A stretch of 64,000 bases of DNA from contig JAKMXF010000324.1 in NCBI GenBank assembly GCA_024704765.1, positions 62,001-126,000 of the forward strand, read 5' to 3'. The notes beneath the pieces are model-generated. The model worked only from the letters and a program-made list of their open reading frames with translations, searched no databases and had not been told where the DNA came from. Each line of letters opens with the position of its first letter. The stretch's first letter is position 1. The stretch is from Oopsacas minuta (Eukaryota > Animalia > Porifera). Shown here piece after piece: positions 1-64,000 of the stretch. The position numbers and the translations under genes are program-made.

Positions 1-912
1 CCTATTACCAACTGTATTAGCTAATGCTCCTTGCTGAATTCACCGCTACGTCAGAGGCTACAGGAATAAGAATCAATCAAACACAGTGAGAACTTGTCTC
101 TCATATTTGTAAACAATTAATCTATACTTATTGTTGTCCCCATTTCTCCCAGGTAGACTGAGGATTGGACAATTTTCAATCACCTGACCCTTGTTTGAGA
201 ATTGGGAATTTGGAGACAACAAAAACTAGTTTTTCGTGGAAATTTGTTTACCAGTTTGTATTCCAGTTGTTGACACTCACCATCCGTGAATATTTACAAT
301 TTACACTTTAGAAAGTTGTCCTTCGTGGTTACTATGGTAACCTAATCGGTATGCAGCCTTCAGAAGAATTTCATCCACTATAAATGAAAATTATCACACT
401 TACTCGATTGTTAATAATAAATTCAAAACAAACCGAACTGTGTTACCTTGTATACTATGAAAATATCGATTTGAAATCAACACAAACAAACAACAAACAT
501 TTTGAGTAAATTCTAATAGAATTACTACTATATCTAGCAGTTAGCATTAATATTGGATAATGTATGTACACAGTATGGTTGTATTAGAATTCCACATATA
601 ATATATACTACAAACTTGTGTGGAAGAAAAGTTGTATTTGGCTTTTTATATGAACATGGCGTTACACTATTATCCTGTCCTAGGGAAAAGCAAGACAATT
701 CGGCTTTTGGGAACGTTCCTGCGGGACTTAACGCCCGAAAATTCCCCAAAAAAACGAATTGAGTGTACCGTAATGTACATTTCATACATGTCTTCAATCC
801 TAATCATTTTTTATTAGCGCGTAGAATTTTACCTCCAAGGTGTGAAAATATGATCACAAAATACACATTTATCAACTTAATTTTACAAATTAATAATCCA
901 ACTTTCCTTCAG

Positions 913-1128
913 GTCGCCAAAGATGAACTTCTAAAATCAAAACTCCCAACTACAGTTCTCAGAAAAATTTGGTTTCTATCCGACATTGACAAAGATGGAA
1001 AACTCGACAGAGAAGAATTCATCCTTTGTATGCATTTAGTTAACCAGAAATTGAAAGGAAACGAACTGCCCGAGACTTTATCAGATAAGTTAGTCCCGCC
1101 TACTAAACGTGGGTACCAGCAAAATTAG
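913..1128 (+). CDS. EHD1: Last exon of an EH-domain protein (EHD1-4 type); upstream exons not located
   Basis: Acceptor ttccttcag at 912. Translation KLPTTVLRKIWFLSDIDKDGKLDREEF...LVPPTKR matches the C-terminal EH/EF-hand of EHD proteins. The 763 ORF start is intronic. Confidence 0.85.
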   Translation, partial: VAKDELLKSKLPTTVLRKIWFLSDIDKDGKLDREEFILCMHLVNQKLKGNELPETLSDKLVPPTKRGYQQN

Positions 1129-1375
1129 ATTATGGCGCTGATTTGAATTTGTATTGCGAATGTTATATATCTTGTTTACATTAATTAATTAAATGAAACA
1201 TATACTTATGGGTAACTTTATATTATTAGTAAACAACTTTTTTTGCAATTTTCAGGGCTCACCCATTAAGCTATTTCGACGATTGTTTAGCCTTGGCCGC
1301 GAGGTGATCCACGGACGACAGCAGGGGGTCCACACTGATTTATCTGTTCTTTACAAAATTAGAATTGTAGCCATA

Positions 1376-4300
1376 ATGGAATTCAAAACACCCAAAAGAA
1401 TAACAACAATTAACAACCAATCAAATACACAAACAGATGTACCTATATCTGACAACCAATCAAATTCAACTATTCTAAAGCTTAATTACACTGAACCATC
1501 ATGGACAGCTATTCCTGAAAATTCATATAAATTGACTGTAATTAAAGATGGTAAAGAAATACAAAGGTTAGCATTCCAGCTGCCTATTTGGTTGTTAGGG
1601 AAATATCAACAATGTACTTGTATGTATATTTCCCAAATATCTAGGTGTGTTTGCTTGGTTACAAACAGCGATTTAAGCTATGGATAATCAAGGAAAGACA
1701 TTCAATGTAATACAGTCAACTACCGTATATATCGATATCTTATATTGTACAAATATGGTCCCAAACCGTCAAAGTAACAAATATTCCATTGGTTATATCA
1801 AAGTAATTATCACGATCCCTCGAGCTTAGATATAACGGATTTACTAGTTGGCTGTACTACTTTTTTGCCCTGAAACCCTTCAAAGATTCCATAGCATATA
1901 TATATAAAAATAAACAACAATAAAACAAACAAATCAATCTGAAGCAGTACTACTGCTTATCGTATCAAAACAAAGACTCGTGATACTAGATATACTCGAG
2001 TTTGTTGGTGTATCAAGGAAATCGATTGGATCCAAATCAATCGACATACTGTTTAATAAATCCATTGAGCGTGTTAATTTTGGTCTCGATGGTTTCATCA
2101 GCTCGAAAAACTCATCATTACCATCTAGACATTCCTTTAGAGCTGGCAGAGGTGCAGACAGTCGTTTAAAAGTATTCTTTTCTATCTCATTTTCCCTTGG
2201 CAACACTGGGAAAATATCAAGTATACACCTGTACATTGATTCTTTTACCATTGTCAATGTTCTGCCTGTTCTTTTCACCATAGGTAAATTAGTGAATCCT
2301 TCACCTAGGGTAAAAAGCATTGTTGAAGGAGGATAGTTAATGTTTAATATCTGTAACGATCTCAAACTCGAACTATGTACATGATATGTTGTTATTAGTC
2401 TTGTCACCTTGTTTACGGTAGAAAACACATATACATACCCTGTACTTAAGCCCAGGAACAGCCACGGGTCGCAGGATTCGATCGACATTATATAATGCTT
2501 TTGTTTCTGCCTATCTCCTTGTACTTGTGATGTCAAATCGATCTCCATATTCGGTTCCATCTTGACCGTGTCCCATGTGTGTAGAATCATACCTCTTCTG
2601 TAGAAGAAATGAAGGCCATCGTTTGAGTGTGTGATCCTTAATCCCTGAATTTCTTTCATGTTTGCGTCCGTAATGAAATGCTTCATCTCCATTAAGTTGA
2701 TAGAGAATACATGTATATATCCTCTTGAAATAGAATACACCTTTCCTTTACTAAATATTATCGATTTTATTGCGTAGGAATTAGCCTCGATATGATATGT
2801 AATCGATAAATTGCCAGTTATGGTGTCCATCTCGAAAATAGTCACTCTCCCGTTTTCATCGCCCGCTAGAAGAACATCCCCGACAACTTCAATGCAAATT
2901 ACAACATTCTCCAATTCTTTAATGTGCAAAATATCAAGTGTACTTGACGAGACGACAATTATATTTTTCTCAATCGTAGTAAGAAATATGAAATTCCTAG
3001 CACACAATAGTGTAACTATGAACTGTGAAGGCAATGTGGTGGTTGTAATTCTGTCTAGCGTTAACGGATGCATTAGGTCAAGCTTTATGCCCTGTTGACC
3101 ATGAGCTATTACCAAATTCCTATCAAAATCCTGAGTGATATCTGCCAGATAAAAAACTTCAATTCTTTTGATTTCTTGCTGCGCTTGAACAATTTTTGTT
3201 AGAGGAACCTTGAGGTATTTCAAGGCCTCCTCGGCGAATGGTCTCCTCGAAGGCGATTTCTTCCAACAGCTTTCCATTAGCGCGGTCGCACTATACGCTA
3301 CCTCATTTACTTTCGGGCAATTCGGGCGAAAACCATAGCTAATCAGATCCTCGATTTTTTCCCTCTGGTATTCGAATGCTCTTAGCCCTGTGCATATTTC
3401 ATAGATCAGAAATCCGAACGAAAACATATCTGTTCTCTCCTCATACTCCATTGTGCCATCTTTTACTAGCATTTCCGGTGCTGGATATTCTCCTACATTT
3501 TGCCTCAAATATCCCACAAACATCGTCGTGGCTGCGTTTTCAAATTTTCCAAGCTTGACGTTGACCTCTGTATCATGACACAACGAACAAACTAGAACTG
3601 ATTCAGTGCGTATCCCGCGATGCATTATTTTCGATCTATGCAAGTACACTAATGCTTCACAAATTTGCGTTAAAATTCTTATTTTAAAATTATAATTAAG
3701 TTCCACTTTGCGAACAAATAATAAATTCTCCATATTCTCACTCGGACCAGATTCCAAAGCGCAGATCAAAGGTTTGGTCGAATAAGCGACAAGTTTATGT
3801 AAAAACGGAGTGTCGAATGTTCTAGATCTTTGATAGATCTCTATTTCTGCCCAAGCACTATACATTTCAATGCCAGAGTTTCGTTTACTGATTGTCCCTT
3901 CAGCGATCATTGGATATTTCTTAAAAAGCACTTCCATGTCTCTGAAAGTGCCACACTCAAATCCTAGAACGTCACAGTGCCTCTGCAAATTAAAGTTTAT
4001 GCTTTGTGTAGTATCATCTATTGAGAGATCTTCTGGGTAGAAAGCAGGCAATAGATCGGATATGTGAATCTTTTTGGAATGTTTGGGACAAGTAATGCTC
4101 ACGTCTTCTAGAATTTCTGGTAAAATCGCCTTCCAGCAGAAAGCGTGCGATGTATCGAGGTTATTCTGCACACATATTGGACAGTACACGGATATATCCG
4201 CGCCTAATATCAGCCGTGGATACCAATGCTTTATGAGTGAGTACAAATATGAATACATTAGTTTCAATACCAAGGAACCGCCATCTGTGTTAGGCACTGA

Positions 4301-7300
4301 AATCTCAATGCCATTACTGTCCAACACTTCATTTCGCTTTTTCACTATGCGTAAAATATAATTTTGCCTATTTTGGATTAAAATCCCCCATTTTGTGATT
4401 TTATAGCGCGTCAGTGCGATGTCTTCTTGGGTTGCTTCGCTCGTTAAGCATTCAAATTGTCCGACGATTGCTGGAAGGCAGTTTAAAATATGAGCTATTA
4501 ATCGAACCCAAAGGCTCCAGGGTTGATAATCGATAGCGAAAAATGAGTAATTGGAATTCGGAATATGCATGAGTTGCTCGGGAGCCAACACGCTAGGCAC
4601 AAACCAAGAATTTTGATCCAACGGCATTGCAATCGCGTTCTGTGCGAGGAAATAATATATCCCCGCTGGCGGTTGAGATTTCGAGTATCGAATCAAAAGC
4701 TCTTCAAGGCCTAATTGCGTGATAGTATAAGAGTTGAGGTATAAGGAACTATGTGTGGAGCGTCCTACCGTGTGTTCAATGAGACCCACTATCCAGTCTC
4801 GCTCTAGGAAAACAAGATCTTCACATCCATGGTTGTTTGAAGGGAAATATGATATGTAACCGGTATTTTCAAGGAATTCTATTATAGTGGATAATTCCTC
4901 TATGCCTAGCAAATCGGAGTTACCCAAAGACATTCGTATATTCTCCCAGAATTCAGATTTGCTAATTATCGGCCCGTTTTTTCCTATATTCTTTTCTCGC
5001 ATCTCCTTCACCAACTCTTGTATACCAATGAAACAGCCAGGCACTGTGTAGCTCTTCTTCACAACATGTGTATCCGAAAGTAGTTCATCTCTCAGATGGT
5101 CGGTATAGATAATTGGATTGTTTGTTGCTGGTTCCATTCTCAAAATGAAAATTTTTATTCCATCATCGAATTGAAGTTCTTCTATCAAACAAAGCACATC
5201 GACTTGAACATTTTGAGCTACGACAACTCCAATATGGATGGGAGATTTGGGATCGAAAATATTCATATATTGTACGATTTCCCGTATTATCTTCGAATCT
5301 ACATTGCCAATTTCCCAAACCAACAAATACACGCTTGGGTTTATGCCTAAGACTTCATGTACGTGTTGAAATCCGAATGTGACACCGAAATTTACGATAT
5401 TAATATTCGTCGAATCCTTGAATTGCTTTTCTAAATCTGTCTTCACAGCTTCAAATAATTCTATTTCATTGCAAGCATCCACTAAGACAATCTCTGAAAG
5501 TGAAATGGTAACTTCCGAATTGAGTCTTTGTTTGTAAAATGCCCAAATATCAGTTGCCATGGACAATGGAATGTTGATTAAAGACTCAGTCGCTTGTAAA
5601 TTCAACGCAACCTCGATTTTTCCCAAACTAGTTGGCAACCTCAATAAATACGGATTGTAGCTAAGATCCAATTTTCTAAGATATTTAATTGTCGAAACTG
5701 ATGGTGACAATTCTACTAATTGATTCCTACTCAAATTTAACTCTATAAGATAAGAGTTCTCAAGACAAGATGGAAAATGACGGAATTTGTTTCCTTGTAG
5801 ATATAAATATTTAATTTTCTTGCTCATAACCACGGCGGGTAATTCAGAAATCAAGTTATATGATAAATCGAGATGTAATAAATTCTTGAGTTGTAGGACA
5901 TCACTTGATATTAACCAAAGTCTGTTGTTAGAGACGCTCAATTTTGTTAAATTTGGTAGATCGCATATGGAATTGTCAAGGATTGTTAATCGATTGAAAT
6001 TCAAATTTATCTCCACGATTAAGTCTATATCGATTGGAAGAACTGCGAAAAAGGATTGAATTTCTGGCAAAAGACATCCGGAAAAATTCAAATTTCTTCC
6101 CTGATTGAGTAAAAAGTTCTTAGATTTGAGGAATATTTCGCAGGCCGATATGATATTTCCACTTTCAACTGCCAATAGAAAGAAAACACTCAGTTTGAAA
6201 TATTCATCGTCCAATAAAGGTTGCAAAAGTTTCATCTCACTTATGAAATTTTCATTTTTCCCGCTCGTTTTGTCTGGATTTCCTTCTAAAAATAAACTCG
6301 CTAGTTCTGTCTCACCTTCACAGATAGATTTACACAATCGAATGAATGATATACTAAAATTAGCTTCAATTGGAAGTGTTTTAAGAACATATTCGAAATT
6401 CCTTATTTTGTATTGAATGAGAATTTCCATAACTTTTATGTGTCCAGCGCGTGCAGATTCTAATAGCAAACTGTCAAGTTGAATATTTGTGAAAATCTCC
6501 ACATTCTTCTTATGACATTCCGGTAACTCAAGTAAGTTGTTAAGAAGCTCCAAACTCTAAATTCAAAAATTTTAAATCCAAATATATTTCTCTGTTGGTT
6601 TAAGAACTTACCTTTTTGAGAAGGGTAAGGTCTTGCTCTGAAACAGCTTTCCATAAATCTAATAATAAATAGAATAATATCCACAACCAAATATATTCAA
6701 ACCCTAAAATCTTCTTGACGTTTTGCATAATACCTCGTCGGAGGTCGTTCGGTATGAAACAGAGCTCATAGAAAGTTGAAACCGGTTCCAAACGATACAC
6801 AAGAATAATCAAAAATTAATAATATTGAAACACTTTTGAGATAAATGCCTGTTCAATCAGTTGGTTAAAACCTTTTCAATCATGCCACTTATCCGGTTAA
6901 CAGCTGTGATTATACAATAATGCAAACAATGAAGTTTTGTACCTGAATAGCATAGCTATTAAATATGGAATCGTGATGCCATTGAGTATTAAAATTAAGA
7001 ATACGGACTTAGAATGTAACACCGAATAACTCCCTAACTAGCAGAATCCGTGTGTTATATAATTTTACCTCTCAAAACCTTAGAAACACTGAATAAATTG
7101 GTGGAAATGACACTTTTCGGTTTACCGGCTAACCGTCTCCATCCCAATATCGATTCCTTTCAATAATAACATAATTATTTGTTTATGTAACTAACCGATA
7201 ATTACGTAAATAAGTTTGATCTCTTTGAATTCTCCTCTAATGCCTATCTCTAGGGGAGTTGCTTTATGTACGTCCTCAAGAGAAGAACAGACGCCATGCT

Positions 7301-10300
7301 GAATTAACGCAAACATTTCATCCAAGCGGCCTAGTTCTGCGGCCAAATGTAAAATCGTTCCACCATTCTCGTCTCTTAAAGGAGCAGAAAGTTCCTCTAA
7401 GGACACTTCATTTAAATTTAGCCTAAATAATTCTAGTTTTCCTTCTCGAAGCCATTTGACTAATGCCTGAACTCTCTCACCCATGCTTTACAGCTAAAAA
7501 TTACCAGAACTTGATTCAATTGCTATTTCAATGCAAAGAACCTATTTGAAATTTGATATGTTTCCTCAAATACTTGCTTTAACTGTAAGTATATCTGTAT
7601 ATGAATATTTGAATAACTACATTCCATTGTACATAATATACTTCACTTTCATCTTTTATATCCGGGTTGTTTATGTAATAGTGTTAGACATGAAAGCTCA
7701 TCTCGAAGACATTTTGAAGTATTGACAAAGAGGTGTGAGATCATGATTAATCATATGATAAACAAAGTTGACAACATTTGCATAATAATTGTCTTTAACC
7801 TCTATCATATCTTTTCAGTATAGATCTGTGCGGACGTAGCAAAACAGTGTTTGGTCGTAATGAGTGCTGTGACGTTCGTTTAGAGCATCCGTCTATATCT
7901 AGACAGCATGCTGTATTACAGTATAAACCTCATGAACAGGGTAAAGAGTTGGAGCAGGGCTTCTATTTATATGACTTAGGTAAGAATATATTGTATGTTG
8001 TTTACTTTTCAATCGAATTACATTTTTGGTAAGTGTTAAAATTGATCAGCGGTTCCCAACCTGGGGTACGGTCCCACTGGATCTATTATAGTCTATGAGA
8101 GAGGTCCACAGGATTTATAAGAAATTGTTACAAGGGGGAGTGTCCACGGGTATAAAGTTGTTGGCCAGATTAAAGGTGTAATTTAACACTATTTGATGGT
8201 TCTGTTTCAGGCCAAGTGGCCCGAATAACCGGTGGTTCTATCAAGCAAAATCTAGTGTATATTAATACATCTAATCACACACAATATTTCTATCAATATA
8301 TCACAGATATTCTGCTGGTGAATGTTCTAGTTCATTCATCATGGGTGGATAAATAAAATCAACATCAGGACTACAAATAACCTTTGAGAATTTTTCCTTG
8401 TGTTTTTCCATGTTTATTTCATTTAAGGCATTGAGAGACATGGAATGAGGTTCTTTCATTCGATTCATGAAATCAGCTAAAGAGTTCTTGTATGGAAGTG
8501 ATAAAAAACATTTCGGAAATAAGTCTACTATCGTCTTGAATTGCTTCTCATCTGCCTCTTGAAACTCGAAATTCATTAAATAATCTTGGATAATAAATAC
8601 GGTTGGAATTTGTCTCTTAAGTTGGTTCAAAAATCCTTTAATTACTTTATAGTAACTGTCAACAGCTTCTTGTTTATTTTTCCAGTAATTTCTTTGTATA
8701 ATTATAATGGTGATGAGTCAATAGGTTCTTTCTTGATTTTTGTGTTTAGATTGTCAACAAAATCTTCGATATTTTCTTCAATATCAATCCCCAGACTAAA
8801 ATATTCGTCACTTTTGTAAAGCCATTTTCGCCCTTGCACGAAAAACTTATTAATCTTGTCTTCAAAATATTGAATATCATTCCATTCGGATAATTTCTCA
8901 AAACTGAGCATACAAATCAAACCTCTTCCATATTCTCCATAAAAATTATAACCATTGTCAATATTATTTTTGAAATGAAAATTTCTTTTTTTGACCTGAA
9001 AATATGTATTCTCGTCAGTATTTGTATTTATAAACCGAGTTGTGAAATACTCTTTCATAGGGTCACTCAAAAATTGATCGTAAAAGTCCTCTAAACCGTT
9101 TTCAACGATATTTTGAAATTTGTGGATAAAAGCAACTGAGCAGTTTAAAACGACAGAGTTTCGAGGTGTTCTATTTTTGTAGTCACAATCATTGAATTTC
9201 ATATCTTGAAAAGTTGTAATTTTCGAAGGCAAAGTCAATAAGATAATATATGTCCGTTTTTTCATAAGAGTTTCGTCATTATCAATTACCCTGAATAGAC
9301 TTTTTAAACTATACACCTCGTGTCTAATATTGTCACCTATTGAACTGTCTATCGGTAGAATAAAGTTGCCAAGAATTGCGTCGCTGTTTTTCAAAGGTGC
9401 GAATCCACATATGATAATGAAAATATTTTCAGATTTTTTGCAATTTTGTGTGATTTGACGGAAATTCGTGTCAAAATCTTCGCTTGTAAAAGCCTGAGGC
9501 ATATCATGGATTTCTTCTCCAAAATATGCTCTCGTTTTTTCTCGGAAATTTTCGTAAAGGTCTTCAGGCCACGACATACAGCATAAAGGGTCTAAGTCGA
9601 ATTTCCCAAAAACGAAAGAACTCCTTGAATTCTTCAAAGCTATTCCTGCGTCTTTTTTAAATTCTACCATAGCCTCCGGTTTGCTATCAACTGGTTCATG
9701 TACTCCTCTACCCTCTGGTTCATATGGTGCGCTAGTGCTCGATTCTTGTGGCTTTTTGGCAGCAGATGGCACATATGGAACGAGAGGAGGTAGAGATAGT
9801 AATGGCGATTCAACACCCAAAATAGTCAAAATTTTCTCTCCAACTGCTCTGAAATTTGCTGGTGCGTCCAATTCGAATGAAAAACCCATGATCTTATCTG
9901 TTAAATATTTTGTATCTTTTTCACTTATTTGTGTGGTATTCATGAGTTTATTTAGAAGTTCGAAAGAAGTTTTTACATTAACTTCACATTGATTCATTAG
10001 TGTAGCGAGATAATTCTCATCTTTTTGTAAAATAATACCAACATGGAAGAGAGGGATCATTTCTTCTATTCCAATTTTTGATGCCATTATAAGAACAACT
10101 AAATAAACATACATTATTGATTATAGCAACACGATTATTATTGTCAAATACCCAGGGAAGTAGCCAGGGGGCAAGTAGACCATGGCTCAGATGTTTATCT
10201 AGGTGTTTGGTGAGGGCAGAAATCCCTGTCTAAACCCCCTGCCATGGCATTATCCCACCTCAAATTCTTCGTGACCCTTCAGACGATTCCACCCCTACTT

Positions 10301-11348
10301 ATCATTATGTACCTTCAAGCCAATTCGATATACATAGACTATTACCAATTTATTCCAGCTAGGGTTGGCTATTATTTAGTTTATGACATATTTGAAATAT
10401 AGGCCTAGTTACAAAGTGGTGTAGGATTACTTAATCTGTGTGGATTAGTTGGAGGCATTAAAGATTAGTATATTCCAAAATGGTCCATATGAACCTCCGA
10501 TATACAACAATACATCTATTGTACTCTGATATTCATATATCTCATTATAATGATGTATACAAGCGATGTCCAAAGCAGAATGTGCCTAAAACGGACAAGA
10601 AGTGTGCACAAACTGCACGCGCGAATGAGCTAACCTCACTTAGCTAAATATTTTCATTTCACTCACCTCTCATAACACTCATGCTATATAGTCAACTCCC
10701 ATTTATATCAAACACGGACATATCAAATTACCCGCTAACATTAAAGTTTTAAATTATACAAATATAATCCAAAACAGTCAAAGTAACACATTTTCCATCG
10801 CTTATACCTCAGTAATTCACGGTCCCTTAAGCTTAGATATAACTGGAGTTACTGTTTATAATATGAATTCTTTTTTCAAAGGCAGCACTCATGGATGTAA
10901 AATAAACAAAAACAGGATACCACAACGAACGTTCGTGCGTGTACGGACTGGGCATTTGATTAAATTTGGTGAAAGCACACGACTGTACATTCTTGAGTCT
11001 AATGATGGTTACCAAGCAGAAGTAGAATTGGAAGCTGATAGAGAAATTGAAGATTTTACCAAACAAAAATTAGAAAAAGAGCAGAATGAGGAATTCATTT
11101 CCTGGGGAATTGAACTTGATTCTGCAACCGGAAGTAAGTTGAGATAATTTGTAAGTAATGTTTCCATATTTGGAACTTTTAAAATATATATTTTGATAGC
11201 TAAAGAGCTAACAACAGATGGAGAAAAGGAAGAATTTTATAAGAAAGATCCTAAAAAGTATCTCAAAGATTTCTTTGAAAGAGAAGGATTAGAAATGCGA
11301 TTTGATTCTGATCAATTAGCTTGTAAGTTTGTTATTTTATTTGATTGT

Positions 11349-11383
<35 letters not shown>

Positions 11384-13136
11384 ATGAAACTTACCCACAG
11401 GTGGTAAGAACAGAATAGGTTTCACGGTTAAGCTACAACTACCTCTAGAGGATGGTAACGGTTGTCCCTTATACGCAGATGTTACCGTTGAAGGAAAGAA
11501 GAGAGATGCGATTAGAGCTTGTGCATTAGAAGCTTGTAGGTATGTATTATGGCAGTACAAAGAACTGAATAAGGGCGGGAAATTTCGAATAGCGGGCGCT
11601 TAAGAGTATCAGGTCAGCATTCAGCCATGAAGGACACAAAGTGTCGAACTTGAGACTCAAATTTGTATAGGATCAATATGTTACCGTCCTCGCCTATTAT
11701 CATGCAGGGGCTTATAGGAAATGAATAATCAGTATAATCCAAAAAGTTCTTGCCTCTTTTGGATTATACTTATCGTTCATTTCCTATAGAATGTTAGATA
11801 CTAGTGGTATATTAAGAGAGACACGGTATGTATCTTCGAGGAAAAGAAAATCAGCTGTCCGAGCTGAGAACGATTACTATTCCAGTGATGAGGATAGCTT
11901 TTTGGATCGGACCGGGGATCTGGAAAATAAAAGGGAGAAAAGACTATTGAAATCTAGGAAAACTTCTGGAGAGATTGGTGGGTGTTTATTACTAACTTAA
12001 TAATATTTTTCCCGAATTTCCTGGATTTTCAAATTTCTCATGGATTTCCAATTAAATGCAAATAATATGAATTTTTCCCCCTTGATAGCTGGCAAATATA
12101 AATTTATAATATTAATGGAGCGATCTTTGCGCTATAGGGAATATTGAAGAGATTCAAAATGAGGGAAATAAATTTGAAATTTTTCGAGGTTTATGCCTAT
12201 TTACATAAAACTTCTGTATTTATTTATTTATCATAATAAAGTCAACCAATCTATTTTGTGAGATTTTAAAATAAGTTCAAAGTGTAAATTGATTGGTTGA
12301 ATTATATTTGTGTACAGTCAAACCTGTCTAACAGCCACCTCTGTATAACGGTCACCAAAAAAACAGTCCCCTCCGATTTCCCATTATAATGACCTCTATA
12401 TAGCGGCCACTTTTGACTAGTCTCTTCAGTGGCCATTAAAGACAAGTCTGAGTGTAATTATTTTTAGAAAATTACTCTTCTTTACATACAAAATTACTTG
12501 CAATTCAATCTGAGATAAATGAGATGGAATTTCTTATACAAAACACTGAAGCTAAAAATACACAAAAAGCTAGCGAAAATCAAGATTTAGAAGAGTTTAT
12601 GAAAGAATTAAATTCTAAAAACAATACGAAATCAGTTTCAAAGTTAAAATATAAATTATCTCAATTACGAAGTGAAGAGGGTCGAATTTCAAAACTTGAA
12701 TCAATCGCTAAACCAGTGGAGATACTTGGAAAACCAATTTCTGTGATAGAACCATCCCCAAATATTGATGGATACGGTCTCAAATTACCACCTGATAATC
12801 GTAAACAAGAATATTTAAAGAAAACAACAGTTATTGTTGTTGACCCTGAAACACAAACAAGTGAAAATTCTGAAAATCAGATTATTGAAAAAAAGAAAGT
12901 GTATTCTGTCGAACTTCCTCCTCATCTCAAAGGTAAAAATCATAACATCTAACCTCAAATTTCCATGTATATAAATTACATATTTAGGTACATTTACAAC
13001 TGAAACTGACACACAACAACAACAACAACAACATAATGAAGATGTTTGGGAAGAAGCAGAGTACATAGATTGGTTACCACCCTCTAATCAATCAGGAGAT
13101 GGAACTTCGAAGCTTAATGATGAATTCGGGTATTAA
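1376..13136 (+). CDS. SLC4A1AP: Kanadaptin (FHA + dsRBD-like), 8 exons, about 555 aa
   Basis: Phase-consistent GT-AG exons 1376-1566, 7819-7979, 10882-11133, 11200-11322, 11401-11539, 11790-11977, 12468-12932, 12988-13136 (1668 nt). FHA motifs GRNECCD, HPSISRQHA, DLGSTHG. Family motifs YYSSDEDSFLDRTG and WLPPSNQSGDGTSKLNDEFGY*. Confidence 0.92.
1934..7484 (-). CDS. LRRK/Roco-like protein ANK-LRR-(degenerate Roc)-COR-(pseudo)kinase-WD40, about 1652 aa, nested in kanadaptin intron 1
   Basis: 1539-aa ORF with LRRs (LxxLxLSxNxL), COR-like region, kinase fold (APE motif, DMFSFG) and beta-propeller-like tail. Exons 7484-7196, 6658-6612 and 6556-1934 join in phase (4959 nt) and add the ankyrin ORF (GGTILHLAAELG). 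Confidence 0.85.
8301..10087 (-). CDS. DED-like + paracaspase-like + caspase-like pseudoprotease, interrupted by a 1-nt frameshift near 8716; nested in kanadaptin intron 2
   Basis: The 470-aa ORF and the 109-aa ORF lie in adjacent overlapping frames. Manual alignment to the MALT1 fold (SFVFGK, IICGFA, GNFILPIDS, YIILLTLP) and the caspase fold (GRGLICMLS, PTVFIIQDY). Likely ATG at 10087 (MASK). Confidence 0.6.
11349..11383. repeat. (GTT)n microsatellite, intronic
   Basis: Perfect GTT run in kanadaptin intron 4. Similar runs at 36002-36034 and about 42068-42084 in aGPCR introns. Confidence 0.95.
12313..12456. mobile_element. Tigger/pogo-like MITE in kanadaptin intron 6
   Basis: tacagtcaaacctgtct...agacaagtctgagtgta imperfect TIR with TA flanks. 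Confidence 0.65.
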
Positions 13137-13353
13137 AGCTTCTGAAAATGTATAGAATTTTATTCAACAAACTGTGAATATTTTTGCTGTATTAAAAAGC
13201 CCATTAAAATTGAATACACAAGGTGTTGAAATTCATATAAATATGAGCTATTGCTCTTTGTGTTCAGAACATTATTTCAAAGTGTTAAACAACAAAAATT
13301 TAATTACCTCTTAAAAATACGAATATTCTAACAAACAACAAACAAATATTTGC

Positions 13354-14667
13354 TCAAACACACTCATTATAAGATACACTAATTGAGTTAGACGAGAGGT
13401 GACGATTAATATGTTTTGTTCGTAGAAAAGATTTGCTAAAACTGGCGCCACAAACTTTACATTCAAAGGGTGAATCATTCGATTTGTCATTTAACTTTTC
13501 CCGCAAATTTCCATTTTTTTGACTCGCAAATATTGTATTTTCGTTATAGTGATTACTCATATGTCTCTGTAGCAACCCATTCGTTGGAAAGGAATTTTCA
13601 CAGATTTGGCATTTATAATTCATTTCACCACAGTGATCTTTCTGGTGTGATTTGAGCATTGAACTCCTTTGGAATTTCATCGAACAGAACTCACAGTTAT
13701 ATGGCTTTTCTCCCGTATGGGTACGGATATGGTCTTTGAAATTGGCACGTCGTGCGAATTTCGCATAACAGAATTTACAAACGTGTGGCTTTTCCTTCAC
13801 ATGGACTTGCTGGTGTTGTTTAAGGCAATGCGAATAGAAAAATCCTTTACCACAGATATTGCAGATAAAAGCCCGTTCATTTGTATGATGTTGTAAATGA
13901 CGAATTAAATGTGTTTTGCTTGGATAAACACATTGACATATTGGGCATCGAGAAAAACTTCCTTTCAGGTGTATATTCAGATGGGTATGTAGTGATCTGT
14001 AAGTTCCAAATCTCCGTGGACAATCTGGACAAACGATATCTCCCTTTTTACTCGTGCTAGAGTCTAAATAAGGTCTAACATTATCGCCAAGAGTGTGAAG
14101 TACATCTTCAAGATTGAGTCTGGTGTATGGCTTTTTCAATTTTTTGGATGGTCGTTTAGTGAATGTTCTTTTTGGAGAAGTTTTGCGTGATCGAATTCTG
14201 TCATTTTCTGGTTTATAATCTGAATCGTCACTCGAATCGTAACTTTCCTCAGAAATACCTGAATTCGAAATCAAATCAATATACATTACATTATTTTCGT
14301 AATTCTCGTTGCTATCTTCTTGAAAAGTAGAATCTGGATCTTTTGAAAAATCAAATATTTGTTCTGGTTCTCCCGAAATTTTATTTCCACAATCTCTGAG
14401 ATCGTTTTCACGTTTTTTGGTTGGAAATGGCCGATACCACGCATCCTCGATTGGTTCCACTCGCCCCTCATTCACCGCTTCGATTTCGTCATCAAAAAAT
14501 GCGCCAGATTTAAAATTCCTTGGAAAATATTCACTTGCAATTTCAAACTCACTTTTCACACTATAAAAATCCCCGCGTGAATTTGTATGCAAATTTTGTA
14601 GCAAAAGAGGTTGATAATATTTTGCTTCATTGACCCTGTGATCTGTCCAATTGTCCATATAATCCAT
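13354..14667 (-). CDS. C2H2 zinc-finger protein with 7 fingers and an acidic N-terminal half
   Basis: Seven CxxC-x12-HxxxH motifs with a canonical HTGEKPY linker. Start at 14667 (MDYMDNW) or 14730. Confidence 0.9.
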   Translation of the reverse strand: MDYMDNWTDHRVNEAKYYQPLLLQNLHTNSRGDFYSVKSEFEIASEYFPRNFKSGAFFDDEIEAVNEGRVEPIEDAWYRPFPTKKRENDLRDCGNKISGEPEQIFDFSKDPDSTFQEDSNENYENNVMYIDLISNSGISEESYDSSDDSDYKPENDRIRSRKTSPKRTFTKRPSKKLKKPYTRLNLEDVLHTLGDNVRPYLDSSTSKKGDIVCPDCPRRFGTYRSLHTHLNIHLKGSFSRCPICQCVYPSKTHLIRHLQHHTNERAFICNICGKGFFYSHCLKQHQQVHVKEKPHVCKFCYAKFARRANFKDHIRTHTGEKPYNCEFCSMKFQRSSMLKSHQKDHCGEMNYKCQICENSFPTNGLLQRHMSNHYNENTIFASQKNGNLREKLNDKSNDSPFECKVCGASFSKSFLRTKHINRHLSSNSISVSYNECV

Positions 14668-15176
14668 ATTGGAACTAATTAGTGAATAATGGTTCAGCTT
14701 ATATACCTGCAAACTGCCTACTCTACACATCTACAACTCTCTAGACATTCTTTGGTCACGTGTGTAATACTAGACTATATTAATTAATCATCCAGTTGAT
14801 GATAATGTATAGTTTGTCATAGCCCCACAGTTTGGATATTGCATTTTCTTAAACCTTACACCCTTGGGGACAGACATTCTTATCTATTTAATATTTAGAT
14901 GTTGTAATGGGAATTTTATTATAACAATTTGGCTGATTACACTATTATTAGAATTACTGACATGAATACTTGCCAAACTGAGTGAAGAAAAAGCAAGAAT
15001 TTGAAAAAGGAAATATTTGAAAATCTAGGATTTTGTAGAAAATATCCATAAAACAGTTAAGTAAGCTAAAATACAGTTTCGTAGCCTTCTACGGACACAG
15101 TGTCCGCAAGGCGCCCAAAGCTAGTCAGCGAAGGGTACCTGTTATAATATTATGAGATAATATTTATGCACAAATA

Positions 15177-16097
15177 TTATTTTCGAAGAGGCTTAAATGT
15201 ATGCGATACATATCTACGATGAGGCTTAATTGTATGCGGTACATATCTAGGTGAAATGGGACTTGAATTAGTATCCTCCGTAGTTTCGATACAGCTACTC
15301 TCAGCGTAGCTTATGGTGGAAATTGGCATTACATTCTCCGTAGTTTCGATACAGCTACTCTCAGCGTAGCTTATGGTGGAAATTGGCATTACATTCTCCG
15401 TAGTTTCGTTACAGCTACTCTCAGCGTAGCTTATGGTGGAAATTGGCATTACATTCTCCGTAGTTTCGTTACAGCTACTCTCAGCGTAGCTTATGGTGGA
15501 AATTGGCATTACATTCTCCGTAGTTTCGTTACAGCTACTCTCAGCGTAGCTTATGGTGGAAATTGGCATTACATTCTCCGTAGTTTCGTTACAGCTACTC
15601 TCAGCGTAGCTTATGGTGGAAATTGGCATTACATTCTCCGTAGTTTCGTTACAGCTACTCTCAGCGTAGCTTATGGGGAAAATTGGATAAACTCTTACAG
15701 CCTTCCGAGTTTCGATACAGTGCCTCACTAATTGTATGTGACTAACACATTTTTCAAATTCAACATAATTCGATGAATATTCTAACTCTGGTACAGGGTC
15801 TAATTTTGCTTTTTCTGCCTTCAATTTATTTATTTCTTCATCCCATACTTTCAACCCGATCTGCTTCCTATCAGCCAGCGAATTCTGTGTCATTATCTGC
15901 TCTGTGGCTTTTTTAGTATCCTCAAGCTGTCTGAGTGACTCTTTTATTTCTTTGTGTTTTTGTTCTAACTCTTTCATTTTTCTAACTTCTTCCAGTAATT
16001 CTCTTCTTTTCCTCTGCAAAATCTTGACGAAATCATTGAAACTTGTTTCTATCTCTAGTGCGAGTTCACTATACTTGTCAGTAATTTTAGTAGCCAT
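15177..16097 (-). CDS. Coiled-coil protein (TRIM/NHL-family-like N-terminus) with about 7 x 20-aa tandem repeats
   Basis: 306-aa intronless ORF. Heptad-rich first 120 aa, then repeats of ISYAESSCNETTENVMPIST. Confidence 0.65.
   Translation of the reverse strand: MATKITDKYSELALEIETSFNDFVKILQRKRRELLEEVRKMKELEQKHKEIKESLRQLEDTKKATEQIMTQNSLADRKQIGLKVWDEEINKLKAEKAKLDPVPELEYSSNYVEFEKCVSHIQLVRHCIETRKAVRVYPIFPISYAESSCNETTENVMPISTISYAESSCNETTENVMPISTISYAESSCNETTENVMPISTISYAESSCNETTENVMPISTISYAESSCNETTENVMPISTISYAESSCIETTENVMPISTISYAESSCIETTEDTNSSPISPRYVPHTIKPHRRYVSHTFKPLRK
15276..15690 (-). repeat. Coding 60-bp minisatellite, about 7 near-identical copies
   Basis: Lines 15301-15660 are six full 60-nt units differing at one site (gat/gtt), with partial units on both sides. 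Confidence 0.97.
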
Positions 16098-16446
16098 TAC
16101 TCAAAGTTATTCGACATTATTAATATCTTAAGTTTCAAACTATTTATAATGTATCTATGTGACTAATAACTTTAGATAAAGTTCTTCGAGGTAATTATAG
16201 AATTTTCTAGAATTCTTACGCTTTACCACAATATTAGTGTTTTATATAATTTACTAATTCTTTGAACATGTTTCTCCAAAAATAAACTATTTTGGCGGTT
16301 CTTTAGCCGAAAATATGTTTCAAATTTGAAATATCTAACTAGAAATATTTTTCAATTTACTATACATACTATTTGCATATTTTTGCAGAATCTACATAAT
16401 CTGATTGGGTAAATCTATCCAATAGAAAGAGCGCCAATACATAGGC

Positions 16447-17197
16447 CTAGATAATATGCGGATTTATCGCTTCTATATTTTTATCGAAGAATTGGTCCGT
16501 AATTGTCACTCTTGGCGGGTCCCATTTAGGTCGATCTTCGGTTTCCTCGCGCGGTTTTCTTCTTATGAGATTGAGCGGGTTTCCACCTAATGCTTTAACT
16601 ATCAAGTTATTTCCTAATTCCTTTTCAGCTTGTATCACTTTTGATTCTATTTCTGTCATATTATCTTGCACAATCTGTAAGAATTTCTCCATTTGGTCGA
16701 TTTGATTGAAAAGTGATTCTAGTTTGTGTGTGTTTTCTTTTAGTTTTGTAAGACTTTCTGAATGACTTTCTCTGACCCCTTTTATGATCTCAAATTGGTT
16801 CTTGACCTCATCCAGACGGCCTACATATGGAAAATATGTTATTTGCCCTCACCCAAAAAATTTTTTCAAATTCGAGAAATTTAATGAACAAACCCACCAA
16901 TTTGATTAATAATATCCACATAACTATGTTATTAATTGGTTGTCAGGGTATTCCAATGCAATTCTTACCTAAAATTGTGTCTAGTTGTCCGTCTAATGCT
17001 TTCGTCTCCTCAGAAGTATTAACTCTCAAATATCGCGTGTATTGTCTTGCTATATGTGGCAGTGCTGCCTGAACGTCAGCTGTTGACGGATGGTCCGCTC
17101 CACTCACAGGCTCCGAAGGGGTAATTGGACTCCCCAAATCGAAATCTGGTCGAATATCTGATTTTGTTTCAATTGTAAGAGGTGGTTTATTCTCCAT
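16447..17197 (-). CDS. BLOC1S4: BLOC-1 subunit 4 (cappuccino), 2 exons, 200 aa
   Basis: Exons 17197-16969 and 16820-16447 join in phase (603 nt). ALDGQLDTILGRLDEV...IDQMEKFLQIV...KVIQAEKELG resembles cappuccino. Confidence 0.75.
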
Positions 17198-17408
17198 TTG
17201 CTATTGTGGATAATGAATCTAGGATAGAGAGCTATGCATAACTTCATATGAAAATAATATATCAGGTTTCTATCAAGTAACACTATTGGTGTCTTACTAT
17301 TAATCACTAAGGTGATATATATAATAATTGTTCGATTATCAAATTGTGATTTGAAGTATGCAAAAAGATATTAGTCAATTGTTATAATGCCAAAAAACCA
17401 GCTGTTGT

Positions 17409-18155
17409 CTAAGAATCATGCAAAATATCTCCATTACTATCAATAAACTCATTTTCAGCTTCCGAATTCCTGAACATAACATCAGTACGTATAATATATT
17501 TCTTGCCCTTTGTCACTTTCTCTCCTTCATGTTGGCACCTCCCATCATCTTGAAAGAACACCGTGCACAGACCTGCTTTTGGTACCACAGAATACACTCC
17601 CTCTTTTCGAAAGAAATTCGTGCATCCACCTTCAAATTCATCTTTCGAATTAAGGTATACCAAGAGAGTAAGGAAGCTTACCTCTCCTGTTTTGGAGTTT
17701 TGATATCCGCCATCAACATGTTTCCCAAAATAGTGGCCTTTGCCGCCAATATACCGACACAGTCTAAATCGAGGGTTAATTCCACACGGCGACCAACTCA
17801 CCCCCATGGACTTTACCTTCAAATCTGAAACGTGTGTACGTATCCTCTCCCACATAAGTTTTGCCATTCCTTCGTCATCAACTAATATTCGATCATTCTT
17901 TCTGTTTGCGTATAAGAAACAATATTGTTCCGCTGTTTGGAAACCAATTTTCTCGGCTAGCTCTATCATCTTTTCGCATTCCTCTTTGAGCAAAAAATCC
18001 TCCAAAACCCAACCTGCATTGTTGATAAATTCCTCTGATTTCAATTCAAACTTTTCCCCGAACTTGAGCGCGTTTTTATCGGTTATATCCTTGAATAGAT
18101 CAATACTTGGAGGGCAAATAGATTCTTGGTGTAGGTAAGTTGCATATCCAGCCAT
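17409..18155 (-). CDS. 2OG-Fe(II) oxygenase, prolyl-4-hydroxylase-like catalytic domain, intronless
   Basis: HxD (KHVDG), TLLVYLN, EGGCTNF, distal His (HEG) and KYIIRTD. First ATG is at 18155; the ORF-track start at 18221 is GTG. Confidence 0.88.
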   Translation of the reverse strand: MAGYATYLHQESICPPSIDLFKDITDKNALKFGEKFELKSEEFINNAGWVLEDFLLKEECEKMIELAEKIGFQTAEQYCFLYANRKNDRILVDDEGMAKLMWERIRTHVSDLKVKSMGVSWSPCGINPRFRLCRYIGGKGHYFGKHVDGGYQNSKTGEVSFLTLLVYLNSKDEFEGGCTNFFRKEGVYSVVPKAGLCTVFFQDDGRCQHEGEKVTKGKKYIIRTDVMFRNSEAENEFIDSNGDILHDS

Positions 18156-18221
18156 TGATCGAATGAATCCTATACCGACACACTGTACATATTTATAGAA
18201 TGTGGCATTACATGGTTCCAC

Positions 18222-18537
18222 AATGGATTATACACTTTACATTCGAGAGCTAAAAATAGATTTTATCAGATGTATATATGTTCATCGTAACTCAAGTTAT
18301 AAAGAAGTCTGAAATTGTACAAGCATGTTCCCTAATTGGTCTCTAACATCAGTTATACCGAACTCCGCATATATCGAAGCAAATAGCGCTGCCCTTTGAG
18401 CTTCGATGTACCCGGGAGTTGAAATTATTGCAATTTTTTGGAAAATATATGCCATTTTTCCTCTTCATTACTTCAAATAATTCAAAATGTAAATGTATTT
18501 CTAGCATTTGAAATTACTCTACAATCACTAACACATA
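18222..18537. promoter_or_regulatory. Probable bidirectional promoter between the 2OG oxygenase and DDX21
   Basis: Divergent starts at 18155 and 18538, under 400 bp apart. Inferred from gene geometry only. Confidence 0.4.
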
Positions 18538-21328
18538 ATGGCAACAAGCAGTAACCTAACAAATGGAAACCATATTGAGAATGGCATAGATGAAAAACCA
18601 TCCAGTTTCAAATTTCATAACATCTCAAAATCGACACGAAAACTTCTGAAAGAAAATGGTTACAAGGAACTATTCCCTGTCCAATATGAGACTTATAGGT
18701 CTATATTCGAAGGGAGGGACACTCTGGTACAAGCTAGGACAGGGACAGGGAAAACTTTAGCATTCGTACTTCCACTAATCGAAAAATTACGTGCCAAGGA
18801 TTTTGAAAAATCTCGTAAGCCTATTATCATTGTTTTGGCGCCAACACGTGAATTGGTCATGCAAATTACGCGGGATTTCAAGATGATGACGGAGGAATTG
18901 AGGGTTGTGGCTGTGTACGGAGGTGTACCATACCAGAACCAAATTTCTGATATTGAAAGAGGCTCGCATGTTATAGTAGGTAAGTTCGTATTTTAACACC
19001 TTTCATTTTAGGCACGTAAGTTAACATTCCTACAAATAAACTGATGGACCAAAAGGTGTGAATATTTTCTACCCCATAAGTTCCAATTTGTAGGTGCGCC
19101 AGGTAGAGTTTTGGATCTAACAAAGTCTTTCCATCTGGAGTTATCAGGAGTAGAACATGTTATTCTAGATGAGGCAGATCAACTTCTGGAGAGAGGATTT
19201 ACTGAAGACATTGAGAAGATATTATCATATACTAATCTGAAAATGGAACTAAATAAAACTCAGTTCCTAATGTTCAGTGCTACTCTGCCATCTTGGGTCG
19301 AAACAATGGCTGAACAGTTAGTTGCATAAGTAATCATAAACCACCTATTTTCCTGGTATTTATCGACCCATTAACTGCAATAGGTCCTGTCGCACCCCTG
19401 CTGTCGTCTGTGGACCCCAGGGTTGGGAACCGCTGTGTTATTGCCTCATTTTCCAAGGTACATGTCAAGGGACCATATACGCGTGGATCTTATTGGCTCA
19501 GAGAGAGTAAAGACATCCACAACAGTAGATCATAAAGCTATAAGATGTCCGTACACAGAGAGGCATTCCACTATAGGAGATGTTATACAGGTTTATTCTA
19601 GCAGTAGAGACAGCAGAGTTATGGTATTTTGTCCTACTAAGGTTGAGGCTAATGAGCTAGCTCTGAGCTCTTGTATTAAGATATCTTCTCAGGTAATTTA
19701 TAGTACACGTATATTCAGCCCGCCCAAAACATCTTGATCCCGCATAAATGTATTGATTTGCCCGCTTAAATATACTGATCCCGCGCAATTTCATTGATTT
19801 GCGCGCCAAAAATATTCAATTCGGCCTTTTTCTAAATCGATCATCCGCCAAGGCAAACCTTCAACATTCAAACATTCCATTCTAGTTGTTACACGGAGAC
19901 ATACCCCAGAAACAACGTGAGGTAACCTTAGAAGGATTCCGTAGAGGTGCTTTCCAATGTTTAGTTACTACAGATGTAGCTGCTAGAGGTCTAGACATTC
20001 CTGAGGTAGATTTGGTTGTCCAGTGTGAACCACCTAAAGACATACACGCCTACATACACCGTGCTGGACGTACGGGTCGAGCTGGACGTCAAGGTGTCTG
20101 CATTATATTCTATAAAGCCGCCCAAGAGTTCCAACTCAAAAGGATTGAAAGTGTTGGTAAGTTGATTTACGCCATGTATCATGTTATTATTTGTATTATT
20201 AAACCATGGAAAAGATCCTATTGGGTAGAGGAGTGGTTACCAACCTGGGACCAATGAACCCCTTGGTGATCCACAGACAGCAGTCCAGGTCAAATTATGC
20301 CGAAATTATCCATGGTTTAGTAAACAAAAATTTTGAATTTCTACTATTTATACAAAATTTAATTTTCTAGCTGGAATTCATTTCAAGAAAATCGGCGCGC
20401 CTCAGCCTACAGACTTAATCAAAAGCTGCTCAAAAGAGGCGGGGAATAGTTTAAACAAAATACCAACTGACATAGTTACGAGCTTCAAGCCTTACGCTGA
20501 AGAACTCATCACTAAGGTAGGAGCTGTGGAATGTGTGGCAAGAGCTATAGCATATATTTCCGGTTACTCTCAAATGGAGACCAGATCTCTATTGTCAGGA
20601 CAGAAGGATTTCTGTGCTATACAACTTAAGGTAGTTTTCTGAAGCTAATTATTCTATAATTTCCTCCGAAATTTAGCGCCTATTTTAAGCGGGACATTCC
20701 GCTTTTTGGTACGCACGATTCATAGATTTTCCCGCAATTTTGTAATTCACATTTAGGTCGGATAATTGGTGCTTCAACTCCCGTTATGTCGACCTCAAGG
20801 GACCGTGATAATTACTTAGGTATAACCGATGGAATATAGGTTACTTTTACAGTTTGAGACCATATTTGTATAATTTAAGACTTTGATGTAAGCGGGTATT
20901 TCTATATATCCGTGTTAGATACAACGGAGGTTACTGGAATTTATACTTTCTCTGTTTTATAGATTAATACGGAAGCAAGATTTGTAGGATTCTTCTGGGG
21001 TATATTACGCAGGTATATTAATTCGGATACCATGGATAACATCAAAGGCATGAGAATGTGTGAAGACCGTTTAGGCTGCGTATTCGATGTTCCTCTGAGT
21101 GCAAAAGATAGTATACTAACTCAATTATCGGATATGAGGCATGGCGAAGTGACCGTTTTAAGTGAACTACCCTCGCTTGTTGAGATTAAGGAAAATACTG
21201 CCTCTTGGGGGAAACGTCGTCCTGATTCAAGATTTAATTCACAGGACAAAAGACCGAGAATGGAATTCAAGAATAATAGAGGAAGAGGTCCAAACAGATT
21301 TAGTAATAGATATTCAAAGAATTATTAG
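18538..21328 (+). CDS. DDX21: Nucleolar DEAD-box RNA helicase DDX21/DDX50 with GUCT domain, 6 exons, 598 aa
   Basis: Exons 18538-18979, 19094-19316, 19458-19692, 19886-20156, 20371-20630, 20963-21328 (1797 nt). Motifs [41 protein letters not shown]. Confidence 0.93.
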
Positions 21329-22010
21329 TTTTTCATTATTTGTAGAGCAAATATTTGATGAAAATTAGGTGAATTATAAATTTGGATAAAGAAACTTTGC
21401 CTCCTGTATGAGGATTGGAATTCATATCTATTCTTGTGGATTTGACCTCTGGACACTCCCCGGGGGTGAAGTTATTAAAGTGTCAAATAATTAGAATTTG
21501 TTAAAGGGGAAAGCTCGCTGTTAATTAACCAATCCGGACTGAGATGTGGGAACATACACCCATTATTTTTCCCGAATATTTTCGGTGTAATAGGAAAATA
21601 TCGTGATACAGAAAAATGGGTTGAATTGTTTCCACCCTCAGGGCAGTCGGTCCCATAACAGACCATTTGTCGCTGGTCTTCCATACCCTTTGTCCACCCA
21701 TTACCCAACTAGAGCTGTCCCTCACCCACTGAGGAAGAGCTTAAAATGAAAATAAACAGACTCACTCTAAATTAATATATAATTAGCATACACAGAAATC
21801 TCATGCAATTACCATGAATCTACTAATACACTATTTTGATAGTAGAGATTGATTATAACTGAATAGCTATTGATACTAATGGTAACTATGTGTAAAAATG
21901 TATGTAACATATATGTCAGTGTATAAAAATAACTGAACGGAGCTGTAATTTCAAGTCGATGACTTCTGTACTTCTTTATTACGCTAGATATTCTCCCTCT
22001 CCCTCTACAC

Positions 22011-25000
22011 CTATTTCGTTCCACTACTGTAACGTTCCTAAAAGGTGTGAAAACATGATTAATCATATGATAATTTAAAATACATACAAATGTACTGCTG
22101 TAATATAGCAATCTCATTGGCCAGACTTTAAACGGGCTAAAACATTGGATGGATCATATCACAGGTGCATACCTACGCCCCTGAATGCACCATGTACCAT
22201 CTTATACTGACAACTAAGCCTATCTCAAAACCCACAAATCCTATTGGTCTAAATCACCCAATCAAAACCTACCTTCTTTCCAATGCGTTTCATTTCATCA
22301 CTCAAATCTGCATAATCTAAATCATCTAGCATACACGTAGAAGATGCGTATTCTAAAATTAGCCTCATTGTATCGACACCTTGTTCATAAAGAACCTCCT
22401 GACAATCTCTTGAATTTGTTATAGGCTTTCCTTCATTATTGCTGAGTTTAACTCTACGTAAATGTTGGTTAGGAATGTCTTTAATAAATATCCATTTTAC
22501 ACGGAATTTTCCTTTCCATTTTTCCTAAAAAAGTCAATTAAAAATATGGAAATTATCCGTACAGTCAATTCCTGTTATATCGTAACTCAAGGGACCGTGA
22601 TAATTACTTCGATATGACAGATGATATATATATATATGTTACTTCGATGGTTTGAGACCATATTGTACAATTTCAGACTTCGAGATAACAGGAGTTGACT
22701 GTATACGAATTTTCCCCTCCAACCAGATAACTAAATCCGCCATCCATGGTTAAAACTAATCTATATGTGGGGAAGGCTATTTCTAACATAACAGGAGCCA
22801 ATTCATCCACGCCTTGGTCTTATAAGAACTATTCTATGTGACATAATACGCTACATACCTGTGAGAATATCCCTGTATGTGTATATAGATCAACTTCAGA
22901 AACCATTTCTGCTATACCACAAAAATGACCACTGGCATTCACACTGAAGAACAGATAAATAGGTCTATCTCTTTGCTCACGGAATGCATTATCTAAACGT
23001 TTATTTCCGCTCTCTGTACTCGTCCAGATTTCGTGACGTATTGACTGACGTATGTCTTGCTCTGAGTAACTTTTGATGACAAAGAACCGCGCATCTTTCA
23101 GCGGAAAACCGTCCAAAGTTTTCGGATTGAAATGCCTCTTCAATCTGGCGAGAAGATCTGAGCTATTTGATTGGTTGGAAGATTCACGTGATCTCCGTGT
23201 GTATCTAAAAATAGGTTTAAAAGTGAATAACAGTTTTTAAGGAATGTGAATAAAATAGAAAACTATAATTTGGCAATTACAGTCACGATTTATAGATTTG
23301 TGATAATAAGCAATACATAAACATAATTATTGTGATATAACCTTCAATAGTAAACAAACAAAACGCAGTCAGTCTATGATGTCCATAGTTAAGAGTTCAG
23401 GTGGATAAAAATGCCAACAGTAATTGCCAAAATTTCATACGAACACCAACGGAAGATCAAAATGTGTTCGCTCTATCGGAGTTCGTATTAACGAGGTTCC
23501 ACTATAGATAGTAAACAAACAAATAAACAAATAAACGAACAAATACCTCGATGAGTACATCTGATTATTATCACTATGTGCGCCAGAATACGAACTATCA
23601 GCTGACCCAGATCGCTTCTCTCTTCTATTATTAGTCTGTCTCTCTCTATGAGAGTTTGTTGGGCTTGACCAATGATTTCCGCTGTTTATACTGTGTCTAT
23701 AAATGTCCTGAACATCACCGCCAGTTGGTTGTGTGTAGTACCCCACTCGAAGGGGTATTTCTGAGTACCCGGGGTCGATTGTCCCCTCGGGGGCCTGTGT
23801 AATGTGGTAGGTACGTGAGGGGTCGTGTTGGAACTCTGGATGTACTGGTACCATTAATGGTTGCATTTCGTAATGTGGAGACATTTCTGGTATAATTACC
23901 TGCTGGGGAAGATAAATAAGTAAACAAACATTCAAAGAAAAAATAAACAAGTGAATACAGTCAACTCCTGTTATATCGAAGTAATCATCACGTCCCACAG
24001 AGCTATAAACAGGAGTTGATACGACACAAATGACAAACAAACAAAGTGTTTACCTGTGGAGATATCATTTGTGGAGTAGCAGCATACATCTGTGTATCTC
24101 CTTGTACAGAGAATTGTGGACCATGCATGATAGGTTCTAATGTGAATATTCCGTCACCATACGGCTGAGGGGAGTAGAAGTAATGAGGACCTGGTATTAA
24201 GAATTGTTGTGCGTAGGGAGGCATCATCTAAAGGTATGAAAATAATCATATTAATATACGTAATCATTTTGAGGTGATATAGGGGGCAATAGGACACTTT
24301 GTATAAAATATTTTATCATGTCAAAATCCAATTCGATGCTATACCTCAAGGATGACAATTGATTGGGTAATGAAATAATACAGGAAATATTTCACGCGCC
24401 AAAAGGTAGTAATAACCCACGTTCAAGTGTGAAAAGGCGGGTAAACTCGGCGGCACATAAAACACAACTATCGCGTGTAATTCTAGCGCAAAAAATCGTT
24501 TATATAAAATGCAGCGGCTATATAAGCACACGTTAACAACCATACCTGTTGAATGGAATCTTGTGAAGCTAAGGACTCCATAGAACTGTGATGAGATCCT
24601 GAATAGTAGTACGGAGATCTGTTCATTATATCTTGAGGGTAGCAGTACTGTTCCTGTGAATTGTAGCCTACCAATTTCATAGATTATAGGCCTAATTATC
24701 AACCAATAAGATTCTAGTGTTGATGAACAAAGGACTGAGAAAGTATATATAAATCAGTAGGCATTCATTTCTATAAATTCGTAAATTTTAAGTTTTCATA
24801 AAAGTCGAACGCGTAAATATTCTAATCTCGCTACGGTAAATTCCACAAGAATCAAAAACTATGAATACTCAGCCAAAAATTGGTACGAATAGTCCTTAGT
24901 TGGTATTTAAACTAATAAAAGTATTCGAAGATAATACAAATTCAATGAATAGTCAGTAATATGATAAATTGACAAATAATGATAGAGATATAATAGCAGT

Positions 25001-25843
25001 AGCTTTGAAAGCCGTCAAAAGTGATATAATGCTTAGAGATAGTCAGTAAGGGTCACGTATTTGTCAGCCCATAATTATACTCCAAGGGGCCAAACCTGTC
25101 CAATTGCACAATATTCTATGAACCAATAGCCATACTGTATATACAAGTCCCATGATCAAAGTTGAATTTGCTAGAATTGTCTGAAGTTTTGAAAAAGTGG
25201 AAATGCGGAAATTCTCCCAAAGTTCACATTCCATGGCACAAAAGTATTTTATCAAACAAACACGAAATTCGACTGATTGTTTGAGAAAATTATTACATTT
25301 TGGGTACATATAAAGTTCAATAGTATGCGAATACTAATATGATATCATAAGAAGCAACATTGTGCACTAAAAATATAATATTCTAAATATAAATACGGAT
25401 TCTGTTTCACTTGTATAGGAATTATTGCGGGCAGATTAAATAGTCTACCATAATTTCTAAAGCACCATACTATCAAAATTTGTCACAGATGTATGTCAAA
25501 TCACTATCACTTGGGTAGTGGTTCACAACCTTTTCATCCATGCACCCCTTAACACTGTGGACCACCAAGGCGTAAGTGGCCTAAGGATCCGAGCGACTGG
25601 AACTTGTGCTCTCCTCCCCCAAATTCACACGACGCGGTAAATACTACATACACTGTAAGGTGTATAATTCCCCAATTAACGAGATTTCCACTGGCTCTAT
25701 TAAGCGATTACTAAAATTAACTCACAGTATCTGTGATATGTAATATCAGCGTTGTTGTGTGTAGAATCGGGAGAGCTCTCCTTTGAGCTACGGGATGGAC
25801 TGGATGAGTTCTGAGGTGGTGAGCTAGGCTCAGATGCCCCAGA
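22011..25843 (-). CDS. YTHDF: YTH-domain m6A reader of YTHDF type; first and last exons uncertain
   Basis: Phase-consistent exons 25843-25726, 24667-24546, 24227-24054, 23902-23547, 23162-22859, 22524-22273. P/Q/Y-rich N-terminus and RFFVIKSYSEQDI...IWTSTESGNKRL...SVNASGHFCG...KWKGKFRVKW...NSRDCQE. Confidence 0.88.
22560..22703. mobile_element. MITE family A (TA-flanked CAGTCAACTCC termini, Tc1/mariner-like), representative copy
   Basis: tacagtcaattcctg...caggagttgactgta. Shared core ctcaagggaccgtgataattact recurs at about 1711-1856, 10689-10856, 18340-18420, 20774-20937, 23956-24021, 38697-38778, 45350-45410, 58281-58486, 58605-58766, 61762-61900. Confidence 0.85.
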
Positions 25844-27719
25844 CTACAAATAGAAATAATTACAACAATTATAACACTCATTTGTATATAGAAATCCGAA
25901 TTTTCGTTCCATAAATACAGAAGAACCTGCTCCCAACAAGTGTCGGTTTATGCTGGTTCCACTGCTTATTAAATCCACAATAATACACCCTTTATGATCG
26001 ACAAAAACACCTTGAAACAAAGTGTCGGCATCCGAATATATATCGGCACAAACCCACTGCCATTGGGAAGCTCAATAATATTTCTATCAAATTCACTTTC
26101 ATATATCTCATATAATTTCTAAGAAATTTGATTATGCAATTAGGAATGGCCAATTGGTATGCCAACTAAATTCAAATTCCTCAAAATTCCTATTTCAATC
26201 AAATCAAAGCAAATATCCAATTTAATTTGGATGCGCAATTCACTTGAAAAATGACCTTTGCGTGTCTAAATATAATTATCCCTAGAAACCAATTAGCCAA
26301 ATGGAATTTGTAATGAGATATCAAGAGATATTTATCCATTAATCACAATATGGAACCACAATAACTTAGTGTGGGATTATACACATATTTCCCGCCCTCA
26401 AAAACTATGTGCCTGGCACTATAGATACAGTGTGTGTAAATTCCACGACAGAGATCACGCAATAGAAAGCATGATCAAATCAAGGTGGATGCATTAGGTA
26501 ATACTGCATTTATGTTGTTGTAAGCATTGTTGAGAATCTAGTTGCCAAGGTAGAGTTCCCGCTCTTACGCGCCTAAATTTAGAATTTTGTAATATTGATA
26601 TATCGTAGAAAATGGCGCATCGAAAATATACGCGCCAAAATAACAATTTGTGCGCCTTCGTCATAACTAATATTTTAATTATTTTCTGAAACAGAATGGA
26701 AATGCGGCTGTCACACTTCGCATACCACTCACCTCCCTTGTAGCGTTTGATCGGCCCCTTTTCAAAAAAGTGAATAATTTTCAATTTAGTTCCTATTCAT
26801 TTCCAGTTGGCCCAAATTCATTAATTTGCATTTCAAACTGATTCCAATACAAATGCTAACATGCAAGAAACCTGAATAATTCCTAAGTATAATCTCAATA
26901 GTAATTCCAGTGAATTTGGTTAGTAATCAAACGAAGTGATATATTGAGTATACTTGTTACCACAATGGTAACGATTGCCCGAATTTGTCCAAATAAATTC
27001 CGGGAAATGACCGCTCCAACGGCGAACACTTTCCCGACAACATCGGAATGTAGAAATGGATCAAATTGTACCTCCAGAGGGGACCGTATATCGTAATAAG
27101 TAATAGGTTGTGACTATATGACAAATAAAGCTGATGTTGCAATAATGACTCTAAAACATTGATCGTATCGTTTCGATTGCATAAAACCTATCCAATTATG
27201 ACAAATTATACTTGTAAGAATGCTGAATTTTAGACGAATTCATTTTCGTATGTGGCACAACTTCACGCTTTCGAGAGATCATGTCAAAATAAGTAATTCC
27301 AATTGACTTAATATAAATCGAGAAGTCAAAAAACTTCAACTAATATCCTTAAAAGTAATTGAATGGAAATTGTATATCAATATTCTCCAAATTTTTTCGT
27401 GTATACGAAACTAAATATCTTAGATATTCGGTAACCATAGCAACAGACATATCGTAGAGTATTTCCGCCAAACAGCTACATCCAGTGCCCATCTGTGGAT
27501 GAGAGAAAACCGAATGTAATTTATACCTTTTGCCGCCCAAAATATATAAGTTTTAGGCGCGTAGGAGCGGGGTTTTGAATCCGTTTTGCATATTTATATT
27601 TTTTCCCTGTCAGGCCAAGAAATGTTCACAATTAGTTCAAATCGGCGCATTTTTGAAATGAAAATATATAATTCCTTCGATATATAGAAATTTTCATGCT
27701 AAACGGCTGAATAGGTCTA

Positions 27720-27861
27720 GGACGTAACTAGCATTGAGGCAGAGGAGGCAGTTGCCCTCCTCTCGTTTTCGGACAATGCCTTATCTCCCTGTTGTAATCG
27801 CCATTATATTGAGGCAAATATCCATCCTTGCCTCCTCGCTCTGAGATCTCTAGTTACGCCC
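27720..27861. mobile_element. GC-rich MITE with Harbinger-like termini
   Basis: ggacgtaactag...ctagttacgccc inverted termini; internal gaggca/tgcctc inverted motifs. Confidence 0.6.
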
Positions 27862-28820
27862 CGGTTGGTTCATAAAACACTCACCCGAATCCTCCTTGAA
27901 GCTCTGCTTTCAAGTTGTGACTTAGTGGAATTACTCATTTTTAGAAAAAACACAAAAATAAGACAAATTGAAACCTAAATAAAATAACCTAGAAAAGTAA
28001 CATTTTCCTAAATATACTTAATTATCAAAATGTATCTTATTTGATATCAAAAAGTATATGATTACACCTATATTTGAGAATATATAGAAGTGTATGGAAT
28101 AAACTTCAAGCCTATTGTTTCAGTTACTGTGGGTTATTATATGCAATTTGATCAGGGATATATATATCCTCAGTTATATTAATATCTCACCATTAATTAT
28201 TTGGAATGTTGTGCTAACGAGTGTTACATAAATTACCTACATTTGACCGCCTCCCCTTGGTAGCGTAAGGAAGCATTTGAACGGCCTCTAATTCATGAAG
28301 TTATCACAGGCAATTTTTTCACTCATGGGTATACTCATAGTTAGTTTAATATCAGAAAGGTGATGAACAATCTCTAGTGGCCAGTTTTGCCTAGCTGAAA
28401 TATTGCAATGCATTTGAAGTTTGTGAAATAATAATAATAATAAAATTCGTGCGGTACAAATTTGATGTGACTAATCGAGCTGAGATTTGGAAAAGAAGCT
28501 AACAGTCCTACAAGCATTTGCAAAACTATACTACATACAGTGTATGTGATTGTCGGTTATAAGAACATGCCGGATATAAGCACCATCCTTTGGAAACCGG
28601 TTCTCATATATTCCTGCATATTTATACCGGTTATAAGAACATGTATTGCTACTCCCAAGGGTGTTCTTATAGCCAGCACACACTATATTCATACAACATC
28701 CTCATGTTGTAATTACAGAGAAACAAACTTGCTCTGTAATAAGATATCATAGCACATGATTTCCTATATATAATATTATGAGTAAAGGCCAAACTTAAAT
28801 TATCATTTCCATTTTTATAA

Positions 28821-30524
28821 ATGCAATTCGAAATGTCTACTAAGACATATGGAACTATCGAATTTCCTGTACTTAACACTCAAAATTTGGGACTGAAAAT
28901 TAGAAATTCGAGATGGTTTTTACGATGTTGCAATTATATATACAGATTTCCATTTCCTCCAACTTATGGACAATTCCCAAGTGTGAAAATCGTCTTCATT
29001 ATCCTATTCCTCCATCGATTACATTTCTATTCTATTTTCAATTTCATTGACCATCTTTCATTAATTCGGGCCGGTCGCACTGAAATAAGTGAATACCCCA
29101 CGATCACGTCTCAAGTAGTGGTAAGTGCGTCCATTTTATTAGCGCCATTTCCTGGCCTGATTGCCGATAAATATTTTGCCCGCACTCAAGTGATTTCATT
29201 TTGTCTTCTTTTATCATTCACCGGCTCAACAATACAATCAATGTTTCACACCGTATATGAACTTGATGTCATACCAGTTGCAGAGCCGATATACTATATA
29301 ATACACATAATTGCGATTGTTATGTTGATACTGGGATCATCTGGAATATTCGCGTTACTCCTACCGGTCGGTTTGGACCAAATGGAAGGGGCAGGTGAAT
29401 CTAAACTGAAATCGTATTTCAATTGGCATTATTGGGTAGGAAATTTCGGGTATTTATTTGCATTCGGACGGTATATTATATATACCCCTTCAGAGGATGA
29501 TCGCCTTCAGCTCCTGGGAAGTTCATATTTAGCAACTTTTTCAATATTTCTTGCAATAATTGTCCTCAAATTCTCGCTAAATCTCAACCTACTTCAATTG
29601 AATCGACCAGGAGGGACACCAATTAGACAAATTTCTGGAGTTTTATGCAATGGATTTAAGAATAAACGTAAACACAAATCTAAATACACAAAGTTAAGCC
29701 TATTCGATTATGCTGCCAACGAAAATGGCGGGAAATTCAATTATGAGGAAGTATTCGATGTCAAAACATTCTTCAAAATTCTTTTTGTGATCGTTAACAT
29801 GACCTGGTACTTTGGAATTTACAATTTACTCAACACAGAATTTCCAGAACAGGGACGAAAAATATCCTGTGCAAAAGACAAATACGTAGTTTCTTTCGTT
29901 ATTTCATTTGGTGACTGTGTCGTGGTTGCAACTGTTCTACCAATTTTCGAGTTGATTCGCTGGAAATTCAATAAAATAGGATTCAGTAAAATTCTTTATA
30001 AATTTCAATTTGGAGTTATATGTGGATTTGTGGCAGTATTTTGTGCTTGGGTCATAAATATTAGTCTTTACGCCGAAGAATTTATTTGCACACAAAGAAA
30101 AGGTAATAACTCTTACTTCATTCCTCATCTGATACGGATTCTCCCACAAACGATCTTCATTGGTCTATCAGAATGTCTCGCGTGGGTCGGAGCGATGGAA
30201 TTTGTATATGCCCAATCACCGCATCATATGAAAGGATTCATATTCGGGATTCTACAGTCCGTAACTGGCATTGGTTGGTTCATTCCGAACACTATTCGTT
30301 TTATTCTATATGAGGCAAGCGATTGCATAAATTCATGTGAAACATGCGCAGTGCATTTTAATCGGTGCTTCGATCAAACTACAAATGACTATATTTACTA
30401 CACAATTTTCCTTGGAATTTCGTTGGTGTATGTTGTTGTGTTTTGGGTCATAACATGTCTCTATAAGAGGAGAGAGAGACAAAAGATTGAGCAGTGGCCA
30501 GAAGGAAGCCAGTTTTTCCACTAA
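28821..30524 (+). CDS. SLC15/POT (PTR2) family MFS peptide/nitrate transporter-like protein
   Basis: Multi-TM ORF with PFPGLIADKYF, GLDQM, SYFNWHYWVGNFG, GAMEFVYAQSPHHMKG. The N-terminus may include an unrecognised intron. Confidence 0.85.
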   Translation: MQFEMSTKTYGTIEFPVLNTQNLGLKIRNSRWFLRCCNYIYRFPFPPTYGQFPSVKIVFIILFLHRLHFYSIFNFIDHLSLIRAGRTEISEYPTITSQVVVSASILLAPFPGLIADKYFARTQVISFCLLLSFTGSTIQSMFHTVYELDVIPVAEPIYYIIHIIAIVMLILGSSGIFALLLPVGLDQMEGAGESKLKSYFNWHYWVGNFGYLFAFGRYIIYTPSEDDRLQLLGSSYLATFSIFLAIIVLKFSLNLNLLQLNRPGGTPIRQISGVLCNGFKNKRKHKSKYTKLSLFDYAANENGGKFNYEEVFDVKTFFKILFVIVNMTWYFGIYNLLNTEFPEQGRKISCAKDKYVVSFVISFGDCVVVATVLPIFELIRWKFNKIGFSKILYKFQFGVICGFVAVFCAWVINISLYAEEFICTQRKGNNSYFIPHLIRILPQTIFIGLSECLAWVGAMEFVYAQSPHHMKGFIFGILQSVTGIGWFIPNTIRFILYEASDCINSCETCAVHFNRCFDQTTNDYIYYTIFLGISLVYVVVFWVITCLYKRRERQKIEQWPEGSQFFH

Positions 30525-30709
30525 ACAAATATATGTGTATATTTATTGTAAATATTTGTAAACAATAATGTATTTTGTATTCAATTAGAGTTGCAACCAT
30601 TTTGTGTAAAGAATTTGTATTTTTGGTATTTATTAAAATACCACAATAAATCAATACAAAAGTTTTGTATACTTTTTGTAATGTTGCGAAAATCGTCGAA
30701 TCTTTGCAA

Positions 30710-31237
30710 ATGTATCTCAACAAAATTGCCCGTCCACCAATCTTATTTCAATGTCTACGAAATCCGAAACCTTTGGCACAAATAAAACTCCCCTCTTCGC
30801 ACTTCACACAAAGAAGACCGTTCGCCATTGAGATTCCTCAAAAACTAAAAGCACCAAAAAATACTAAATTCACTAAAACGAGTGAATGGGTACTAAGAAG
30901 TGAAAATGATAAGAATACTGTCACTATTGGCATCACTAACTATGCACAAGTACAGCTGGGAGATTTAGTCTATGCGGAATTAGTTGATAAGGGCAGTAAT
31001 TTGAAAAAGGGTGATGTACTTTGTCTGTTGGAAAGTGTCAAAGCTGCCTCAGAAGTTTACCTACCATTCCCTGGGGAAGTTCTCGAAGCGAACAAGTTGG
31101 TTGAAGAAAAACCAGAGACTATTAACAAATCGCCATACGAAGATGGTTGGATAATAAAGCTGAAAATCTCTGAAGATGAATCAATGACAGATTTGATGAG
31201 TGAAGATCAGTACGAAGAATTCCTCGATAAGAATTAG
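30710..31237 (+). CDS. GCSH: Glycine cleavage system H protein, mitochondrial precursor
   Basis: TIGITNYAQVQLGDLVYAEL, lipoyl-Lys motif ESVKAASEV, INKSPYEDGW. Basic transit-like N-terminus from ATG 30710. Confidence 0.95.
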   Translation: MYLNKIARPPILFQCLRNPKPLAQIKLPSSHFTQRRPFAIEIPQKLKAPKNTKFTKTSEWVLRSENDKNTVTIGITNYAQVQLGDLVYAELVDKGSNLKKGDVLCLLESVKAASEVYLPFPGEVLEANKLVEEKPETINKSPYEDGWIIKLKISEDESMTDLMSEDQYEEFLDKN

Positions 31238-31809
31238 TTATTTCCTGTAATTACATATAGAACCTCATTACGTAGTTACAATTCATAAATATATCATAAT
31301 AACAGGATATTGACATTTTGCGGGGTATAGCAGTGGGTAAAACTTCCTTTTCTTATTGTTTGGACTGCCCTAAAATGAATGTGGCATTCAGAGATTCGCC
31401 GTGTGCAGGCCGCAACCGAATTTCCCGATAATTAGCCAAACACAATTTGCAATTCTAGTAGACATTCACTATATGTGTTGATGCCCGCAGAACTAGCTTT
31501 TCTCGTATTTCCAAACAAAATTCATTGAAATTACAAGACTCATGTTTCCAACCAAAATTAATTGTTAGCGAAAGGATGTGGTTTAATTGAAATTACAAGA
31601 CCACATCCTTTTTGCAAACGAGCCATTCGCTCAATGATTTGATAATAGTTCCAGTTTGATGTGGAATTCACTTTTGCAAGATTCATTACTTTCCATTTTA
31701 CAATATTGAAAGATCAAATTACTGTTGTAAATTTGAGTTGGTATAGGCAACTATCGCAAGTATATAATCCTTTTAATAACACATTAGTGTATATTTTGTA
31801 TATTCTAAA

Positions 31810-34800
31810 ATGGTGAATGTATTCATACTTCTGAATCTTGTTTTAATAATAATACAAACAACAGTATCAGGTAAACAACTTTAAATAACAAAATTCGGAT
31901 TGGCGAGTGTGTGTGTTGCATACTTGCCAACCTGAGTGAAAGGAAACGCGGGACTTAAGATACTAATCTAGCGGGACATTTAAGGTTTCGGAAAAGTTTT
32001 GGCGGGACATTACCCTCAACACATTTCCGAAAAGCTGGACTGTTGGCAAGTATGATGTTGTAGATATCATATTAGCACTAGCTCTGAATTGTTGGGTATA
32101 TTTATCTATAATATAATGTAGGTCAAGGGTATACTACTGTGTGTGATAATAAAGTGCAAACTAATGAAAATGATACTGGTGGAATATGCTATGAAGTGTA
32201 TACAGGGCAGAATTACACCTGGGATTTTGCTAATACTCAGTGTACAGATAATGGAGGAAGATTAGCTAAAATATTTAATGAGGAAATCAGCATTGAGATA
32301 AATAGGATTATCCAAAGAAATTCATCAACCACACCAATTCGTTACTGGATTGGATTGAGTAGAGAGAATAGTACCTCAGTGTTCCAATGGAGTGATGGAA
32401 CCAGTTTAGGCTATGAGAATTGGAGGGATAATCATCCTTTGGGTGGAAATAATTGTGTTAGTGTCCGCGACAACAGTCGAGATTGGGTATCAAGCAATTG
32501 TTCCGCTGAATTATCTTACATTTGTGAGAAAGGTAAGTCTATTACTGTAGATGTTATTATTCTTACTTATTCCTTCAAAAATTCACATTTTGGGAATACT
32601 TTCTTCAATTTTTGATGTTATATTATATTCCACTTGTTTTATAGTTTCATTATGAACCTACTCATTCTAGAGATAAATTCCGTTGGTTACCATAGGTAAC
32701 CAGGTATAGAAATGTGTCGACCAAAACCACTTAATAAATGCTATTTTTAGATGTGTGTGAAGGTTGGACAGTCAGAAATGGTATTTGTTATAAGAATTTT
32801 AATCAGCGGATGCCGGCAGATGGAGCAGAAATATTCTGTCAATCACAATCTAACTCCTATTTAGCAGAAATACCTAACATATTTGTTAATAATATTATAC
32901 TTGATATTATTGGAGGTAATCATCATCACATTGGATTGAGGACTAATACCACTAATTACTATTGGAAAATTGGAGACTTTCCATTAGGAAGCGAAATGCC
33001 ATCTAGTAGTGATATGAATAGGTTTGGGATTATTGGAAGAGGTAGTGAAGATGAATGGGACCTGGTGAACTCAAATGATAATGAAGGAGTCGTCTGTATG
33101 ATAGGTAAGGATATATACAGGATAAACCGGACATTCTTAACACATTATTTCCACCAAAAATATTTAAGTCTGAAGTATACAAAAACTCGTTATTTATAAT
33201 TTCGAACTTGACAAAGAATAGTGTCCACAGGTATTTATAGAACATATTTATAGGTCCTCTAACGCTAGAAGCTCCCCCCCTGATGTGTAATAACACACCA
33301 GATGATACTCTTGTATATGAAGGTGTTTGTTATACTAGAATTCTAACACATTCTGAAAATCTTGATATAGCAACTTTAACATGTAATAGCTATAATGGAA
33401 GCTTGTATACATTTGTTGATGATACAGTGAATGTAGAACTAAGAACAAGATTTGGTTCTGGAAGTAATCTTAGGATACAGAATCCTGGTGAGTACGGCAG
33501 CTACACATCACAAGTGGGATACTTCAACTTGTATACTACACGGCTAGATCCAAGCTATCCAAATAATCCAGATTGTAGAAGTATAGTTGATAATGGAAAT
33601 ATAGAAGAAAGTTCGAGCTGTGGTAATTCAGTTACCTACATCTGCATGAGTGGTTAGTTTCAGTTTCAGAATACATGTACACTCGTAAACATAAATACAA
33701 TATCAATACAGTAGACTACAATTAATTTTGACGCGTTTGTACAAGCATATGTGTCTCGATTAAGCTGAGCCTATTGTATATCATTTCATGAATCTCAGAT
33801 TGAGACAAGACGAATCCTACCAACTTTTGTCACATCAATCATTAGACAGAGCCCGAATTTCCCCTGAACTTTGCGTAAAATCACTGGTCGCTACATTCGC
33901 TCGCCCAGAAATTCAGTTTATGCCTTCACGTACTTAACTCGCAATGTAATCAACAAAAATCCAACAATGTAATACTATAAATTGTGTGTCAGAAGGTTCT
34001 ATGTGAAATCCCTAGAGGCCTGAACGGTTTGCAGGTATGCAATACATAATAGAACATTTCCTTTAGCTGAAGTAACACCTCCAACAGTTACTCCCATTAT
34101 CTCTACTATTCCAGATGACTATAGTTATACATTTCCCTGTGAGAATGTAATAGCAAACATAGACAATATTGGAGGAATATGCTACGAGGCATTCAGTGGA
34201 AATTTGACCTGGAATGAAGCTAATGCTACTTGTACAGCCAATGGAGGAAGATTAGCTAAGATATTGGATAATGCAATGAGAAATGAGGTGTATGAGATTA
34301 CCCAAGACACTAATGATGATTACTGGATTGGATTGAATAGGGAAAACAATACAGAGTTTAAATGGAGTGATGGAACCAGTTTAGACTATCGGAATTGGAA
34401 TAGTGATGAACCGATGGATGGAAGTAATTGTGCTAGTGTCAGTAAAGACAGTAGAAGGTGGTTCTCTATGGATTGTGCTGCTAATTTATCTTACATTTGT
34501 GAGAGAGGTAAGTTGTGTGAATTTTGTTGATATTTATCAAACATAGAATCTATGAATTAATACATGTACTATCAATATTGCATATTCTGTAGTGATAATT
34601 AAGTCAAGAGAGCGGGGCGGTGAATTTATGTTTGAACAAGGTTCAGAGGTGGATTGGGGATTGAAAACTGCCCTGGACAATAGTCTTAATCCTAAGACGG
34701 TTCGCCAATCCACCAGCCCACGGTATTGTTTGGTCGTCAATTGAAATGTCATGTCTTCACTCTGCGGGCCATGCATTAGTATATTGAAAATTGCATCGGT

Positions 34801-36000
34801 ATGGGTGTAATTTCATATTTCTTGTGTATAATTCTATATTTTACAGATGTGTGTCAAGGTTGGAGAGTATATAACGGTGTCTGTTATAAGAAGTTTGATT
34901 CAAATACCAGCTGGGTAGAATCTGTGGAATATTGTGCAAGACATTCAGCTTATTTAGCAGAAATACCGGATATTCGTGTGAATAATATTATTAATAGTGT
35001 ATTAATTGGGAGTGATGATGAATGCTATATCGGTTTGCATACACATTCAGGCATTCTCTCCTGGAGAATTGGAAACTTTCCAATTTCAATTCCAAATATT
35101 ACCAGAGATACTATGCGATATGGGAGTATATCAAGACCTGGTATTTGGAGTTTGAGTAAGGGAGAAGAAAGAAGATGTGTTGTGTGTATGAGAGGTGAGT
35201 AAGTGCTATAATTTGCTTAATTAACAAATTCTTTTGTTACATTCTCAAGCGTAAAAGTGTGAAATATTGAAGAAATGTCAATTTTCATACATTTACATAA
35301 TGTCACGTAATCACATTTAAACGCCAAGACGATATTTTTAACGATCTCGACACCTAAACCATCCATACCCGACACAAACACCTTTGATTGTGCCATTTTC
35401 TTCATAGCATTGTCGCCTAGCACATAACGCTGTCTGCTGTATAAAAAACCGTCAATTTCCATCGTTTGTAAAATTTGAAGTTGCCATTTGTGGTTGATAT
35501 GGTCTCATACTCGACATCACAATAATGTATTCTATTACTATTCATTCATATAGGTCCTATTCGAGAAGAATATAACACTCAAAGGTGTTCAAACACAGAT
35601 TTAGGTTTCATTGTACACGAGGGTAGCTGTTATGTAAGACGTGTATTTGCACCCATCAATCTTAAACTAGCAATTTTACAGTGTCATTACTTTGATGGAA
35701 CTTTATACAGATTTGATATTCCTGACTTGAATACAAAGTATCATAACAGATATGTTCTACAAGATTCAACCGTTCCAGACGGTTCATTTATTCAGATTCA
35801 GACACCTAATCAGTATCCAGATGCTTATGAACAAGTTGGATACTTTAACTTGTTAGCAACTGTGATACAAACTAACAACACAGGATTGATGTGTAATTCA
35901 ATAATGGCAGATGGTTCTCTCACAAATACATCCTCATGCAATAATAGTGTTGTTTATTACTCCTGCAAAACAGGTAAACTCTAGCTATTGAATCAGATAA

Positions 36001-36034
<34 letters not shown>

Positions 36035-39000
36035 GATTCTCTAAATCGTGCAGAATATAATAAATCCTTATATAATCTAAAAATTATTTGATAGATTATG
36101 ACCCATATCCCCGTATACTACGACCCTTACCAATAAATGAGACAATCTACACAGCAGTTTTTGGTAACAGGAATTGGGATGAAGCAGATGAATATTGTAG
36201 AAGCAGAGGAGGATATTTGTTAAACACAACAAATAATGATCAACAACAACAAATAGTTGATAAATTAATATCAACAACTGATGAGTATTTAGATGAGTAT
36301 TATTGGACAGGATATGGGTCATGTGTTGCTATTGACAAGACAGGAAATAATATGACTTTAGAATGTAACCGAACCTTCTCACATATTTGTCAAGAGCGTA
36401 AGTTTGTGTATATACACTTAATAGGGTCACATCAGGACCAGGATATTTGGACCCAGTTTAGCGGAATAAACGTATTGACCCGATTAGGCCGAGTGCTCTA
36501 ACACCAGTTATATGGTTCTGTTTCTGACCAAGGGACCAGATTAACTGGCGGCTCTATTAACTTGAGTCTACTGTATTTTTAAAGCACAAAATTATTCAAC
36601 CACTTACCGTAATTAACACCTAGTATATCAAACTAAAACCTAATTACTTTGATGTATAAAATACTATTACAGTAGAACCTCTTTAATACGTACACCAAGG
36701 GATCGTCGAGATTTGTAACTCCTTACCCGGTGTTCGTCTTAACCGGAAATTCGTATTAAATGTGTTAGTAAAAACGAGGTTTTACTGTAGTTATAAAGCA
36801 GAGGATAGGCGTGAACAAGATTCATAAATGTAGATTGACGGATGTCAGTGTATAAGAATATCTTAGTTACATGGCCGAATATGAATATAACAAAATATTT
36901 GCAATTCAGAAATGGTCGAATACTTTTGTCCTTAAAGGTATTTCAATTTTGTGTACTTTATTAAGCTGTACCACCAACAACACCAACAGCACCAATAACT
37001 ACAGCACCAATAACTACAACACCAATAACTACAACACCAATGACCACTTCAACAGTATTACCAATCACTATAATTAAGAATGGTAAGTGATTTGGACAAT
37101 AATATCCATATACTACATATACTGCTAGATTATTGGTTCTTAACCAGTCTGCCACAGAACTTTGTTAAGTGTGTCGCCAAAACTTTTAAATTCAGGACCA
37201 CTAAATATGAAAGTGCTAGAATGAAAGTGAAACTGCTCCTTAATGCCCATTTTCCTGCATATATGTATTTGATATTCCTTAAAATATGTAGCTGAAATAA
37301 GTATGCAAGAAAGGTTAAGAAACACAAACTAATACAAATATTAATTAGCTCTTAAATTCCTATAGAGACAGTGAACTGTGCTGATCCATCCACCGATTCA
37401 CCTATTTGCATGGAACTAGTTGTGAGTGTCTGTATATTTCAAATTATATTGTATATCTTCTTGTATGTTGTTTGATATCCGAATTCACAACCTTTTTTAC
37501 CAGTGGCAGATATTAAGACATTTGTAGACCCCTCCTATAAACTGGAATAATCAATAGAGCCTGTAGATCCCCTGCTGTCGCCCACGGACCACCAAGTTCT
37601 TTTGCGAATCGAATAAGTTTCTCTGATAATTTACTTCAAATAACCTATTTTGTAGGAATTAGCCACAACTACAAGAGGAAACTTCAGTCCAGTAAGTTTA
37701 TAGAAATTCTAACTGTGACGTCATCAATTAATGATGTCGTCACAGATCTGATACTTTAATATTACACATGAATAATACCTAGGTTGCATTTCTGCTATTC
37801 AAAGAGGAATTTGTTGGTAGTTTGTTGATTGGTATAAACATAACAACAGGTGTTACAATAGAGGTTTTGGAAGAAAACAAAGGTAACAAGTTCTGCGGGT
37901 TTCCAATCTAAATATTCAAACAATTTTTTTCATTTCTAGTGCTAGTCATAGTAGGATTGGAAGCTGAGTCTAGTGCTGTTGTGTCTGTTGGTGATAATTC
38001 AATTCAAACTAATCCCAAATCTTTCGAAGGTAATTTCTATGATTTGCAATTTGTTTATTTATTATTTTATTTGTTTGTTATTTTCTAGCTAATACAATAT
38101 TGATTATCCTCGGTGAAACATATAATGATACGAATGAATTGGCAAGTAATCCGGCTAGGTGAGATCAAGAATTTTCAGAATTTCTGATTACTGTTAGTGC
38201 TGCTCCTATAGAGAGATGCACTAACTGTATGGACGATGTGTGCCGACAGTCCACGAGCCGTGCAAAATATATCTGATTCACTTAGTCACGCATATACTTT
38301 TTGGATGAATTTCTTCCAAAGTGAATAATTGACACCTTTTGGTGATTAATCATATATTAATTGCTTTTTAGATATATTTGAAAATGATGGTAGAAATTTG
38401 TTTCAACTGTTTATCAGGGGTAATTAAGTATGGAGATTCCAACTTTGACATATCTACTTGATTTATCATATGGTTAATCATATTTACCACATTATGAAAA
38501 TAATTTTGGGATTCTTGAGCTGCACTCCCTCGTCTGTCGGCTGGAATTTATAAATTCTCATTTTTGTGAATAGCACTGTCATTGTCAGTGACGTAATAAC
38601 ATTACAAGCAAGCAATGAGTTACTGGGGAATCTTTCAATTGGATTTAGTAATACAGATTTGAAAGAGCTAGATCTTGTAAGTTAACTCAAACTATGACAG
38701 TCCGTTGTATCTAACACGGTCATATCGAAGTGATTATCCCGGTCCCTTGAGCTTTGATATAACAAGAGTACACTGTATTTGTTTAGGGAAATTCAAATAT
38801 TCAATGTGTGTTTCTAACAAGTGAAGGGTAAGTTCCGAATACCAGTGAGAATTACTTTGTTCAATGTACAACAGTTTTCAAGTAATATATTCTTCTAGTA
38901 ATTGGCTTAGTGAAGGAATCATCACGAAATTCGATGGCAACGGAGATGGAAGTGTGGAATGCATCACATCACATCTAACTACATTCGCAGTATTAGTTAC

Positions 39001-42000
39001 ATTCAATTCAGATGTCAGATTGACAGTAAGAAATACAAAAATATTTGTGTTAGTGTATAGCTCCCGACAAATTCACCTGTATTATTCGAAACAATATTCA
39101 TGCCCTGAAGAGTGTCGGATTAACCGGTTCCCTAACACTACATGAGGAAAGGATGGTATGCGAAGTGTGACAGCCATACTCTTTTTGCATTAATAAATAG
39201 TGAAAAAGCGTGAGACAGGGAGAGAGGTGTCAATATTTATAAGTTACGTAACTTCTGAACGGAATCTTACAACGATATGAAACCTGAGTCCCGATTCTCA
39301 AGCAGTTCGTTCTAACAAGAGTTTCCTGTATTTATATTATTGGTGTATGAATGTTTACTCCTGTTTTGTAAATATAATTATCTTTTCAATCTAGGATATT
39401 GAAAAGCAAGTTCTAGCATACATCAGTGCAGTACTATGTGGCCTGTCATTAGCTACATTGGCCACCTCAGCCATACTATACCTATGCATTGGGTAAGTTG
39501 TATCGGATTTAAACGAATAGTTGGTCGCCAAAACAGGGGTTTATCCAAGGTGCTTAGCGGCTCAGCAATCAGGAAGGACACAAAGTCCCTCACAACCGCG
39601 CCCAAACCCTCGCAAAGTGAAACTATTCTAAAAGCAAAAATGGTTTACAGAGAATTGTTTTTTGTTATTTAGAAAGAAGTTCTTCAGGACAGATATTAAC
39701 ATAATTCAGCTCAACTTTGTGATTTCTCTAACTTTAGCTCTCATCGCATTTTTCCTACTTTCCATCCCCTACTTCGCTGAGATTGATTATAATAACATTG
39801 TGAGTTCTATAATTGAATTATAGATATTCTTAAAACCCTCAAACTGATTGATCGACACACTTATCACCTTTCTAAAAGATAAATAGTTATGCGACAATTT
39901 CAAAATTGCATACCGTAAATCCTTTCCTTGACAACTGACAAACAAACAAACAACAATTGTGATTTAATAATATAGATTTGCATGTATTCATAATGCGGCC
40001 ATATTTATAATTGTTCTCACCAGTTTTTCAAGTTAATTGGGTCAAAACACCTCTCCCTGAAATGACCCGATTAACCTGAGTCTAGTGTATTATTTATATT
40101 ATTTTATCATATAGCCTCCAGCTGTTTGCACAGGGATTGCTCTAATAAACCATTACTGTTGGCTGAGTGTATTTTGTTGGAACTTCTGTCAAGCATTACA
40201 CATAGTGATTATATTATTCGGGAATAAACTACCATTCAAAAGACACTATCTATTGGTGATAGTAATAGGATGGAGTGAGTTCAGGACAGCAGTTCTCAGT
40301 TCCCCTGTGGTCCACAGAGGACAGTAGGGGGTCCACAAATGTGTCAAAATTTATATAGGGGGTGAAAAGGTTGGGAACCACTGCGATAAAGAGTAATGTA
40401 AAAGTATATCGTGGTAGTTGGATTTGGCGTCCGAATAGCCAGTTTCCTCACAACAAACTTGAGTCTGTAGTATGACACATGCACTTACCTTTTTGGCAAG
40501 TGTATACAGTGTAATCTCTAGAAATTAGGATTCTGGAAATGGAGCCACATTTTGGACACATTTTGAGAGTCATGCCATGCTTTATCGGGTCAAAAAGTAT
40601 CTAGTGGATTATTATTGGCCTAATTAATACAATGCCCGTCATTCCTTCTATCTGTGCCATTATCTTAACAATTTAGTAGTATTTTCAGACCTTATGGGTA
40701 ATTAAGCATATTCAACATGTTTTGGGTTCAAAAGTATTCCAACGGGGGAACAGGGTAACAGTGAATAGGCACCCTAGGTTCCGAGCAAGACCCCTGTTTG
40801 CTTTACTAAATATTTTATTAATTTCTAACACTTCTAGGTTTACCAATACCAATTGTAGTTATCACTTTGGGAATGGGATTAGCATTTGGTTCATATTTGA
40901 ATACGAGTGATGAATTGTAAGTTACAATTGTAACTAATGTAGCTACGTGTTAGTGTTTATGTTTGTTTTAGGTGTTACTTGAATACTGAAAATGGTCTCA
41001 TTTGGGCGCTATTAGGACCACTTTATGTCCTCATATTGGTGAGTGAAATATGGTCATACATACGACAGAGATTCATAAATTCCATCTTTCATTTCCGTTG
41101 TCAGGGCTGTTTAATTATTTATTGTTATTTATTTTTAGATAAATATGTCTATTCTTATACTAATAACAATTGTTAGCATTTACGTGCAGAGAAATAGAAG
41201 GAAGAAGCCGACATATTTATGGTAAATATATTTCATCACATTTTGTCACCTCAATCATTACTACCCTATTTTCCCTTGTAACTGTTCCACCTGGAAATAT
41301 TCAATTGGCAAGTATGGTCACCTCCCATTAAGTCCATTTGGTAGCCATCGTTAACACCTTCCACTGTATTATCGTATACAATGGGTATCAGTTATAAGAA
41401 CATACAGGATATAAGCACCATCCTCTGGAAACGGTTCTCATATATTCCTGTATATTTATACCGGTTATGAGAACATGCATTGCTACTCCCAAGGATGTTC
41501 TTATAACCAACATCCACTAGCGACAGCCCATTCAGTGCCGTTTAGACAAGTTTGACTGTGGTTTAGTGTACTATCTTTCTAGGAGATTAATATTTGGCAT
41601 TGCTACTACTATTCCCCTTTTGGGGTTACCTTGGATTCTCGGATTTCTTCCGAACCTGTCTGGACTAACGAATAACAGCAATTTATCTTGGTTGAGTTTC
41701 GTGTTTGTTATTCTTAACGCTTCACAGGTATGTAGATTTGTTGTTCTAAACAAACACAAACAAATAACAAACCTTTGAATTTTCATATATATACAAATGA
41801 TTGTTGTTATTTAGGGAATAATATTCTTCATCGCTCATGTTTTAAGGAACCAAGAGGTAAGTTTATACAAATAATAACAACTTTCTTACGTTTTAAAGAG
41901 ACGCAGAATTCAATTCTGACACTTTCAAAGTCTAACACAATGATTTGCATGCGATTTGAAATTGCTGGTTAAAATTGGCTTATTTAGTGTATTTTGTTTC

Positions 42001-42680
42001 ATTAATCCACTGTGCCGAAGGGAGCGTTCAAACGTGACGTAACGCAAAGATTCCCTAAATATTAACATTGTTGTTGTTGTTGTTCACAGATTCAAGGATT
42101 GTTTAGCTCTAATTTAAAAGCTGACATTGATATTGAACCAGACGACAAGCAAGAAAAAATGAAGGTAATAAGTAAATAAATGTATGTACATTTTTCGTGT
42201 TTGTTGCCTTGTACCGTCAGCATAGCTTCTAATAGAAACCGATATCTTCGAGTTAAGCAGAGTGAAAAGTACACACATATACTAAATTGATTGAAGAAAT
42301 AGCGGGATATGGGACTTTTGGCGGGATCGGGATATAGCATGATAATATTTGTCCAAACTACAGTAAAGCAGGGAAATTATGCCGGATATACCCCACAAGT
42401 GGCGACAGGGCCATAGGAGCCTGTGCGACGCTCGCCGCGCCAATAATTTTTGCTTCCAACGTCTCTGAAGCGTCCGTACGGTCCAAAAATCCATGACATA
42501 GTTCTGACCGCAATTATTATACCAACATTTCTCATACGAGTTTAGAGAGAAGCAATCGAAGGAAATCTAAGAGGGACAGAAGGAACATATAGCTTAAGGG
42601 AAGATGTTTCGCCTAATTATTATTGTTCTAACGGTAAGGAGAAAAATGAAATATTTCAAAATGATCATACAGAATTGTAA
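31810..42680 (+). CDS. Adhesion GPCR with signal peptide, 7 C-type-lectin-like domains, Thr/Pro stalk, GAIN/GPS and 7TM; 27 exons, about 1495 aa
   Basis: All 27 exons join in phase (4488 nt): lectin exons 32122-36397, stalk 36966-37082, GPS exon 38899-39025 (W...C..SHL|TTFAVL), 7TM exons 39395-41856 (GLPWILG, LNASQGIIFF). Last exon 42546-42680 is less certain. Confidence 0.9.
31919..32054. mobile_element. MITE family B (CATACTTGCCAAC...GTTGGCAAGTATG), representative copy
   Basis: Perfect 13-bp TIR. Related copies at 44482-44678, 57847-58008, 61305-61507 and partial at about 63233-63300, all with internal ttttggcgggac repeats. Confidence 0.85.
35217..35462 (-). pseudogene. UBA6: N-terminal fragment of ubiquitin-activating enzyme UBA6 inside an aGPCR intron
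   Basis: [46 protein letters not shown] matches UBA6 (YSRQRYVLG, versus YSRQLYVLG in UBA1). It then degenerates and stops at 81 aa. Confidence 0.75.
40287..40383. mobile_element. MITE family C (CAGCGGTTCCCAAC-type termini, hAT-Charlie-like), representative copy
   Basis: cagcagttctca...ggttgggaaccactg. The core ctgctgtcgtc/ggaccccaggttggg recurs at about 1303-1335, 8047, 19381-19435, 20230, 37555, 50581-50673, 53675, 60277. Confidence 0.75.
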
Positions 42681-43113
42681 ATATTTTCATTTGGTTATTT
42701 GTTCATTTGTATTTTCACCTGTTTTGCATGTTTGTTGTTTATTTTGTTGGTAAACTCATTTACTAATAAATTACATCACAAAACGTGATAATGAGAAAGT
42801 TGTTTCAGCTCAACATAATATCCTAAGCATGCGGGTGGAAGGCATTCCGTTGTAGAGGTGTTGTCTGCTTTTCGGAGTGTCCGTTTTGGAAGAATCCAAG
42901 TATGTTACTTTGACGGCTTGGGGCCATATTCGTACAGTTAACACTTCGTTATAACCGGAGTTTACTATAATTCATTTATTGCCTATAATTCTAATAGTTA
43001 TTGAACTCGTTGATAAATAATACATAAAAAGGATAGTTCATATAAGCCTAAAATAAACAAACAAACGAACAAACAAACAACCTATCATTCTAAATCGGAA
43101 TTTATTAACCTAA

Positions 43114-46100
43114 TTAGCTATTAAGAATTTCGGAATGATGTTTGATATGTTCTTCTATAAAAGTTTTAACGAAATAAAAGCTATGATCATAACCCTCTTG
43201 ATAGCGTGTTATGCATTGGAATTTGTTAGCCAGACACGCATTAGTCAGATTCTCAGGTAACAGCTGTTTTTCTTTGTAGTATTGGTCCTCTTTTCCTTGG
43301 TCAATGAGAAACATGAGAGGAGGTCCTTTGTATTTTGCTACCAACTCCGTCGCGTCCCATTCTTTCCAGGTTTCGATATCAGGGCCAAGATAACCTGCAA
43401 AATGAATGTATATAGCATCCATGGTTGTCAATCTGGATATTAGGAATGTGTATTTTGAGGAAATAGTGTTTTAATTTGTATTAGGGATGGGGACTGCATT
43501 TGTCAGAATTAATATTTGGTTGACTGTCACTTGTTATCGTTGGATCTGGAGCAGTCTGTGAGTTGCTGAGAGTACTTAGAACTCACGTTGTATTTGGTTA
43601 GGGCAAGTGACAGTCAACCAAATAATGATTCGGATAAGTAACAATCCCGAGTATTCTGACAAATGCATGCACCTCATCTGTACACTTATCCATGGAGTAT
43701 ATCAAATTTTGGGGCTATGAAAGTGTTTGATATTTAACCATGGATGGCTGATTTATTTTATCTGCTCGGATGTTGCTTCATGTCATTTTGCTGCACTCCT
43801 CGCTTCGTTGGAGGCAAATAAACAAATCCGCCATCTATGGTTAAGTAATCAATAATCAAATAGATAGTTAGTGAGCAATATTGTAGTCACCGAAATATCA
43901 CTTCGAGATACTATTTGATATCTAAAATATTATAAACAAACATAAACAAACCTGAGAAAGCCTTTTTGCCCCATGGACAATTCATAGGGTTACAAATGGG
44001 AGCAAACGCGCTAACAGATCGGTACATTCCTGGGTTTCTAAGGGCAAGCATGAGTGCTCCATGACCTCCCATGCTATATCCACTTATCGCAACTCTATCT
44101 GGAATAGCTGGGAAATTTGCATTCACGAAGCATGGCAACTCTTGTGTTACATAGGTATGCATGTTATAATTTTTCTTCCATTTTTCTTGGGTGGCATCTA
44201 GGTAGAATCCTGCACCCACTCCAAAGTCCCAATCATCAGTTTCTCCTTCGATGTTGCAACCTAAAATTGGCCCATTATTAGTAGTGCAGTCCAATAGGGA
44301 GTTGTCCTAAACTACGAACGACAGCAAGATCTCAAAATTTGTAACTGAGTCTATGGAGGAGGGTGTATCGTCCATGTTGTTTGGATAATTGGTACAACAA
44401 TAGATCTGTGGATCACCAAAGGCCTCATGGACCCCAGCGCTGACATAGGTTGTTAAAACAAACTTTGCAAATCGCCAAATACATACTTGCCAACTGTCCC
44501 ACGTTTGTAACATATGTAGAGGGCTAATTAGGCTATGTCCCGCCAAAACTTGCCAAAAACCTTAATTATCCCGCTGTTTTTGTAGTTTAGATTTATACAA
44601 ATATGTTACGTCACGCGATGTCCCGCTAAATTAGCAACTTCCGTCCAGCTCTTTTCTCCCCTCAGTTTGGCAAGTATGCAAATGAACATTGCAAATGGTC
44701 CAAGCCGCAATCCTATATCCCTATAGAAACCTAAATGTACTTTCATAATGAATTTGCTTCTTACAATACACCAAATATATGGCATGCACACCAGATGCAT
44801 GAACCTAGCGCGTAGAGATAATAAGAGGTATTTGTGCGGTACGAGTATACCCTACAAGATAGCGTATATCATTGAAATTAAGTATATTGTAATATTACAC
44901 AATAGATGCACCTGAATGGTAGTAAGGTATTCCAGTTTGTGGTGTAACAAAGTGGTCTTTATTAGGGTAAAAGGTGCTAAGTGATTTGTTGTTTGTTGTG
45001 TTTGGCGCGCAAATATGATTAGCAAGGGTTGGCCCAATTGGGCAGGTGGACATGATTAAAGGTGTCAAAGATATCACAGATTTTGCAAATATCTCAGGAA
45101 TAGTGTATGAAAGTGTTCTGTAATATTTAGAAAGAATAAAATAAAATATCAGTTCCACAACAAAAGGTGTGAATTGAGTATATTAAAATCATACATTTCG
45201 TCACCTGATAATTATCTTAATAAAGAACGAATTAACCAATTAGATCTCCCATTTGTTCCCCTTTAGAATTCATATAATTCCCCAAACAATATCTAAATTA
45301 CAGTTTGTGTCACGTAACTTCATTTATAGAATAATATTCTGGAAAAATAGATTACGTGTGACCCTACAGGTGTTTCGAAGCTCAAGGGATTGTGATAATT
45401 ACTGAGATATGTCTATCAAAAGGTGTGAAGATATACACATAAGAAAATGGCTGAAACCAGGAAGGGCATGGGCTAGTTCAAATTGGTTCAACACCATAAT
45501 CACAAGTTCTATAATGGGTAGATAGATTCAGTTGCAGTTCATAAACTGATAATACAAACAATTGAATGAATAGTTCACATCAACAATGGAATTTGGTTCT
45601 TATGAATTAAGTGAACTCTCAATTCTGATTCTTCAAGACGTTTATCACCTTTTTTCTCGGACATCTGTCGAGGTTTCGTTTAGATATTTGCACTTCTATT
45701 AAATAGACAATTCCACACAATTGTGTCAAATTTCAAGTTCATAACCCTTAACACTTTATATTGGCGCCAATATTTCTGCAATTCCCAATTGTCACAAATT
45801 TTATTAAATAATATGAGTAACATTCCACAACTACATATGCGTAACCATATGCCATATTATAAATACTGGTAATGATTGTTAGATAGCGAAATTCCAATGT
45901 GTTCCTTTCGCAACTATGTAAATTCCAATGTGTTCCTTTCGCAACTATGTAAATTCCAATGTGTTCCTTTCGTAACTATGTAAATTACAAGTATATATTC
46001 GTAGGAATGGGCTAATGAATAAATGTATTGAGCCATTTTGGAGTAAATTGACCAATCATATGACGATTATAACTTGGAATTGAACTTAATTAGTAAAATA

Positions 46101-48494
46101 GCGCCTAAATATCAAAGAGTACCGCGTTCTGGGATCAAATGGCGCCCAAAATGATGAGCATCTATAATAAGCATAATCTACCATATTTGACTGGTTAAAC
46201 ACATTCCAAACCAATCAAAAGGTATCTAAGTTCGGATTCTTATAGGATAGTAATGTTATTTGTCTGTATATCAACTGTTCAATTGTTGATTGGATATTGA
46301 TTGACTAATCAGCTTTGATAGATTAATTAAACTAGCGCCAAAACTGCATATATTTCCAGGCGGGAAAATGTATTTTACGCGGGTTAAAAGTAAATTACTT
46401 AATCTAGCGGGCAATGATAGATTGGTACTGAATGATAATAGAATAGATCGTCAAAATGTGACCAAATGTAAGGCAGCAATTGCAATGAGATAAACACGTG
46501 GCTATAACATCTAATCCCAAAAATCAGTTACTTATAGAATTAACGAATATGGGAACAATCGGAGGCAAGCGGACGAATTATTTCAATTTTAATTCCCAGT
46601 AAAACAATGAATTATAATCCATATACGTATAATCATAAATATGCTAATTATACAACTAAATTCGTCACTACAAAACATATGATTATACTGAGATATCACG
46701 AATGGTTAAAATCAACAGAATTCGAATCTAAACCCTACGTTAAGTGTCCAAAAAAGTTGATGATTAAGCAAAAAATTGGTATGCATGTGTATATACATAT
46801 TCACACTCCAAATACCAGCTGTAAAATACTTGACGTGTTACTCAACTCGCTAAATAATTTGAAAAATTTGCCACCAAAATGTACAAAATTCCAGTGATTA
46901 TACACAAAAACGATATTTATATTCGTTTAAATTTCCATAAATTAGTTCCATATTGCATATAACATTAGTAACCATAATAGCATTTGGTAGACACAATTTG
47001 TCTAGTCAATTCGACACAATAATAATTAACAATTCGTCAAATTTGACCAAAATATTGTGTAAAATCTTACACTTTAGAACCAAAAATTTTATTATAAAAT
47101 CAAACTTTTGCTTCAGTCATTGTCCAATAAAAAAAGCATAAATTATTGCCCGCATATTTCTTCTATTCAAAAAATAACTTCTTGAGAATTGGGCGGGCTT
47201 TCATAATCAAAATCTGTAAATCAATGAATTCCTGCTGGATAAAAGGCGGGGTTTCTTATTCGATAATATGCATACACAATAATTATGTAATACAAAGATT
47301 ACTTGGGTTCATATGGTAGGCAGGTGTATTGTCAATGAATTGAATTGCAAATTTGAATTAATTGGATAAGCTCATGGTTATGAATCGATTGAAGAACTGT
47401 TAAGCGGTCAAAGTATCCCACGAATGGGGGGGAGATATTTGCACCATGGTAGGGGAGAGGTCATAATTGATCCAGTACTAATTTGAGTCTCACAGTCGGC
47501 ACTTTCTGTCTTTCTCATGGCGGATGAACTGGCTCTTTTAGGTGCTCGCCAAACACCTAGACACACCCAAGGGAGGGCACTATCCACTTATGACAAATTT
47601 ATACCAATTTGATGCAAGTGGAATATGATAAATCAGGAAATATGTATAATATCCATGCGATATATCAACATATCTTTGAGAAAGAGTGTTATCATTAACC
47701 AGCTGTATTGCTGATTTGGTGGAAGTATTCGATAGTAAATTCCAATAAAAACTTTCTTAAACAAACTTTATACCAAAAATGAGCAACAAAATACAAAAAT
47801 ATATATTAGCATTGTAAATATTACTTTATCATGTAAAAATACAAAAATGTATACGAATACAAATCAAGGAAATGATGTAAACAAAAATTAGCACGTAAAC
47901 AGGCTAAAATGATTTATTTTTAGATTTTGAAAACAAAATTTGCAAATATTAATAATCAAAAATTTTACATTGAAAATGACACCTCCCTAAGTAGATGAAT
48001 TGAGTTTTCTAGAAGTTAAGACATTTCAATAAGAAATTAAAAGTTGCAAATTGTGTCACAAAGTACAAAATTGTGTCACATTTCAAAAAATCATTTATTG
48101 GTCAATTCGACCTATTTTTAACTTTCAGAAGCCTGAAATTCTATTGGCTAAGAAAGCAGCGAAAACTGATTTAATAAAACAGACATAATCAACAATAAAA
48201 AGGTGTTAGAATCTATAAATTTAGTTTCTCACCTCTTGGACTTGTGTCAGGACCTACAATAATGATCCCATAAGTGGCAGCAGCCTTCTGCGCGCCACCT
48301 TTATTGATAAACACCTGTTCATCGCAAGTCAACCCTGAGAGAAAATACAAAACTGGACACTTTCCATCTTTGCTTTTGGGAGGAAGAAATATTGAAAATT
48401 TCATTTTACAACCTAAGGATGTACTATCGTGACTGATAACAAGTTGATCACCTCCAAAACACTTTGATGTACTGATCACATTAATTGTTGACAT
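43114..48494 (-). CDS. ESD: S-formylglutathione hydrolase / esterase D, 3 exons, 283 aa
   Basis: Exons 48494-48233, 44260-43952, 43394-43114 (852 nt). Motifs [22 protein letters not shown], Gx[14 protein letters not shown]. Confidence 0.95.
43495..43667. mobile_element. Foldback element with two nested perfect inverted repeats, in ESD intron 2
   Basis: 15-bp IR 43495-43509/43653-43667 and 20-bp IR 43514-43533/43604-43623; tagggatgg immediately upstream. Confidence 0.75.
44482..44678. mobile_element. MITE family B copy in ESD intron 1
   Basis: catacttgccaac...tttggcaagtatg termini; internal atgtcccgccaaaact. Confidence 0.8.
45889..45990. repeat. 31-bp tandem repeat, about 3.3 copies
   Basis: aaattccaatgtgttcctttcgcaactatgt at 45889, 45920 and 45951 (one substitution). 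Confidence 0.95.
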
Positions 48495-49028
48495 CCTTAT
48501 TTGCTAATTCAATAAGTAAATAACAACAATCTAAGTAATAAACAAATAGCAGAAATTTCATGTCAATTAGGGACGAGGAAATATTGGTCCGATTAACCGC
48601 AGCTATTTCACACTTTGGTGGCTCTGTTTCTGGCCAAGTTATCCAATTAAGCATAGCCTACTGTAGTGAAATAAACAAAACAACAAACAAGTAAACAAAT
48701 ATGCAATAAGTGCAGTAGAGTTCGCTCTATTGGGCCAATTCGGGATCAGAGCATTTCGACTCGGTTAACCAATTGCCAAATAAACGCAGTCTACTGTAAA
48801 ATCCTTGCAAACTAAGATAAACAAATAAATAAACAAATGTATACAACTCAAAAACAAACAAACTGTTGTGTCTTAATAAAGGATTATTAACTCAAAATAG
48901 TGTCAATTTGCTTTCCATAGAAATATCCTCTAGATGGTTTCTGTAATATGCACTACAAGAGTATATATACCTTGCAATATGTAACTATGCTATTATATAC
49001 AATTGTAAATACATTCCATTGACCAAAA

Positions 49029-50058
49029 ATGCCTGCCAACGGTAAAGTAAAGAAAATCAAGAAGTCAAGAAGTTTCATAAAGAAATCTGGGAGTTCGAGG
49101 GATAGCGGATTGTCTCAATATATTTTGAACAAAAGTCAGGAGAATATTCTTGAGAGTTCAGTGAAATTTTCTAGAATTCCAGAGGAGGGTGTCGAGATCC
49201 AATTGGACAATTCATTTAATTCCTTCAGAAAACAATTGGTGAGTAAACAAAAATACAAACAAATACTTTAGACGTTTAAAAACTGAATTTAAAATATTTT
49301 AATTCACGAAAACTATCAAAAACTGTCGGAATTTTATCGCAAAACTAATCGGAGATTTATCAATATGGAACTATTGTAAGAATCACTAGAAATATGTCGC
49401 CATTAGATACGAATTGAAATGAAGGAATTTAGCTCTTTTCATAGAATTTTCCTAACACGTGAATACATATGTTAACAATTACCTTATTTAGAATGACATC
49501 AAACAACAAAATTTGGAAATTCTCCACCAATTCGCTACTTTGGAGCAAGATATCGACAATATGCGATACATCCAAGAGTCACAGTACTACTATCAGTGTA
49601 CCAATTTGGTACAAGAGGATAACAAGGCCACTAAACACACGAAAACACCTTCACTTATTAATTCCAGTTGTTCGAGCTTGTTGTCAAGCAATTCTTCATC
49701 AGAAAGTTTCGGTGAATTGTTTGATGAGAATATGAATTCGCCGATTGAAGCCCAACCCACTATCGGTTTTGACACACGGAGAGAAAAGCCACAAGACACA
49801 ATTGGAACCTACAATATACCAACAAAATATAACACCCTCTCAAGGATTAATCATAAACACCAACGGTCAAATAGTTCTGATGAAGATCAATCCGTCTCAA
49901 GACCGTCGTCCGCAACGTCTGGGTCTATAAACGAAGCGATCAAACGGCGGAACCCTCCGATCTTTAGGCGATCCAGTTCGATACGATGTGGATTCTCAAC
50001 CGAAGTTGTTTCAAAATTATCCCAAAACCAAACCAACGAACATGTGACGTGTTTATGA
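49029..50058 (+). CDS. LURAP1/FAM89-like leucine-rich adaptor, 2 exons, 258 aa
   Basis: Exons 49029-49238 and 49492-50058. LDNSFNSFRKQLNDIKQQNLEILHQFATLEQDI parallels the LURAP helix. C-terminus VTCL* is a class I PDZ ligand. Confidence 0.6.
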
Positions 50059-51677
50059 ATCTTTCGAGTTGTAAATAAATACCCAAATATTTTGGAAATC
50101 AAATATTTGATTACTTAAAATGTTTAATTCAGATATCGAGCTAGAATATTTGTTGATATATTGTAAATTTTCATAAACAAATGAAACATATTTCAATAAT
50201 AAACAATTCTAATTCAAATAATTAAATAAACTTACAATTATAAGAAGGACCAGTAGAGGAAGACGAATTCGGATTTTTAAGATACGATAATTTTCCTCAA
50301 ATCAGTGTTTCCCAAATTCTCATGTCTCACATTATTAGAAAACACCTGACCACACACTGGCCACTTTTGTGCAACTTTGGTCAAAGGGCTTTGGAATATC
50401 TGTCAGGGCAAGATTGGCTCAAGTTGAAAAACTCTGACATAGACAAGCGGGGCAATGAAATAAGCGTGACGTGAATAGTTTAGATGAATAAAATTCTATT
50501 TTTGTCTGTGCACAGGGTCTCTAGGGTCACCTACTACCCTCTAAACGTGGACACCATATGCAAATTTAAACACATTCTATGGACCCTCCCATAGACTGCA
50601 ATAGATCCTGTAGCCCTCTGCTGTCGTCCGCAGGCCACCAAGGGGTAATTGGACCCCAGGTTGGGGACAGCTGCCCTTGAATATGCACTAACGAAATTCT
50701 TATCAACGAATCAAATATCAGAGTTACTGCATGCGCCAGACATGAATGTGATTGGTTGAAATCGGAATTATCATCAACAAAACAATAACAACAAATAAAT
50801 ATTGTATAATATCATAAATAAACAATAATAATTACACAATAATACATATGGAATTACCTCAGTGAATCTGGGTTTGACGCAAATAGCAATATTGCACCTA
50901 CAGTGATTCTTAATCAGATTTATATAACTTGATGAAGTAAATAGGTGTTAACATGTGGAACTATCAATCGTAGTTACACAAATCTTGTCAGAGAAAGGGA
51001 CTTGTGTAATTTTGAAGCCTTTCACGTCAAAAAATAATTGAATTTTAGTAAAATCTCTAGACAATTAAGAGGTGTTAATATCAAGTAGTTTGCTTCAGCC
51101 AATGAGATCAGAGAGTTCAGGTAAATGTAACTTGATATAAACCCTGTAATATGATTGGCTACAAGCAATGCTAACAAATTCATGGAAAATATTATAGAAA
51201 TCCGAATTTCCACAGAAAAAGCAATAATGGCTGTAATGTTGGGAATATTGTCACCTGCATATGTGGAAACCAATAATATGTAACATATTGTGTTAACACA
51301 TTTTATGTACTAATTTCAATTATCATAAAAGAGATTAGATTAAGTAATTAACATAAACTAGTGTTAGAAAATTGAATAAGAATTAGCACATAGGCTTTAG
51401 AAATACCAATTGCAGAGATATATCTCCAAGCAAATTCTTGATAATTAAATGACACAAATATGGAATATAAATCGGCTTCTTTGGGGTGTGAAAAATGGCA
51501 GGAATTTGAGGAACACCTATCCCAAATAGTGGCACAAGTGGTGGAGGAGCAAAGAGTATTCAAAAAATTTTGTTTACAAATCAAAACGGAGTGTCGAGCA
51601 GTTGTATGTCTAGATGAAAGACAATTGTCTAGCGACGCCATTTAGGTACAGATTAAACTTAACACATTGATCCATAA

Positions 51678-51880
51678 ATCCGCTCAATATGATAAGCGCC
51701 AAAATTTGCTATATTTAGGCGGGCAAAATCGGAAATCCTTCACAAAAGAGGCGCAGAATCAAAATTTAAGCGCCTAAATTAATATTTTAGGCGCGTATAT
51801 TGGAAATCAAAATTAAAGCGCTTAAATTGGATATTTTAGGCGCGCAAATACCTAATTTCTACACAAAAGATGCGCGTAAT
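51678..51880. repeat. Degenerate array of GCGC-cored palindromic units
   Basis: Repeated aaatcaaaatt(t/a)aagcgc(c/t)taaatt..atattttaggcgcg. Related arrays at 19716-19850, 26570-26660 and 46330-46415. Confidence 0.7.
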
Positions 51881-54800
51881 AAATTAATCATCAAATCTCG
51901 TTTCCAAAACAAAATCTTAATATTACAAAATGTCCAGTAAATATCTGCTTACTATATTATTAACCTAGAACTACACAGATTAGTTCCTGATTATTTGAAC
52001 TGTAGAGGACGAAATAAGCTATCGTGGCATACTTAAGCCACCATGCCACATTTTATATGACCACATTAGACTATTAATTCTGAATATTATTAATTGTCAT
52101 GTGTTTTACAGAGGAAATCTGGTCTGTGAGTAGGTTTTATACGAGTCAGCATATTGTATGTATATTATAGCACTATATTGTTCATACGAATCTAGAGGAA
52201 CAGTTTATACCATATGTACCTCAGGTGACAAAAGTGAGGGGTGAAGGCTGAATGTACATGTTACTATTTGCTTATAAACAAAGTGGAAGCTTTCCTTCTC
52301 ATAAATCGCAACATTTTTTACCATATACAAATATATCCAATGTGTAGAAGCTTTGAAAATTACGACAATGCAGTTACAGATAAAGAAATATCAGAAATCA
52401 TATGACGACAACTACAGCCATATGGAATGCCAATTTAAAGCAGACAAATGAATACATTAATTACTCATTTGGTATAGCCATAAGGTGTGCCAAATTAGTT
52501 ATTATTGTATTCATCAGTATGATTGTAAGAATTGAAATATGTAGAGATTTGTTACAATGGATTTGGGGAAATGTGAGGTCATTATTGAAGACAAGAAGAG
52601 AATTTCTCAGGGAGCAGGAGGGCAGATATCTAGGCGCCAAATAGATATCATGGAAGTAAAGTTAATGAAACAAGTTAATGAATTTGTTTTAAATATTTAT
52701 TACGTTTTGCCAGCTGTTTCGTGACATTTTTACTTACCAATTCAAGAGGAGATTGTTTTAAGTGTCAAATTGGACTTCAATATGGAACTAACCTTTAAGA
52801 CTAACAATTAGTGCCATATAATACTGAGACACCGTGAAAATCGTAAATATATACTATACTTCCAATTTCATTTTGTTAATTGAATTTTGCTAGACAAACA
52901 CACATACCATCTACGATCTACCTAGCAACAACAATCTACGTCATTGTATATTGGATGACAAATATGTATATATAATCTCATAAAGATGTGTGTATGACAT
53001 AGATACCATAATACATGAATGGAATTTGATTAATAATAATTGTGTTTTCTAATTATTAAAATGCAATTCTGGACAGTCAACAAAAATATTAATAATATGA
53101 AGACAACAAAATAGGGTGCAAGGACCCCAGTTTGGAACAGGGGTGTTAGGCGGGCACCTAAAGTGCTAGTTCATCAGCCATGAAGAACACCATATGTTGT
53201 CCTCCCAGGAGAGTCTCTGCAAGACGAAGCAGAGTTGGAATCAGATCCACTTTTCAGAACCCGACCCGAACCCGAAGTGTGAATAAGTGTAGCTATTACC
53301 TGAAATTCCTCTAAAATATAAGTTTTGTTGACATTTTAACTAATATTAGTCAAATAAGTTTTCTTTTGATGTCTTTCAGCTGAATATAAAATCTCCAGCC
53401 CCTCCACTATTTCTGGAGAAGTAAAGTTCTCCGCTCAGTGAGTGTTAGTCCACAGGATGAGAAATCACGTTCTGATTGTGCCGCAAACAAGAGTAATTAA
53501 AAAAATACGCACAAAGTTCGAACTGATCAACTTCGAACCCCACACGACCTGAGACGAAGTGACTGTTCAGAATTCCTATATACAATGGGCTCTCCGAATA
53601 ACTAACAAGTTGAGGACATGGCTTCTGTCCGTTGTAGAGAATTGTCCGTTTTGGGAGACTCCACTATAATTACCCCACTGCTGTCGTCAGCGGAGTACCA
53701 AGAGGTCAAAGGACACCAGGTTGGGACGCTTGATATCTAAGCTATGAGTGAGTCATAAACATCAGCGAGACAGTAATTTATCTTACATATTTGTGCAATA
53801 TGCCATGTGGCATTCTATTCAGGTGCCAGGAAGACGCAACCAAAACACCTTTTGTTTAATAAATTGCATCATTTTAGAATAAACTTTGAGGTAGCAAATT
53901 CCCCGCCCATTTGATGTTTCTTATTCATATGTATAATTGTTAGTCAGCTGTATTTCTTTGAGATAACCTTTATAACATAAATATGGAAATATAATACTTA
54001 TGCAATCTAATTAGCCAGACACCTGAGAAATCCTAGGAATATTAGATAGGGAACGTTACGTAACACTACAAGGAGAGAGGGTGTCAAAATGGAGGTTACG
54101 TCACGTTTGAATCGTCCTTAACTCCTGTGAGATTTTGATATTTCTCGGATATTTTCGGCAGTTACAGAAATACCTTGAAATGTATGGATTTTCATTGTTT
54201 TGCTATATTTCTGGATATTTTCGGTGTGTAATGAGGGACAAATTCAAAAACCAGAGATGTAGCACTGATTTGAATGTCCGCCCCGCCCATACACCAGGTG
54301 TTGGGGATCAAATATCCAAAGGTTCGAAAACATAAGGATCATTTGACCCCTGGGGTGAGATCATATAATTTATCCTCTTAATATTCTAAAAACACTTTAA
54401 TTATCCAAACTGATAATAAAATCAATTCTGATAATAATTAAATTCCATAGAATTATATTACATACCTCAAATATTTGAGTATCCTAGCAACCAGATATCT
54501 AAAGGTATGTATGTATTATCATGGTATTTACAAGTTTACTAATTCTCTCTCGAACTTTGGTATTCAAAGAATGTGAAAAGTTGAACCTAGGGGAACACCT
54601 ATATGACCCACATGGGTCTATTTTGTACCCCTATGGGTGCATTTGTTACCCTCGAGGAAGAGTTATGACATTTTAAGAGTGTTGAAGGATCTAGCATTTT
54701 CAATAATATATCGGCAAAGTCCACAATATACATTTATTAATTCGATTATAACTTTCCTTAATTGGTAGACTAATTCGATTAAGAAACGAGAAATACTGTA

Positions 54801-55806
54801 TTTGTGGAATTTGTCGATTCCGTGTGAATACTGGCAGAAATATGTAAAGCTGTAATTTTATTGGTCAATTCACTACAATAATACACAAGTAGATATAAAT
54901 ATTCCAATTTTATTGGTCAAATTTCGAAGCATTTTATTGGTCAATTCATTCCTAATATATCAATAAAACACTGCAATCCTATTGGTCAAGGTATTATATT
55001 TGCGAGTAGGAATTTCAACTTAATTGACCAGTAGAATGCGAGCTTTACAACAATACGAAACTCAGTCTAAACATAGACAAACAATATGAAAATTAATTTC
55101 AAATATATTCGGAAATAATTAATTTTGTGTGATTTGATTGAGTTGTAATTCTCAAATCAAATCCACAGACTCTCCATACATAGTTCCATAAGCATTCCTA
55201 ATTACACAATCAGTTGCTATGTACTTTGAATGATACAATGAATGTCTAGACACAGAACATATGGGGTAATACATCATTCAAAAAACCAATACGTAACAAA
55301 TCTGAGAGGGAGAAGATATCATTGTACCTATCTCAGAGAGTTATAGATATTTCTCCTAGATATTTGAAAGGGCCTCTAGATATATAACATTCTACACTCA
55401 TGCCAATTTTCAAGTTTGTAGCTCTTACCAGTTCTTCAGTCAACTTGGACAAATATCGAATATATAATTATCAGAGAACAGGGTCAAATAGTAATACCAA
55501 TGATAAGAATTCCAAAATTAATCTACAACCATATAAGTAAATAGGAACTAAACTGTAATCAATAGCTAAGAGGTAAATTTTGCACCTTAGCAACCTGATC
55601 ATGCTATTGGAATTTATGGAGAATGTGTAATTGTTGTTCACATGGATTAGAGATTTCTAATGATTTAGTAAATTCTAATAATATTGATTTGAAAGAAATA
55701 TGATTCTGTCGCGAGGGTCAATTTTTAAGAATTTGGGACAAAACTGGATATGGTGCTTGAATATTGCCCATCTTCAATGATCGCTTCCCTCCTCTGAGGG
55801 GTGTAG

Positions 55807-56708
55807 CCAAATACCAACGAGGTAACCATGGAAACTGGGACATAACACGTCACAGAAGCACATTAGGGAGTTGGTGAATATATTCATGTATTGGAGAAAG
55901 ACAAATTGAAAAATCTTGAAAGGAATTGAGAAGTTTGTAAGCAAATATGTAAGCAAATATGTAAGAGACACCACAAGAGCTTAACTTCTATTAAGCTGAT
56001 GTCTGCAATAATTATTTGCATCAAAAACAGTTCTCGAATTGTTAATGAGAAATCTCAGCTTAGATAACCAAATTCTAATACTTGATAATAATGTGACTTA
56101 TACAAGTCTAAAGGTGTTAAAATCTCATATTTTGTTACATGTGTATAGTGTGAAGTAGTAACGTCAAAAATTGAAGAAAGACAAAATGAAGAATCTTGAA
56201 AGGATTAGCAAATATTAAAAGTCACTACAAGAAATATTTGTGTAACCATGGCAACATCTGTATTATGACCATTGTAATTATTTCCAAATTGTCACGTTAG
56301 AAAGCATAAAAACATATTGTTTGTATTACACAGTGTTAGTTTCAGATTGTTTGAACTTTGTGCGAAGGAAAATTTGTTGTTTATTAGAGAGAATGTAAGT
56401 TCATATTACAAACTTGTTTAGTAAACAAATATTACTTATTATTATATCACAAAAGTATACAATAGATATTATCAATAAAATATTAGTTCAACTTTATAAC
56501 AATTGTCTAATTATTGTTAACAAATAGATTGTTAAGAGGTTACTTAATATTGAAATTTGTACTTTCATACTTTGGTCATTTTAGCGACACTTATGATTGA
56601 TTGGGTCCTGGTCAAAGGCTCGGCCAAATACCAACGTGGTAACCATGGAAACTGGGACTTAACACCTCACAGAAGCACGTTAGGGACTTGGTGAATAGAT
56701 TCATGGTA
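55807..56708. repeat. Dispersed direct repeat of about 85 bp (55807-55890 and 56625-56708)
   Basis: ccaaataccaacg.ggtaaccatggaaactgggac.taacac.tcacagaagcac.ttaggga.ttggtgaata.attcatg occurs in both copies. Confidence 0.9.
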
Positions 56709-57305
56709 TACCCCCATCCTAAAGGGTGCTAAAATATGAATAATCGCCCCGTTGGCAAGTATACATCGATAAAACAAACACAAACAAGTTCAAGATAAAT
56801 AACAACAGATTCCGCGTGCATATAGAAAGAACAATAATAAATAAGTATCTGTAAGTGACAAGTGTACACCAAAATGTATGTGCACCCATGGGTATCAATT
56901 TAATCCTCCGAATACACCCCTTTGGGCTTGACAGTTTCTTTTTATTCCTTTGACTTTCTGGTGGGCCAATTCACGGGCAACAACATCTCGTTTATATAAT
57001 ATCCAAGATATTTGCTGGTTGTAATTTCTGATGAGCTGTTCTTCTCCTGGATACCTAATGGGTAGAATAGAATGTGATACTAATAATAGAATTTGAGTAG
57101 TAATTAACAAACCACTTACCAATTAATATATGCATTAGTTGTTAGTATTAATAAGAAAAACAAATTCAATTTGTTTATTTGTTTACATTAAACCATAATT
57201 ATTGAAATATGTTATATGTGTGAACTGCCAAACGCAAGTCAATAGGACCAAAGCCATTCCTCTATAAGTTATACTCATATTATCACACCTTTTCTCGCAT
57301 TCCTG

Positions 57306-60085
57306 ATGGTTAGTGCCGTTGCCAGATACTGTCTCTACATTCTATTATACATACCTCTTGAATTGGTATATATTATTCTATTCGTAAACATGTTTATTTA
57401 CCATCTCATTGTTTACATTATTGATATATACTATTACGTCAGTCAGAGGGAAGCAAGACTTCAAGGTAAACAATTTTTATATTAGTAAACAAAAACAAAT
57501 GTAGTGTAGACTCAGGGATAAGTAGGGGCTGTCCCTGTACAAGTACCAACCGTGAGTCTAAAATTAGAACAGAGCCAATATGTTACCGTGCAAAAGGTGT
57601 CATCCATGAGAGTCCATACACCACAACAAGTGACCAGCATTTGTAGCAATAACTTGTATCAAGAAACTGTAAAAATTGGTCTAATTATGGAAACTATTAT
57701 CACTACTCGTCAATTTTGTAATAGGCCTGTTATAACCAGCATATAGAGAGTAATAGGTTGGCCGTCTATGAGAGTCCCTACAAGAAATAGCACTTCCCCA
57801 GAAATTCTAGGATAAACGTAACGGCCTCTTTAGCTAGGATAATAAGCATACTTGCCAACTTGAGTGAAAGGAAACGCGGGACATCGCGGGACGTAGCATA
57901 TTTGTATTAGACTGTGACTACAAAAAGTGGGACAAATAAGATTTTTAGCAAGTTTTGGCGGGACATTACCCTTAACACATTTCCGAAATGCGGGACAGTT
58001 GGTAACTGAGTATAGTTAATATTTCTACACCCTCTAGGTCTGCCATATTCAAAGGTTGTTAATTATCAAGAGAAGTTGTTCTACTGGTTAGAATCTGAGA
58101 ATAATCACAGTTATAATACTCTTATCAGTAAGTTAGGCAAGAAAATAAAATTTGAAGATTGGAAGAATACATTTAATGAAAGAATATTGAATGGAATTGA
58201 TAAAAACGGCGAAGCACTTTTCCCAAAATTCAGACAGGTAATTGTCTCCATTATCCTCCAGTATTGATCTACGAAAAACATACAGCCATCTCCCGTTTAT
58301 ATCAAACACGGATATATCAAATTGCCTGCTAATATCTAAGCTCAAGGGACCGTGATAATTACTTTGATATAACCGATGGAACATATGTTACTTTGACGGT
58401 TTGGGACCATATTTGTATACTTTAAGACTGCGATATGAGCGGGTATTTCTATATATCCGTGTTTGATATAACTGGAGTTGACTGTAATATCGTCTTTGTA
58501 TTTATCCAAAGGGTATAGGTCAAGAAATCAGTGATAAATTGTAATCTCATGCCTCAAAATGTGCTGGCCTTTCAAAAACACAGATTTTGATTGTAAATAC
58601 ATGTAACTCCAATTATATCAAACACGGATATATAGAAATACCCGCTCATATCGCAGTCTTAAAGTATACAAATATGGTCCCAAACCGTCAAAGTAACATA
58701 TGTTCCATCGATTATATCAAAGTAATTATCGCTGTCCCTTGAGCTTAGATGTAACGGGAGTTGACAATATAACACACTAGGTGATACAGAGTGGTTTGGT
58801 GTTCGATACTTGGGGATATGAAGGCGAAATTAATATAGAAAATCACTCAAGAGAGATAGAACTTAATCTCAGTAGAGATGGTGCAATAGAAGAATACTTG
58901 GGGCAGCTAGAGAGTGTGCCCTTACCAACCAAAAGACCAGAATGGCATTTATACTTCGTGAGTGATCCTAATATTGAAGATTATTGCTACATTATATGGA
59001 GGTAAGTTTTAACTGAGAATAAAATGATAGACAACTTTGACCAGCTGGATCATATTAAATATACCCAAAAAGGTGTGAAAATCGTGACTAGTGGCGCGTG
59101 TCATATGTCAAAACCACTTGTTTACACACGTTGACACCTTCCCCATAGACTGAAATGCAAATTATAAAGGCTTATACAAAAATCTACTTATAGACTCAAT
59201 CATTCTCTCGCTGATGGAATATCAACTTGGAAAGTATTTCTAAAAACCTGTGATGTTAGCCACAAAGATGAATTAGAACCCAACCGACTGGCGGCACTTC
59301 AAGTACCTTACTGGCGGCGGACTTTAGCAAAAATACAGACATTCTTTGCTTTGCCAGTTCTGGCAATTGATATTCGTCTCTTCATCGCTGAATCAGATAG
59401 AAAATACACAAATAGTACCACAGGTGTCAAAAAAATAGCATGGACGAATAAACTTGATTTCGAGAAAATACGTTTAGTAAAAAAGAAAACAAAAACTACT
59501 GTAAATGATGTACTCATGTCCTTAGTTACCGAATCGTTAAGGAGGTATTTCACAATTCACCCACACGGAGACATTATAAAAAGCAAAATCATTTTTGGCT
59601 CAGGAATGGCAATAGAAGGAACCATGGATAACGACGTACTAACTAATAACGTGTTGGGCATATGTATTCGGTTCCCAGCACACATTGAAGGGGTCTTCGA
59701 GCAATTGAAGGTTATACATAGAAATATGAATATTATGAAGTTTGGTCTTTGGCCGTGGTTTTTCAGCATGACCCTCAACTCGATGCTCGCATTACCAATT
59801 CCTAGTTCAGTGAAAATGAATCAAATAAAAATATTAACAGTCTTAGGGGTATACTCAAATGTCCCTGGTCCAACTTCAATTTTACAGCACAACGGTGTGT
59901 CTTATGAAGAATTGTATGGAGTAGTCATGACGTCATGGGATCAGTCTATGAGTTTGGTATTTTCTAGTTATAGAGGCAGTATGCACCTAGCTGTTAAAAT
60001 TGATACAATATTGATGGAAGATCCGAATGAATTCGTTAATATGATTCCTCAGGTGTTAGAAGATATGTATAAGGAATTGTGTTAG
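57306..60085 (+). CDS. WS/DGAT-family O-acyltransferase, copy 1, 4 exons, 490 aa
   Basis: Exons 57306-57465, 58038-58237, 58781-59001, 59194-60085 (1473 nt). N-terminal TM segment; motifs NHSLADG, TVNDVL, SNVPGP. Confidence 0.88.
58281..58766. mobile_element. Two family-A MITEs in inverted orientation in one intron
   Basis: Arms 58334-58479 and 58605-58750 are reverse complements with 4 mismatches in 146 bp. Confidence 0.9.
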
Positions 60086-60133
60086 TGTTTGTTTGTTGTT
60101 TATTAAATAAAGAGTTCTACGATATTTCAGATG

Positions 60134-60249
60134 TACAGTGTATGCCGAATATAAGCACCACGGTTTTCATATATTCCTGTAAATGTATCTGGTTATAAGA
60201 ACCTGTATCGCTACTCCCAAGGGTGTTCTTATAACCAGCATACACTGTA
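60134..60249. mobile_element. MITE family D (TA-flanked CAGTGTATG TIR)
   Basis: tacagtgtatg...catacactgta. Homologous copies at 28536-28685 and 41377-41519 share gctactcccaagg(g/a)tgttcttata. Confidence 0.8.
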
Positions 60250-60502
60250 TTTACAACATCATTCATAAACTAGACAAGAGGTTTCCAACCTGGGGTCCAA
60301 GTTCCATATGGACCCCTGATGGTCCACGGAGGACAGCAGGGGGGCCACAGGATTTGGTCCAGTCTATGGGAGGGTGTGAACTAGACCAAGGATAATAGCA
60401 CTTTCAAATATTTCTGTCACATAATTCTGCAAAATAGGCTTTCATTTTGAGATATAAAAACTACAACAAATTTGAAACTGAAAAAAACTGTAGTTTGTTA
60501 AA

Positions 60503-63072
60503 ATGAATATTGTGTTGTTATACGGTATTTATGTATTGTTATACATACCAATTGAGGTTGTTTTTCTAGTTTTACTACTCAACTTCTTAATATACAATAT
60601 TATCGTTTTTGCCATTAATAAATATTATTTTTTCAGTCAAAAAGAAGCAAGACTAAATGGTGAGTTATTATTCCAATTTTGCTGTTGTTTTTTGGGTCTT
60701 TGCCCCTGAGTGGATTCTGGGGGTGCAGACCTCCCTGTTCGGAACCGCACCACGACCCCCGGAAGCACACCGACATCGTGCCATGGGCAAGGGGGCCACA
60801 TACCCAAAAATCTTTGAGATCGTTACTCTCATTCAGGGCACCACAGTTAAAAGAATAATAGTACACGCCCTCAAAATTGTTTCCGATGTGGGACGTCTCA
60901 TCTGAGTTCGACGGTACACTGTACCCCGGCGCCCCTGGTACCCCGTTGGCAAGGTTACACTTAATATATTCAAACAATTTAGCTTCTCCATACAGTAAAG
61001 TAGTGAATTATCAAGACAACTTCTTTAATTGGATTGAAACACCTTTGAATTTAAGCTATAATTGTATGACAGTGAAAATGAAAGGCCGATTCAATGTGGA
61101 GAACTTTAAAACTGATCTTTCGGATAAGATATTTAGTGGATTTGATGAAAATAACGAAGCACTATTCCCAAAGTTCAGACAGGTACATATAGTAGAGATT
61201 TTATTAACACCTACAGCGCTATTAATTGTGAAAAATGGCAACTTGGGTGAAAATGGAGTTTTTTTGGTGGGAATTTTCGAAACATTTTGCCGGGGACATG
61301 ACAGCATACTTACTTGCCAACTTGAGTTATAAAAAAAGGCAGGCGGGATATTAGGAAATATGGCGGGATGTAGCATCTTTGCATTAGTTTTGCCAACAAA
61401 AGTGTGGGATTTTTCCGCTTTTTGGCAAGTTTCGGCGGGACACTGTTCTCAACACATGTAGAAATAGGCGGGAAATCCCGTCAAATTCTATACAATTGAC
61501 AAGTATACACAAATTACAATTACAAGCACTAGGTAATAAAGAAAGGAATTTTATTCTCTACTTGGGAGTACACAGGAGAATTTAACGTTGAAGATCACGT
61601 GAAGGAGCAATCTTTAGACTTCAGCGTACAGGGTAGTGTCGAAAATTTTATTTGTGAGATCAGCAAATATGAAATTAATAAGGACAAACCTCAATGGGCA
61701 ATATATCTCATTACAGACCCGAAGGTTCAAGATGTATCATATTTAGCATGGAGGTTAGGATTACAGTCAACTGACGTTATTTCGAACAGGGAATACCCGC
61801 TCATATGGAAGTCTTGAATTGTACAACTATGGTCCCAAACCGTCAAAGTAACATATTTAATCGGTTTTATCTAAGTAATTATCGCGGTTGCTTGAGTTTC
61901 GTACTCTGGGGTCATATTTGAACCAATAAATAATTGCGATATGACAGGAATTCAAAATTTTATTTGAAAACAAGTATCGTGTCTGTAGGCTAAGGGGTGA
62001 CTGGGGCCAAAAAATCCAGAGCGTCCACATAATTCTTCTTGAAAAATAGGAAATTATGTACCAATTATAATTCATATAGTCGAAAATGGAAGAACTTTTG
62101 CCTGTTCCAGTATTTAATTGCAATTTTTGGCAGGTTTGTACATATGTTAACATATGCATATATTGTAGAGTACACCATTCCTTGGGTGATGGCTTTTCAA
62201 TGTGGAGAGTCATCTTCAAAATCTGTGATATTAATCTTAAAGATGAATTTGCCGGCAATAAATTGACAGTTTCCAGACTCACAACATTCCAACGAATAAT
62301 GGCGAATATGAAAACATTTCTTTCCATCCCAATGTATCTCACAGATCTTATTATATTCACTACGAAATATAACAGGAAATATACTGAAGGAATTACAAAC
62401 GAAAAGCGTATTGCTTGGAGCAATAAACTCGATTTCGAAAAGGTTCGCGATGTAAAAAGTAAAACGAAAACGACAGTAAATGATGTACTCATGACCTTAG
62501 TAACCGAATCAACCAGAAGGTATTTCACAAGCCGATCACGTAATGACATCATAGATAAAGAAGTTATTTACGGGATGGGAGTATCGCTAGACGCCGATAT
62601 TGACAATCTTCAACTTACAAACAATGATGCGGGGATATTAATATTAACCCCAACAATTATTGAAGGCCCTTTCAATCAACTAAAAATTATCAATCGAAAC
62701 ATGGCAAAAATGAAATATGAGCTCTGGCCATTCTTCTATAGTATGTGTTTATACTTCCTAATCACACTCCCTATTCCTGTCTCGCTTGTTAGAAAAATTA
62801 CAGGAGCAATGGCAATTGGGATTGGAAATTACAGTAATGTCCCTGGTCCGAATACTAAGCTAGTTTGGAATGGTGTAGTTGTTGATGAAGCATATGCAAT
62901 CGTGATGACGTCATGGAATCAGGTCTTGGCAATTGTGTTTTCAACTTATAAGGGCAAAATGTGTCTCGGAGTGAAGAGTGACTGTTGTATAATGGATAAA
63001 CCTGACGAATTGGTTGAAGAGATGATTCGAGTACTGGAAGAGATGTATCTTGAAGTTAATGGTAGTTCTTGA
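60503..63072 (+). CDS. WS/DGAT-family O-acyltransferase, copy 2, 4 exons, 493 aa
   Basis: Exons 60503-60659, 60983-61182, 61533-61753, 62169-63072 (1482 nt). Motifs HHSLGDG, TVNDVL, SNVPGP. Same internal exon lengths as copy 1. Confidence 0.9.
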
Positions 63073-63428
63073 ATGTGTTTTATTTGAAAATTAGTTAGAT
63101 TAAACTTTGTTTTATCGTTTTATTGTTTCTATTACATATCTTGATTTACTAGATTACTTATGCCATGATAGATAAAATTCAAAGTTCTGAAAGGCGAAAG
63201 CGAAAATGTGTTTGTCAACTAATATTCAAAAATAGCGGGGACGGATGCAGTCTCGCGGATTATTACACTTTTACAAATTTTGGCGGGACATTACCTTTAA
63301 TACAGATACCGAAAGAGCAAGAATTCCCGCCAAAAAATAGACATACGTAGTTTCCAAATGTGCAGAGACTATCTCTACCAAATAACAGTAACAAAAGTAG
63401 TTATACTATGGGATATAAGAATAAGAAT

Positions 63429-63998
63429 TCAATAAGGCTTAATAACGACAAATTTTTGCAGCATTGCATTATCCTTCCCATCGGTTACAAATAAACTTCC
63501 CGATTCATCAATCGCCAGGCCTGTTGGGTATAGAAAGTTCCCTGGGGCTGTACCCTCGTGTCCTATAGTATGCAAGAGTTTCCCCTCATTTGAGAACATT
63601 TTCAATCGATGTCCCTCCCGATCTGTGATGAAAATATTCACATGATGATCGAAACAAAACCGACGGCCTTCAGTCAGTGCAGTCTCTGGGATAATACATC
63701 TAAGTGGATCGCCGTTCAAGGTGAAAGACTGGAATGGATGATTCGTATTTGAGAATAAAATATACAGCTCTAGCTGTACAATACATATATGTTGAATACG
63801 TGTATGTTTTCGATGTTTCGTCTCATCAGATGTTCTAAGTTGGACGACTTTAATTTGCTTTAATTCTAAGTCAAAGACGTTCAGCATTAATTTCTCCGCG
63901 ACACCGATATACAAGGTTGGACCCACATAGTTGATAGCTAATCCAGAATATGTAGTTTGGCTACTGACAAGGTCAATAATCGCGATCGAACTTTTCGT
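63429..63998 (-). CDS. NHL-repeat (6-bladed propeller) protein, 5'-truncated by the window edge
   Basis: IFITDREGHRLKMFSNEGKLLHTIGHEG...FLYPTGLAIDESGSLFVTD. The frame stays open to the end of the window. Confidence 0.85.
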   Translation of the reverse strand, partial: TKSSIAIIDLVSSQTTYSGLAINYVGPTLYIGVAEKLMLNVFDLELKQIKVVQLRTSDETKHRKHTRIQHICIVQLELYILFSNTNHPFQSFTLNGDPLRCIIPETALTEGRRFCFDHHVNIFITDREGHRLKMFSNEGKLLHTIGHEGTAPGNFLYPTGLAIDESGSLFVTDGKDNAMLQKFVVIKPY

Positions 63999-64000
63999 TA

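Follow-up and report, generated by a model that had tools for sequence, protein, structure and literature searches.

A conserved single-exon gene in the glass sponge Oopsacas minuta is predicted to encode two consecutive caspase folds without the catalytic dyad

Introduction

Does a glass sponge locus whose assembled sequence is frameshifted encode an intact protein, and what kind of protein is it if its caspase-like domains have lost the residues needed for catalysis? The locus in question lies on contig JAKMXF010000324.1 of Oopsacas minuta, within a window of 64,000 nucleotides (the whole stretch of DNA analysed, to which all positions given here refer). From the letters alone, the initial annotation read it as a DED followed by a pseudo-paracaspase and a pseudo-caspase, and proposed a cFLIP-like decoy. 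Pseudo-caspases are rare, with FLIP(L)/cFLIP-L (CFLAR) being described as the only one in human (PMC7586951). The architecture had been put forward as unrecognised among characterised proteins, and we likewise found no account in the literature of a chain that carries a pair of dead caspase domains.

Gene structure and transcription

The locus encodes one single-exon protein gene on the minus strand (Table 1), where the open reading frames and every motif quoted in the initial annotation are present. The start of the coding sequence at 10087 agrees with the starts of the orthologues. The public annotation of this gene (P0001, 461 aa) ends prematurely at 8702, and is corrected here as a gene model truncated by a one-base assembly error. 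The data of runs X1–X4 consisted of contigs, and an extra base behind 8714 is carried by the one covering contig in each of X1, X3, and X4 (1/1 contigs in each case), the depth with the base being equal to the total depth and the mRNA contigs of X4 being among those that include it. The extra base restores an unbroken open reading frame of 595 codons. With all the contigs that cover the site in three runs, one of them RNA, in agreement on it, the frameshift proves to be a one-base error of the assembly, absent from the organism; a genuine frameshift is also contradicted by the orthologues, all of which read through this position. The codon at 8714/8715 is TCN, which specifies Ser whichever base is present, and was handled as X in translation. 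An intron in place of the frameshift was considered and rejected, since a usable GT..AG is lacking between the two frames and the RNA contigs are colinear.

Contigs of the RNA-type run X4, in which GT..AG joints are present, are colinear over 7951–10100 with no joint. Their depth over this interval is 189–231, compared with 35 for the contig of a neighbouring intron, although these contigs are unstranded and depth does not equate to expression level. In O. minuta this is a single-exon gene that is both intact and transcribed.

The surrounding host gene is a kanadaptin-like gene with an FHA domain, transcribed from the opposite strand. In X4, the loose ends at 7980 and 10880 each run on into the exon of the other, and as the exon ending at 7980 is spliced to that beginning at ~10881, the double-domain gene lies inside the host intron between them. 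After the second of these host exons comes a GT..AG intron of 66 nt (11134–11199), and the first FHA exon is missing from the public model of the host gene. The same flanking FHA exons were recovered by tblastn in L002, L003, L004, and L006, with the gene always antisense, and inside the same intron of the FHA gene, across the assemblies compared.

Table 1. Positions, in window coordinates, of the gene, its predicted domains, the assembly error, and the flanking host exons.
Feature	Position	Strand	Basis or remark
Complete single-exon CDS	8301..10087	-	ATG at 10087, stop 8303-8301; 595 codons including the base missing from the assembly
One-base assembly error	8714..8715	-	Base absent between these positions; X1, X3, and X4 contigs insert A behind 8714
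N-terminal helical domain, residues 1-95	9803..10087	-	Five helices in model, pLDDT 73 (AF2)
Pro/Ser/Glu-rich linker, residues 96-153	9629..9802	-	Alignment gaps; P0002 equivalent pLDDT 28-33
Predicted pseudo-caspase domain A, residues ~154-384	8936..9628	-	VIA matches to caspase p20 chains; strand order
Predicted pseudo-caspase domain B, residues ~385-595, spans assembly break	8304..8935	-	Structure matches on P0002 residues 333-559; alignment
FHA-domain exon of host (kanadaptin-like) gene	7847..7980	+	Spliced to exon from ~10881
Next exon of host FHA gene	10881..11133	+	X4 joint 11133->11200; ORF; tblastn

Orthologues and selection

Syntenic orthologues (P0002, P0007, and P0008) are present in at least three related assemblies as proteins of 564–574 aa, unbroken and colinear across the 8714 break. 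P0002 aligns to the target over its full length (36–38% identity, E 4e-45), 137 alignment columns are invariant across the orthologues, and dN/dS among them is ~0.2–0.27. Judging from such sequence comparisons, purifying selection conserves the gene in these assemblies. ENA assemblies ERZ25766962, ERZ25072740, ERZ25072730, and ERZ25071281 were among those covered. In an exhaustive phmmer search the family was restricted to glass-sponge-type assemblies, with no O. minuta paralogue found at E ≤ 0.001, and a word-index protein search with the target returned the self-match only. One further protein from the exhaustive search, P0004, is a coiled-coil/OmpA repeat protein and was discarded as a false positive. 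A tandem paralogue at L004 joins a coiled-coil head to the same double core, the copy at L005 is fragmented, and at L006 only the 95-aa head is left.

Predicted caspase-fold domains

Modelling predicts that the product has two consecutive caspase-fold domains, A and B, which follow a helical module and a disordered linker. The AlphaFold model was built on the orthologue P0002 from 8 sequences, and has a mean pLDDT of 62 and a pTM of 0.41. Domain B is modelled with a pLDDT of 77–92; residues 250–334 of P0002, forming the second half of domain A, have a pLDDT below 40, and the mutual arrangement of A and B in the model is unreliable. The caspase element order (β1-α1-β2-α2-β3-α3-β4 ... β5-α5-β6) is seen in the domains of this model, albeit with the second half of domain A poorly modelled. 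The segments that the initial annotation had set against caspase strands correspond in the P0002 model to β1, β3, β4, and the hairpin of two successive α/β domains, bearing out its register.

Structure searches with the first half of domain A returned the p20 chains of caspase-1, -2, -6, and -3, with Z scores of 8.6–7.6 over 124–130 aligned residues. Domain B matched Dronc (Z 11.1), caspase-4 (Z 10.6), and cFLIP-L (3h13_A; Z 10.5, 176 aa), and when 48,161 chains were searched without bias, its ranks 1–9 were all members of the caspase family (caspases, cFLIP, and metacaspase; Z 9.4–11.1, 173–192 aa aligned), with the first row from outside clan CD appearing at Z 7.6. All 50 rows listed by a second-look search are caspases (Z 10.3–11.8). 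Additionally, caspase-8, -1, and -6 are the top structural rows for the model of P0001 in the ESM Atlas itself, and in a search with language-model features the ten best matches that carry a family all share Peptidase_C14 or its clan. The whole-model Foldseek list was uninformative, being mixed with, and topped by, two-domain Rossmann-like (LacI/KaiC-type) proteins with an rmsd of more than 20 Å.

At the level of sequence, searches of the target pieces, single domains, and orthologues against Pfam gave nothing relevant at E ≤ 10, PF00656 included. Searches of the PDB by phmmer and by profile, with the whole family, with domains A and B, and with the N-terminal alignment, found no caspase and returned chance matches only (nitric oxide synthase, SGNH hydrolase, and topoisomerase III, E 0.1–6), and an hhalign comparison of domain A with domain B for internal duplication was not significant (probability 1.8%). 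The caspase likeness that had been claimed for this protein is thus upheld at the level of the fold, for two tandem domains, and not by sequence statistics, in which it does not rise above chance.

The middle domain had also been assigned to the MALT1-type paracaspases, making the protein a fusion of two clan-CD subfamilies. The searches lend this no support: the matches listed for domain A are caspase p20 chains with no MALT1 among them, and MALT1 was matched by domain B only, at Z scores of 8.1 and 7.4, compared with 10–11.8 for the caspases. MALT1-type paracaspases have the clan CD fold in common with the predicted domains, however their death domain and Ig architecture is absent here, and neither Ig nor death domains gave a Pfam match in the protein.

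Catalytic positions

The catalytic dyad of clan CD sits at the ends of β3 (His) and β4 (Cys). The His position of domain A is occupied by Phe229 (codon 9403–9401, motif ICGF) and the Cys position by Leu286 (codon 9232–9230, motif LLTLPSK), with both motifs invariant in four orthologues. In domain B the His position falls at approximately Arg466, to within ±1 residue (codon 8693–8691), and the Cys position at Tyr503 (codon 8582–8580, motif IIQDY); across the orthologues the former is Arg, Tyr, Asp, or Thr, and the latter Tyr, Ser, or Asn. Neither His nor Cys occupies the catalytic positions of either domain in any orthologue. Alignment and model therefore agree with the earlier claim that both domains lack the dyad, with Phe/Leu in its place in A and Arg/Tyr in B.

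N-terminal module and linker

A VIA structure search with the model of the N-terminal head gave a best Z score of 5.0, level with unrelated helical bundles and below what the tool gives as noise for helical models. Death folds account for 13 of the 50 listed rows, with DD, DED, CARD, and PYD tied amid unrelated bundles, and the DEDs of FADD, caspase-8, cFLIP, and PEA-15 are among the listed matches at Z 4.2–4.8. Foldseek returned no match with the head model, an atlas shape search with it returned bacterial helical proteins only, and the first 100 residues of P0002, used as the query in a language-model search, gave no usable match. Furthermore, five N-terminal domains gave no Pfam match to the DED (PF01335) at E ≤ 10, and a PDB profile search with the N-terminal alignment gave a single chance match (E 6). 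The second helix of the head carries a conserved LKxxC-type motif. The RxDL motif, or charge triad, is a feature of DEDs; no RxDL is seen by eye in the last helix, in which the family consensus is YQxxGxxILxILG. Models suggest that the N-terminal module is at best death-fold-like, and the DED pattern ascribed to residues 1–85 could not be demonstrated by Pfam, Foldseek, atlas, or PDB profile searches. The linker that follows varies in length among orthologues and is predicted to be disordered.

Discussion

On balance it appears probable, though only slightly so, that this conserved and intact gene, with its double dead caspase fold, acts as a non-catalytic scaffold or regulator, and would do so through caspase-type protein-protein surfaces. 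The protein resembles cFLIP-L in combining a helical module (a putative recruiting one here), a linker, and a caspase fold that lacks the catalytic Cys, the last of these being found here by model and alignment. In contrast to cFLIP-L, in which two DEDs are combined with one pseudo-caspase domain, one unconfirmed helical head is here combined with two; tandem N-terminal DEDs are absent, with a single helical domain of ~95 aa leading directly into the linker. There is also no detectable sequence similarity to cFLIP-L, and both residues of the dyad are replaced in both domains. The caspases proper (C14A, PF00656; Dronc, CED-3, caspase-3, -6, -8, and -9) share their fold and strand order with both predicted domains, but form dimers of two chains, whereas the sponge protein carries two domains on one chain, with no PF00656 match at E ≤ 10 and no dyad. 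Separase has in its C-terminal region a dead protease domain followed in tandem by an active caspase-like domain, the two being packed together. Whilst the second domain of that very large protein is active, both domains are dead here, and no separase chain is among the matches listed.

Caspase-fold domains dimerise via the β6 edge, and cFLIP-L pairs with procaspase-8. Given this mode of dimerisation, two dead domains on one chain would most likely either pair with each other in cis, as a built-in pseudo-dimer, or leave one of them to pair with an active sponge caspase in the manner of cFLIP-L. The N-terminal module may serve to recruit or oligomerise the protein; in the tandem paralogue a coiled coil takes its place. 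We tentatively raise the further possibility, in itself rather doubtful, that glass sponges independently evolved a covalently linked dead caspase dimer, paired in cis via the caspase dimer edge and fitted with exchangeable heads, either a death-fold-like bundle or a coiled coil, which would deliver it to signalling complexes. There it would tune the activation of their own caspases and constitute a separate cFLIP-like control layer in one of the animal lineages that branched off earliest.

Several other explanations were weighed. A cFLIP-like decoy, in which an N-terminal DED docks on sponge FADD/caspase-8-type DED assemblies and the body is a fusion of pseudo-paracaspase and pseudo-caspase, is in our view unlikely. 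The death folds among the listed neighbours of the head, with their DEDs of FADD, caspase-8, cFLIP, and PEA-15, the conserved LKxxC-type motif, and the high rank of the cFLIP-L protease-like domain in the matches to domain B would all suit such a decoy, however the best Z score of the head is shared with unrelated bundles below the helical noise level, the DD, CARD, and DED rows are tied, and Foldseek, atlas, Pfam, and PDB profile searches are all empty for it. The last of its five helices shows no visible RxDL, domain A is without a paracaspase signal, and the paralogue manages without such a head. A cryptic enzyme, with one domain active via non-canonical residues such as the invariant His548 (EPH motif) together with Cys572 or Cys392, is very improbable. 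Although one His and five Cys residues are invariant in four orthologues, and the EPH and KVIC motifs are common to the paralogue too, the ends of β3 and β4 contain none of them, and both the paralogue and P0005 have lost the Cys of the ICGF motif. Cys392 and Cys572, lying within strands β1 and β6 respectively, are probably structural.

The resemblance to caspases could also be that of a generic three-layer α/β sandwich, or an artefact of modelling, in a lineage-specific protein unrelated to clan CD. Consistent with this are the absence of sequence-level support in Pfam and in the PDB sequence and profile searches, the shallow alignment with its moderate pLDDT, and the Rossmann-like proteins, which reach Z scores of 6.5–7.6 and top the whole-model Foldseek list. 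We nevertheless regard it as improbable, as the top nine rows of the unbiased search and the 50 listed second-look rows are of the caspase family, 2–4 Z above the first unrelated fold and with ~80% coverage of the domain, caspases are indicated by two independent predictors as well as by the language-model features, and the likeness is found in each domain separately. Lastly, a pseudogene in decay, its frameshift real, might be suspected from the assembly sequence, which is itself frameshifted, and from the decayed copies elsewhere (L005 and L006), but is scarcely credible when the extra base is carried by all covering contigs, DNA-type and RNA-type, intact orthologues show in-frame conservation of both parts of the gene, and dN/dS is well below 1.

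As the family is invisible to Pfam, it will be missed in a domain-based census of sponge cell-death genes. Should the non-catalytic scaffold or regulator favoured here take the form of a built-in pseudo-dimer, the protein would be a single-chain model, provided by nature, for the interface of caspase dimers, and non-catalytic regulation of caspases would have arisen more than once in animals.

Gene structure and transcription

In contig JAKMXF010000324.1 of GCA_024704765.1, the accession of the genome project for the hexactinellid Oopsacas minuta (PMC10280926), the target gene is split between two ORFs (table), with only the first represented in the public annotation (P0001, 461 aa, ATG at 10087). 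The frame of the second ORF is open already from 8717, such that the two overlap. Alignment of contigs from four public runs of one sample (X1-X4) to window 7700-11300 reveals one additional base behind 8714 in X1, X3, and X4, which are all the runs with a contig covering the site, the depth with the base being equal to the total depth in each. The codon hit by the missing base is TCN, which encodes Ser for any base, and restoring it yields one continuous frame of 595 codons between 10087 and the stop at 8303-8301. The frameshift reported in the initial annotation is thus an assembly error. The missing base was entered as X, the two pieces of the target were searched separately, and the intact orthologue P0002 was folded in place of the joined protein. 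At 8195 and 10702, within repeats, some read contigs again differ from the assembly by one base, and the assembly may contain other small indel errors.

X4 behaves as an RNA run, with a 66-nt GT..AG joint from 11133 to 11200, and loose ends at 7980 and 10880 that each read into the exon of the other. As the X4 contigs span 7951-10100 without any joint, at a contig depth of 189-231 over the target region compared with 35 for the next intron contig, the target is a single-exon, transcribed gene, with the run contigs giving neither strand nor transcript ends. As these contigs also hold the additional base, the mRNA frame is intact. Read-contig depths of 1,000-3,000, with many loose ends and joints, occur at 7700-7820, 8179-8241, and 10703-10851; these short stretches, which lie within or next to the intron of the host FHA (kanadaptin-like) gene, are dispersed repeats.

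Features of the target locus and of related loci in other assemblies (L004-L006)
Feature	Position	Strand or frame	Remarks
470-codon ORF of target	8702-10114	-	ORF in assembly as deposited
109-codon ORF of target	8301-8630	-	Different frame from 470-codon ORF
Host FHA exon, absent from public gene model	7847-7980	+	Spliced to ~10881 in RNA contigs
Host FHA gene, public model	10863-13136	+	Starts at 10863, upstream FHA exon left out
Large Ank-LRR-Roc/COR-kinase (LRRK-like) gene adjoining target	1934-7484	-	Same neighbour in all orthologous loci; marked as a pseudokinase in a separate entry of the initial annotation
Second, tandem paralogue of double pseudo-caspase	L004:8552-10288	+	Same host intron
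Fragmented copy of coiled-coil paralogue	L005:5001-6668	frames 3/2/1/3	Second contig, same ENA sample as L004
Locus with shrunken host intron, ~900 bp	L006:4293-5580		Assembly ERZ25071281; only 95-aa head ORF (P0006) left

Orthologues and paralogues

A word-index protein search with the target matched nothing but the target itself. With the same query, an exhaustive search by phmmer across 1.84 billion representatives returned P0002 (564 aa, E 4e-45), the fragments P0003 and P0005, and P0006, whose 95 aa correspond to the N-terminal domain and nothing more; a further match, the repeat protein P0004, was rejected as a false positive. P0007 (574 aa) and P0008 (573 aa) were found with P0002 as query. 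The P0002, P0007, and P0008 loci, in ENA assemblies, place the target between a C2H2 zinc-finger gene and an LRR-Roc-COR-kinase gene, as in the window, with the host gene's two FHA exons on either side of the target, on the opposite strand, at each full-length locus. These common neighbours, and the FHA exons on both sides, identify the three proteins as orthologues and the antisense nesting as conserved. The orthologues are 36-38% identical to the target, with 137 invariant columns, are unbroken in the alignment precisely at the break in the window, and exhibit a dN/dS of ~0.2-0.27 among themselves.

The paralogue at L004 (579 aa; 53% identity across both core domains) carries a ~125-aa coiled coil as its head in place of the helical bundle, with P0003 and P0005 (L005) of the same coiled-coil type. 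The fragmented L005 copy is a pseudogene, stems from another species in the sample, or reflects errors of assembly, and P0006 in L006 represents a relic or else a protein consisting of the head alone. The double pseudo-caspase family is one of birth and death of copies. Elsewhere in the window, a minus-strand ORF of 306 aa (15177-16097) encodes an N-terminal coiled coil and, after it, a 20-aa repeat in seven copies. The coiled coil is 35% identical to the L004 paralogue head (E 4e-15), which suggests a shuffled coiled-coil module common to the paralogue and a nearby orphan family.

Predicted fold of the core domains

Neither Pfam (E<=10) recognised anything in the target pieces and orthologues, nor did phmmer and profile searches of the PDB. 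The AlphaFold2 model of P0002, built from an eight-row family alignment with P0002 first, has a mean pLDDT of 62 and a pTM of 0.41, with a head of five helices (pLDDT 72-82), a middle domain A of moderate quality over its first half (121-250) but poor quality over 250-334, and a good C-terminal domain B (pLDDT 77-92). An unbiased structural search compared this model with 48,161 PDB representatives. For domain B (P0002 333-559), its first nine rows were all caspase-family, with matches to Dronc (Z 11.1, 185 aa aligned, 4.0 Å), caspase-4 (Z 10.6), the cFLIP-L protease-like domain (Z 10.5), caspase-3, Sf-caspase-1, -8, -9, and CED-3 (Z 10.5-10.1), and metacaspase-4 (Z 9.4). Domain A (P0002 112-259) matched the p20 chains of caspase-1 and -2 (both Z 8.6) and caspase-6 (Z 7.8), followed by a zebrafish caspase (Z 7.7) and caspase-3 (Z 7.6). 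Legumain, MALT1, GPI8, and other metacaspases lay below these caspase rows, the first row outside clan CD having a Z of 7.6. A second look at the top 1000 Foldseek chains gave caspases in all of the best 50 rows (Z 10.3-11.8). The ESM Atlas model of P0001, for which clusters of caspase-8, -1, and -6 head the structural rows (weak, TM 0.31-0.36), and the P0001 feature matches, with Peptidase_C14 or its clan in each of the best ten carrying a family (weak, 0.85-0.87), independently agree with a caspase fold as leads only.

Both domains of the P0002 model follow the order b1-a1-b2-a2-b3-hairpin-a3-b4-...-b5-a5-b6, with the segments aligned to caspases in the initial annotation forming their strands. 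The observation in that annotation was largely right: its alignment register is good, and the tandem arrangement of pseudo-caspase domains that it predicted has support from the fold.

In clan CD, the catalytic His follows b3 and the Cys follows b4. The His position of domain A is Phe229 (motif ICGF-S/A) and the Cys position Leu286 (motif LLT-L-PSK), both invariant in four orthologues. In domain B, the residue after b3, placed to within one position, is Arg466 in the target, with Tyr, Asp, or Thr taking its place in orthologues, and the Cys position is Tyr503 (IIQD-Y), replaced by Ser or Asn in orthologues. An EPH motif contains the sole invariant His, which, like the invariant Cys residues, is situated apart from the dyad positions. 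Given these replacements, both domains lack the dyad family-wide, with the proposed absence of His and Cys borne out by the orthologue alignment and the modelled strands.

The N-terminal head

Residues 1-98 of the target, folded with five homologues, form five helices (pLDDT 73), with a best structural Z of 5.0, which is within noise for helical models. Death-fold domains account for 13 of the best 50 rows, tied with unrelated bundles, and include the DDs of IRAK2, Pelle, UNC5H2, p100, and ankyrin-G, the DEDs of PEA-15, FADD, caspase-8, and cFLIP, as well as MALT1 DD/BCL10 CARD and ASC, with 65-77 residues aligned at 3.0-4.7 Å. Foldseek, ESM Atlas, Pfam, and PDB profile searches returned nothing for the head, and no RxDL motif was seen on inspection of the head sequences. 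The modelled head is at best death-fold-like, and the DED subfamily first assigned to it cannot be claimed.

Origin and putative function

The middle domain had been read as a MALT1-type paracaspase, with the protein a fusion of two clan-CD subfamilies. Nothing in the structural search singles out MALT1 for domain A, and the paracaspase label is unsupported. In an hhalign comparison of domains A and B, the alignment is confined to a2-b3 and is not significant. Neither such a fusion nor an internal duplication can be shown.

The target, a candidate decoy in the initial annotation, is conserved, expressed, and non-catalytic, with two caspase-fold domains behind a head that is exchangeable. Caspase-fold domains work as b6-edge dimers. 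cFLIP-L exerts its effect as a heterodimer with procaspase-8 (PMC7586951). On these grounds, a single-chain pseudo-dimer may form through cis pairing of the two dead domains; alternatively, an active sponge caspase may serve as the partner of one of them, and the head would recruit or oligomerise the protein. At a pTM of 0.41, the inter-domain packing of the P0002 model is no guide to pairing.
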